From: Schizochytrium sp. TIO01
Taxonomy: Eukaryota; Protista; Bigyra: Labyrinthulomycetes
Assembly: GCA_004764695.1 (NCBI GenBank)
Contig: SMSO01000032.1
Span: forward strand, 1,364,001 to 1,428,000
Reading direction: 5' to 3'
DNA: 64,000 bases
The notes under the pieces were generated by a model. The model was not told where the DNA came from, made no database searches, and worked only from the letters and a program-made list of their open reading frames with translations. A program made the position numbers and the translations under genes. Of the stretch, positions 1 to 64,000 are shown in pieces. How positions within the stretch are numbered: the stretch's first letter is position 1; each line of letters begins with the position of its first letter.

Positions 1-1399
1 ACAGAATATATGTAGGAATGTTATAGATATAGCCTAATTGTGGTGGGAGAAAAATAACTATTAGCAATAGCATTGTTACCATTATTACGATGTTTATGAC
101 TTTATTAATTTGTTTAATTGTAATAGTAATTATTTTAGAAAGACAATTATAATTACCGTACCATTCGAGGTCTGTTCTGTTCTTGAGAGTTTATGACTTA
201 GGGTTGACTTTTGTTTTCGTTTAAATAGAAATCAAATGGCCCCAAAATCTGAAAGCAGACTTACTCAATTTTAAGAGAGAGTGAATGTGGCGAATCATTC
301 ATCGAAACAAATGAGAGACGTGAATCTGCACAATCTTCTTCACCATTATTCTCGTGCAACATATTCATAACATTCATTTTAGCAGGGAATCTGACTGTTT
401 CTGCCAGACAGAACATCTCGATCGGTCGTTTTCACTCTCGAATGAGTAGTACACAGATTGATAATTCGTCAATAACATCCCGAGCAGAGGAAACTGGGAA
501 CCAAGAGAACAAGTGACCCTCTTTCAGTCTCTCTTTCAGGTTCGAATTATTTAAGGCAGCCTACCTCCATTCAAGACATACTTTAAGCGCTTAAGTTTTT
601 CCCCTTCCTTCCTTGCTTATTATATTTCTATTTTTATTTTTTAATTAAAAACCAAAACCCAGTAATCAAATAAAAATTAATAATATAGCCTAGCTAGTAA
701 ACATTTTCAATTGTTTTCAATTGTTTACACAGTCAGGCCTGATGAAAGCATCATGAGGCGGCCTCCTGAATCATCAAACCGCGTCTAACTCGCATACCTA
801 CTCTTCTTCTGTTCTGACCAACCTATTTCTTGGCCAGCCTCTTGGCCGGCGGCGCAGACTTTCTCATGGTTTGCACGACCTCTCACCGAATTGAATAGTA
901 CCATCCATACCTACCGTTCAAGGTAATTGAAAGCTAATAAGCGTCTTTTAATTAACAAAACAGATGATTTCTCATTCGAACAACAGAAATATGGCGGCAC
1001 CACCGCGCCATAGACGCTCGCTCCCTTCTCATCCATCGGATGAATATGTTGGCCGTCGTGGACTCGTGGCAGTCCCGGCACCGCCGGCCATCTCGCTTTT
1101 CCCCGCCGCGGGGCGAGCACAGAGTCTGCGTCGGAATTGCGGAGGATCAAACATCGGCCTTCTGCTCGACTTCTTGAATGGCTGGAAAGGCCTACCCGGA
1201 GCCTCTTAAGGCTCTTCTGAGCTCAGCTCAGCTCAGCTCAACTCGACGACAAAAATCAAATGAGGGTTGAATGAACGAGGCAACGGAGACGAGCAATTCC
1301 CGTTCTCACCTTCGAGAACTGTAGCGCAAAGGTAGCTAGCTACCTGGTTTGTGTCCGCTGGAGTGATGTATTTATAATAAATTCTTAGAAGTAGAACTT

Positions 1400-4300
1400 C
1401 TTAAAGCCTGATTTTGACATGAAGAACGGCAAGTGGATTAACACATGTCTCGACATCTAAAATCTAAAGTTGGTATGAACCTAATTCATAACGAGGCAAA
1501 TATACGCAAATGAAGAAAGGCTTGAAGAGAAACAATGCGTCGAGGACAAATGGTGAAGCATGCTTTGCACGCGATGAAATGAATCACTTAGTGCACGTGC
1601 TCTCAATCTAAAAGTTCGCTTTTATTACCTCCTATCACGACTTTTTATAATTCACCAAGTAAGTACCTACATACCTTGCCTCGTTACCTTTTGTGATTTC
1701 CTTTTTTAACTTATTCTTCAAGTCGTTATTTTTTCTTTTAACAGGTTTTTATTTTTGTGGTGATTGTTGTGGTTTGATCATAATGATGTTTTAACCACTC
1801 GTGAGAGATACGAGCAAGTCGCAAATGAAATCGAGCAAGTGCTCTACTTTTTCCTCAGCTAGGAGGGTCTATCTTTACGATGCGGCGACGAAGTTTGGTT
1901 GAATAAGTAACAATCTTCTTCAATTTTGACATCAACATGGATTATATGCGAGCATTCAACTCCTCGATCGTGTCGTTATTGCTGGATGCAGATCAATCAC
2001 TCTTTTCTCAAACAAAAGAACTGTTTTCTCTTCTTAGTCGATTTTATACTATTGTACTTCATTTTAATAGCTACCTACTCACCGTATCAGGAACGACAAA
2101 AGGATCTAACGCTACAACCAGTGTTGGCCTTCGCCTCGTAGTGCTGCCGCAATTCAAAGTCGCAGCAACTTGGAAATCAACAAAAGCATGCTTTTGGCCT
2201 GAACTTGAAAAAACAAGCGTTCAAGCTTCAGAAGAACGAAGCATCGGTAGTCTCGAGCAGCCAATCATCCCAGCCGAATATCACCCTTACTTGCATACCT
2301 CTCCCAGGTAATTGCGATTGCGAGGACCAATCGGAGTCAAAGGCCGTGAAGAAGTCCAAATCAAATTTAACAGACAGCGCACGCAAAGTCGATCGACAAG
2401 CGAGCACTTGCAAAAAAGTGTTCAAGCTAACAGCAGCCAGGGTCAAAGTTTGGTTTGAGTGATTCGGATAACAACTTCAATTGATCAAAGTATTCTTTAT
2501 TGCTCACGGTTCCTGCATGACAAAGTAAAGGGACTATGGATTGACAGCATTTCAGCTGCCTCTTGCGATTTGTCTCAGGTTTGTTTTGGCTTCCCGGATG
2601 AAGGCGGCAAAGGAGCTTGTTTGCCCGCGCACTTGCCGCAGCATTCGAGCAGAAGTGGGCTGTGTAACAGTATTGTGTTTGTGAACGTGTGCAAAGATGT
2701 CTATGAGCCATCTCACCCCCCGTGAGAGATGGTATTCACAGCGAATGTCGCAGTAGAAATTCGCGACTTTTGATCTGACTTGAACAAGCTGCTTACAATT
2801 GTGTTCCTTTTTACCTTCAAGTTGGCTTTTCTTCTTCCTTTAAATTTTAAATAAACTCTTTCTGTTGCCTTCTTTTCTTCTTCTCTTTTTCAAATAAAGC
2901 GTCATCACTGCTATTCTTAGGGATAGGTATAGATGAGCTAACGAGGTTCCGGTTTAGCAAGAGTCCAAGAGCAAAGAGGAGCCCCGACTTACTCCGGCAT
3001 CGCGAAAGTATTTCTAATTCAGCCAGCTTCGTTCTTGATGTTGGGATCGCGAACATCGTTGCGGACTCATAGTTTGATTGGAATATTTCATCCATCTTGG
3101 AGTAGCAGGTTAATGTGCAGGATTAACTCAAGCTCTTACTTCGCATGCTTGTTATCGTACTATTTATTTATTTTACTTAGTGCCTAGCGCATTCCTCAGC
3201 TCCTTTATCTATCTATCTATATTACGAAACATGCGAAACATGCACCAAGATTATTCCAGCTTCGAATGAAGCACGTGAATACAAGTGCAGACGCAATCAG
3301 AGAGTTTCTAATTAGCTAGTTCTAGGTAGAAAGCTTTGGAATGTTGTGGAGGAATGGGCTAGAATAGGTTACGAGGTTCTGTATTTCGTGGGGAACTTGA
3401 GCACCGTTGTTTTAATCCAAGCAATCCGGTGGTCCGACTCCTGTGCCTCTATCCATGGAGTTGGCGATTCACTCAAAACGACATATTCCATTTCCCATTT
3501 AGAAAGCACTCATGGAGGCGACCCGCCATCTTGCTTTTCTTTTTTTATGATATACCATCAATTCTGTTTACCAAAGTTGTTAGTAGGTAGAATTTTTAGT
3601 TGTCGCGTCATGCATCATTAATTTTGCGAGGAAAATCAACTTGAAGATGAACATGCGAGACGATTTACAGTCAAACTACCGGTCTGGTCCGGGTCATGAA
3701 AACAGCTCAACAAAATTCACATCTACCAGAACTTTAGCGTGCTTGTCTTTTCTGTTTGTTTTCTTTTTTCTTTTTTTTCATAAGTCTGTAAGCTTTTCCA
3801 GCGTCCACGGCTAGAAAAACTCCCCTACTAATCGCACATCCTATAAAACTTGTGATGACTTTCCTGCACGTGCGATTATCCAAAATGCTTGCGGATCTTT
3901 ACCGCATACCAATCGAATGCTACAATGAGTTTTTTCATGTCGATTTGTGTGGCAGTTCGAAGTACGTTACTCCACCAAATGTTAAATCTGAAGATCTGAA
4001 GAATGCGGTCCAACCCAAGTTGCTCGAACAGCATATTGATTTTGAGGTGAAGTTAGCCTGATACTGAAGATCCACCTTTATTCACGCCACGAAGGTGGTA
4101 CAGCAAATGCTCTCGGACCGTTTTAAACAGCAGATCAAAGGGTTGACTTATTAAACTACTTCTTTTTCTTTTATGGTCTCCCTCCCGCGGAGCTGGAATA
4201 GGGCTAGCACCCACACGCTCTGGCGTCATACCATGTACAAGAGGTGATCCTGTTTTGCGCGCTACACTTTTGCCAGCAGAAAGAGAAGTAGACCGGGGCC

Positions 4301-5100
4301 CAACCAGCCCCAACTTATCCTTCTTGCAGGATCTTGCACGGACTCTCTCAGAACCTGCACATCGATTCTACAAACAAAAGAGCCAAGAAGCATCCCAAGG
4401 CAGGTAGGTAGATGTTGGTTGGTTAACATATATCCTTTCATTTAATGATGCTACTATTCTACTGCAGAGTTTCAACGCAAAACTCACAACTTGCATCTTA
4501 CAGCTTGGATTCGAACCACTTGGAGCGACTTGCCAATATAGCACAAATATACCCTGCATGCAACACTTGGAAAGAGTTTAAAACCTCAAGATTTGATCTG
4601 ACCATAACCGTTGGAACTCATCGCACTCTTTTGAAGCCATTTGGTTGGTTTGCATTATTCTATTATACCTAACTTTACATCTCAACAGTGAGCTTTCAAC
4701 TTGAAGGAGAGATTCCCCGAGACACCGGTCGAAGCTAGGCAAACCAGCAAGTTCTCATAGAAAACAATATAAAGTATTTAAACTCGTATGAGATTCTTGA
4801 ACGTAAGAACGGGCGACAGCCACCCAATCGGGAAATTCTTAACAAACTTGTCTATTGTTTACTATAGTACCAAGTATGAATAAAATAATAGTCGCCAGGC
4901 TATCTTTTAGTTCCCAAAAAAATCAGCATTAGAGAAGAGAACTTCGAGAACCTTCCTGATGATCAACACTGACACTCACTCCCTTATAAAGTGGCTTGTT
5001 TTGTAAACTTCTTTTATTCCTTCATGCCTGGCTGCAAGGCACAGCTCTGTATTGCGTCAGAAAGCCAGGTTCACTTCACGTGCCGGAGTCTGCGGAGTCT
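1400..5100 (+). pseudogene. Decayed array of kinesin-light-chain-like (TPR_10/TPR_12) TPR repeats
   Basis: Frameshift-tolerant translation matches the consensus ALxIxExxLGxxHPxxAxxLxNLAxxYxxxGxYxEA. Fragments: 4787-4880 YEILERKN/GDSHPIGKFLTNLSIVYYSTKYE; ~2264-2302 IIPAEYHPYLHTS; 2690-2719 CKDVYEPSHP; 3499-3531 LESTHGGDPPS; 4285-4347 EVDRGPTSPNLSFLQDLARTL; ~4508-4552 DSNHLERLANIAQIY. Many stops and indels; boundaries approximate. Confidence 0.62.
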
Positions 5101-5499
5101 GCTTGTCTATAAGTAACTAATTGTTTTTTATCGTCAGAAGTCTTTCTTGGTTTGGCCAAGCCTAGTAATAGCTATATGGCCCCTACCTAGTTTGTCCAGA
5201 AAACTGCACTTCACGCGCTCAATTATATAAGAGTTCACCTATTTACGACATATACATATCATGCAACTGTTTTCTTCCTCTTTACTAAAGAACAGAACAA
5301 TATATACTTTTAAAGGCTATTGAAAGTGGTACTTTGTTTTCCCTTTTCTTTTTCTTGTTTCATAACTTAATTTTTTTCATTAAGATTAAAAGTTAAAAAA
5401 CATTTATTTTAAAAAAATCAAGTTAAATCATTTATTTATTTTGAAAATTTTGTTTTAATTTTAAATATATATAATTATGTTCTTTTCCTGGCAGGAAAG

Positions 5500-8400
5500 A
5501 ACAGTGTGTAGTTCAAAGCATGGAGATTGGCCTACAAGCATATACACTGTAGAGTCTACACAACTTCGAGAGAAGACACAGAAACAATGTGGATAACTTT
5601 AAAGAAAGGTCTTCTGCATATAGTATGTAGATGTTTAGGGGCAAAGTTAGCTCTTTGCGGCTTCTCGTTTGGAAAGAAGAATAAAATAAACTTTTTTTTA
5701 AAGTGACTATGAGCTCTCTAAAGTGCGATTGTGCACAAGGGCGTGGCGCTTGCACAACTCTCGATCTACTCAAGCAGATCTTCTACTGTTTAGAGCTTCA
5801 CACTCTTTCTCGCGATCTCACCACATAGCACCTAGGTTGCGCAGCTCCCAGAAAGCCCACCCTCTCGGCAGTCCTTCTAGGGCATGAGTTGCCGCGGCTC
5901 TCAGAACTTAGTGCAATCTGTGTGCTTTGATTTGCTTTGCTTTCTATAACAATCAACGATTTAACGCGGCTGATCCAAAGCGGAGGAAGGAGGAAATGGG
6001 CTTGTGAATGCAGACACAGCTCCTGTCGTCGGAGCGCGTGCAGTTGACGAGAGTCTCGTACTAGCAAGAAATTATTACCAAGACCGACTTTGGTGATTTT
6101 GATCTTCTGATTTATTGTGCAGCACGCGTCGAATGGCGCCTTTGCAAGACCGCTGCGAGGAAGAAGATGGCTAGGCATCACTGTGTTTTCTACTTTTTAC
6201 ACTTTATAATTATTTGCCCGTTCAAAATCATTCACAGTAGGGCAGCACATGCCCGCCACACTTTCCAATGCATGTGCAAGGTAGTTGTTCACCATGAGGG
6301 AGCCGCCTCTGGCGCCTTACTCACGAAACAAGGCTGCCGCAGACGCTGCCGCAGGCTGATCAGTAGGTGGCTGCTTAGCCAAGGAAGTGTTTAGCTCTTC
6401 GGTTCACTCAAAAGCCGACGAGTGCAGAGGTGTCATCGCTGAGCTGGTTGATTGATTGGATTATTTTTAACATCTTTTACACCTGCGTGCTAATTATACA
6501 TGCATTTAAAACATGAAAAGCTGGATCCTGGTGGTGAACCACGATGGCCTAGAACGGATTCGATAAATATGGTCGATGTGAGATTTGTTCGAGGAATAAA
6601 TTAGCTAGATAGATAGTTTGAAGATGTTGCCTGCTCTATCACTAAATCAGGCAATGAGAATTATTTTATATCACGAGACGAGGCGTGAACTAAGAAGAAA
6701 TCAAGACGCCGGGAACCAGAGATCGGCCATCTGAAATTCATCGCAAACGTCGCACAAATCTAAACATCTCCTGATGAGTACAACGACATGCGCGACACAC
6801 TTGGTTTTAGCTACTTGCCCGTGTGCAAGTAAGACCTCTGTAAGTAAACAAAGTCTCTCGCTCATTTTAACACATCTTCGCACATTAGGCACACCTTCTT
6901 GCCCATTTCTCCGAGTCACTTTTATCTTGAACAGCTATAGCTACTGGGCATCACTTTGAGAGTGGTTTCCTCATACAATCTGCATCCGGTCCGATTCGTG
7001 CGTGTCGTTGGCCTTAGCTAAGTGTCACAACTCGTCAATTCTTCAGGTGTCCAGCATTTACACTCCTCCGAATCGCATGCTTCATTGAGGCCCTGGAAGG
7101 TGTGGTCATCTTAAATTAGCCCACCAAACCCGCCAGAGTGAGTGTGCTCGACGCACAGAGTAGGTATACCATTCTTCTCAAAGCCATAGTTTAAAGGTCT
7201 TGGTTAATCTCGGCCTTCATATTGGCAGGACTGCTCACTTCACTGAGGAGGTAGTAAAACAAAGCACTCGACTGAGCGCACTGATTGCAAAATAGCGATC
7301 GAGCGAGCGGGGTCCTGCCACGCTCTCTGCGGACCCCCAACTGCGAAGTGCTCAGTGCCAGTAATTAGCCAAAAGAGTAAATATAGAGAAACTAACTTGG
7401 ATATTGATGTAGCTTAGCTACCTACTACGTATCTATCTACCTAAGGTAGAACATAGCACGCACAGTGCCAGATATACAAAATGAAGCAGCAAAAATACCT
7501 TGTTGTGTCTATTATGCTTATTTCTCTAGAGGGGGATGCAGCAAGATATCCCCCTTTCTGCCTTGCGTAAGAAATAAGCGGTGATTAAAAGTGAGACATT
7601 ACAAAAACGGAGATAATCCAATAATATGTATCAATGAATTTCCAAATTTCTCTATGCTTTTTACTTATAGGATGTTTTACTTTTACTTGAACGAATATGA
7701 CGGGATGAATAGATTTTTCATTATATTGCTACATGGCATCCTTCGTCATTGTTTACTCGCTTCCCAAATGTGCTTGCTTGATTGCTCTTACCTTCAGCCA
7801 GATTGATCCAAGAAATATGCCAAGGCAGCTTTGGGCTTGTCCGAAAATTAGGGCTCATGCAAGCAAAGATGGAGCGCTCGATATGGCCATGCGCTCAACA
7901 AAAAGCACCGGAGTACCAACTGAGGAGGTAGATAGGTACTAACTAGGTAGTCTGATAAGTTACGATACAGAGAAAACTAACTACCTTTTATATTTTGTAA
8001 GCTTATTTTGTAGCACTGCCTCCTATAACCAATTCCCTCTGCGGGCTTGTCTGTCATTAATCTGCCCTGAGTGCGGCTTGTTTGCAGATTTTGATAAAAC
8101 CGAGCAGGAATGACCACTTTCTCGATATAGCCATCACGGCTCTTGCACTATCAATGTATGTATCTATCTATATGACCAGCGCTCAGTCACGCGAGGGATG
8201 CTGATGCCACCACTTCCACAACTTCAAGAGTATCTCTTCAAGTTTGTAAAGGTAAGATGCAAAGTCGTCACCAGCACGTGCGGGAAAGCGCCTTTTTATG
8301 TATCTAAAATAAAAAGGCAAAGTGCGACCAAGATCTTGCAGCGATTAAAATATTTCAAGACAGCCCGATTGCTTGGGCCAATGATGAGTGTAATATAAGA

Positions 8401-11400
8401 GGCATGACCCGGACAGTGGCCGCAGCAGCCTGAGGCTCTCGTATCCTGATCGCTATACAATCGACCTGCAATTTGCTTCGTCATAGATCATGCATGATCC
8501 AGTCATGAAGGAAGAGTAAAGACAAAAGTAATTGTCAAGCAAGCCTGAATAGAAAGCTAATTGCAATCAAACACGTCTCTGCACATCCCACTCAGTCGCA
8601 CTCGATTTATATTGAAGAAATTAGAGAAGTAATTATCATGGCTAAGATCTCGGGCGAGTCGACAAGTCATTTCAAGTTAGCCTCTACACTGAGCAGCAGG
8701 AAGTTGCGACGTCAGGAAGTACTAAAAGAGCGAGAACAACTTGAGTAGCATCATTAGAAAAAATGTCATAAAGATCGCAATATAGTCCATGAGACGTGAT
8801 AAACTTGATTTTACTTGGATTCATCTTTAGATGCTTCAACATCGTGAATAAATATGCGAGAATGAAACTTTACGGCCTCATTTCTTCATATTAAGTGTGT
8901 TGTGTTCTTTTGTTCTTTTAGGAGAGGCATGCAACTCTGGACCTGGTGTATATATTGTATTTGGTTTTTAAATAAAGTTTTATTCTCAACCTTTTTATTA
9001 TTTTTTAAAATTTGATTTATTTTTTTATTTTAAATATATATTAAAATTTTGGAATGAAAAAAAAAGTTCTCTCTATCCTTGAATATTTAAAAAGAACTAA
9101 ATAGCTGAATAAACAAACTTATAAAAGGAACATATAAGTTTCGTTCGGAGGAATTCAAGGCTCTTTCTTACTCCTGGGGAACTCGACGCGTAGTAGCAAC
9201 ACAAGAATGCTCATCGTCCCTCACCGTCCTAACCTCTGAAAGGTTACAGCATTGCATAATCTTCAGTCTGTCCTGTCCATATATTAGGGAATCTTGAACA
9301 CTCGTCATGCTCGTGGCAATTTCGAGAAATTGCACCAATTTAAAAAACTATTGAACAGCATTGTATGCTTCCTGCGCCACCAGCGTGGCCCACCACCTTT
9401 TGTTATGACATACTACTTATTAATTAATCGTTCGTTCTTTATTATTAATTTTAAACCTCCTTTTATCCTCCTTCGAACCATTCCTGAATACCAGTTACTA
9501 TAATAACAGTTAATATCGCAATGAACCTTTTGATATCCCTTCCAAATAACCTCCACCACTTATTGAAATAGTTAACAATCATCTATTAGGTAGTGAGTGC
9601 TCCCTTTACTTTTCTCCCTTTCCTTTTCAATAATAAATATACTAAGACCTAAAATTAAAAACTCTCACTTTCATTCCTTTTAAGCAAAAGCGCCCCCAGC
9701 TAACTACCAACGCACTGACCTACGCACAAAAATCACGAAAACGACATTGGGACCACTACTGTGGGAAGGGGACATCATGTATAAGTCGCGGGGCTCCATC
9801 TTGTTTACATTCCCACAGCTTCGTTTGGCGGAGTATTTTATTTTGAAGTAATGATAACTTGAAGATCGGCAGGTAAGGAAGCACCTGAAAGCTTATTCGA
9901 AGCAGGCGCGAGGGTAGGTAGTAAATGCTTTGCGCCCAGGACCTTCCGAGATTCCCCAGCGCAGTGATTGATACGTCCTGAGGAGTGGGCGTTATTGCCT
10001 ATTCATGGGTGTGAACGTGGTCCCAGGGCGACCACTAGTGACGAGGTATTTTTCTGGTTTCTTTCAGCTTCCTCCTGTCCCTGCTCCTTCCCACCCAAAG
10101 GTTGTCGCATTTGCACATGCCATCTCACCTCACTTAGTTCATCCATTGATTTATTGATTCGGCTGCGCCTTTCCCATAACAGACTCTCGAGGTATGTGCT
10201 TCCTTGTTTGTTTTGATTGATTGATACACTCCATTCCCTCATTCATTGGGAAAGCGACTGATTGATAGACACGGTGATTGATCATTGTTTCAAATTGCCT
10301 TCCTCCTCCAGACTTAAGGCAGTCGCGGAGTCGCTCTCCGAGTTCCTACACCTCGCCTTCTCGCTGATGGCTGCTTGAAACGAGTTCTCTCTTCTGACTT
10401 GCTTAGCCTCGCTCGCTCACCTACTGAGTAGATGGCAGTCTCCACGACTGTCTGTCGTGAGCGGTGAAGGTTTCGTCAGTCTCGAGTTTCTTTCTCCGGT
10501 TTCTAGACGCTAGAAATCTCAGCTGCCTTGCTAAATCATCCTCTCCGAAGGCGTTGAATGAACTCACTCTGTTGAACTATGCTACCTATGTCATCTACAA
10601 CGCGAGAACTCCTCTCATAATAAGAGCCGCGAGCCGGGCCATGTTCACCCCCAATAAGAGAAACCGACCAAAGGCTCTCTTTTCCGCTGTCCGCCTGGCC
10701 CAAGCAGGCTTAACCAACTGATTTCCTGGCCTCAGAACGTAACCAGGGCCGCTCAAACCTGCTCTTTGCCTAATCTTCGGTCAATATTTGCTTAATCTTG
10801 GCTCAATCTTGGGTCACCAAGCTGTGAAAAGGACTCCAAGTTGTGCATCACATTCACGTGTAACAGCGCCAAGTGCGATGGAGTGAACTAGGCTTGACTA
10901 GGCACCTACTAGTTCTACCAGCTATGCTATACCTTCCAATGAGAAGAAAACAGAGAACGTGCCAGAGTGAGGAAGCGTGTGCTATCACAAATGAGTAGGA
11001 CTCTGGTAAGGCCCGCGCGCGCACTCGAAAGAAAAAAAAAGAGCCACCAAAGTGCCGTCTAATGCTAGGCCCATATAACGCCAACTGGAATGCGCAGGTG
11101 CTCTCCTTCCTCTACATACCGCGTACTGGAGTCATTAAAGGCGTTGCTTGCAGCTCGGACTTGAACGAGTGAGCACGCCGCCACTCCAACCTCTATGACC
11201 TGTCGACAGCTGCTTCGATATGCCTTCCTGGCACCAGGCGGGAGCGTTTCGCAGTGCCTTTGGGAGTAGTGTAGAGTTGGAGAAGGCGGAGGTGCTGTCT
11301 GTTATTAGGATCTTACTAGTTTTGTTTTCTATTCTGGTGCTGTTTTGGTTTTTTATTGATTGATTTGATAAATCACTCTGAAAGAGAAACGAAACTGGAG

Positions 11401-13300
11401 CACAGAAGTACAACTTGAAAAGTACGCAGTAAGACTACGAGTGATCGGGGTCCAAAGCGGGGAAAGGGGCTCTGAGCGAGGATTTGACGAGACAAGCTCC
11501 TTTTTTAAGGGTGTGGAGGTGTCGGTTTCCTACTTCAGCAAATTATTTTTTGGGTGGTCGATATCAGCAGATTTCATGCAGACTTACACATGGTTCTCTC
11601 TCTATTCACCTACACCCGTTGCAACAGAGCGCATTGCAGACTGCTTAATGGAAGTGGTGCAAAGAACTCTTTGGCTGAATACGAGAAATTTGCTTAGAAG
11701 ATGTTTATCGCATTTGCTATCAATTCCCCTGTACGAAACGAATGAACAGATTCGAAAGAGGTCTACAGTATTAACCGAGTAACAGCAATCAAAACTTGAA
11801 ACTTTTCGCGAACATCAACCTCTAATAAACACCACATACATGACGCAAAGTTATACGAATAGTCCGTCGAGGAGTAAGTATAGCAGTGGCTGTGACGATT
11901 TGTGTCCCAGGAGGAAACGGACACGGAAAGCTTGTGAGAACAGATATCTATATCGACGACCATCCTTGCTTATTAGCTGGATTTTGCCATATTGTATTGA
12001 TCACCCAGAAATTTTGAAACACAAGATGATGTCGTGGCTAATTTAGAACCTTTTTGGCTTTCATCTGCTTGTACTTTTTCTTTCCAAACTTAGTACCGCA
12101 GCCAATGAATCTCGAAAGCTCCTTTCTGCTACCACCCACCTGCTTCCATTAATACAACATGATTAACCCTTCTCGCCGAGATCTTTTCTTGTCTCGTAAC
12201 TATGTTGAGCTTTTTCTTTTTCTTCTTGATCGATCACGCGGTAATTTTGACCCCAAAATACAACTAATTCTAGCTACTATAGCAAATGTTTTGTTCTTGC
12301 AAAAGAAAACCATTTCCAAGGTTTCTTGATTCGAGTCTTTAAATGTAGGTATGGCCCCAAATACCATCCCGAAGCTATCTTGCCTTTCCTGGTGCCTTAT
12401 GCACAAAAAAGCCAAGTCGGTTTTTCCTAAACCAACGAAACCAGCACAACGACATCCACCGCAGCTGTTCCGCCAGTCTTCGTCAAGCTAGCCTTTTGCA
12501 AAAGCACTCGCGCTCTTTTCATCTCAGAATACTTCCCCCTTTCACATCTTCCGAGTCATTGTTTTGACAAAGGACTCACAGGAGTAGCCTCTGACTACTG
12601 AGAGTCGCATTTTCTATGGGAGCGCATCATCATATAAGTGTTAACTCAGCTGTGCGGCACGTAAATACGCGCTCCTCCTCGACATACTTGCGAAGAAGTT
12701 TTTCAGTCCATTCGAAATTCAAGCAAAACAATCAAATGAATCCACCTTCCACCGCTGTGCACAATAGAAAGCCTAGCTCAGCGGCAGCTGGAAGAGAGGA
12801 AGCGCCAACCAGGCCCCTCCCCGCTTCTCTTTCATAGAGCGTTCCCCCGTAGGCCTTGGCGATTCCATTCAAGTTGCCCCTCACCCACCATGAATGGCAG
12901 GCAGCCTACTTATTACTTACTTATTACTTCTTGTCTCAAGCTCACAACGGATAGCTCCAATAGAAATGTATCATTTCTAAATAATAGAAATCAAAGCCAA
13001 GTAATTTTCTCTCGAATCAGATTCAAAGAAATGGTCTCAAAGTCTACAGTAGTGAGTACAAAATTGTGCGCTGATGGCGCGACTTGAGAGTATTCGTTGA
13101 GCTTGAGTTTAGATTCCTGTAGCCATCTATCTCGCGGGAAGAGCGACTTCGAAGATTTGCAAAATATGAGCCCTCGCTTCTTCGTACCTTGAGTTCTTCC
13201 CTCTCATTAATAAGAGCGACAGATATCCCACAGCCAGGCTGCTCTGCTCAGCGACTGTGGAAGAGGAAACAAGGTCGGGTTCCCCCTTCAGCCATACTAT
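5500..13300 (+). pseudogene. Decayed KLC-like TPR array, continued (interrupted by AT-rich tracts)
   Basis: 8109-8138 NDHFLDIAIT; ~8324-8380 ATKILQRLKYFKTARLLGP; 10788-10820 LLNLGSILGHQ; 11996-12016 IDHPEIL; 12350-12373 YGPKYHPE; ORF 11441-11782 contains IADCLMEV...NTRNLLRRCL. Boundaries approximate. Confidence 0.52.
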
Positions 13301-13870
13301 TATTATCCCGCAGCTCCACGCCAAACCCCGCATTTTCTTTTTTTTAATAAAGGTGCTACACTACGCCTCTAATAAGCTTCACTAAAAATTCCTCAGCATC
13401 TCAATCGCCCTTTTTCAATGCCCAAACAGAGAACTTTTCCCCACAGATTTGAAGTCACTACGAGGGAACACCTTCCTTTCTCCCCGCAGTGAAGACACAT
13501 AGCCGCTCTGATGAGAATCCTCCAGCAGCCTTGGTGTCACAATCCGATCGGCTCTAAATCCGCACCCCTCCCTCTCAGACTGGATCTTTTTACGCTACCT
13601 CCCTCTTTTCTATATCCGCACAGAAACGCTCGAAATTGCACACTTCTCCACTCCTATCGGTGGCTACTACAATTGCTGCTATGAGCTGCGATTCACGAAT
13701 CGTGAACGTGCGTCCTAAGCTTTAATTTCTCAAACTCTTTAATTAATTCTAAATTCTAAACGGAAAGAACGCGAGCGGAGGTACCGCCATAGCCCCCCTT
13801 AACCGCGTCTTACCTCCCTCCCTCCCTCCCTCCCTGCTAGCTGGCTGAGAGTCCCTGCTAGCTGGCTGGA

Positions 13871-13918
13871 GAACGAAAGAACGAAAGAACGAAAGAACGA
13901 AAGAACGAAAGAACGAAA
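13871..13918. repeat. (GAACGAAA)6 tandem repeat
   Basis: Six perfect 8-bp units. Just upstream are a (CTCC)n tract and a direct repeat of ccctgctagctggctg. Confidence 0.95.
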
Positions 13919-14849
13919 GAGGGAGAGAGAAACAAAAAGGAGTAAGGCCAGCTAGCTGCTACTACGAACACTGCCTCCCAGAAACGGAGGTGAAAACTTC
14001 GCTCGCTCGTTCTCTTTTTTGCGAGAGAAGGGTGAGTTGAGCGCTTTGTTTGTGTATCAATCATAGGTATTTGTCCTTTTTAAATCTCAAGGTTCGTTGC
14101 GAAGGTGAATCGTGAACGAGCACGGCACGGAAAGAAAGCTATGCCCGCTAGGAGTCGGCTACACAGCGGTAGCGCCCCTTGGCACGACTCGATGAACGGA
14201 GATGACGAACAGGCGGAAAAAGGGACAGGAAGTTGAAAGAAGGATAAATAGATAGATAGATGGAAAGGTATAAGCAATGAATGAATCAGTGAAGGATTCA
14301 TTACATCAACAGAAGAGCAGAATGACTTTAGCTGAAAGGAAAGAGGAGCAGAAGGTGGGAACCGATAGACTTGGAGCAGGAAATGGGTGTGAGTAAATAA
14401 GAGGCACTCTGTCCGCGCGTAGTTGGCTTTCTCGTGCGTCATCTCCTTGCTGCTTTTGCGCAAGTTCTCTTTTCTTTTGTTTGCTTTGCATTGAATACTT
14501 ATTTCTTTATTTTATTAGCTCTCTTACTGTTAATTGTAAGCACCCCTCATGAAATAAGCGCTGTTATTTGCAATTCTTTCAGATACTGAGTGATTGTGTT
14601 TTTCCTTTCAAAGTTCTGTCTCTGAAACATGAATGTTTATCAAATTCGAAGAAATTACTATTCTATGTACATTAGTTATGCTTGCTACTGTAAGAAGCTC
14701 TTTTACATTATTATTTTTCGGCATACCTAGATACTCTTTAATTAATTATAGAAATTTATTAGTTATCTTTTAAATTAATACTAGATACATAGATTCATAC
14801 GATATTATTACTTTTACTTTCAGAAAAGAATAAAACGCGCCGCCGTTCT

Positions 14850-17800
14850 CACTTACTTGAAAAAACTACTACATGAAGGGTAAGAGCTGCACAATTATCA
14901 CAACAGGAGAGGCTCAAAGGGAAACTCAGATTCAAAGATCGTGGCCCTGCCGAAAGATCCCTCGGACAGAAATACCTACCAGCAGGGTCAACTCCTGATC
15001 GGTCGCATGGCAGGACTTCCTTTGCTCTTCCGTAACGCACCAACTTAGCCATAAACAATAGAACGAATGGGACACTTGATGCCTGTCTCGTCGCACAAAA
15101 GACAGGAAGCCTTTGTCCAGTACAGTAGGACTGGCGTGCAATAACTGAGCAAGCGATGGCTTTTGTTATATAAAGTTATTTTCTGATTGGTGATAGGCAA
15201 ACGAAACCTAGTCATAGAAACGCGTGCGGTTCAACATGGTGTATTATGAAAACTTGGTGAGTGATTTTCTTTAGATTTGGTCTTTGCTAGATCGTTTTGT
15301 AGCGGTTAAAATATTTCCGAGAGTAAGAGGTTGAGAACGATTGTTCCAATGCTGCACAAAGAGAATCAATCACCGACCCGTCGATCCCCAATTTGTTAAT
15401 TTGAATACTTATACAGGCTTCAGAATGTGCTTGTATTTGCTGTCGTGAAGATTATGTAAGATTATATAATATTAATTAGATGACTGGAAGCTCATGTTTC
15501 GACGCGCGCAAAGCTTGATGTAGGTAGTACTCGTGTCGGTAATCTAACCAGAGATATTAATCAAGGCGGGGAAAGCATGCAAGTTTAAAGAAATTACATC
15601 ATTACCCCTCACCAAAATTGTCTATACAATGTACAACCGATGCTTTCCGATTTCCAGGGAAACCATACCGATTCCCACTCAACGATTTCCCAATTAGTGT
15701 GAGACTCCAGGCTCATGGTTACAGAGTTTATGTATATGTTAGATCTCAAACATTCGAAAAAGATTATTTTTGTGTGAATGATTTAACAAGCTATAAACAA
15801 GATAGCATCAATGATCGCCAGAAATGCCCCCTTTGTCTACTTCAGAATTTTTTTTTTTAATCACCCATCTCAAAACCACTAAGCATCTAGCCTTGAATGA
15901 TTTTACACCTCTTCGTTGTTTACATTTGTTTTTAAAGAGATTTGAAAGAGCGCGGCTTATCCGCATCGTTTTCTTGGTTCTTCTTATATGTAGAATGTAG
16001 TCTATCTCATAGCAAATACACTAGATTTTCAAATACTTCGACACAAAAGCTGTAACATCCAATGCTATCATCCTTTGATGGCCGCTTCTTGATTCAAAAT
16101 CGCACTCTGAGCTTTATGAGACTGCATGAAGTTTATATTATCCATCTTAAAATGTCTTTATCGAGGTAGAGCAGCAACTCATTTTTAGATAAATGTATTT
16201 GGTTTCATCGTCTCATAATTTGAACATTATTCATATGTGTGGCAAACAAAAAGACATTATGATGCGCGAGATCAATCGTTTCAACTTGCTTTTGAAATCA
16301 CCATCAAATTTATTTACTTTGACTTCGTATCTGACAATCTATATCTTGACAGGTAATAAAAGAATTAAGTTCAATCTTTCTATTCTTTTTGATCAGAATC
16401 TAAGAATTTATGTTTGAGGTTTCATTCCAAAAGAGGAAAATGAACGGTTGCATTCTTATCCTGACCTTTATTCTATTTTTTTTTTTTTAGCATTCAGGTC
16501 CTTTATGCAAACATTATTAGCCCAGGAAAGGAGTTCTCCTGCTTTAAGAAACACCAACTTTGCGACCCCATCTGAAGCGAGAAGATCGGTAAAATCCAGG
16601 CTTTCTTAGATTTCTCTTTCGTAAATGTGCGGCGTTCTAGTATGTGAGCTTCAGCACAATATTTTTCCCTTTCCTGTTACCTCCTTCCCTTGAGGAAGAA
16701 ATAAGCTACTACCTAGGTTCAATTCCAACCAGTTAAACCTAGCCTATATCGGCACACGTCCGCATCAACGGGAATAAGCTGTCGATCCAAGCCTCTCGGG
16801 TTCCAGGCCTGAAGGCTGGACTTCAATCAACGCCCCTTTTGGACGTTGACACTATGCACTTGCATCCTGGAATTAAAAGATCTCCACATTTTATTGACAT
16901 GCTCAGTAACATCTATAAGAGATGTTACTGTAAAAGTTATAGAACGTTGATCTAGCAGCCAACAACTCAGAAACGGCATAAAACACCCAAGTAACGAGTC
17001 CTCATGCTCAATGTGCGTGCGAGGCACTCGTTTCTAAAACAGGCTTTTTGTAGATTTCCTGGCGAGAAAGACAGGCAGTGAGAAAATTATTATTTTCACA
17101 AGCTGGCAGCCCTACAAAGTGAACGATGCGAGATCCATCTAACTACATTTAAGATGAACCCGTCTTTGGTTTCCAGCGTTCGAGCCTTGCTGATCAGATA
17201 ACTCTGAGGCTACCTGAGCTTAGTTGGTACCACCTTGGAAATGCCTGCGGGTACACGGTTGAGTTCCTGTAGATTGCATTACTTAGTGTTGGGAATAACC
17301 ATGAGAAAGGCTTTCTTTCTTCCTTTATTTGATTCTCACCCATCACTATCATTTCTGCAAGTTCTCATGATCGCAACAGCCACCCATCCATCTGTCTTGC
17401 TCCACCTATTCTTTTCTATGTTTGAACCTTGAAGTCTTGGTTGTATCAAGAACAAACTGCTCGCATCCCGAAGAGTGCTCCAGCCATGCCTCAACCAGCG
17501 ATCCTTCCAAATCCATTGTAAAAAGGAGGCTCTTCAAATCACCCTCAGTTTAGAAAGCCTGGAGTGGGAGAAACGCGCGAGACTTGGCGGGAATACCTTT
17601 GAAGATCCCTGCAACTGCTCTGCTGATGGCCCGGACCCCTAAGCTAAGTTTCTTCGAGTATAAGAAACTATACAAAGATTCCTGAAAAAGAGTTCCATAC
17701 ACTGCAAGACCTTTTAATCTTATGGTAGATGGCAAGAACACATAGCGTTATACTGATATGATCTCTTCGTCTGAATTTGATGCGTGTCCCAGAGTTGCTA

Positions 17801-20800
17801 GTAGGATGCATGGAGGGGTCAGCTGAATGTAATTGTCTGTGAAAAGGATCAGATTTTTAAGCAAAAAAAAAGCAATAGACGCAGTTCTGGAAATTTTTCT
17901 CAGTTTTCAAGACAGCCGAAAATAGTTCGCAGAGGAAGTTTCCCGTTGAAAGGAATTTGATGATCTCATGATGTACTTTATTCAATTCAATTTCTCGTTT
18001 TACATTATTTTTTAAGTATTTTTTATTGTGGAAGGCTACATGTATCTACGCAATCCATAACTGCTGAGATTGTCTTGCCAATCACAAACTTTATAATTAA
18101 ATCATAATGGCCTGGGGAAAAGCCTGTCAGGCTTTTTTAGCACATTAACTTCAGTCATTTTCTAAGAAGGGAACACCCATGCAGGTAACATGAAACTAGG
18201 CAACTAGCCCCACGACATTTGCGCAGCTGCGATGAGATTGCACACTTGAAATTAGGGTGGGCATAATTCAATAGAACCCTTGCTGCTGCCAAAGCCAAAT
18301 TTAGTAATCAACGGAAAGTATAAAAAAGAAATTATGCATGCATGATAACTCCCGAAATCTTCGAATGTTAGATTTATAGATAAAAGGTTGCTTTGAATGA
18401 CTGATTTTTCGAAATGAAAGAATATATCAACACCGTATGAGCAAAGCTAGACTTCGATCTGTTTGACAACCTTGATATAATTTAGATGCATAATAATAGA
18501 ATGAACAACAGATCTCAAAGTCTTTGGTAAAGTCTATTAAATTTTACGCTTATAAAATTGTCACTCTACTTAACCCAACTTAGATTAAATCAGCTCGTCC
18601 AGTATTTTAAAGTTATGCAATCTTTCAATATAAAGATATCCAAAGCAGGACTCAATATGCGCATAAAGGTTCGTTATGCACTCTCGAAGTACTCCTACTA
18701 ATTCAAAATAAATCATCCAGAATTTGTAGTCTTTCTCATCAGTATATGAAAAACGAAATCTTGCCAAAAAGGCTTTACCATTTCGCATGTTTCATACATT
18801 CAATCGAACTGTGGTAAAATAATACAACTTTGCATGATGATTTTAGGATATCTGAATAGGCATACCTACAAATCTTCACATTAACTAATTTATTATGTTT
18901 ACATTACTTAAACGTTGCTCTCCATTGAAATTCAAATATCAACACCAGAGGTTCTGAGTTTTCATTTATATTTTGATGAGAAGAAGGCTTTTTATCTCCT
19001 TTAATGCAGAGTGAGTATTCTCGAAAATTATTGCTTGTGGCATATTGGACGCCTCAATTTCTCTACTACTATATCTTGCGCTCTAGTCGTCCAGAGGTTG
19101 CCAGACGAGTTGATTTCAAGACGCTTGGAAACATGAAAACCTGGGAATGCATTTTCGACTTAGATTTTCAGTCGAAGTGACCGGTTGGACCTATGGAATT
19201 ACTGAGATCTTCAATCGAAGGGACATTAAAAATGAAAAATGTTCGAGTTCGTTCTTAGCATACCAATGTAAGCCTCAAGGATCAAGGACTTTCATAGGAA
19301 TAAAGCTAAATAACCATATTTATGCCAAAGATGTACATTCGCATTCGCTATAATCAAGTATGGTGGGGTTTGAATTGATCGCTTAAGAGATGAGTTGACA
19401 TAATCTCGTCAATTATTCAAATTGCTGAAAATTGTTACCTCATTAATCTGCAGTTGCCTAGGAAGACAAAGGCACTCTTGGAAAACATGACAGAGATTCA
19501 AGAAGGCGTTGTATAATTAGGTTTGTTGAAATTGTAATATGTTGACCTCCGAGATGAATAGAATACCAAGGTGTCATTAGGAGACTAGCACATACTTGAT
19601 CTATGTTACATGTAACCGAAGAGCTTAGGCCAACTTGCTTCCTCAACCACAACTTCGAGTGTAGCCTTACAAATTCGCTTCAAAATGTAGTGCGTCCCTT
19701 TAGTCCCTTGCACTCATACTTTTGTATCTGATTTTCTGATTCTTATCTCACATAATATCTAAGATTTTAGAACTTATACTATAGTGCCAAGACGTTGGTG
19801 TTGTATTGTTCTCAAGAGCCCTCGATTAATGTTCTCAGCAACCCCTAGCTTTAAAACGTTGCACTCTTTGGAAACTGGTCTGTGTAAAGCTCGTCCTCCA
19901 ACAATAAACGCACTGTATTTTATGAGTTTTTCTCCTATTGTTGCTATTATTAACGATCTCTGATCTTTTATGTAGTTCTGAGATCTTCCATCACGACTAT
20001 TTGATAAAAGAACAATGGAAGTTTAAATTATTTGCATTCAGATCAATCAGAGGTTGACTCGCACGATAAATGAAAACTATCTGAAGGCTAAAGAAGATTT
20101 AAGAAGGTTTCGCAAGCTTTGACTTTTTGATTTAGTAATCTGCTAACCTTAGAAACCAGATGGATTGATTGAGCTTTAACTGGGGGACTTCAACTGGGGG
20201 ACTTCAAAACACGCTCAGTTTGTAACACACATCATTAGAGAGGGTAATTCAATTAACCTCTTCGTGCTTTAATTCAGTTTTCACACGTCCTATTACACTC
20301 AAATACATGTAAGATTTTAATTATTAAGTCCTTATTTTCACAAGCAAATGTCTAGCTGGACTGTGTTACAGTTTTGTCTTTGATTGGCATTCTCAGTACG
20401 AAAGGAGAACAGTTTGCGCGAGCTTCCAGCAAGCTATTGCTATGAAGTTGTATCATAGAAGAACTCGAATCCAATATGAACAAACGGCACCAATTTTGAT
20501 GCGAATGGCATCTAATGTAAGCGTAATCAAATGCTGGAATTCAGCAATATGATATCGAAGTGAATATTCGATGAATGCTGTAGAACTTGATTTTCATATA
20601 CCTTACTGGGATTGAATGGATTAAACTTAACCATGTATAGATGAATAAATTCCGCTCACTTGGGCTTTGCCTCAGTTAGCTTGCTGCTCCTCTGATGAAA
20701 GATGAATCTGGTCAGCTAGAGGTTGAATATGAAAGTGAAGACAACAGGCTAGATATAGGCTCTAAGAGTTTTAGAAGGCATGATAATCTGTGGATTAGGA

Positions 20801-22430
20801 GTTAGATATCTGTCTTTGGAACCTAACTCCAAGGCAGACTGCTTCAGGTTGTAATTAAGAGACTGAGACACACTTGAACTGCGTAAGACACAATTCATAG
20901 GTTAGGTTAACTTGTCTCTTTTAACCATCGATTCAGATTCCACTATTGATTCTAGGAAGAGTGTATGCACAGTTTTGGCTCTTGACATCTAAACCAGGTA
21001 GGTCTGGTTGCCTAGTTCTATTCTATTGTAAACCCTATCTTCATGGGTTTTTACCAGGGGATGCCTAAAACTCTAGCAATATCTCATCAACTAGTTCCTT
21101 CAATTGAAGATCTCATCAGCATCCTCAATGCTCACGTCTTGGTGGAAGATGATCCCAAACAGCTTTAGGTTAATTAGAAAGGGAAAGTGAAGAGGAGAGG
21201 CTTAAAGAAAGTTTAGAAAGAGTTTTTATATTTGGTTTTGGAGTTAACGATCTTCTTCAAGGTGGACCAAATCATGTTTCACTAGGAAACTTTAGTAGAA
21301 GTAGTCTGTAAATACACTATATATCATTCAAAAGGATAATTCCTTTTGTCACTTCAGCTAGCAAGTTAGATTTCACGATTCACATTCTGTTTAACAAGTA
21401 TGTAAGCATTCAATTCTTGAGTTCCTTGGCTTCATAACCACGTATCTGATTTTCTAGTTTTACTTCCACGTGCAACCTTACTCCTGAGAACTTTGAAAGC
21501 TTCTACAGAAGGTCTAGTGATTTCTTTTTCACTAGCTGCTTCGCATGGAGATCACGGCAGCTGCTTGTCTTGCCAAAATTTAGTAAGGTTTAGGATGCAT
21601 ATATGCAACTAATATATACTCATATGGGTCCACTTTTCAGCATACTGTTACTGCGTCACTGATAAGATTCCAGTTTGGTAGAAAATGATGAGAAATGCTC
21701 AGTCTAGATCACAAAATGTGATTGAAAAGTGGAGATGTTGAATTCATACACTGCAACCAATCAGAGTGAAAAGGTGCATGATCAATTAGGACCACAAATA
21801 GACAAGGGTAGCTGATTCGACAAAATAAATATAGCATCGATAACATCAAATTCTTCAATTCTGTTTGGTGTCACAGAAAGACTTGTGCGGACGTAGCAAT
21901 TTCGTCAAATGTGAAAGTGGTGTTTTATATCTTCTATAGTAAGGAATCTGGTATTCATTTTGCATAGAAGCATACACAATTTAAAAAGCCTTGTTTCAGT
22001 GAATCAATTTTTCACAGAAGTCATCTGTCTTCCTGCGAAAATAGATTTCCGCGTAGACTCCCATAGTCGATAGGGTCAAGGTGCTTGAATTCTTTATGCT
22101 AAAAGTTCTACTTCAATCAGCTAGAGGTCGACTCTCAAGTTAAATGCAAGATGCTAAAAAAGGCCAAAGAAGACTTAGGAAGCCATTATTAATATGGTAC
22201 TGCCAAAATTAAGTGTTGGAGGAATAAGTAAATATAGCATTCGTAGAGTGGAGAAAAAAGCATTTGTTAAACCTAAAATTGCATAACACAAGCATTACCT
22301 AGGCGTAACAATCAATGATTTTTGAGAACATCAAGCAACAAATTGAACAAATCGCTTACCTACTCCGTAGATTGTGACTAGCCAAAGCTACAGCTGATGG
22401 CTAGGTTGCAATTGCGTGAGATGTGCTTAA
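14850..22430 (+). pseudogene. Decayed KLC-like TPR array (AT-rich block)
   Basis: 14949-14981 AERSLGQKYLP; 15039-15083 TNLAINNRTNGTLDA; 15932-15964 LKRFERARLIR followed by frameshifted LG; 16202-16255 VSSSHNLNIIHMCGKQKD; 16972-16992 NGIKHPS; 19115-19155 FKTLGNM/ENLGMHF; 20418-20510 ASFQQAIAMK...EQTAPILMRMA; 21261-21287 GGPNHVSLG. Confidence 0.6.
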
Positions 22431-22555
22431 ATAGTGTTTTTGTCCTTGGTGCTTAAAAAAAATCTAATATAATTATAATAATTTACAAGTTTTTAAAAAC
22501 GTTGGCAGAACGCTCATTCATGAGTCGAAACCTCTTCCTCGTGCTTCTTGCTTTT

Positions 22556-23800
22556 TCACTCGAGATCAAGCTGTTTGAGCTTATCTAAATTTCGCAAATC
22601 TCTCACTTGACAAGTATCAGCTTTCAGAAGGCATAGCAATCTTGCTGCATTTTAGAATGAGTTCCGAGATGAACTGTTCTCGTACATCGCTGAATGACGG
22701 AAGTCAATAAAATTTGCCTTCTTGGATCTTCATTTGACTGCAGGATGCTCGAAACTCTCAGGTGACCATGCAAAATACCACGCGCGCAAATCTGATCTGA
22801 AGCCCCATTGACACGTGTCTTAAACTCATCCGATAGAGAATCAAGAGATTCATAAGTGAGCGACCCACGTAAATAAAAAGTAGCAAAACTGTACTGAGAT
22901 CCACCTACATCAGTAATTGAACTGTGGCCCAGGTATCTGGGAATACGAACGCCTTGCAGGTCATACAGGTTCTCATAGACTATGCTTCAAATTTGACCTG
23001 CTCGAGACGCTCATCAGCATCTTCATGCTCACTGAGTTCGTTGTACTCGACCACCGCTCACTGGCCTCGAATCTCACACTCAACTGCATTACCCGTGTTG
23101 CAATTAAAAAAAGTGCTTGCAGTCATAGAGATCATACCTAGTGATGAGAATGGCATGTTCTTTGTAAGAGAAGTTCCTTCCCCTTTGACACGTAGTAGCA
23201 CTTCTAGATGCATTGACAGTAGGTTTTAGATCGCAGTCCCCAACCCATTTGCAATGGTCAAGAAAAATAGTATGCGCTTCTCCCTTTCGTCCTGTACGGT
23301 CCGTCCCTTTTTCTATCGCGCTTTAACAATATGGTCTTTCTCTGGCATTCCAAAACTGTTGTACTTCCTTCTCCATGGGAATCATGGTATCCTGAGGCGG
23401 GAACTGCGGGACTCTTAAGAAAAGAGTTGCGTGAGACCATCGGGTTGTAACAGACATGCTTCTTCAATCACAGGAACATGCTGCAGTACGGTCATAGTGA
23501 GGGTAGACAACAGCAAGCTTGCCAGAACTGACCATGTAGTTATACAACTGTCTAATTGAAGACGCAGTCCAGTGTCTCTCAGGATGGCACGGGTTTCAGT
23601 CGACGTCAAAATCACACCAACGACGTACAAACCTGTTAGGTTCTGGGTTAAGACTCTTCATTTCACCTACAAGTAAGGAATCAATCTCACCTCAGATCCT
23701 GTCTTTGATGGTTCCGACAATAGGGCCAAAGGAGGATTGCGCTGGCCTCCAGAACCTTCTTTTTCGAAGTCAAGTTTATCAGTTTTCTCTTGGAATTTGC
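22556..23800 (-). pseudogene. Crinkler (CRN)-like kinase pseudogene, with a possible upstream PD-(D/E)xK nuclease remnant
   Basis: Minus-strand translation across frameshifts: NTGNAVECEIRGQ*AVVE ... KFEA/VYENLYDLQGVRIPRYLG (22980-22927) ... QICARGILHGHLRVSSIL (catalytic loop HGDLxxxN mutated; HGHL at 22770-22759) .../FIDFRHS (DFG mutated; IDF at 22708-22700). Upstream, VGEMK (23670-23656) and VGVILTSTETRAILR resemble CRN restriction-endonuclease-fold motifs (weaker). Confidence 0.7.
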
Positions 23801-24750
23801 AAAAAGTAGCCAAAGGTATCCTTTAAACCCCAAGAGTGGAACTCATTGAAAGCCTACACACCAGATTCGACGCCTTCTCGGGCGCAGAGCCATCCTTACT
23901 TTTACTCCTTGATGGTGCACGTAATGACAGAATCCCAGCACAACAATTTTCCCTTTGTAATGACGAAGGGTGAATCATTCTAGATCTAGCCTGACCAACA
24001 AAACCCAGTTAGAACAGCACTGGACACTAGTTTTGCTTAAGCGTACCTTCCCGCTCTCAGCTTTTATCAGAACCCCCAAGCGATCTATCATCTGCGCAGC
24101 TTCAAAATTCTGTACTGAAAATAAAAGAATACAAAACCAGATTAGACCTCTTTTACTTTTAAAGAAAGAAAGAAATGACCCAAATGTCTTGTTTTTATCT
24201 AAGAGGTGACATCGAGTATGTCTCATGAAAAATGTCTATTACCTACACAACCAGTAGTAGTTTCTTTACTTTTGAAACGGACATTCGTCCTCCTCTCCCG
24301 AATTCAACCAACAGACCACCTCATAGTTTCCTCAGCTCGTAATCCTTCTCCAGCCTAAGAACTATCGGTCAGTCTAAAACACTTCTGGCGCAAGCAAGCG
24401 CCGAAGAAGTTTCTATTCTTAATCTTCATACTGGGTTACCTTACTAGTTGATAGTAAGTAGCCTTTAATTAGCATTTCTGGGCCTTCTTTTCTTTCTCTG
24501 TCGGGGATAGCAGCAATCTCCGAAGTCGCTTCGGATCGTCTCGCGTCTTTTGCTCGCGAGCGCTCTGGACCTTGAACCTTGGTGCAAATACAACGTCTTG
24601 TAATCATTGGCAGCTAGCAAAAAGACTGCCATTACTTGCTCCGCGCACTGTGGCTGTTTGGGACCTGACTTGTGTCAATTTGGCTAGAAGATTTTGCTTC
24701 AACTGACAACCGACGAAAGGTTTCACTGCTTATTGTGAAGATTCAAGACC

Positions 24751-26130
24751 ATGGTGAAGAGCTCTGGAGTTGCTTTGATCACCGCAGTTTTGGCTGCTTT
24801 CACTCCTCAAGCTATAGCAGAACGTTGGGCTGTGCTTGTGTGTGGCTCTCGCGGATACTTTAACTACCGCCACCATGCCGATGTTTGCCATGCGTATCAT
24901 AGTCTGCGTGCTCGCGGAATTCCTGACGATCGAATCATTACAATGATGTATGATGATGTTGCAAGTAGTAGGCTTAACCCGTTTCCGGGTCAGCTGTTCA
25001 ATCGTCCTAACACTGACGACGGCGTTGGCTCAATTGATGTATATAAGGACTGCAAGAAAGATTACACGCGGGGACACGTTACACCTAACAACTTTCTTCA
25101 TGTGATTGAGGGCAACTCTGAATTTACCTTTGGTCGCCCGGTTCTCAATTCTACTGAAGATGATGATGTATTTATCAACTTTGTTGATCATGGCGCCCCA
25201 AACCTAGTGGCCTTTCCCACTGGTGAACTGTACGCACGTCAGCTGATGAGCACAATCGAGCGCATGCGTGAAAAGCGTATGTTCCGCAATTTGGTGTTCT
25301 ATATGGAAGCCTGTGAGTCAGGTAGTATGTTTGCAGATCTTCCTTCGGACATGAACGTCTGGGCTGTCTCGGCTGCGAACGCACATGAATCCTCGTTTGC
25401 AACCTACTGTCCTCCCAAGGGCGACCTTGTAAACGGTGTACATTTAAACACTTGCCTTGGCGACCAATTCAGTGTCAACTGGATGGAAGACACCGACGCA
25501 GAGCTTGACGGCCAGAAGGAAACTCTGATTCAACAATACACCCGTGTTCAGAACAAGACTACTAAGAGTCATGTATTAGACTTTGGAGATCTTGTTGCCA
25601 TGTCTAAAGACGAAATCGATGAGTTCCTTGGAGCACCTGCGCCTGGTGGACGTCTTCGAGTGTTGCCGCGTCTCCCGAAGGAGATGACGGACTCACAAGT
25701 GGATTCCCGCGATGTTTCGCTTGTCTCAAAGTTTTACATGTACACTCGTAACCCTACTGAAGAAAATGCGGCTCAACTTCAGGCTGAAATGCACCATCGT
25801 CGCAATGTCGACAATATCTTTAGTCAGATTGCTGTGGAGCTCCTTGATGATCCACGTGAGGTTCAACAAATGCTTGGCGCCAGTGGTGTTGAATATGCTC
25901 AAGAACATGATTGCCACCGTGCTGCTAACAACGCGTTCAAGAACGCTTGCATTGAAGATCGCTCCTGGACAGACTATTCAATCAAATACTCTGCTACTCT
26001 CCAGTCTCTCTGTGAGCGCTATTCTGGCAAGGGTACTTACAAGGTGATTGAGGCCATTCATCGTGTATGTGGTGCGGTGGCGTCTAAAAGTGAAGCTGGT
26101 ATCGCCGTGGCTACGCTTGCATTGGAGTAG
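24751..26130 (+). CDS. LGMN: Legumain / asparaginyl endopeptidase (peptidase C13, VPE-like), secretory pathway
   Basis: 459 aa. Signal peptide; RWAVLVCGSRGYFNYRHHADVCHAY; catalytic His in DHG and catalytic Cys in YMEACESGSMF; TCLGDQFSVNWMED; C-terminal Cys-containing prodomain. Confidence 0.97.
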   Translation: MVKSSGVALITAVLAAFTPQAIAERWAVLVCGSRGYFNYRHHADVCHAYHSLRARGIPDDRIITMMYDDVASSRLNPFPGQLFNRPNTDDGVGSIDVYKDCKKDYTRGHVTPNNFLHVIEGNSEFTFGRPVLNSTEDDDVFINFVDHGAPNLVAFPTGELYARQLMSTIERMREKRMFRNLVFYMEACESGSMFADLPSDMNVWAVSAANAHESSFATYCPPKGDLVNGVHLNTCLGDQFSVNWMEDTDAELDGQKETLIQQYTRVQNKTTKSHVLDFGDLVAMSKDEIDEFLGAPAPGGRLRVLPRLPKEMTDSQVDSRDVSLVSKFYMYTRNPTEENAAQLQAEMHHRRNVDNIFSQIAVELLDDPREVQQMLGASGVEYAQEHDCHRAANNAFKNACIEDRSWTDYSIKYSATLQSLCERYSGKGTYKVIEAIHRVCGAVASKSEAGIAVATLALE

Positions 26131-26367
26131 ATTTGACCGCACAAATGATTTTCTTGAGGCCTTGATTTCTTCTTCAACAATCCCCGCCATGATACATTTC
26201 AAAAGAATCAAAATTCAAATTTAAATGACATAAATCAGATTATGTAAGTCAAATGAAAGTTTGGAGAGCTATAATTGATCAATCTACTTCATTATAATTG
26301 CAGATTTGAGTAGAAATAGTTTGCTTGTTAATCACATTGCATCACGGCTTACTCTTAAACAAAGTTT

Positions 26368-28470
26368 TTAATGCCAATCATCGTCAGAAGCGTCATCAAC
26401 TCCAGCGTGCTGCTCCTCTTGAGTAATTTGCTTACGCCGTTCAAGTACACAAGACTTAAGCATGTCTAATAGCGAGTCCTGCGCATTTTGATTTTTACCA
26501 TCAAGATCAGGTAAAGACTCAACTTCGCTGTTATGACGTAAACGAACGATCCCGGCTTCAATTTCACTAAGAAACGCTGGACGAAACTTAGCTGTTTGTG
26601 TTTTCGGAGGTGGGGGTTTAGATTTTCGAAGCTTGACTTGCCCCAGTGCAATGTCCTGCAGGAAAGCAGGTTGAGGTTTGTCATCAATTGACCTGGAAGA
26701 AACTCCGCCCCTTTCAGAAAAGGAAGGCTTAATACTGATATCTTGACCTGCTTCTTTCTGCTCAGTCTCATTATTAAACTTCCTCATAATTGTATTTTGA
26801 CGTAGTGGCGGCGGTGGTTTGACAGTGGATATGGGCGTTGGCTTTGGGTGGGGTACAGGTGGTTTGGGGTAGCCTGTTTTAACCGGTTGCTGAGTTGTGG
26901 ATACCTTGCCTTCCGTGTTATTCTGAAAGCTTTCATTTGTTTTCTTTAGCAATGGTCTTGGGGGGCGAAGCGGTGGATTACTTTGTGAGTCTATTTCTCT
27001 CCCTTGAAAAGCTTGCTCAGCTACATGCGGAGGTGGTGGGGGTGGTTGTTCTAGAGGTGTTGAGGGCAATTCATCCGGTGGGGGTGGAGGAGGCGGAATT
27101 GATCCTAATTCGTCTTGCCACTGTTTCGGTCCTGAAAATGGCGATACATCTTTCATTTCATGACTTGATTTCCCCTCAGTTATATCTGAGGAGTGGTTAC
27201 TCCTATTCTTAGTTGGGCGTCTCCTTGAATCTGAGTGGGTAGTTCTATTGCTATTTGGTGATTGAGAACGTATGGGCAGTTTTGTATCTGTCTTCTTTCT
27301 ATTTACCACCATTGGGTTCATATGCAACTCAATAGGCTCGAGGTCGTTCTCTGATTCTTTACTTAAAGATTTAATGCTCGCATCACAAACATCTGACCGA
27401 GGGTTCATAAAGAAAATTTGTTCTCTTTGTTGTTGCAGACGAATCTGTTCAGCAACGAACTCTTGCGACGTCGTGGGGCCACGAGAGGGATACTTTGCAT
27501 TCTCATGTAACACTTTCGAGTAAGTCTGCGACACGGTACGTTTCCTAGTCTCTAATCCAGCACATTTGACTGCTTCTCGAATACGGGCTTTCATTTTGGG
27601 ATCAGCTAGATCCTGACTTGTAAGTCCAGCTTGCTGAAAGAGAGTTCTCCACTCTGGCGAAATGTTGGTAAAGTCTAAGGATCCATCTTGGTTAACTCCA
27701 ACATGAATATTACGCACAATACTCGTCACATGACTAATCTGTCGAGGTTCCTCGTGATTACTGGCTGGGGCGGCTCTAATGGGAACAGTGGATGCCTTGA
27801 ACGACGGTTGGCTTTTCGTTGGCTTCTGTGGTGTTTGCTGCTCCATGTTTTTAGATTTGTGCGATTTATTAGAAGATCTTTTGGTGAAGAATGAAGATAG
27901 AGTCCGGGACGAGCCTTTACGTTCACTCGGCTCACGAGTCTTCCTGGTTCGCATAGATCTTGAGGTTTGTTTTGGTGCAGGGGCCATTCCAGGTGATGGT
28001 TTGAGGCATTCACTCTTTACCTTTGCTCCATGTTTTGAGCGAGGTAAGAGACCTATCACTTTATAGTAAAACCGTTTAGCTTCCTCTCCGTTGGCAAAAT
28101 TGATTCCAGCAACACAATCATCCAGTTCGAAAGCGTGAAAAGTTGGCTCCAGTTCAAGATACTCGAGATTTAAGTAAGTTTCGAATTGGAATCGCAACAC
28201 GTGTCCGACAACATCATATATTTGAATCAAACACGTATCCATATCACGATCAACTACAAACACGACTGCACCAGCTACTCTAGTGTACACCCAGCCATCT
28301 TTGCACTGCAGGATATCTGGAAACTGGTTAACGATTGGGGAATGTTTACCAGCGAGAATATCCTTCGAAGGACTCGAAAGGAAGAGCTGTCCAATTGCCC
28401 CGCCCACGATGGTGCGGTGCGGGCCCACATTGCGACCAAGTTCTGCAAGTTCTTGCTTGGAGAGCGACAT
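26368..28470 (-). CDS. WAS: WASP-family actin nucleation-promoting factor (WH1-basic-CRIB-like-polyPro-WH2x2-C-A)
   Basis: WH1/EVH1 (…IQIYDV…FHAFELDDCVAGINFANGEEAKRF); basic region; GBD-like ISHVTSIVRNIHVG…ISPEWRTLFQQAGLT; poly-Pro runs; two WH2 motifs (FLQDIALGQVKLRK, FLSEIEAGIVRLRH); central helix LLDMLKSCVLERRKQI; acidic tail DDASDDDWH with the conserved Trp. First in-frame ATG at 28470 (the ORF track starts at GTG 28473). Confidence 0.92.
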   Translation of the reverse strand: MSLSKQELAELGRNVGPHRTIVGGAIGQLFLSSPSKDILAGKHSPIVNQFPDILQCKDGWVYTRVAGAVVFVVDRDMDTCLIQIYDVVGHVLRFQFETYLNLEYLELEPTFHAFELDDCVAGINFANGEEAKRFYYKVIGLLPRSKHGAKVKSECLKPSPGMAPAPKQTSRSMRTRKTREPSERKGSSRTLSSFFTKRSSNKSHKSKNMEQQTPQKPTKSQPSFKASTVPIRAAPASNHEEPRQISHVTSIVRNIHVGVNQDGSLDFTNISPEWRTLFQQAGLTSQDLADPKMKARIREAVKCAGLETRKRTVSQTYSKVLHENAKYPSRGPTTSQEFVAEQIRLQQQREQIFFMNPRSDVCDASIKSLSKESENDLEPIELHMNPMVVNRKKTDTKLPIRSQSPNSNRTTHSDSRRRPTKNRSNHSSDITEGKSSHEMKDVSPFSGPKQWQDELGSIPPPPPPPDELPSTPLEQPPPPPPHVAEQAFQGREIDSQSNPPLRPPRPLLKKTNESFQNNTEGKVSTTQQPVKTGYPKPPVPHPKPTPISTVKPPPPLRQNTIMRKFNNETEQKEAGQDISIKPSFSERGGVSSRSIDDKPQPAFLQDIALGQVKLRKSKPPPPKTQTAKFRPAFLSEIEAGIVRLRHNSEVESLPDLDGKNQNAQDSLLDMLKSCVLERRKQITQEEQHAGVDDASDDDWH

Positions 28471-29088
28471 CACACATTGACGCTGTGCAGGGAGTAGAGC
28501 GGAGTAGCCAGCAACCTACTCAACTCCTTCGTCGCTTTTGCAAATTCTATATGAATTTACATATATAGCCGGGCAGGAAAGGCTCTTCTACGGGAACACC
28601 ACTGATCTTCACGCTTAATCGCCTGAGGCCTTCCACTGAGAGCCTAAAATTTTTAATCCTTAGCAAGATTATCAAGAGCGTGCAATTGCAAGCGTCCAAG
28701 ATGCACTTGTTGTAGTATGCCAGAAGTTCCGTTGAGAACGCTTACTCGTATCGCCCTGGTTAGCTCAATGTCTATCAATAGTCCTACTCCCTTAGCCAAG
28801 CAAAAGATCTCGGTCGTAGCGCGACGTATATTTAATTTAATTTAATTTATTTTATTCCTTTTCTTCAAAACTTTATTTTGACTCTTCTTGCTTTTCCATT
28901 TGCATCAATTATCCTTGATCACTGGTTTCCCATCGTTTTATGTTTCATCCCTGAAACGCCTTGCGGAGCCCTGTTCTTGTTCGTGCACATACACGAGTTA
29001 GCACTCCCCGCGCTGGTGTGAGGGATCTCGAGACAAACCCGTTTGTGGTCTATCATACGCCACTGAGACAGGAGCAGTGTAGAAGAGA

Positions 29089-29967
29089 ATGAGCGATCAA
29101 CAAGCAACAACTAGTGCTACTGAGGCAGAAAAATGGCAAGATAAATCCCAGGGCATGGAGGAAGGTGCCACTGTTGTGAATGCAGCAGAGGAAGATGTCG
29201 AGGACGAGGAGGATGATTACATGGCTGGGGGTCTAGAGTTTGTATTCCAAGATTGGCTTGACCCGCAGACATTCACGTGTCACTCGGCAGACACATTCTC
29301 TCTACTTGATGTGGAAGTACAGCAGGGCACGTTTTGCCACACCAAGGAGAACGATCAAACAGGGGCTGTCGTATGGGACGATGCTGTGATGCTAGCCCGT
29401 CATATGGTGAACAAATTCGGAAAGGAGCTGCAAGGCCAGCGGGTGGTCGATCTGGGTGCGGGAACCGGATTTCTTGGCCTTACAGTAGCCCGGGGCTGCG
29501 GAGCGAATGTGGCTATCACAGATCGTGACGTTATGAAAGATCTTATTGAACGCAATATTGATTTAAACAAAGACGGTATTACACAACAGGGCGGAAATGC
29601 CAGCTTTTTTGACCATTCATGGGGCGAAGATCTTGATCCAGAGATGGCTAAAATGTTACCTTTTCACGTCGTGTTGTGCAGTGGATGCATTTACCACGAG
29701 GAAGCAAATCCAGCTCTTTTGAAATCCTTAAGGGTATTGTCAGGCTGTACTGGTGACATTTATGTTGCGATTGACTTTCGATTTGATGTGACTATTCAAG
29801 CTGAAGACGAACAATATGCTGCACCTGTGGTTGCCTCATTCCTAGAACAAGCTCAAGAAGCTGGCCTTGACCTCCAGGAGTTGAGTGCAGAAGGTGGTGA
29901 GCTTGTGCTGGAGCCTTCCCAGGTGAAAAAATCGGTAAAGATTTTTAAAGGTCACTTTATTAACTGA
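29089..29967 (+). CDS. Seven-beta-strand SAM-dependent protein methyltransferase, family 16 (METTL21/EEF1AKMT-like)
   Basis: TGAVVWDDAVMLA pre-motif; motif I VVDLGAGTG; post-I ITD; SWG; motif II/post-II VVLCSGCIY; acidic N-terminal extension. Confidence 0.9.
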   Translation: MSDQQATTSATEAEKWQDKSQGMEEGATVVNAAEEDVEDEEDDYMAGGLEFVFQDWLDPQTFTCHSADTFSLLDVEVQQGTFCHTKENDQTGAVVWDDAVMLARHMVNKFGKELQGQRVVDLGAGTGFLGLTVARGCGANVAITDRDVMKDLIERNIDLNKDGITQQGGNASFFDHSWGEDLDPEMAKMLPFHVVLCSGCIYHEEANPALLKSLRVLSGCTGDIYVAIDFRFDVTIQAEDEQYAAPVVASFLEQAQEAGLDLQELSAEGGELVLEPSQVKKSVKIFKGHFIN

Positions 29968-30438
29968 GTAATTTTCTTGGAAATATAGATAGAGTGCCAT
30001 GTCGACATCTACTCATTACGTTCTTTGAATTTGTACAACTGCAATAAGAGGTACTATCACGGTACAGAGATTAGCCAAGCTGTAATTCATTAGCCACATC
30101 TGTTTGCAAAGAGAATTGAAATGTTATAATTATATGAATGCTGTATGATCTATGAGGATAAGTGGGTGCTGAGTCGATCTATTCTTGCGAGGACGGCGGG
30201 GGATGGGGGGGGGGTTGCAGACTCTCCTACGACATAACAGAGCAGAACATTGAACAGGAGGAAATGTGACAATTGAAAAATAATGATTACTGAGATGTAT
30301 CTACCAAACAGTGCATGGTCAGGCCTGTGAAGGTCGGTGTCCAAGATACTAAAGGACGCAAATGTTTTCAGACGCTATGTCTCGGGTATTTCCCCTCTTT
30401 TATTCTTTTTTTTTTAAAACAATCAGGCTTTTCGATGT

Positions 30439-32239
30439 TTATTCGTCACTGCACGACACAGCATCAGCGCGACACTGCGTCTTACACGCCTTGTATTCAG
30501 TACGGCTGAGAAGGCTGGAGCAGCTTTCTTCAATGCAGGTGTCCACCTCAATTTTGCATGTAAGAGCAGCTTCAAGCTTGTCAGCGCACGTTCCGAGGCT
30601 ATCAGCATTCTCGCTCAGACAAGATATACATTCCTCAGCAGTAGTGCTGTTGAAGCTCCTACGCATGTCACAGACACTGCAGGTTTCTACAATCTCCGTA
30701 GCACAAGTAGAGTTCACACCAGGGATCTTTACCTTGTTATGCTTTCCAAGATGACGCCCTTTGCCATGACCGCTGCCGGTAGAGTTGTGGCTGCCTGTGA
30801 AATTATGGTGTCCCCCCAAATTGGAGGAATCATCGTCATCAACAGTTTGATTACCATGTCCTCCAAACTTGCCAAGGTTACGGCCCTTGCCATGGCCAGG
30901 GCTAGTGGTAGAGTTGTGGCCTTCAGTAGCGTTATGGTAGTGATCAGGCAGATCGGTGGCGTTGTGAGTCATGTTGAAACCATGATGAGCATCGCCATTG
31001 TTACGAAGGTGGCGCCCCTTGCCATGTCCATGGCCAGTTGAGTTGTGGCTTCCGGTATAGTTGTGGCTTCCGGTGTAGTTGTGGTCAGGCAGGACGGTGG
31101 CGTTGGGGTAGTGGTCAGGCAGATCGGTAGCGTTATGGGTCATGTTGAAACCATGGTGAGCACCGCCATTGTTACGAAGGTGGCGCCCCTTGCCATGTCC
31201 ATGGCCAGTTGAGTTGTGGCTGCCAGTAAAGTTGTGGCTGCCAGTGAAGTTGTGGCCCTCAGTAGCGTTGTGGTAATGATCAGGCAGATCGGTAGCGTTG
31301 TGAGTCATGTTGAAACCATGGTGAGCACCGCCATTGTTACGAAGGTGGCGTCCCTTGCCATGTCCATGGCCAGTTGAGTTGTGGCTGCCAGTAAAGTTGT
31401 GGCTGCCAGTGAAGTTGTGGCTGCCAGTGAAGTTGTGGCTGCCAGTGAAGTTGTGGCTGCCAGTGAAGTTGTGGCTGCCAGTGAAGTTGTGGTAATGATC
31501 AGGCAGATCAGTGGCATTATGAGTCATATTGAAACCGTGGTGAGCACCGCCATTTTTACGAAGGTGACGACCATAGTTAGAATCGGAGCCATGACCATTG
31601 GAGCTTCCTCCATGGCCTCCATCTTGGCTACCATTGTCCAACGACGTACAAGAAGTAGCATTTGCACGACACTCACTTTTGCACATGGCAAGCTGCACAC
31701 CGTCAAAGCCCAGACACAAAGTGTCAACACAGTCTGCAAGCTCAGTCGCACACGAAAGCTTGTCAACAAGGGCGTCAGTGCAGCCAGCAAGGCTGTCTGC
31801 ATTCTCCAAGAGGCATTCAAGGCAGGTTGCTGCATTAGTTGAGTTCATATCCTTGACCTCGCAAGTTTCACATGTATCAATTATCTCTTGGGCGCAAGTA
31901 GTGTTAACTCCAGATGGAACATGGCCTCCAATTGTTTTGTTAGGGCACGATGTTGCATTCTGGTAGCACTCTTGAGCACACGAGAGGACTCGACCGTTGC
32001 CGGGGAGACTCTTGCAGCTCTCTTCCATACATGTTTCGACCTCTACGAAACACTCGACCTCGGCAAGCTGATCTTCAACACAGTCGCCGAGGTCATCAAT
32101 ATTATTTTCGAGACAGTCTACGCAATCCTCCCAGTTAGTCAGATTTGCGTAATGGTGGAAGGTGCAGACATCACCACAAACCTCTTCGACAAGCTCAATG
32201 CAGGTGTTATTTCCAGTTGAAGGCATACCAGAGCCGTGG

Positions 32240-32270
<31 letters not shown>

Positions 32271-32490
32271 CGTGGCCAGAGCTTGGGCCTCCAAAGTTGT
32301 TGCCTCCATTATTACCTCCTGTATTTCCATTCGAAGGAGTGGAACCTCCAAAGTTGTTGCCTCCGTGCTGCTGATTACCACCATCATTGGTAGGGCCGGA
32401 GGATTGGAATCCACCGCTTGACCGAGCTTCTGCTGAGCTCGCAGCACTTGCTGCAAGGACCGCCAAGGCCCACAAGGTCTTGATTTGCAT
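30439..32490 (-). CDS. Secreted glycoprotein/polyprotein: signal peptide, G/N/S-rich leader, two 12-Cys domains, RHLR-punctuated His/N-sequon repeat array, third 12-Cys domain
   Basis: ATG at 32490 starts a clear signal peptide (MQIKTLWALAVLAASAASSAEA); the ORF track uses an upstream TTG at 32514. Cys domains at 31945-32202, 31648-31896 and 30451-30705; repeat array 30745-31569. No TM or GPI tail seen. Confidence 0.9.
30745..31569 (-). repeat. Intragenic nested tandem repeat: five units of 42-73 aa with an internal 18-bp (HNFTGS)n minisatellite
   Basis: Unit starts (RHL/RNL) at 31569, 31350, 31185, 31014 and 30882, with a closing RHL at 30756. Six tandem 18-bp copies at 31384-31491. Confidence 0.97.
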
Positions 32491-33399
32491 GGTTGGTCTT
32501 TTAAGCTCTGACAATCTCAGGTAATTAGGTTTTGCTTATACAGGTTCTTGAATTTTTCTACCTTGAACTCCGTATCAAATTCTGCCCAAGTTTTATCAAG
32601 GGACTATGCAAGCAAGCAAGCAAGCAAAGCCCGCCAGCCAGCCAGAAAGCCAACTAATTAAATTTCTTCGTTTCGACTTGGCCGAGTTTGGTGTTTGTTG
32701 GAGTTCGGGTTTTGTTTGTTTCCTCGCGCTCTGTTCCTCCATTTTTTTTTTTTAAATAATCATTTTTTATTTTTTTAAAGTTCCTCCTTAAGAGCCGCAT
32801 CTCTTTCTTCCGTCGCTTTTGCGCCCTCTCTTGCTATCTCCTGCAGCGCGTGAATCCTCTAAAAACCCGGAATTGCGTTAGGTTCTTCCTCCCTCTACTA
32901 CGAAATCATACTCTAGAGGTATATTATATGTTATATAACACTTGTTTCTACCTTTTTCGTTTTTTTTATTAAAATTTTAAAGATGATTAAAAACTTTTAA
33001 GAGCCTTGAAGAATTCCAGCATCGGCACTCTTGTGTAAACCAGCCAGCACTCCCTTTGCCCGACCCTAGCTTCTTTCCCTCGCGCAGCCTCATACCTCGC
33101 CCGTCCCTGCATCAATTACAGAGGTGGTCGGATAAGCCGCAGTCCGATTTGATTCTTGCGCTGCCAGCAGGCCTTCATTCGGAGCCACTTTCTCTCAACT
33201 CGCCAAGGACGGAGCCTTCTCCTTCTTTCTCTCTTCCTTCGCAAATAACTCGTCTCTTCAACAACTCCCTTATCTAACCGTAGATAAATGTTACAGTCGT
33301 TTTGTTTTATTTCATCTTATTCTATTTCAAATGTTATTCCAAAGTATCAAAACTTAAAAAAACAAAATGTTTTAAAAACAAACAAATACTTTATTCAAA

Positions 33400-34428
33400 C
33401 TCCAAAGAGCCTGCGTGACACCCACGGTAGGTCTCCACTGAAAATATCGCTCCCGGCTTCAGGGGGGGGGGGGCAGCAGCCGCCTTGCGATCATGAGGGG
33501 ACTCATGGCATGCGTCTTGAGGTGTTCCGAAGGTGCTGTAACTTAGGAAGAGAGGAAGTAAACGAGGAGGAAGCAGGTGCTATCTATGGCGCTAGCCAAC
33601 TGCTAGGCCGTTCCAGCTTGTTGGCAAATGCTGTTTCTTCTCTGCGTTTTGGCGAATCGGTTTCGTGGTTCATGATTTGGCGGTGGAGTTGGAAACGAGG
33701 AATTGGAAACGTGGATTTGCGCGACGTCTAAAGAGTCGCGCAAATTGATCATCTTCCGCCCGCGAGGGTCTACCCGCAGCCACAGCAGACAATCGATTTT
33801 CAATGAATCAATCATTCACTGCATGTCATCCGAAGAGATCGATCGAGCTTCGAGCTTCTTTGTCCTTCTGCACCGTAGCTTGGTCCCAGAACTGATGGTC
33901 AATCAATCGACCACTCTCGTTCCCAATCTCTTCCTCAAAGTTTGTGCCGCTGACACACATTCGTGTTCACATACACATAAAAATACACATACACAGACAG
34001 ACATCGGGCGCGTCTAGAGCATGGATTGGCCAGCCAAGAGTCCTGGGCGGCGAATACCTCAAATCCGCGAGAGGAGGCTTGAGATGGTGGCGAGAGAGTC
34101 GTTCGAGATCTCAAGTACCTGCAGGCAGCCATGTAAGTAAGTAAGGTAAGTAAGTAAGTCGCCTCGCTTGAGCTGCGAGCGTCCAACTTTAACGTCACAT
34201 CTCCGCTGCCAACGCGGGAAAGCCAACAACCCAAACGCGGCGCAGCTCAGCGGCAGATCAACTGTCTATCCTATCTCTCAATCTCTCTCTATCTCTATGT
34301 ACAACCATTGCTCCGCACTGCATTCTGAATTCTGCCTCCGGAACTCTTTTTCCAAGAAAAACACAGCTTCTTGGAAGAAAAAAAAAAAAACAAAAAACCT
34401 TTTTCGTAAAGATAGATAGATAGATAGA

Positions 34429-34463
<35 letters not shown>

Positions 34464-37400
34464 ATACGCATAGATCACCTCTATCTAACCAATCAGAAGT
34501 CCGGGAGGCAAATAAACAGAAGAATGGCAAAGCATCACTCATAACGCACGTTGACCGAAGTCATCTGAAGTATCGTATCCCGTTCTTCTCAGTTTAGAAT
34601 CCTATCCATCTGGTTCAGCTTACCGGAGGCTCTTCACAACCGAGACGAGTCTTTACACTCGTGCCCTCGTCATCAGCGGTGATTATCACTCACTGCCGTC
34701 GTGGTCCGAGCTCTCTGAGCCTTCTTCGCGCTCTTCTTCTCTGCTATGCTTGGCCTTCGTTCTTGCTCGCACCGGCTTAACAAGGCACGCAGCCGTGAGG
34801 AGGCCACCGCGGCCTCTATCTCTGGTTTTCATTTATTCATGGCGCGCGAGCGGAGGTTTCCGGTGGAGTGCAACAATAATCCGAAGTTCTTCTTGTAAGA
34901 GCGAATCCTCAGTTAGTTAGTTAGTTAGTTCGTCCATTTGTCTATGAATTCGTTCTTATCGATGGGTTCATGAACGAATGAGGAGAGAGTGAACTGCGAT
35001 GGGTGCTCCTCTGCTGTGTCCATCGCCACCACTTTGGCATCGACTTGAGACTTTTAGCTCGAACAGTATCCTGCCGCCAGGCATCTTTGCCTCGAGATTT
35101 CTCCTAATTCAAGTCGGTCAAGGCAGTCGGCACTCCTCTATCTGTTTGTTCTTCATCTCCGCACTCATGCAGCAACAGCTTTCGCTATCTGTTGTTGTTG
35201 TTGTTGCTGTTGTTGCCGTGGTTGTTGCCGTGGTTGTCGGCTAAGGACAAGGAAGGGTGGATTTCTGGCCAACTGGAAACAGACATTTATTCATAAAGGA
35301 AGCATTTCTGTACCCAAAGCCCCAAATCTTATTGAGAAATCCCTCCTGCGACTCATTGATTGATTGATTGATTCATTGATTGATTCATTGGCTCCATGCA
35401 AATCCGTGTTCCAATATGTTCATTCCTCATCCCGTACCATTCCATGCTCTTACTACCTACACATGCATCCGCTCCGCTGCCTTCTATCCTCTCGGCTACT
35501 CTTCTCCTACGAGTCCTTCCCCTGGAACACCTGGATCGCCAGTTCATGCACAGAGCCCGCCGAACTCAGTTGCTCCTGACAGACACGCCACTCCCACCCT
35601 CGGCCTGTTCTTCCCCTTGGGGTGACGGCGCGCTAAGAGGTCCTAGGCAGCTCGCTTTCCAGGTTCTCGCAAACTAACCCCTCTTCGGGTTCCCCTCCGC
35701 TGCTTTCGGAGCTTTGGTCTCTTTTTATTTAGTTTTACAAACAAATGACTTTTTATTTCCAATTAATTAATTAATTACTTACTTATAAATAGATAAATAA
35801 ATAAATAAATATAAATACCAATTTTAAAAAATGAAGTAAAGATAGAGATGAAGGAAGATAAGAGGAGATAGATAGATTGATTGACTGGAGAAAAGAAAAG
35901 GAAAGAATCTCTCTCGGTTCGCTTCATGAGTTTGTTTCTGACCTTCTTCGGGTTTCGAGCTTCGTTGCAAAGTGAGTTCGAGCGAACGATGTGAAGGCGT
36001 GCAAGGGGGAGAGGGAGGGCTTTCTATCGAGCTCAGCTGCAGCTGTTCTGAATATGGGCCTGGAAATGCATAAATAAATAAATCCAAAGCTCAAGAACTC
36101 AACTTCTTTCCCTTTCCCGCACATCCTCGGAGTCGTTTGAGACTCTCTCTCTCTCTCTCTCTCTCTCTGTGAGTGAGTATGTGTGTGTGCGTTTTTGTCT
36201 CATGCATCATCGTCTTTTCAAGAGCGCCGAATTCTCGCCAGCAAAGCTTTGCATTTGCGGGCGGTGGAGCAAAGCCTGCGTCAACGGGAACCCTGCGCAG
36301 GCGGCGTCTCGGTCTCTGGGTGGGTCGTCTCTGCCGACGTCGCGCCGATGAGATGACAGTTCCTGCTCCTTGCCGGGCTGGCGGAGCTGCAAGGGCGGAG
36401 CCGCCGTCAGCTCAGAAGAACGAACTGCAAGATGCGCTGGAGAAAGGCCACTAAGTCCACCCGCGAGATATTCTCTGCGCTGCCGATGCTTCAAGAACGA
36501 ACGATGGAGAGAGAGAGAGAGAAAGAGAACCTCTGCGCGCTCCTTGCCTGAGTGCATCCGTAAGCGGGCGGTGGACCTGAGAAGGAGGGCTTAGCAAGTG
36601 CAATCTGCTCTTCTTTCGTCGTCGCTCAGGGCCTTTGGCTGCAGGCATACCTGCGAACTTGCCTTGGAAACTGTGCTGCTTTGATAACGATGAGAGATGG
36701 GATAGATATTCCATCGAGCTGTTACGAACTGATTCATGAGCGAGTTTGTGCCCAGAAAGCCTGAGGGAGATCTATCTCGCTCCGCATATGCAGTGCGGCC
36801 TCGAGAAGACCAGTGCGAAGGTGGTTCTATCGAATTTGCGGCGTGCACTCGTGTGAACGTCTTCAGTTCAAAGTCGCCTTGCTATCAACCGATCCAAACT
36901 ATATGCATACGTGAGACGAAGCGAATTATGTCTTGTCAACCCTCGTGAACAAGGGCGCCACAGCCAGGGCAGTTCAGGACTCTCTTTGTGCTTGCTCTCA
37001 AGCCGAGCTGTCTCCTGTTTCCGTGGCTCTGGAACTCGTGGAACCTTTGGGTTCAGGCATAGAATATCCCGCGCCTAATGAACAGCAAGTTCCAAACCTG
37101 TCCAACTATCGAATCAACGCTATGATGAAAACGACCGCAAGGCTTGATTCCCCAAACACGAGCGTCAGCCAGCATTAATAGTTATCGAGCCGGTCAGTCG
37201 TGGCCGACGAGAACACTGAAGCGAATGGATTATAAGAAGTTTGTCTCAACTAATCAACCGAAGAATAGTTATAATTATAAGCAATTCTTGACTTACAGCG
37301 ACCCCAACTACTTTGTACAACCCAAACATTATGTCTGTATCACACTACTCTTCCGCTCGCCTCCATTCCTCAACTGATTACTGCAGACCATTTGGAGGCC

Positions 37401-37500
37401 TCATGGAGAAAGTGTCAACATTGTTCAACTCCAAAACATCCCGCCCCTTTACTTTCCTCGCATCTGCGTAAACAAACATCATTATCGCGCCTGCACCATC
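33400..37500 (+). pseudogene. Patchy TPR relics overlaid by microsatellites
   Basis: 33537-33587 CNLGREEVNEEEAGAIY; 34037-34069 RVLGGEYLKSA; 37026-37052 ALELVEPLG followed by EYP…NLSNY. Confidence 0.42.
34411..34465. repeat. Compound microsatellite (GATA)n(AATA)n
   Basis: Directly visible. One of many simple repeats in 33-37.6 kb: (GTAA)n ~34133, (GTTA)n ~34911, (ATTG)n ~35355, (CT)n ~36144, (CATT)n ~37557. Confidence 0.95.
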
Positions 37501-37599
37501 TCTCTCTTTTACCCGCGGCTTTGCATCCGATCGTCCATCTCTAGCGCGTATTTATTCATTCATTTATTCATTCATTCATTCATTCATTCATTCTCTGAA

Positions 37600-40500
37600 A
37601 ATTGCTCCGCGTGGTTTTGTGAAAGACCTTTTGCATGCGCAGGTGGGGACAGGCTTAACCTGTCCAGGTCGGAGAAGTGATTGCCAGAGAAAAAAAGAAG
37701 AATCTGTCAAGGCAGTACTAAAGTATTGGTTAAATGCGGCTAGTATGGCCAAGTGACTCAATCCTGGGTCCTGTAGATGGAATAGATGGAATGCCAATTG
37801 CTGTAGAAAAGCATTGGCGTGGCCTACAGCAATTGGCATGGCCTACTATGAGGCCTCTATTCGATGGGAAGACAGAAGTTTTGGAAGAACCACGGTGGAC
37901 ATTACATAATTTTGAGCGAGCAATATTTCAAGTATCGCGAGGCAACGCAGATTGTTGGAGGCTGGCTATAAGCCACAAAAACTCTTTCCACAAGTGAAAG
38001 AAGTGCCATGATGGGCTTTGGACACTACCGAGTACTATCTTTAAAATCAAAATCAGGCTTGCATTGAGTCTAGTAGAAAGTTAACTCACCATAAGGTATA
38101 CCTTCTCATACATACTATGTCCTGAAACTCGTTGAACCGTTACCACCTGAGTCGGAAAATGCTCCCGGACTTTCTTAAAGTTGAGAAATATGCACAAACA
38201 TCTGAAACCACCACCGAAATACAAGCTGCACATTATTCAGGTACCGAGAGGCTCGAGCAAAACTTACTCCATGAGCTGGCAACTTGCTCTCTGAAGGTCT
38301 GCGGTAAAGAGGAAAGTGATGACGCTTTAGGTTTGTTAGAACGCACATCTATGCCTTTTGGTATGTGTGCCTGTTGCTCAATAGCGAGCGCGTGTATGCT
38401 ATGCTCCCTTTCCAGAAGAGAAACGGACAATCTGGTAGGTTGGCGACTAAGTGTGCCATATGTGCAAATGAAATGATACATCATTCCCGAAAGTTTTTCA
38501 AGCAAGTATGCCCAAAAGTGACTACTCCATATACAAAGACTCGAAGAGCCATGCCTCTATATGGAGTTGCCTAATGTTAAGCCTTCTTGCACTGTTTGCG
38601 TGCACATATTTGCAAACGCAGTTTCCCCCTTCAAGTAAACGAGTATTCTCTGCAGGTGCTCCTTCTTCCCCGCCAAGATCACTAGGAATTTACCAGATAC
38701 TAATAATCTGTTTCTTTAGAAAGATTCAGGGAAATCAAGGCGTGGGACAATTTATATATGCCGGCACAACAAACAAAGCTCTCGTTGCTGTCTGAAATGC
38801 ATTATGAACGCCAATGCTAATGATCAGGCAAATTGCCTTGCATTTAGCTTCTACATACCTACAAAGCATGACCTTATACTCATGCAAGCCAGGGATAATC
38901 TCTGCTCTTTGATCATGTGCTGTTGTGTAATGTTTCAAGAGTTCTAAACTAATGGAGAAAACGTTTCCCCGCTCTTTTCAATATGAATTGGTCGGGTGTT
39001 CATATGTATTCACATTTATGGGTTGAACTCAGTTTGAGACAAATACCGTGGCTTTGTTCAAAGTGCAAGATAACAGGAGCATTTCACCATACAACATATT
39101 TGGTTTTATCGCAATTAATTGCGCTACAATGATGTCTGAAATATGGAAAAGGTGCCAGCTACTGCTAATTCCATGTTGGCAACCTATTTATTCTGAAAGC
39201 CGAAGTTGATGTTTTCGGATGTGCTTGTGTAGATATTTTGTAGGAATCTGATACATCGTCCTCTGGCTCTATAATAAAATTCAACCATTAATGCTTGAAA
39301 ACGCATAAGAAAAGAACCTTTGTTCATACGCTTAGGTATGTGACTGTTATATGTGATGTTATTTATCTCGCCAGACTTTAGAACTGAGCTTATCAGTGAT
39401 TTTCAACAGGAACATCGTCCAAATATTCGTAAAACAGAACCAACCTTTGGACTACAGATGTACCTTCGAATTGCAACTTATCGTCTCGTGATGTACATCT
39501 GGGTAGGTAGTCACTCACTCCTGATTCGCGAGACAGATCACCACTCATGAACGTTGAGCATGCTTCAAGCGAAGAAGCTTGGAAAACGAAGCATTTGACA
39601 AGGCACATTGCCGCGTCAATTTAGTCTTTGGCTCATCTTGTAAGATTTTCCGAATAGGTACAGGGGACTATCTGAGGATGGATGGATGGAAGGAAGAGCT
39701 CTAAATGTACACCATCTAAAGGTTGTGCTCAGTATGGCGCAGCCTTTTCCGAACAATTACACTTCCCGCTCTTCCGGCGAATCCGTTTCAAATCCGTGCA
39801 TAGCCGATGCTCTGCAAAAGTGTAGACTTTCTGAACAAAATGGAGAATGGCACATCAAATTGATGCAGTTCTCAAACGAACCTTAAGCATAACTTGCACG
39901 TGGTCAGTCAAGATCCCCCACTACAGGAGCTCTTATAAAAAGGTCTTGACAAAGAAACTTGCGATCTTCCCTTACTCAAGCACGTGTTATACACAGCTAT
40001 ATACAAGAGCCTGCCAGTCTCCGAACCACTTTGAAAGAGGCAGCGTTTCTCTACGGACTATGCCTTCATTTGGAAATGAGTTTTCGAATGAAGCCTCTGA
40101 AACACCCCAGTGCGAACAGCACTTCCAGGCACTATGGTAGTGCAGGCGCAAAATATTGGTTACGATTACCAGGCTGGTTTCGCCGCTCGCACTCCACATC
40201 ATTCTCCACTTCCCTCGTGTAAGTAGGAAATAGGTATTCCCAGGAGAATGCCAATGCTTCGTGAATACCTTACCAACAGACGCTCGCTCATGCCTAGAAT
40301 TCAAAGGCGTTACAAGTGACCTTGCACCGGAGTAGGAAATGCCGACATGGTTACAAGACCTGCGTTCTTTTATTGGAGCGCTGCGCTAGAGCTCACGAGA
40401 CTGCGGAAGCTCATACACGATCTCGAGGCTGGTTTCACAGTGAGGTGTCCACGGAAAGGGAGTGTTGGTCACAAGAGACGACAACGGGAGGGTTCGCTTT

Positions 40501-40600
40501 TTAGATTGGCCACATATGCACGATGCAGGCTGACCACATCACAAGTCGCATCGCCAAGTCAGGTTCCACGATTGAAATGACTGAAACAGATTGCGAGATC
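37600..40600 (+). pseudogene. Decayed KLC-like TPR array, convergent with the 40909-41802 gene
   Basis: 37899-37944 TLHN/LSEQYFKYREA then LLE; ~38264-38343 LLHELATCSLKVCGKEESDDALGLLER; 40031-40111 LKEAAFLYGLCLHLE…KHPS; ~40368-40453 LLLERCARAHE…GWFHSEVST. Confidence 0.6.
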
Positions 40601-40908
40601 TTCCCAGGGCAAATTTTTGATGGGGCACAAGTGAAATCATACCTCATATGGCAGGATACAAGGGAATAGTGAAACGAAGGCACTGACTGATTGAGCAAGA
40701 TGGTCACGTGTACAAGGTTATGTATGATAAAACAAACGTGAAGAAGAAGCCAATGAATGACCAAAAGATTGTGAGTCGACTTATGTTCTGTTATATAGAT
40801 GGGCGCGATCAAATTACAGGTTGCATTGGATGGGGGATAAATCATGGTTGTGCGTGCTTAAGAGGCCCGTCTGAAGGGTGTGGATGGGGTTGGGGTGCTA
40901 GTTTACCA

Positions 40909-41802
40909 TTAGTTTCCGCGAAGACGGCGCTCAGAGCCAGTAGAGTAACTGTCAGTGGTGGAGTAGCCATCGCCGTCACAGTAGAGAGACTCACAGGCGT
41001 ATCCACAGGTAGAGTCCCAAGAGGTGGAGTTCATGCAGGTGGTGAGAAGGCACTCAACAAGGTCGTCCTCACTGCAGTCGCTGGAGCCGAAGCAGACGTC
41101 GAAAGAGTCATCCTGCTCGTCGAGGCAGTCACCACAGGCATCCATGTCATCAACAGTGGTGGCGTTGAGGCAGGATCCACAGGAGGTAGCAACAACCTCC
41201 TCAACGCAGGTGAGGTTGACACTGGAGGATCCGAGAGCGTCAGTGCGGTTGGAGGCAAGGGAGCTGTTGGTGTAGTTGGAGATGATCTCCTCAGCCTTGG
41301 TGCTCTCGTAGAGGTCCTCGTCCATGTCGCCGTCATCAAAGATCATGGCCGGGCAAGAGGATGTGTTGGCAATGCAAATGTTCACGCAGGTGTCAGCCTC
41401 GTCCCACTCGGTGGTGTTGCAGTTAGCAAGCACGCAGTCGGAGGCACCGTTGAAGCAGGCTTCGTCAATGGTGGTGGTGTTGATGCAGCTGAAGAAGGTG
41501 TCACGGTTGTTGTCGAGGCAGCTAAGACAGTCTCCGAGAAGAGCATCCTCCTGGAGGCAGGCATCAGAGCAGTTGTTGAGGAGAGCTGACTCGATACAGC
41601 TGGTGTTCCAGAACTCACTGGTGTCGTAAAGCTCCTCGTCAGAGGCCTCGAGCAAGCGAGTGTAGTTGGTGTAGTTGGAGTAGACTCCACCACAGTCGGT
41701 GGCGTTAGTGGAGTTCATGGCGCAGTCCAAATAGTAAGCCTGGACGCTGTGCACCATCTGGGTGAGGGCCACGACGGCGGCGAGTGCGAAGAACTTGGTC
41801 AT
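40909..41802 (-). CDS. Secreted acidic Cys-rich glycoprotein with two 12-Cys domains (paralog of the 30439-32490 gene)
   Basis: 297 aa. Signal peptide MTKFFALAAVVALTQMVHSVQA; short 2-Cys segment then RLL; 12-Cys domains at 41353-41598 and 40978-41208; ends in RRLRGN; strong preference for C-ending codons. Confidence 0.92.
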   Translation of the reverse strand: MTKFFALAAVVALTQMVHSVQAYYLDCAMNSTNATDCGGVYSNYTNYTRLLEASDEELYDTSEFWNTSCIESALLNNCSDACLQEDALLGDCLSCLDNNRDTFFSCINTTTIDEACFNGASDCVLANCNTTEWDEADTCVNICIANTSSCPAMIFDDGDMDEDLYESTKAEEIISNYTNSSLASNRTDALGSSSVNLTCVEEVVATSCGSCLNATTVDDMDACGDCLDEQDDSFDVCFGSSDCSEDDLVECLLTTCMNSTSWDSTCGYACESLYCDGDGYSTTDSYSTGSERRLRGN

Positions 41803-42904
41803 TTTGACTGAGTTGAAATGTGTACTACCACTATAAACTAAAGTTTACTCTCGCCAAGGCTATCTGCGTTGGTCGGGAGATCGGTTGATGGGATACCGGT
41901 TGCGGGTTTGCTGTTGGTTTGTTTGAGTTGGTTTCCACGTTTCGGATTTGTTGCCATCTCCTGGCCTGCCTCGCCGTGACCTGACAACTTTCTCATTACA
42001 TTCTTTTCAGACGAGAAAACATACGACATAATTTATTAACAAAAAGAAAAAAGAACAAGCCAAGAAACTCTTTTTGAAAAGAAAAAAAAGGAAGAAATTA
42101 CTTTATGATTGTAAAGGCATTTACAGAAGAGAGCGAGCTCTCCAAGCGTTTTTCTTTCTATCAACCCATAAATCCCCAACATCAATTTAGCACAGACAAA
42201 GAGATTTGAAGCAATAAAGCACAAGAACACCCGCTCATTCGGTCAGCGCTTAGGATTCCTCATAGAAGTCAATTAGCAGCCCGACACAGCTGCGCTGGCA
42301 AATTAATAATCGAGTTTTCATTCTGAAAACATTTTTCTTCTCCTGAAAACAGCCGAAGAAAATATCTGGAAAAACCTTAAGTTATTTTTTTAATTTTTTT
42401 TTTTAAAAAAGTATATATTAATAAATCGATTATATTATAAACCCAAAAGAAGGAACTATTGAAAGTAAAGCTTATCACTCCTGTGCCTTCCTCTTATTCG
42501 CTGCTTCAGCGCTCCCTCATTCTTTTCGGCGTGCCTTCGTTACTTGCGTCTGTCTAACTATCTATTCTTTTACTCTTTTTAAGTTGATCTCATACGTATT
42601 TGAATTATTCATTCATCCGGATGAACGAACAAGGGCTTTCCTCGCACTGGCCTCTTAATGTTTCATGAAAGTAATTATTTGTTTGTTTGTTTATTTGTTT
42701 GCAGCGTTTCTTCTCTTTCCTGCTTTCTTTCTGCCAAAAGCTTTGGAAGGAGAGAGAAAGTGGCGCTCCAGAAAAGAACGCTGGAAGAAGGAAGCACTCG
42801 CTCTGCGTAGGTCTGGCTAGCGCCGACTAGGAGTGCGCCTCACTGCCTGATGATGCGATTGATGATGATGATGCTGCGGGTGTTTCCCAGTTTTCAAATT
42901 TTCA

Positions 42905-42955
42905 CAAATTCAAATACTTTGATTCAAATTCAAATACTTTGATTCAAATTCAAAT
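42905..42955. repeat. 20-bp tandem repeat (CAAATTCAAATACTTTGATT) x2.5
   Basis: Directly visible; shares the AAATTCAAA core with the 48219-48327 repeat. Confidence 0.9.
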
Positions 42956-45175
42956 CCGAACTCTTTCTTCGCCTCCTTAGTTACACGCCATTACAAGTAG
43001 CTAAGTTACCTGGGTAGACCTGTAACTCCCGGCGCAAGCTCCTCAGAACCGATCAGCAGGAGTACCTGCCTGCTGCAAAGAAAGCGTGGCGTGGGCAGGG
43101 GTTGCTTGTGCGAAGGGGAGAGCTGGCTAGCTAGGTAGGTAGCCAAGGTTCTCAGAACTCAGGCTCGGGCTTTACACAAGCAGGCAACTGGCAGGAAGAA
43201 TCGGGATGTTCATTCGAGAGCATGCTAGCTAGCTAGCTAGCTAGAGAACGCTCGCTCGTACGTGGCGCTAGCTAGTTGGCCAGTTCTCTGAGATTCTCTG
43301 CACGTTGCCCTCTATTTGTCGGGCTACAGAGCTCTTCGACCGGTGGCAACCGACGAGGCGGCGAGATGAACCTCTTCCGCACTGAGCTCGCGGTCGTCCG
43401 TGCGAACGAAGAACATCTCCATCGCTGGGAAGACTGCCAATGCAAAAAAAAGGCTGGCGCAAAGACTTGCAGCTGCAGAGGCCGCTACCGTTCTCTAGAT
43501 CACTCGAAAGCAAAGGCCTTGAGCCAATAGAGTGCAAGCTAGCTAGCTAGCTTGCATTTTACGACGGAGATCGTTTGGAAACAACTGAAGAACTAGCTTA
43601 TCATGCGGCGATGATGCTGATGGACAGATGAATCAATCAGATTTTAAGATATGTAGATAACCTGTTGTCGTAAGTTACGAAGGATGCGAAACAGGCACTC
43701 CTTCCAACGACAGAACCACCCATCATGATCATCCCCTCCTCAAGCCCTGAGTGCACTAGCTGCCTTGGCGTCTGAGATGATGGCCGGGCATGAGCATCAT
43801 CATCATGTCATCGTAATTATCGCCGCTATCGTCTGATGAACGAACATCTTGGCTCTCTCCTCTGCTTCGGCCCATACTGAATGTCTGCTCGACTACTCTC
43901 TTGGCCATTAAAAATAAATTGGCCGCTCAGGTTTCTCCTCTATGTCTCAATCAAATTTTAACGCCCCGATCAAGTCGAATAATTTTGCCAGTGTATATAT
44001 TGTAGCTACCGTCTGATCTCAGCTGATCATGCTCTTATCGTGCTGCTGTTATTATCACGAGTTGAGTAGGTAGAAAGGTATCGTATTATCTGGGATGTGC
44101 TATCTGTTTTATTCGAGTTCCCCTCCGTCTCTATCCTCGAGAAAGCGAGTTGTTATTTCCTTCACCAAGAAAAAGAAACTTAAAAAAAAAGAAACAAACA
44201 AAACTTGTTTAAAAATAAAAAAACGCTTTGAACGATATTGTTCTTTTTCGAATTAATTATAAAACGAAAAGCGGAAGAGTAAGTAGCAATTTTCAAAATA
44301 ATGTTCATACTTAGAACAGAAGACGTGGGAAGGGCCCGGCTCGGGAGCGAGTGCGCGAGCGTGCGCAGGTGTCGCCGCAGGAGGCCATATTTCCAGCGGT
44401 TAAAGCAGTCAGGCTCCACCGAGGGACCATTGGTGGGGGAAAGGCTACCAGCCAGACTACAAAGTTGAACTGCCAAGCACCGGGTTTTCTTGGTTGAATT
44501 GCGCGAAAAGGGCAGATTCGCTCATGCCCGCAAACTCTGTCATAGCCAAAAATTGGTTGAAAATACACTTCTTCATGCAATTTTTATAATAAGTAATAAG
44601 TAATAATAATAATAATAATAATAATAATACATAAAAGGGCAGAAGTTTCATCATCAGAAAGCAAAATTGGGAGTCAAAAGCAAGAAAACAGCGGGAACTC
44701 CGTTTGACTCCCTCGCGAACAGTGAACACTGAGAATAAAAGCCTATCTCACTTCGCATCATTTCTCTCTCTTTTCATGTTCCTCTCTCGTTTCCACGCAT
44801 TCCAGGCTTGGTTTTATTTATTAGTACCTTCGAGTCCAGTTCTTCTGCTATTCGCTGTTCTCGCTCGCAGACCCCCTCCCTAGGTCGGCATTACCTCAAA
44901 CGCTAGACATGGAAGGAAGCTCCGAATAGGATTCCCCGATTCCCCGGACTTGGTGCATCCGGTGTTCGCATACAAGTCCAATAGGGGATTCCCCTCCCTT
45001 TCCAGAGAACGCGAAGCTCGTCGCCGAACTCTCATAAATCTGTAGAACGGCTTGAGGGCACAGAGATGTCGCTCCATCTTTGGTCGACCTTTGAGCTTTG
45101 CTTGGGAAGACAAACAATCAGAGAAGCTGCTCGCTCCTTCAGCGAGAACCAAAGCTTCTTGAAGGAGACCTCACG

Positions 45176-45212
<37 letters not shown>
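45176..45212. repeat. (ATCA)n microsatellite
   Basis: Directly visible. Others nearby: (AAT)n ~44600, (CAG)n ~45458, (CCTA)n/(GCTT)n ~46685-46770, (CCATCT)n ~49915, (AAAC)n ~51721, (AAATG)n(AAAAG)n ~53793, (AAAAC)n ~54395, (CT)n ~54755, (AT)n ~55434. Confidence 0.95.
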
Positions 45213-45213
<1 letters not shown>

Positions 45214-46739
45214 TGCATTCTTTCTGACCTATTGACAGTCAAGTCTGAACCATGGCAGAAAGTAAGTAAACCCATCCGAAAGCAAAGCAGAGACTGCCGC
45301 GACAGCCTGACAACTTGAAGAGGAGTGCGGCTCTGGCCTTCGAGATTTTCGAGAGGAGAATTGCTCGACTGTTTCGATCTGGAGGAGGAGCGTTTCTACG
45401 CGCCGCCGTGCTCAAGATCTGTCATGAAAAGGCCAGCAAATCGGCCCTTCCTTAGACAGCAGCAGCAGCAGCAGCAGTGCGAGTGCACTCGATCTCAAGA
45501 GAACGCCAGGAACCCTTGCGTGTCTTCGTGTGTCGTGCCGCGGAATCTGGAGAACCGGGCTCGAGCTGTGTACACGGCCAGAGGCGAACCAAACTAGATT
45601 CTTGCGGCCTCGGTTTGCCTCAGCTCTGTCAGCTCAGCGCTGTCTGCACTCTCGAGGTGCCGCGCTTTCCGTTCCCTATGAACGAATGAACGCGCGCACA
45701 TTCAAACCCCTTCAAACGCCGGGAACAACGCCCTTTCGAGCTGTCCCCAGCACGCCTCGCTTGCGCGTGAGCTAGAGTAAACCGTAGGGCCCTCTGCTGG
45801 TGGTGCGAAACGATGTGTGAGTGTGTGCATCAGCAAGTGAACAAGCAAGCAAAGCCCGTTTCTGCTCGGTTTCCTTGGAATGGGAAGGCTTTGACGTTGT
45901 AGATGCTGACTGACTGGCTGACTGACTGACGTGGTCCGGACTGGACTCCTGACTGGTGGCGCTGCCGGGAATGGCACCGGAGCGGCACTCTCTTTCACTT
46001 TTCCAGGTGAGCTGCCTCGTTCAAGATCTCTGCATCTCGTGTCTCAAAGGCTCTTCGGTCAATCGTTCGATCGTTTGTGGACAGCTTCATGGAATCTGTT
46101 GGGAAGGAGGACTAGCTAGCGAGCTGTTCTCTGCAGAAACTGTTCTCTTTGCATGAAACCTTTTATCGATTATCTTCTTTTTGTTTTTGTTTTTTCTTTT
46201 TCTAGTTCTTTCCTTGCTCCTGTTCGTTGTGGTGAGTTAGCTGCCTCTTACCAGCCAGCCCTATTTGTTGTTTTTCAAAATGTTTCTCTGCGGTAGCCTT
46301 TAATTAAAAAAAAAAAACACTTTAAATAAATAAATAATAGGTAAAAATAATCTGCATCATGATATTTCGATATAGCATGGAGGTGCGAAAGTCTCTGCGA
46401 AGAAGAGAGAAGCAGCAAAAACAGAGACTCACCAGACGAGTCGAAGAGGCCGGTCACTGTTGGACACTTCTCTGCCGCATGTCATCTATTCGCTAGCTTG
46501 TTCCTGTCTACCTGCCAGCAGGTTAGTCAGCGCAAGTACTCACCGCCTTCTCACAATCTCCAGCTAGCCGGAAGTAGCTAGCTCGTCCTCTTTTAAAACC
46601 TGAAACTGCTCCTTTCGATGTTTTGCCAACTCGAGGTTTTCCTCTCTGCTCAAAGCTTCGATGAGCAGCGCCATAGTTCTGGTACCTACCTACCTACCTA
46701 CCTGCTGCTTGTTAGTTTGTTTCTTTATTTGCTTGCTTA

Positions 46740-46770
<31 letters not shown>

Positions 46771-48218
46771 TTCTTTGTCGTGTTGGTTGGGGGTTTCCTC
46801 ACTCGCTCTCGGCTCAGGGAAAGAGCTTGACGGCCGTCGTCGTGATTTGTGTCTCTCGCGAAGGAAGGCCGAGCTTCATTTCTCGATTTTCGTTGAGCCA
46901 GTCAGCGCGAACTCACTCGCATCGTCTGGTTCGAATTTAGCATCCAAGGTCTATTGTATTTAAATATATTATATATATTTATAATTAGTTCACAAATTAG
47001 TGCTTAATTGTCGAACAGTTAAAGAACTGCTCAGGTTATACATTTATTTTTTCATTCATTTATTTATTTATTTGTTTATCTATTTATACAGATAAAAGAA
47101 AAGAAAAGAAAGAGTAAAATAATTAAAAGTGGGAGGGAGAAAGAGAGGAAACCTTTTTTTCCTTTCCTTTCTTTAAAGAAAAGGAAAAGATTGACATCTA
47201 AAAGTGAGGACCCTTAGCTAACGAAAGCCAAAAAGAGCATTTTTTCTCGAATCTCGTACCACACCATATACACAATCTACGCGACGAGAGCCCAGTTCCC
47301 TCTATCGGCTCAAGCCTCAGTAAATGTGCAGTTCACTCTTGCAAACGCCACCTCCAAGCAGAGCCCTTCCTTCGACCCTCCTCCGTTGCAAGCAAGCTGA
47401 GCTCCTCAACAACCAGCCCTTTGAAAGATACTCGGTTCTCTTTTCCATCTTCAACGCAAAGAAACAGAACCCACAAACAAACAAACAAAGCACTTCAATG
47501 AATGGGCGGGCACCTGCGGACACCTTCCATGAGTCCCTTAGGGACCTCTGGGAAGATAGTACAGCTTGAGCTGTAGTTGTCTTGAGCTCAAAGACTGATC
47601 ATGTCTTTCTTGATTTCTGCAGGAACCTGAGCGAGAGCAGCTGCGAAGAGATCACCGCGTTGATGGGAACGCTGCAGATGCCAGCGCTTCGAAGGGAAAG
47701 CTTTGCAGAGGCCTGCCAATCAGGGGCCTTTGCTCCTTCTGCCACGGCTGCTGCGGCTTTCTTGAGGCTGGGCTCGACTTGAGAAGTAGCAGCAGGGCAC
47801 CGAGCTTCTGCTCGGCTTGAGGTCTCGTGGGTACGCGAACTGGAGCTCGGCTGCGCAGGATGGGCAAGCTCGCGAGGGTTCACGAGCGGTGCAGGTGCTC
47901 GACGTGGAGCGAGCTCGGTCGCTTGGTCGCTTGCGAGTTCGCGTACGTGCTCGGCTGCAGTGGTTTCAGGGCCGCTCCACTTGCTTGATCCTCTGTCCCG
48001 AGCCCGAGCTGCGGCGGCCATCTGCTCGGTCTCCGCGTCCACCTCGCTCTCGCCCAGCAAACGGCACAAGAGCTCTCAGATCGTGACGACCGCGTTTCCT
48101 CCGCCTCCAGCCCGCACGCCGGCCCATGTCTGCAAACTGAGCACGGTCCATCGCGAAGCCACTTTGATCGCAAAGATTTCGTCAAAACCCAACACAATCT
48201 GCGTGAGCTCGAAATTCA

Positions 48219-48327
48219 AAATTCAAATCTAAATTCTGCTCAGAAATTCAAATCTAAATTCTGCTCAGAAATTCAAATCTAAATTCTGCTCAGAAATTCA
48301 AATTCAATTTCTGCTCAGAAATTCAAA
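48219..48327. repeat. 25-bp minisatellite (AAATTCAAATCTAAATTCTGCTCAG) x~4.4
   Basis: Three perfect units (48219-48293), one variant and one partial unit. Confidence 0.95.
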
Positions 48328-51300
48328 CCTCCACGCATATCTATCTATCTATCCATCTATCCATCCATCTACTGGTTCTCAAGATAGTTCTTCTAAGACA
48401 GATGGAGAGATAGATAGATTGTAGCCAAGCATAGCTGCTGCCTACTTCCTGCTGCCTAGCTATGGCTAGCTATCTCTGGCCTAGCCGCCGGTAGGCTCCC
48501 ATGAAAGACACTCCTCAGGGCGGCTGGGAGGCGCCTCGAAGCCGCCAACTTGCCACTAGTGCACACGCACGCCCGTGCCCTCGCCTCCAAGTTCACGCAT
48601 ATCTTGCGCATACTTGGGCAACAGGCAGGCAGGCAGGCAGACAGTCCTAAGAAGAGCCTTTCGCTCTGCCTCTTCGCGTTGCAGGGAGACCTTGAGAGGC
48701 TTGCTTCGCTCGTCACGGTGTATCGTAGGCGGGTTTGGGATGATGGGGATAATCCGTGCACATGCTTCTTTTCTCTCTTCAAAGGTTCTCTGTTTATGTG
48801 TTAGTTCTCAATGTTTTGTTCACATAGGAGTGCACATATATACATAAATATATATATATTTTTATTATTTATTTTTTAAATTTAATATCAAAAATGATGT
48901 CCTAGAAGTATAAGAACAACATTGAGGGGCTAGAGTAATGCTTGAATGGAATGGCGGTGTTTAGAGGCATGGGCGCCGAGCAGTGACAGAACGACTTCGA
49001 GGACGGCAAAGCGGCTTCGCGGCAGAGAGGAAGTGGTGTGGCCGCTAAAATTGCAGATCACCCCGGCCTCTTGTACGTGTGCATTTTATGGTTTCTGTTC
49101 TGGCTTCCTCAATGCCAATTTATCAACCCGATTTCAATTTATGTGAGGGAGAGAGAGACCACGAGAGTTCGTTTTTTTAAATTTAAATTTAATATACCAA
49201 ACTTTGTTTTGAATTATTTATTTTAAACTATTAACTCATAATTATTTATTTTATAGTTATTTATTCATTTAAAATAATAACTTTTAAAAGTACTGTGAAG
49301 GCGTTATAGGCGAAGGTAAAACTACCAGAGAGATAATCAGAGCGGTTCACAGAAAGAGCACCTCGTCGTGACTGTATACCCAGAACCTTCAACTTATTCT
49401 GTACAGCCATGGCCTGAATGAATGCAACCTGTCGCGAGTCCAAGCTCCTTGGCCAACAGAAAAACCAAACAACCTAAACTGAATAATCCTGAACTTTTAA
49501 AACAAGGGAAAAAACAAAAAAGAACACGGAAAAAAGACGGAAAAAGAGGACAAAGCCTGAGTTTTCTTCCAAGTTCGGAAACTCTATTTTTAAAACCTCG
49601 ACCTCGCTGAACCGACCCTGGAAAAGAACGGGCTCCCTCCTAATATCCCATATCTACCCTACAGACTGGGTGTTCTTTTCGGCCGGCGGCGGCGAAGAGT
49701 TCAGCGCGAGTTTAGGTATAATGTGGCTCAGGCCTCACTTTTCTATTCAAGCTTTACCGCCGCTTTCTTCCACTCAGGTCGCCAGTGTCGGTAGAAGATT
49801 GCACAGCCAGCGAACGGCACGCCCTGCTACTGCGTAAGGGCCTTCTTCCTTCCTTGCGTAGGCGGGTTTCTCGCTGTCATGATGCGTGCTGGCGTGCCAT
49901 GTGAATCAATCCATCCATCTCCATCTCCATCTCCATCTCCATCTCCATCTCCATCCAGGCACCCGGGTTTTCCCCCACATACATACATGCATATATAGAT
50001 AGATAGATACATACATACATACATACATGAAGACATCGCATCGATGATCCATATCTATGCAGTAGGTACCTTGCAACGGACCTATCCTATCTACCCTTCA
50101 AAGCGTGCGTACAAAATGTGCGAGGAGGGGGGGCCTGTGAGCTTAACTGCTAGTACCTTACGTGCGGTTCGCAGGAGCGCTGGCCTGTCGTAGAGTAGGG
50201 CGTAGCGAGCCAGCTAGCCAGCGAGCGAGGGCACAGGCCCCTGCTTTCTTCCTCGTAGACCGCTTTCCTTCGCTGTTGTTTCCTTCTTGGCCGAGGCAGC
50301 TTTGGATGTGTAAATAGACATGCACATAGCTACAGAGATGGCCAATCAATTGGCTGAGACATACTGCGAGAGCGGTGCCGGGGGCTGCGTGAATCAATGG
50401 GAGCCCCACGGCGCTCCTCAAGTTGGCGGCGAGCGAGAAGACGTTATGTGCGACTGACTCGTGTCTGGTTGAAAGCAAATAACAAATGCGGCCAAGTTGA
50501 ACTTGGACTTGAAGATAACAACAAAAAATGGAGAACTGAAATGGAGATTTGAAGGCCCACCCTCCCGCCTCCGGTACGCTGTGAGTCCCCACGGCGATAA
50601 CGAGCGACCGCGGCCGAGCATTTGACCCACAGCTTCCAGGATCAAACTCGGCTGCGGCAATCGTTCAAAATTATAGATTGAGGAATCAGGCAGGCTCGCC
50701 ATCTTCTGCTTCTCCGTAAGCTATCAGCTAGCTAGAATGCAATTCACGGTCGCATTCACAGACTGATATTCTTGGAACGATGTGGGAACATGCATGGAAC
50801 CCTCGAGACGCTGCCCTCTTCTCTTCATCTTCATCGTGTTGTTTTTTCTTCAAGTTCGCGCACCCGTCGCCGGCGGCACCGGCAGCTCGAGAGAGTTGAA
50901 GTCCCCAACGAGGTCCTTCTCGGCAGACCCTCGCGATGGGCATGCTGTGCGAACGCTGGATGGAGTCCAAAGATGCGATGATCTAGATGGCGTGGCGGTT
51001 ATGAATGCAATGCCGAGTTTTAGAAAAGGGCACAGGCCTACCTACCTACAGTGAACTCAGTTGGCGGCCAGGAGAATAATAACATGTAACTGAGGGGTCG
51101 CGAATGCAAATGCACGTACAGACCTGCAGCAAAAGCAACGCCAGACACAGTCGCGGAGTCAACGGTTTCGTGCGCACTGATGAACGGATGGGCCTTCGAG
51201 CTCTGGCTGAAACTAACAAGGGCTTTAGGCCTTGAACTCAGAACATGTGCCTTCTTGAATTCAGATGGAACCTAAAACAAAGAAAGTATGAATATGAAAC

Positions 51301-54300
51301 TTCAAAACTTCGAGTTTCATTCGCTAGTTTTAAAATGTATTGTTATATTCTATTAATTCGATAAATAATTAAAAAGAAGAAGAAATACTGTAACAATCAT
51401 GCTGAACGAGTTGAATATGAATTACTTTTACTTTTAATTTTTAGTTTTAAAAACCTTTTTTAAATGACACAGTTCTGCACAGGAGCAATTCTTCTCAATC
51501 AAAACCTTTTGAAGCACTTCAACTTGAAAATGGCAAGAAGCAAAAGGGGAACAGTCCCTCTCTCCAAAGCGCACAGCGACTCATTCGCCTCACATCGCTC
51601 CGCTTTTCTAGGGAGTGCTGGCCTCAGCTGACTTGGCCACCGCCCTTCGCGCCCATCGTAACGAGACGCTATGAGCGGCGAGCACCCAGTTCCGTTCGCA
51701 TTGTACCAGTCAATCAAAGGAACAAACAAACAAAGGAACAAAGGAACAAACAAACAAACAAACAAACAAACTCGTGGCCTTTCGAAATCGGGACAACGCC
51801 TTGCTGTCCTTCTCGATTCAAAAAGTCGCTGATCCTTTCAAGTCTTTTCAAGAGGTCATCATCGTCAGGTTCCGGCAAAACCAAAGTAAAACGAGAAGAG
51901 AGAAGGGCTCGTGGCGGCCCAGGGCTTCGGGCTCACCACGCTTCCTCCGCTGCAGCCGGTTTGGAGAGCGACGAGGCGCCAGGCGCTGGCCCTCCTGACG
52001 CTGCGAGTTCGGAAGGCTCTTGACGAGGGTAGGGCAGGAGGCTCGGAGAAGAGCTGGCAGTAAGTACTGCTTCGAATGGATTTTTGAAATTTCGAAACTA
52101 ATTAGTTTCGAGGATGGAGCGAGTCAAAGGAGTTATAGCTGCTTCTTACCTACTCGAAAGGAACAAACTCGGCTGTGATTGATTGCTCCAAGGCTCGGAA
52201 ACTAGGAGGAAGGCGGCAGACGTCGAGCGCGAAACATGTGCCGAGCGCGGGCCGTACCTTCTGGGCTGGAGCAGATGCTCAGGGATCGGCCTCCTCTCGC
52301 TTTGCGCTGCAAGGAATGCGCAGAAAGTAGCGGAGCCTGACGAAGCAGTCAGTACACGGGCGGGAGATCGCAAGCGGCATCAAAATCAATTTGTAACATC
52401 AAGTTTCGAAATGCCGGCTTTGGAGTACTAATTAAACCAGATGAACCTCAGCGGACTTGGTTTGATTTGAAAGGGTCCTGCGTCCAACCTGAGGAAGCAA
52501 ATGTGAATGTAATCCAAAGACGCGCGCGAGAGAGAGAGAAGTAGATAAAAGGTAACGCGCGCATGGGACCAGCCCATTCCTTCAAAAAGGCATCGCTACG
52601 TATTTATTTATTGGAGAAATACAGAACGAGTTGCTGTTTGAAGGTTTATGTTAAATTCTGTTTTCAGTTGAGCTTTCCTGTTGATCCAAAATTACCTCAG
52701 AAAACTGAAAATTGCCTTCCTTCGCTGCTCTTGGCGAATTTAACACGAGGAAGGAGCTCTTCACGTCGCCTGACATGCTTCCTACTTTGTGCGTGCTGCT
52801 GTTCGCGTGGCCATCTATCCCTTTTTCCCATCCGTCAGGATCATGATTTTTGGAAAACTCTCGGAGAGAAAACTTGCAAGAGGAGCACATAATCCGAGCC
52901 AGACACTGATCATTAATGAGAGCACATCTGCTGTATCACCCATTCTTCCTTTATTTAATTATTCATAAATAAACCAGTGTTGCATTCCTTGGGACCAATC
53001 GTTCATTTGTTTAATTCGCAGCAATCACTTCAGAATCTTCTTCATTCGCTCTCCTCCTTTCGCTATTTGCGCTTTGGAGGTTGGAGTTGAAGATCACAAC
53101 CATACAGAGTGGAATTCACAATCATGACATCATAGATGATATCTTGTGCCCAGGTCTTCGATCATCCGCGTGGAGGAAACCCGATGGGTTATTATTTGCC
53201 GTTACGAGCGAACAGCTATAGGCGAGAACGCGCAGAAAGTTTGCCAAGGTCGTAGCGCCCGCAACGAAGCGGAGGTAGAAGAAAGACATTTTCATTGGCG
53301 CAGACAAGTAATACACGGACCCAAGAGTTCTTTGAATTCTTGCCAGCTCGTAGCATCTCCGCAGATCAAGGCTTGGCTTTCAGCCATATGTTTGGCAACA
53401 CCACGAAGACTGAAGGATCAATGTTAAGCCAAGCAGGACCAGCAGGTTTACTTCTGACGCTGATGCAAACTAGTGGTGACCATGACAGCTGACACGGCGC
53501 TGGAGATAGTTTTGGCAAAATGAAATTTTAATTAAAAATATTAGGAGGTAAAGTAATTATCTTTGTCAGTTGACGGAGGGTCGTTCGCTGATGCTACATA
53601 TCGTGGTTAGTTATATGCAGAAAACGCTCCAACGCCAATATCTACGCCGTAAACACCCGCACGAATCATTTCTTTTGAAGTTTGCTGTATCGCAATATAA
53701 AGACGTATTCAACTTACCGGACGGCGCCGTGACGCAAACTAGACGGGCGGCAGCGGTTCGGGTTTCTCAACTCTAAGAATAAGATTAAAATAAAAATGAA
53801 ATGAAATGAAATGAAAAGAAAAGAAAAGAAAAGAAAAGAATACAAAGAAATAAGTTATTTCCGAATGTTATGCCAAATTAATGCTTCTGCAAAAGAGATC
53901 TCACGAACCGATTGATGGTGGAGAAATCGATCTTCTGCGTCAATCTCCATTTTGCCACCTTTTAAAAAAGATGTACATCTTTCCTTCGCTGTCTTCATCT
54001 TGACGACCATCTTCACCGAAGCCCTCGCCTTTAATTTTCTTTAGCCAAGTTCTTCGAGTTGAAGAATAAAATAAAGCAGAAAGAAAGACAGAGAGAAAAG
54101 AAAGAAAGGATTCATTGAATCTTAAAGTAAAACCAGGAGGACTGAAACCTGCGGTCCCGTTCTTTTTCTGTGTTCTTTGCCGAAACTCTGTGGAGCTGAG
54201 AAGAGGACCTTTCGTCCCTTCAGCTTTCTTTTCACTCCTTTATTTTCAACATTTTCATTTTATAGTCTGCATCTTTACCACCGCTCGTCTCAACTCAGCC

Positions 54301-54753
54301 ATCGCCGCCATTAAATAAACAAAGAAGATCACTGATTTCCATCTGTTTCTGCCAGCTTACCTTTATCAAGAACAATTCAGGAGTTGCCAAACAAACAAAA
54401 CAAAACAAAACAAAACAAAACAAAACCAAATGCAAAATAAGAGCTTGACTTTTGCAAACCAAAATCAGAGTCATTAAAAACACGAGCCTGCCTGATGAGT
54501 TCCAACTTAGCCGAGAGAAATGCGATCTATCGACACCTATACCTCCCTCCCATCACATCAAACTAAAGCGCTAACCTTCGGAAAAACCACACAAACAAAC
54601 ATAAAAGGAACGTTCCACTTGGCCGCAGGAGGTAGCGACGCTCGGAACGCCTTTGGGAGACTTGCGGGAGGCACAAGTTGGACCTGGTTTGCGGCTGCCA
54701 AAGAAGTGCCACTTCCTTGTAGGCCAAGGAAGTCAGCGCAGCCACGACCAGTG

Positions 54754-54786
<33 letters not shown>

Positions 54787-55429
54787 GTTCGCTCCTCCTT
54801 CCTGTCCGCTTATTACATTTGTTACTCGGCGTCCAGGGTCATTTTCAAATTATGGCTGCTCAAGTCAAGTTAGTTCAAAAAGTTAGTTCAATTAATTCAA
54901 AATTGGGTGATCGAGCGATTGATTCAAAATCGATTCAGAGCCGAAGCCACGCAGCCTGGTCGCGACCATCAGTCAGGAGCTGCGACCTGGACGCCTGGAT
55001 GGATGATGGCATCTCGAGGCTTCGGGCAGAGGGCTGGGAAGGCAGGCGTCTTTTTTGGAGCGATGGCTGCGCTGGTTTCGCCGAAGTCGTGGAGCCCGAA
55101 GTGATTTCTAGCTAGCTAGCAGCTAGCTTGAGGAGTAATATGGGAGTTCCGCCATTGAGGCCCAGCTCGCTGGTGATCGCACTCTGTGGAGGATGGATGA
55201 TGAATGATGAGCGTAGGTAATGATCGTGATGGTATTATTTATGGAAACTGGGCTCGCCAGTTAGATAGCTAGCTAGTTAGGTACCTAGTTGCCATCCCAT
55301 GATCCAAACAATCTGTCTATATCTTCAGGGTCCAGGATTGAGCCAATCAATTTCTTTCATTCACTCATGTAAGGAGTGATGATCAACATGGGAAACAACT
55401 GACTGCGATGTTGTGCACTTGGGAAATAA

Positions 55430-55473
<44 letters not shown>

Positions 55474-57049
55474 TCTGGCTTTGAAATCGGTGGTTCGCTT
55501 TCGTTGTGGCCACACTTCACGAGACGCCAGATTCGCGCCACGAAGGCACATAACTAGGTACGAGACAGAGAAGGCTTGCAACAGCCCCGCGGCAATGGCC
55601 CAATGTCAATGGTCGTGAGATGTTCGTTGTTTCGATGAGCCAACGCGACTACTGTTCATCCGCCTAGGGCTGATGCCGTGATGCCCATAAGAAGAACACG
55701 CTGTTCTCGTGCTCTCGAAACCATTTTTTGTTTAAACTGCTCATGCCTCACGCCAGCAGCAACAGCAACAGCAAATTCTGTTGAACAGGAAGAACAATCA
55801 TGATGAATGAGGCCAGAAGAATGATTTTGTGGCAGACGCAGAGTTGCAACACCCTATAGTTTGTCAGCTTGATTTAAAGTGCACGATACCTGCATGAACT
55901 TCCGTCCAAAGATCGAACTTTGAGCGCCGAACATCAATCTTTAAATTCGAACATTGCAGAGGCCGTCGTAGTAGATAGAGCATACCTAGGTCGCATCTAC
56001 TTCTGTGGCAGTAAACGATGCTGCTCTTAAAGATGCTGCTGCCATGAAGCACACCTGGAAATTGAAGGGGTCAGTCATTTTGTGACGTGGTCTTTGCTTG
56101 GCATGAGGAACAGCCAACAACGCATGTGGCTCAGTATTCTGTTGGTTCGCCTGCTTGGCTATACCTCTAGCTGATATCGAAACAACGTTTAGCTGACTGT
56201 CTGCGAAAGCATTCGCCTCGGCTGCTGGATTGAATTGCAATTGAGAGGAATTGATCACTAATCGAGGGAAACCCTTTGAGAATATTATTGCTTCCATGTT
56301 GCTCATAACAAAGTGCTTGATAAGAATATGTGGAGAGCTTATAGCACGCCTTGTTCTTTTACATTCATTTCGTACATATCTGAAGAAGATTCTTCTATCA
56401 CGCTGATTAAGTTCACGCTGGAGTTTTTATTTTCAAATACTAGTTTCATTCGAACATTATTTCCCTTACTACGAATTGAAATTTACTCAATCACTGATTC
56501 ACCACGGACAAACCTATGAATGAACGAATGAAAACACCATGTTTCAAATGCATATTTGACTAGCTCTGTCGCCCCTCTGAAGGTTATAGCGGAATTGAGT
56601 AACCATGACCTTCAAAGGCACTGGACACCATGAAATTCCCACAGATAAAATGGGGAAGCTATCGGTTCGGAGAACAATACGAGGCTTAGATGCTTTTAAA
56701 TGGAGAAAATCAACTTCAGTATGATGTAATTTCCAAGAGTTTTTATTTTGTTGAAATCTTTCCGAGTAAATTGTCGTAAAAGTCACTACGTAAACATCTA
56801 GCTATGACTAACATCTCCTCTAGAACGAAGTTCGAAAGGCTTACGTTCCTACGTAGTTATCGGCATAGAAATGATTATGTACGCTTATGGAAGGAAAGCG
56901 CGTCATCGTAATACTAACCCTTAAATTAAAATAAAATCACAGCAACTAAGCGTCTGACTAAAAAGCAACTGTAGTTCAATTTTTTTGCCACCGTCCATAA
57001 GCATGCAACCTTAAAATTAAGCTTGTAATCTCCGTGAGCAGCAATTTAT

Positions 57050-58300
57050 TCTTTAAAGATAATAAATCTAGAAGGTTTGACTTCTTATCAAGTCAACTAG
57101 CTATTCAGTGAAGAGCGTTGGGTAAATTTCCTGGCGACAAGAGCATTGGAAGTTTGTAAAAGACGGTATTCCTCTCATTAAAATTAGCCTCTGCACAAGC
57201 TGGTGGTTCCCCCCTGTGTTAAGATTACAAATAAATAGCCTGTTCAATTTAAATCATCTATTCTTGCCACAGCTTCAATTCTGCCTCAAAGAGTTCAACC
57301 CCCATACATCCAAGTCATTTGAAAGAATTCACCATCAGTATCTTGATTTAGAGAATAAATATACTTCATGTGCTCGACAAGGTCTCGTCGGTTTTGAAGC
57401 TTGCGAGATTTAGGCTGGGTGTATCGAAAGAAGAAAGTGTCAGCTTGAAAGCAGCAGCTGGCCAACTTGAAGGTCAAAATAAGGTTGGCTGAAACTGAAG
57501 CGCACTATTGAGAAGGACATACGAGCGATTAACAAAGGTTTCACTGACCTTTGATATGGTTTTACTCACCATACTCACGAATCACCTAAGCTTCAGCCTG
57601 GTGGGCCCAGATGTGTAGCTTTGGCAACCGATGGTTTCTATTATTTTATTTTTTTTAAGAGAAAGAGGCAGCTTTACTGACAGAAGACAAAGATTGCAAG
57701 AACTATCTTAGCTTATCCAGTGTCTGAACTGCAAATGCAGAGATCACACAAATTTATAATGGAAAAGAGGTTGGCAGAAAGGACCGCTTAGCAGGAGACG
57801 AACACATTGAAGATACGAGGATAGTTAAAAGAAAACTTATTTGTTCATTCTACAGGGCTCTTTTTGTGAATGGTAAGCGCCTTCGTATCTTGATGCAGTC
57901 ATCCTATCTACCTATGCTCATCTGTCCGAGAGAGATATTGAAGAAGCATAATCCATAATATGAACAATACGTACTAGTAGCCATCACTCAGAAAGTACCT
58001 ACCGTGATATGATACTCCTTCTTCAAAAATGGTGCTAAACATAGAACGTTCATAACCCTAGAAGGAACGATTTGTTAAAGCTCGCTCGACATACGAGAGA
58101 ACCTTGTAGTAGTTGGAAGTTGTGGTATAATCGTTTAACGGATCAATTCTGATCGCGGAAACTTGTCTACGGAATGGCAGCTTACAAAGGTGCTAAAGAT
58201 ACCCTTCAGTCTGCTGCGGAGTTACGGATAAGAGACAGCTAAGATACTGAAGACATGATAAGATCACTGAATGGAGTACACACCCTGATGGCTTTTACAA
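57050..58300 (+). pseudogene. Decayed KLC-like TPR array upstream of the channel gene
   Basis: 57097-57123 LAIQ*RALG; 57297-57362 NPHTSKSFERIHHQYLDLENKY; 57485-57508 LAETEAHY; 57794-57817 GDEHIEDT; 58077-58106 KARSTYERTL. Confidence 0.55.
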
Positions 58301-58833
58301 TATAGATAATAAGTAGTTTAAAGTACAGAGGTACTGATTGAGAACATGCAACCTTCTTCACACGTGACATAACAAAATTATCAGTCGAAAGTATTAAGGC
58401 TGCAGCGAGTGGAACCAATACAAAGGCTTGTATACGGAAAGGATAGACTAAGGAAGAGGAGTTTGCTTCGTGTTGATACATGGCTTATAAGCGTTAACTC
58501 AAATATTCACACTCTTTTGATTTACTCGAACAACAGGGGTAGGCGCACCAAATAACAACGATTTCCTGAGTGATACACAGGCAAGGATCAAATTTACAGT
58601 GGTGCGCGCACGCAAGCAGGCGAGCTTGCGTGTGCGTGCTTCCGCGCGTGTTTGTAAGGGGTGCGGAATCATCTTCTACACTGTCCTGTCATTCTGTAGC
58701 TCAGTAGAACAGCCACGATCAAAAATCATATGCAGGAAAGGAGTGCGTTGTCCATCATTGGCTAGAATATACCAGACGTCTAAACTATTAGCTTGCCAGA
58801 AGGAGTTGCCGAGCTCTCAATCGGTCGGAGATC

Positions 58834-61770
58834 ATGCAGCGCGCAAGGCAGCAATTGAGCGAGTCTATGAAATCTAATCGCGACAAAAGAAAGACTTCAG
58901 ATATGAGCTGGAAATCACATAGCGCAAAACTCAAAAACTTCTCTATTCGAAGCGGCAAGGCAAGTGTTGCACCATGTCCTGAAGGTACTAGTTCTACCTC
59001 ATCTGCTTCTATGAAACTTCCAAACCTTACGGAGAGTAGAATCGCAAAACTACGTGTGCCAAATACTGAAGATGATCAAGGCTCAGAGCATTTATCGTGG
59101 ATTCATGATGTTCCACAGCGAATCGCAACACAGAAGAGAATTGAGATTCAAGATGAGATTGAGCGCACTAGAAAACGGGTAGATGAAATCTATCGAAATG
59201 TGGATTTTCGGGTGAATCCATCTACCAAAGTGATGCGTTCTTGGAACGCCCTTATCTTTCTCACATTAGTATTCACCGCAACTTGGACCCCTTTTGAGGT
59301 CTCATTCCTCAAAATTGGTATTGATGGACGGTTCGTGCTGAATCGTTTTATTGATACATTCCTAATTGTGGACTTCTTTTTGCAGTTTGTCACTTGCTAC
59401 CAGGACCCCGTTACAGGCGTTTGGATTCGAGACTCCAAGTCAATATTTATACACTACGCTTCGGGTCGACTTATTTTCGATGCTCTTGCTTCGTTCGGGT
59501 GTCTAATATTTGACATGACAGCTTTGTATGGTACATTTCACACCAGTGGAGCTGATGATGGAGGCATTCACACAAACGAACTTCTCGCCACTGGGCGATT
59601 ATTAAGACTATTAAGTTTAATACGTTTTCCCAAGCTCTCGAGCGATACGTTCGAGTACTTTCACTTTCTCCGAGGTGATCAGTGGACATATAATAGACTT
59701 AGCTTGCTCAAATTTCTCTTTATTATTCTCTCGCTGGTACACTGGATGGCTTGTGTCTGGCGTCTTATTACAAAGTTCGAGCAGCATACTGATAATAACT
59801 TTCAAGAAACGTGGATTGTCAGAGAGGATCTCCTTTCAGCAGATCCAGTAGACCAGTATGTTGTTTGCGTGTATTGGGCCAGCACAACAATTACGACAAT
59901 TGGTTACGGTGATATTGCAAATCCAGGTACCGAGCTAGAACGTTTTATTGCAGTCCTAACAATGTTAATGGGGGCGTTAGTATGGGCGCGCATTATTGGT
60001 GGCATTACTTCGATTGTTTCTGCATTCAATATTCAAGACTTGGAGTTCTCAGAACAAATGGATCGCTTGAATGCCTATATGGAGTCTAAGCACATGCCTA
60101 CTGATCTTCGGCATCGCCTTCGAAGATATTTCCGTGCGCGGAGACAAATGGAACAGGATAACTCCTATGCAAGCCTCCTGGAAAAAATGTCTCCTGCGCT
60201 TCGAGGCGAAGTTGCTCGCACTGTGAGTCGTGAATGGCTTGCTCGTGTGCCCTGGTTAAATGTAGGTTCACTAGGTTTTATTGCCTCGGTGGCTATTGCT
60301 CTCGAGCACGAGCTGTATGCTCCAAAAGAGCTTATTATGGGAAGCCAGCTACGTGTGCTCACACGTGGTGTAGTCGCTCGTAATTCCCGTATTTTCACTC
60401 GTGGAAGTGTCTGGGGTATTGATATGATTGTTGCATCTGATGCTTTACGCGACAAAAAACCATCCAGAGCATTAACTTATGCACAGGTCCTGTGTCTCCA
60501 GCAAGATGCTTTGGAGGAGCTTTTGGAGGTTTATCCACATGAACGTGCACGAATTCGTGCTACAGCTTTGTGGATTGCACTTCGTAAAAGTTTTACAAAA
60601 TATGCTGCCAAGTTGCGAATTGGACGGAAAGTGATGCACCAAATAGCTAGTGATGCAGATCGCCTCGGCGTTGACGTTGCAGAGGTCTTTAAGAAGCATG
60701 ATATGCGAGGCAGAGACGAGCTTAATGAAGATGAATTTCTCTCAGCGCTTCGAGTCCTAGGCTATTGTGGACCTGCGAGCCTTATTACTGTTATGATTAG
60801 CCGTTTCGACAAAAATGGAGATGGCTCTGTAGATTATCGTGAGTTCGTTTCCTATTTCATGCGGGATTTTGCCAACGAACGAATGTCAATGGTAAGTGAA
60901 GATGTAAGAAAACGCCACGAACACAAGGGGTTCGTTGATCGAGCGCAGATGTTAGCTCTTCGTGAGCAGCAAATATTCGCAAAGGGCGAGCCTTTGGGCC
61001 AAGGCTACGAAAATCTTCCAATATTAGAAAGCGAGATAGAGGAGGAGCAACAAGACATGGTTTCTAGAATGCCATCAGCACGTAGCGAACTGAGTCGAGA
61101 TGTGATGCACCGCTCCCAACGTGGGCAAGAGAGCTGGTTTAGTGATGACGATGATGATCATGCACATAATATTGTGGTTGTACAACGTAAAAAAACAGCT
61201 ACAGGTAAAATCAAAGGTGCTGCCCGTCCAGCTGAACCATCTCATGCAGGGAATGGAGGTGGCTACAGCCAGTCTGCGTACCGAGGTAACGTGGTTCGAA
61301 CACAGGCAATGAATCCCCAAAGCCACCAAGGTTCTCCTAATTCAATTGCTCCAGCAAAGGTTAATAGCCCAGTGGAATCCGAGCAGCAACGATCAATGTC
61401 AGCGAACGCAAATATGATCACTATGTCACTCTTTGAGAAAGACGCCAATTCTCGTCGATTCAGTCCTAGTTTTCGCGCAGACTCACTATTTATTGAAAAC
61501 CAATCTAGCACATTACAATCATTTCGAGGCCAATCATCTCCTGTACTGAGCATGACAGGTGAGGAGGTTGAAGCTCTTATGGAAAAGAAACTTGCAGGTT
61601 TTCAAAATGAAATTCTGGAAAATATGAAGCGTCTTCTTAGCGGACCACAGGTTCAGACTCAAACACCAAGGGCGAGCATGCTTCAGTCTTCAGTGAATGG
61701 AGATGGTGAGTATGTAAGCCTCACACAGGATGTAGCTATGGATCATTCTTTACCATCGGATTGTCCCTAA
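58834..61770 (+). CDS. 6TM voltage-gated K+ channel of the CNBD superfamily (EAG/HCN/plant Shaker-like), with degenerate CNBD and two EF-hands
   Basis: S1-S6; S4 GRLLRLLSLIRFPKL; HWMAC in S5; filter TTITTIGYGD (GYGD at 59902-59913); C-linker; CNBD-like fold ~60250-60535; EF-hand loops DMRGRDELNEDE (60700-60735) and DKNGDGSVDYRE (60808-60843); long disordered tail. The start may be a downstream ATG. Confidence 0.93.
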   Translation: MQRARQQLSESMKSNRDKRKTSDMSWKSHSAKLKNFSIRSGKASVAPCPEGTSSTSSASMKLPNLTESRIAKLRVPNTEDDQGSEHLSWIHDVPQRIATQKRIEIQDEIERTRKRVDEIYRNVDFRVNPSTKVMRSWNALIFLTLVFTATWTPFEVSFLKIGIDGRFVLNRFIDTFLIVDFFLQFVTCYQDPVTGVWIRDSKSIFIHYASGRLIFDALASFGCLIFDMTALYGTFHTSGADDGGIHTNELLATGRLLRLLSLIRFPKLSSDTFEYFHFLRGDQWTYNRLSLLKFLFIILSLVHWMACVWRLITKFEQHTDNNFQETWIVREDLLSADPVDQYVVCVYWASTTITTIGYGDIANPGTELERFIAVLTMLMGALVWARIIGGITSIVSAFNIQDLEFSEQMDRLNAYMESKHMPTDLRHRLRRYFRARRQMEQDNSYASLLEKMSPALRGEVARTVSREWLARVPWLNVGSLGFIASVAIALEHELYAPKELIMGSQLRVLTRGVVARNSRIFTRGSVWGIDMIVASDALRDKKPSRALTYAQVLCLQQDALEELLEVYPHERARIRATALWIALRKSFTKYAAKLRIGRKVMHQIASDADRLGVDVAEVFKKHDMRGRDELNEDEFLSALRVLGYCGPASLITVMISRFDKNGDGSVDYREFVSYFMRDFANERMSMVSEDVRKRHEHKGFVDRAQMLALREQQIFAKGEPLGQGYENLPILESEIEEEQQDMVSRMPSARSELSRDVMHRSQRGQESWFSDDDDDHAHNIVVVQRKKTATGKIKGAARPAEPSHAGNGGGYSQSAYRGNVVRTQAMNPQSHQGSPNSIAPAKVNSPVESEQQRSMSANANMITMSLFEKDANSRRFSPSFRADSLFIENQSSTLQSFRGQSSPVLSMTGEEVEALMEKKLAGFQNEILENMKRLLSGPQVQTQTPRASMLQSSVNGDGEYVSLTQDVAMDHSLPSDCP

Positions 61771-62199
61771 AATGCGTAACTTTGATGCCTTCAAAATTTG
61801 TAATTTCCTTTTGGCAGTAGCATCTCTCACATCAAACAAAACAAGAATCTGCCCATCATGTGATAATCCATTTTCTTTTAAAGAATGCACATATATAGAT
61901 AAATAGTTAGATACATAGATAGAGAAGTTTAGAAGTAATTAATGTTCGAGATTTTGTTTTGTTTTCTTCTTCCTCTTGCCTATGGAATGCCTGTTTTAAC
62001 AAGGAGGAGCGATCTTGTTATTGAACAATCGCTTATGGCAGCTTATCAAACACAACTAATAATATGGATCGTAGAAAAATTCATTTTTATTATCAGCTTC
62101 TAGGTCAAGCTCCTCCATTATATTATATGAGTAAGTCAGACCTTCTCAGCAAACGAAATTTAGTTTCCTCCGGGTTTCCTCACTCTATATAACTATTAA

Positions 62200-63600
62200 A
62201 GCTCGTTTTTGGAGCGCAATTACGCTAAGATGTAGTTATTGTTTTGATCTAACTTTGATGCTATACAGGCATCTCCAATTGAAGAAGGAATTAGTGCACA
62301 ATATATTGCTAGAGTTCTCAGCATCCTATTATACGGCCTCATAGAACTAGGTCTTTCAACAAAATAGAACTATACAATCAGACTTGCATGGTTGAGAAGA
62401 ATTGTATGCATACACATTTCGAAGAGTTGATTATGGTGGAATTCGAAAGAGAAGAGTTAACCTGATTTTGTCATATGAATCTATTGTAGATAAAATATGT
62501 ATTAGTTTCCTAATTGCATCATGAATCTGTCAAATTCCAAGGACATCACATTCAGCCAGCCTCCATTCTGTTCTGTCTTCTTAAAGCCTTCATCACAATT
62601 CTTACATTCATCTTCATCGTCAACCTTTAGCTGACAAGATACATCTTTCAGCATGCTACTTTTGCCTTGTTATTCTGAAGCCCGAAGCTAGGCTCATAGT
62701 GTTGAATGCTAAATTATACCGCATCAAGATATTGTAGACAATATAATCTTTCCTTCTAAACTCAGTAAATATGTTTGCTGACAAATTATCGTGTAGGGTC
62801 TTACCTATATTTTGTACAATACCTTTAATATTATTCAGAGTGGGGTTTTGTGAGAAGAAATTAATAGAAGATCTTGTCTTTGTTAATAACAATCCTGATT
62901 TACCTTTCAGAAGTCTTGCCTTCTCCGTGTTTCGTTAGCCTTGACAATTTCTTCGACACAATTTACTTTTGGTTTTTCCTCCTGGCATAGCAGTCACCAA
63001 GTGGAAAGAAGGACAACGTAGAGTAAGTAGTCCAAGCATTTTTGGAGCCGTGATTTATGGCAGTAGTGCTAGGTACTAGGTATGTTTATGGTATCCCTAC
63101 CAGTACACACTTTGCACACTCATCCGATAATGGGGAGTTGGCCAGCGTGGCAGACAGAACCAATTATAGAATTCCGCAGATTAGATAACTTGGTAAAAAG
63201 ATGATCACCTATGACCATGAGCTGGGTTCAAGGAGGGGCGGTCCCACTGCGGTGGAATTATCGTTTTTCTAAAAGAGCTGTGGGTTTACCATGAAATCTT
63301 GGGACCAGGTATGACAGACGATGGTGGCTCATCATGTAAACTATCGACGCAAGTTAAGTATGACCTAGGGCTCAGTGAGAGGGCAATCAGGAGGTGAGCC
63401 AGCGTCAACGAACAATGCATACATCTCGCAGTCTAGTAAAAAACAAAAGTGTGTGACATTGCAATCTTGTTGGGGTGGAGATAAGGAAATCAAGAGCGGA
63501 GACTCGTTGTTATCTATTCGGAATTCATTTATTCATCTAAAGGCGCTATATAATATAGATCTAGGGTTGCGCCTATATAATTCGATACATAGTAAAATCT
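62200..63600 (+). pseudogene. Probable further TPR relics
   Basis: From 62258 MLYRHLQLKKEL; 63216-63227 HELG; 63249-63307 AVEL/KRAVG/YHEILGP. Confidence 0.4.
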
Positions 63601-64000
63601 GATTTGGCCATTTTCGTTGGTGGGGCAGCAAAACCCGCGTGTAATTTCACAAGGCTCTGAGAACACAAGAAGAGCCAAGTGTGAGGTAGGTATCTTTGCT
63701 GAAGGCAAAAACTGAAAATGGCAGTATTCCTCCAAAAAGGAGCGAGGTTGGAGGAATGAAAAGAACAACTCGTGGTTTGCTGAAAATATTTCAGGCTGTT
63801 GGTGAGTTGCAGAGGTGATGCTTGCTTGCCTGTTTCGTGAAACATAGCGCAAGATCGCACTTAAAAAATGTGTGAGTGCCAACAAAAGCGTATTGTATGT
63901 TCATCACGGAGATCACAATGATGACCCGTGAGTCTATGTATTGTTTCTTCATCTAACTTGTTTTTCGTCTGCGTGATAGTTTTCTATCTGTTTGTCTGCG

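What the first reader, a model, noticed from the sequence alone, without database searches (positions are those of the whole stretch)
30745..31569. RxLR-punctuated secreted polyprotein: a candidate multi-peptide precursor
Seen: six boundary motifs (RHLR x4, RNLG, RHLG; five preceded by GHGKG) delimit five His/Gly-rich peptides of 73, 55, 57, 44 and 42 aa and separate them from the flanking Cys domains. Established: RxL is the processing signal of diatom silaffin-type precursors, and RxLR is the cleaved motif of oomycete effectors. Inference: a stramenopile RxL-processed polyprotein releasing several His-rich glycopeptides plus free Cys domains, analogous to fungal KEX2-processed repeat proteins. 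Possible roles include cell-wall scale, ectoplasmic-net adhesive, metal binding or signalling.
Basis: partly seen in the sequence, partly recalled or inferred. Interest (0 to 1): 0.82.

Follow-up and report, generated by a model that had tools for sequence, protein, structure and literature searches.

The report
Secreted His-rich repeat protein, RxL-punctuated
A marine protist (thraustochytrid) gene missing from a large public protein collection encodes a secreted, sugar-coated, histidine-rich repeat protein with six conserved Arg-x-Leu motifs that look like the cutting signals diatoms and oomycetes use, but cutting is unproven and a role as binding patches fits about as well.

Summary
One intron-free minus-strand ORF (30442-32490, 683 aa) has a signal peptide, a Gly/Asn-rich stretch, two 12-Cys domains, a 314-aa His/Gly/Asn spacer and a third 12-Cys domain. 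Six G-R-[HN]-L-[RG] motifs sit at the stated coordinates, spaced 73/55/57/44/42 aa.

New evidence that the motif is functional:
- Repeat units differ at 26-58% of synonymous sites but only 1-8% of non-synonymous sites.
- G-R-x-L is all that survives in all six contexts.
- Every Arg of the spacer lies in a motif.
- Each motif sits in the only long gap (21-35 aa) of a dense N-glycosylation brush.
- The neighbouring paralogue and its Hondaea orthologue (40% identical) both end in an identical RRLRGN, 16-17 residues after their last Cys domain.

Cleavage itself is untested. The gene has no orthologue and is absent from the public protein sets searched, so its expression is unshown. The terminal RRLRGN releases nothing useful. 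RHLR/RRLR also fits a polyanion-binding XBBXBX patch, and the thraustochytrid wall is sulfated. No kexin/furin or site-1 protease was found; three membrane-anchored pepsin-type proteases exist.

Verdict: a real, unusual orphan glycoprotein. The RxL-polyprotein reading is plausible (about 0.4), not established.

The parts
30442..32490 (-). Gene A coding sequence (683 aa; stop at 30439-30441), apparently a single exon
   Evidence: ORF list. The ATG at codon 9 of the TTG-ORF leads straight into a signal peptide. No other copy of the repeat region exists in the genome.
32425..32490 (-). Signal peptide MQIKTLWALAVLAASAASSAEA
   Evidence: Read directly from the sequence: basic n-region, hydrophobic core (mean Kyte-Doolittle hydropathy +0.98) and an AEA cleavage box. 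No SignalP run was available.
32218..32424 (-). Gly/Asn/Ser-rich low-complexity stretch including (GS)n-GHGSG
   Evidence: 6-bp and 18-bp repeats at 32228-32282; predicted disordered.
31945..32202 (-). 12-Cys acidic domain A1 (net charge -18)
   Evidence: Cys spacing, alignment A1, profile hit E 3.5e-32. The AF2 model is all-helical with pLDDT 76. No Pfam family and no PDB fold match.
31648..31896 (-). 12-Cys acidic domain A2 (net charge -11)
30706..31647 (-). His/Gly/Asn-rich nested-repeat spacer (314 aa: 52 His, 30 N-x-S/T sequons, all 10 Arg inside the six motifs)
   Evidence: No homologue found: word search, own genome, metagenome scan.
31558..31569 (-). Motif 1: YG-RHLR-KN, 26 residues after the last Cys of domain A2
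31339..31350 (-). Motif 2: GHGKG-RHLR-NN
31174..31185 (-). Motif 3: GHGKG-RHLR-NN
31003..31014 (-). Motif 4: GHGKG-RHLR-NN
30871..30882 (-). Motif 5: GHGKG-RNLG-K (diverged unit)
30745..30756 (-). Motif 6: GHGKG-RHLG-K, 17 residues before the first Cys of domain A3
30451..30705 (-). 12-Cys acidic domain A3 (net charge -7); the protein ends 3 residues later
40909..41802 (-). Paralogous gene B (297 aa): signal peptide plus two 12-Cys domains. Its product is identical to a protein held by JGI, MMETSP, EukProt and Logan.
40912..40929 (-). C-terminal RRLRGN of gene B, 16 residues after its last Cys. It is identical in the Hondaea fermentalgiana orthologue GBG24577.1.

Best explanation
Gene A encodes a secreted, very heavily N-glycosylated modular glycoprotein of a thraustochytrid (shown or near-certain). 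It has two acidic, helical, six-disulfide 12-Cys domains at the N-terminal side and one at the C-terminal end. A disordered His/Gly/Asn spacer of nested repeats joins them. The spacer carries six copies of a selectively maintained basic motif, G-R-[H/N]-L-[R/G]-[K/N]. Each copy lies in a 21-35-residue window free of glycosylation sequons. The inferred mechanism is this. These windows are recognition sites for a secretory-pathway endoprotease with the R-x-L (cut after Leu) specificity documented in other stramenopiles (diatom silaffin/silacidin precursors, oomycete RXLR effectors) and in apicomplexans. The enzyme is probably one of the genome's three membrane-anchored pepsin-family proteases. 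Cutting would release five His-rich glycopeptides of 42-73 residues, an N-terminal fragment carrying domains A1-A2, and a small fragment carrying A3. At the acidic pH of the Golgi the 52 His would make the spacer polycationic. The peptides or the precursor could then bind the sulfated galactan of the wall scales, or metal ions. That last step is speculation.
For: - Architecture and exact motif positions.
- Selection: the repeat core has pS 0.26-0.58 against pN 0.014-0.08 (pN/pS 0.05-0.16, binomial P 1e-4 to 2e-3). The units are therefore old and their protein sequence is under purifying selection.
- Across all six contexts, including the diverged units 5 and 6 and the non-repeat context of site 1, only G-R-x-L is invariant.
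- All 10 Arg of the 314-aa spacer lie in the motifs. Each motif occupies the only long sequon-free gap of its unit (21-35 aa); all other gaps are 4-16 aa, mostly 4-10.
- The spacer is predicted disordered on the charge-hydropathy plot.
- A motif of the same form (RRLR-GN) lies 16-17 residues after the last Cys domain in paralogue B and in its Hondaea orthologue. It is 6/6 identical although the proteins are 40% identical and the linker before it has diverged.
- Precedent: Sil1p repeats R1-R7 end in RRIL/RRNL, which are removed from mature silaffins (PMC4557024). The RXL protease is unknown (PMC5525289). RXLR is cleaved after Leu, in disordered regions (PMC11754927).
- Candidate enzymes: four pepsin-family genes, three with a C-terminal membrane anchor. 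One matches plasmepsin V at E 5e-12 and one matches BACE2.
- Alternative convertases were not found: no kexin/furin P-domain, no MBTP1_N. The nine S8 ORFs scanned are S8 with or without a PA domain, and one more is TPPII.
Against: - There is no direct evidence of cleavage.
- Gene A is absent from the 15-billion-protein collection, which includes MMETSP transcriptome-derived and JGI models that do hold gene B. Expression is therefore unshown.
- No orthologue exists to test motif conservation.
- Purifying selection covers the whole ~33-residue block on both sides of the motif, not the motif alone.
- In gene B the conserved motif is at the very C-terminus. Cutting there would remove only three residues, so its conservation argues for some function but not for peptide release.
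- In P. infestans a second RXLR, lying in a structured region further from the signal peptide, was not cleaved.
- A protein with Cys domains at both ends also makes sense as an intact cross-linker.
- A related Logan protein (P0004: a Cys domain plus a His-rich tail) has no RxL in its tail.
Confidence: 0.4

Rival explanations
1. The protein is an uncleaved extracellular-matrix or wall cross-linker. It stays intact, with globular acidic Cys domains at both ends and an extended N-glycan 'bottle-brush' spacer. The bare K-G-R-H-L-R-K/N windows are basic binding patches (Cardin-Weintraub type X-B-B-X-B-X) for the sulfated galactan/xylan of thraustochytrid wall scales. The His residues add pH- or metal-switchable charge.
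For: - G-R-H-L-R-N/K in sites 1-4, and E/A-R-R-L-R-G in gene B and in Hondaea, fit X-B-B-X-B-X when His is counted as basic (read; the consensus itself is from general knowledge).
- The thraustochytrid wall consists of sulfated polysaccharide scales made in the Golgi (PMC11642839).
- A conserved basic tail at the C-terminus of gene B is natural for a binding patch.
- The two-ended domain layout suits a cross-linker.
- Glycan-free windows suit binding as well as cutting.
- The spacer holds 52 His.
Against: - Sites 5 and 6 (RNLG-K, RHLG-K) break the X-B-B-X-B-X pattern but keep R-x-L. The invariant Leu, in a spacer almost devoid of aliphatic residues, is not explained by charge binding.
- The Cardin-Weintraub consensus carries little information.
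- The Cys domains are strongly acidic, so they would repel a sulfated polymer.
Confidence: 0.3
2. R-x-L-R is a sorting or retention signal read by a luminal receptor. It would route these Cys-domain proteins into a particular secretory carrier, such as scale-forming Golgi cisternae or the bothrosome/ectoplasmic net. Cleavage would be incidental or would serve only for release.
For: - The motif is strictly conserved at the extreme C-terminus of gene B and its orthologue.
- The oomycete model has RXLR holding effectors to an unknown ER/membrane component until cleavage.
- Unchecked first-reader notes report RRxLRG-like C-terminal tails on other secreted proteins of this genome.
Against: - Six copies in one protein are unnecessary for sorting.
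- Genome pattern searches for RRLRGN-stop (4 hits against 5 control) and RRxLRG-stop (85 against 116 control) were at chance level. None of the 30 fetched RRxLRG-stop hits ends an ORF longer than 170 codons.
Confidence: 0.1
3. The motif has no function of its own. It is simply carried along in a tandemly duplicated low-complexity unit.
For: Sites 2-4 are nearly identical copies of a 165-bp repeat, and the conserved block is much longer than the motif.
Against: - G-R-x-L survives in three contexts where the flanks have diverged (sites 1, 5, 6), despite pS up to 0.58.
- The same motif form is conserved in the paralogue across genera.
- Its placement in the glycan-free gaps is systematic.
Confidence: 0.1

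Closest known systems
Diatom RXL-processed repeat precursors (Cylindrotheca fusiformis silaffin Sil1p; silacidin and cingulin precursors)
   Same: Both are stramenopile proteins with a signal peptide and a disordered, low-complexity, heavily modified repeat region. Each repeat unit ends in a basic R-x-L motif. The protease is unknown in both cases (PMC4557024, PMC5525289).
   Different: There is no sequence homology. The composition is His/Gly/Asn with N-glycan sequons, not Lys/Ser with phosphate and polyamine. The motif is G-R-H-L rather than R-R-I/N-L. Folded 12-Cys domains flank the repeats. The organism makes no silica. Cleavage is unproven here.
Oomycete RXLR effectors
   Same: The literal R-x-L-R tetrapeptide occurs in a disordered stretch of a secreted stramenopile protein. 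Cleavage after Leu tolerates variation at the fourth position, as in RNLG and RHLG here (PMC11754927).
   Different: In effectors the motif is single and lies within about 30-40 residues of the signal peptide. Here there are six copies, at 286 or more residues from the signal peptide. There is no EER motif and no Pfam-recognisable effector domain. This is not a host-translocated effector context.
Apicomplexan PEXEL/TEXEL substrates of plasmepsin V / ASP5
   Same: R-x-L is cleaved after Leu by a membrane-anchored pepsin-family protease in the secretory pathway. This genome has three such anchored proteases, and one matches plasmepsin V at E 5e-12.
   Different: The PEXEL consensus R-x-L-x-E/Q/D is not met: the fifth position here is K or N. 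PEXEL is N-terminal and single. Orthology of the protease has not been established.
Fungal KEX2-processed repeat proteins and neuropeptide-type polyproteins
   Same: The concept is shared: one secreted precursor with tandem peptide units separated by a short basic processing motif.
   Different: No dibasic KR/RR site occurs in the spacer. No kexin/furin P-domain was found in the genome. The units are glycosylated and 42-73 aa long.
Histidine-rich glycoprotein and Gly/His-rich structural or antimicrobial proteins (general knowledge, not tested here)
   Same: All are secreted, glycosylated His/Gly-rich tandem repeats whose charge and metal binding can switch with pH. The basic patches could bind sulfated glycans.
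   Different: No homology was detected. The sequon density (30 in 314 aa) and the 12-Cys end domains have no counterpart.

Membership tests
Diatom RXL-processed biosilica precursors (silaffin/silacidin type) | N-terminal signal peptide | tested here: met
   MQIKTLWALAVLAASAASSAEA at the first ATG. Judged by rule of thumb; no SignalP was available.
Diatom RXL-processed biosilica precursors (silaffin/silacidin type) | Repeat units each ending in a basic R-x-L motif | tested here: met
   Six G-R-[HN]-L at unit ends.
Diatom RXL-processed biosilica precursors (silaffin/silacidin type) | Proteolytic removal of the motif in the mature product | not testable with these tools
   Needs proteomics or blots.
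Diatom RXL-processed biosilica precursors (silaffin/silacidin type) | Lys/Ser-rich or acidic composition and association with silica | tested here: not met
   The spacer is G 19%, H 17%, N 13%, K 3%. Thraustochytrid walls are sulfated polysaccharide scales, not silica.
Oomycete RXLR effectors | RxLR within about 30-60 residues of the signal peptide, in a disordered region | tested here: not met
   The first motif lies 286 residues after the predicted signal-peptide cut. It is in a disordered region.
Oomycete RXLR effectors | Downstream EER motif and/or WY-type effector domain | tested here: not met
   No EER follows any motif, and no Pfam family matches.
KEX2/furin-processed polyproteins | Dibasic (KR/RR) or R-x-K/R-R sites at unit boundaries, plus a kexin/furin convertase in the genome | tested here: not met
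   No KR/RR occurs in the spacer. RHLR fits only the minimal R-x-x-R, and sites 5 and 6 lack the last Arg. PF01483 (P-domain) has no hit in the genome.
PEXEL/TEXEL substrates | R-x-L-x-[EQD] shortly after the signal peptide | tested here: not met
   The fifth residue is K or N at all six sites and the motifs are internal.
Site-1 protease (S1P/SKI-1) substrates, R-x-hydrophobic-x | R at P4 and an aliphatic residue at P2 in the substrate, plus an S1P homologue in the genome | tested here: inconclusive
   All six sites fit R-x-L-x (the consensus is from general knowledge). No MBTP1_N hit. Of the 15 S8 hits, one is TPPII; of the nine scanned ORFs seven have S8 plus PA domains and two S8 only; none has an S1P-like architecture. 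Four hits were not scanned. The absence test is weak.
Cardin-Weintraub polyanion-binding motif X-B-B-X-B-X | Sequence pattern | tested here: inconclusive
   Met by sites 1-4 (G-R-H-L-R-N/K, His counted as basic) and by gene B and Hondaea (x-R-R-L-R-G). Not met by sites 5 and 6. Binding itself cannot be tested here.

The most novel reading that the evidence does not exclude
R-x-L-directed endoproteolysis in the secretory pathway is an ancestral stramenopile (possibly SAR-wide) processing system, and it is also active in labyrinthulomycetes. This orphan gene would then be a natural six-site substrate producing a new class of His-rich N-glycopeptides for wall-scale assembly or metal handling. In genetically tractable Aurantiochytrium it could serve as a reporter to identify the RXL protease, which has remained unknown in diatoms and oomycetes.
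Probability: 0.3. Interest if true: 0.7.

Novelty: new variant of a known kind. Interest (0 to 1): 0.5.

Why it matters
The protease that cuts RXL in diatom cell-wall precursors and RXLR in oomycete effectors has not been identified (PMC5525289, PMC11754927). A thraustochytrid substrate with six spaced sites, in an organism said to be easy to grow and transform (my own knowledge, not checked here), would make that question directly testable. It would also show whether the pathway predates the split of the major stramenopile lines. Independently of cleavage, the gene is a first molecular candidate for the protein fraction of the little-studied thraustochytrid wall or ectoplasmic matrix. It combines an unrecognised 12-Cys helical domain, found only in Aurantiochytrium and Hondaea apart from two weak hits, with one of the densest N-glycosylation sequon arrays one is likely to meet. 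It appears to have been missed by the gene sets in the collection searched.

Tried and rejected
- Pfam on the whole protein, the five Cys domains, gene B, P0002 and P0004: nothing.
- Word-based homologue searches on the Cys-domain half and on the repeat half: nothing.
- ESM Atlas: no usable hit.
- Profile search of 1.84 billion representatives: only gene B, its Hondaea orthologue and four weak hits. Gene A itself is absent.
- Metagenome scan: the profile had no stretch conserved enough to search with, and the single-protein query found no relative.
- Foldseek and VIA-align against PDB with the Cys-domain model: only generic helical bundles, best Z 5.7.
- Kexin/furin as the protease was rejected: no P-domain and no dibasic sites.
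- Site-1 protease was not found. The long S8 ORF is tripeptidyl-peptidase II.
- A genome-wide C-terminal RRLRGN or RRxLRG tail class: pattern counts were at or below the reversed-pattern control, and the 30 inspected hits end only short ORFs.
- The second structure job was not used. A single-sequence model of an orphan spacer would be uninformative.

Full report
**What is there.** The finding lies inside one uninterrupted minus-strand ORF, 30439..32514. The first ATG is at codon 9. It opens a textbook signal peptide, MQIKTLWALAVLAASAASSAEA, so the coding sequence is 30442-32490 and the product 683 aa. In ORF numbering the layout is:
- signal peptide, residues 9-30;
- Gly/Asn/Ser-rich stretch, 31-99;
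- 12-Cys domains A1 (105-190) and A2 (207-289);
- a 314-residue His/Gly/Asn-rich spacer, 290-603;
- a third 12-Cys domain A3 (604-688), three residues before the stop.

The three Cys domains share one Cys spacing and are 29-38% identical.

**The observation.** A regex on the translation finds R-x-L-[RG] at residues 316, 389, 444, 501, 545 and 587. These correspond to window 31558-69, 31339-50, 31174-85, 31003-14, 30871-82 and 30745-56. They read RHLR four times, then RNLG and RHLG. The last five are preceded by GHGKG. The spacings are 73/55/57/44/42 residues. Tandem Repeats Finder reports a 165-bp period (3.1 copies, 88% matches) with nested 18-bp arrays encoding HNFTGS. None of 20,000 shuffles gives six such motifs. 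Because the copies come from tandem duplication, that number alone means little.

**Is the motif more than a passenger of the repeat?** Four results say yes.
- The 31-codon core shared by units 1-4 differs at 26-58% of synonymous sites but only 1.4-8% of non-synonymous sites. The pN/pS ratio is 0.05-0.16 and the binomial P is 1e-4 to 2e-3. The units are old and their protein sequence is under purifying selection. The HNFTGS arrays, in contrast, are recent (18-bp period, 97% matches).
- When all six contexts are lined up, only G-R-x-L is invariant. This includes the diverged units 5 and 6 and site 1, whose upstream flank is not repeat.
- All ten Arg of the spacer lie in the motifs. The spacer carries 30 N-x-S/T sequons, mostly 4-10 residues apart and at most 16. 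Each motif sits in the one long sequon-free gap of its unit, 21-35 residues. That gap is a bare window in a glycan brush.
- The spacer falls on the disordered side of the charge-hydropathy plot.

**Relatives.** Pfam finds nothing in the protein or its domains. A profile of five domain copies finds only those five in the 64-Mb genome: three in this gene and two in a neighbouring gene B at 40909-41802(-). The same profile was run against 1.84 billion representative proteins. It finds gene B itself (P0001, held by JGI, MMETSP, EukProt and Logan), one Hondaea fermentalgiana protein (GBG24577.1, P0002), and four weak hits. Gene A is not in that collection at all. Its repeat region has no relatives in the word search, the genome or the metagenome scan. 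Neither transcript-like contigs nor a sampled-proteome test could be obtained.

**The most informative comparison.** Gene B and the Hondaea protein are orthologous over their last two domains at 40% identity. Both end in exactly RRLRGN, 16-17 residues after the last Cys, while the linker just before it has diverged. In gene A the first RHLR-KN lies 26 residues after the last Cys of A2, which is an equivalent position. A motif of the form R-x-L-R-x-N after the Cys-domain pair therefore likely predates the A/B duplication, and it has been kept across genera. This is good evidence for a functional motif. It does not favour the polyprotein reading specifically, because cutting gene B there would release only three residues.

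**Mechanism.**
- Sil1p repeats R1-R7 end in RRIL/RRNL, which are missing from mature silaffins. RXL motifs close repeats in other diatom wall proteins as well (PMC4557024).
- The RXL protease is unknown (PMC5525289).
- In P. infestans, RXLR is cut after the Leu. The fourth position varies among oomycetes. Cutting was seen only in disordered regions near the signal peptide (PMC11754927).

All six sites here satisfy R-x-L in a disordered, glycan-free window.

On the enzyme side, the genome shows no kexin/furin P-domain and no MBTP1_N. Of its 15 S8 hits, the one long ORF is tripeptidyl-peptidase II. The nine other ORFs scanned carry S8 with or without a PA domain. It has four pepsin-family genes, and three of them have a C-terminal membrane anchor. 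One matches plasmepsin V at 5e-12 and another matches BACE2. This is permissive evidence, not proof.

I therefore take R-x-L endoproteolysis of a secreted precursor as the single most likely mechanism, at about 0.4.

**The main rival (about 0.3).** The protein may stay whole. Acidic Cys domains at both ends (net charge -18, -11 and -7) and a glycan-brush spacer suit a matrix cross-linker. G-R-H-L-R-N/K and x-R-R-L-R-G fit the X-B-B-X-B-X polyanion-binding pattern, a consensus known from general knowledge. The thraustochytrid wall is made of sulfated galactose/xylose polysaccharide scales assembled in the Golgi (PMC11642839). Against this rival, sites 5 and 6 break the basic pattern but keep R-x-L, and the invariant Leu is unexplained by charge.

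**Minor rivals.**
- A sorting or retention signal (0.1). Pattern searches for RRLRGN-stop and RRxLRG-stop across the genome were at control level, and the 30 hits inspected end only short ORFs.
- No function at all (0.1).

**The Cys domain.** AlphaFold2 on the five-sequence alignment gives an all-helical model with pLDDT 76. Neither Foldseek nor VIA-align finds a specific PDB match; the best is Z 5.7, among generic helical bundles. It remains an unrecognised domain.

**Earlier notes.** These notes are unchecked and come from the same kind of reader. I treat them as leads only. The one I could partly test (C-terminal RRxLRG tails) was not supported by the pattern search as I ran it.

**Verdict.** The gene is a real, unusual orphan glycoprotein with a selectively maintained R-x-L motif. 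The polyprotein interpretation is plausible and directly testable, but it is not established. It is best filed as a possible new variant of the stramenopile RXL-processed repeat precursors. It is not a member of the silaffin, RXLR-effector, PEXEL or KEX2-substrate families. Interest is 0.5.

Noticed in passing
window 40909-41802 (-), residues 49-53 of gene B: Gene B has T-R-L-L-E-A about 27 residues after its predicted signal-peptide cut. This is a PEXEL-like R-x-L-x-E near the N-terminus. The Hondaea orthologue has no counterpart there, so it may be chance.
   Followed up: partly
window 30442-32490 (-): Gene A is absent from the 15-billion-protein collection, while the neighbouring gene B is held there by JGI, MMETSP, EukProt and Logan. 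The tandem repeats may have broken earlier assemblies or gene models, or the gene may be silent in culture.
   Followed up: partly
window 29089-29967 (+): The ORF converging on gene A's 3' end is a Methyltransf_16 lysine methyltransferase (Pfam E 1e-26). It has no signal peptide, so it is probably unrelated to gene A.
   Followed up: partly
window 33732-40707: About 7 kb between genes A and B holds no ORF of 120 aa or more on either strand. It could be spliced genes, non-coding DNA or decayed sequence. I did not examine it.
   Followed up: no
G000 C13:697000-768500 (loci L018-L020, L024-L026, L031-L032): A cluster of at least seven subtilase (S8) genes lies within about 70 kb. Three were scanned and have S8 plus PA domains. 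Four of the ORFs end in a Cys-rich ...RCC tail.
   Followed up: partly
L010 (C30:3.118 Mb), L012 (C32:1.128 Mb), L013 (C24:1.736 Mb): Three of the four pepsin-family proteases carry a C-terminal membrane anchor. The L013 ORF is 952 aa with a long acidic extension, and it matches plasmepsin V (4zl4) at E 5e-12.
   Followed up: partly
P0004 (Logan assembly, 194 aa): A protein from an unnamed sample has a signal peptide, one 12-Cys domain of the gene-A type, a His/Pro-rich stretch and an acidic tail. It is the only other case of this domain joined to a His-rich region, and it has no RxL.
   Followed up: partly
P0006 (Creolimax fragrantissima, 254 aa): A weak profile hit (E 4.7e-4) in an ichthyosporean protein with four repeats of a C..TCGG.C...C..TC..N.D.LQ.C module. 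This may be convergent or a very distant relative of the 12-Cys domain.
   Followed up: no
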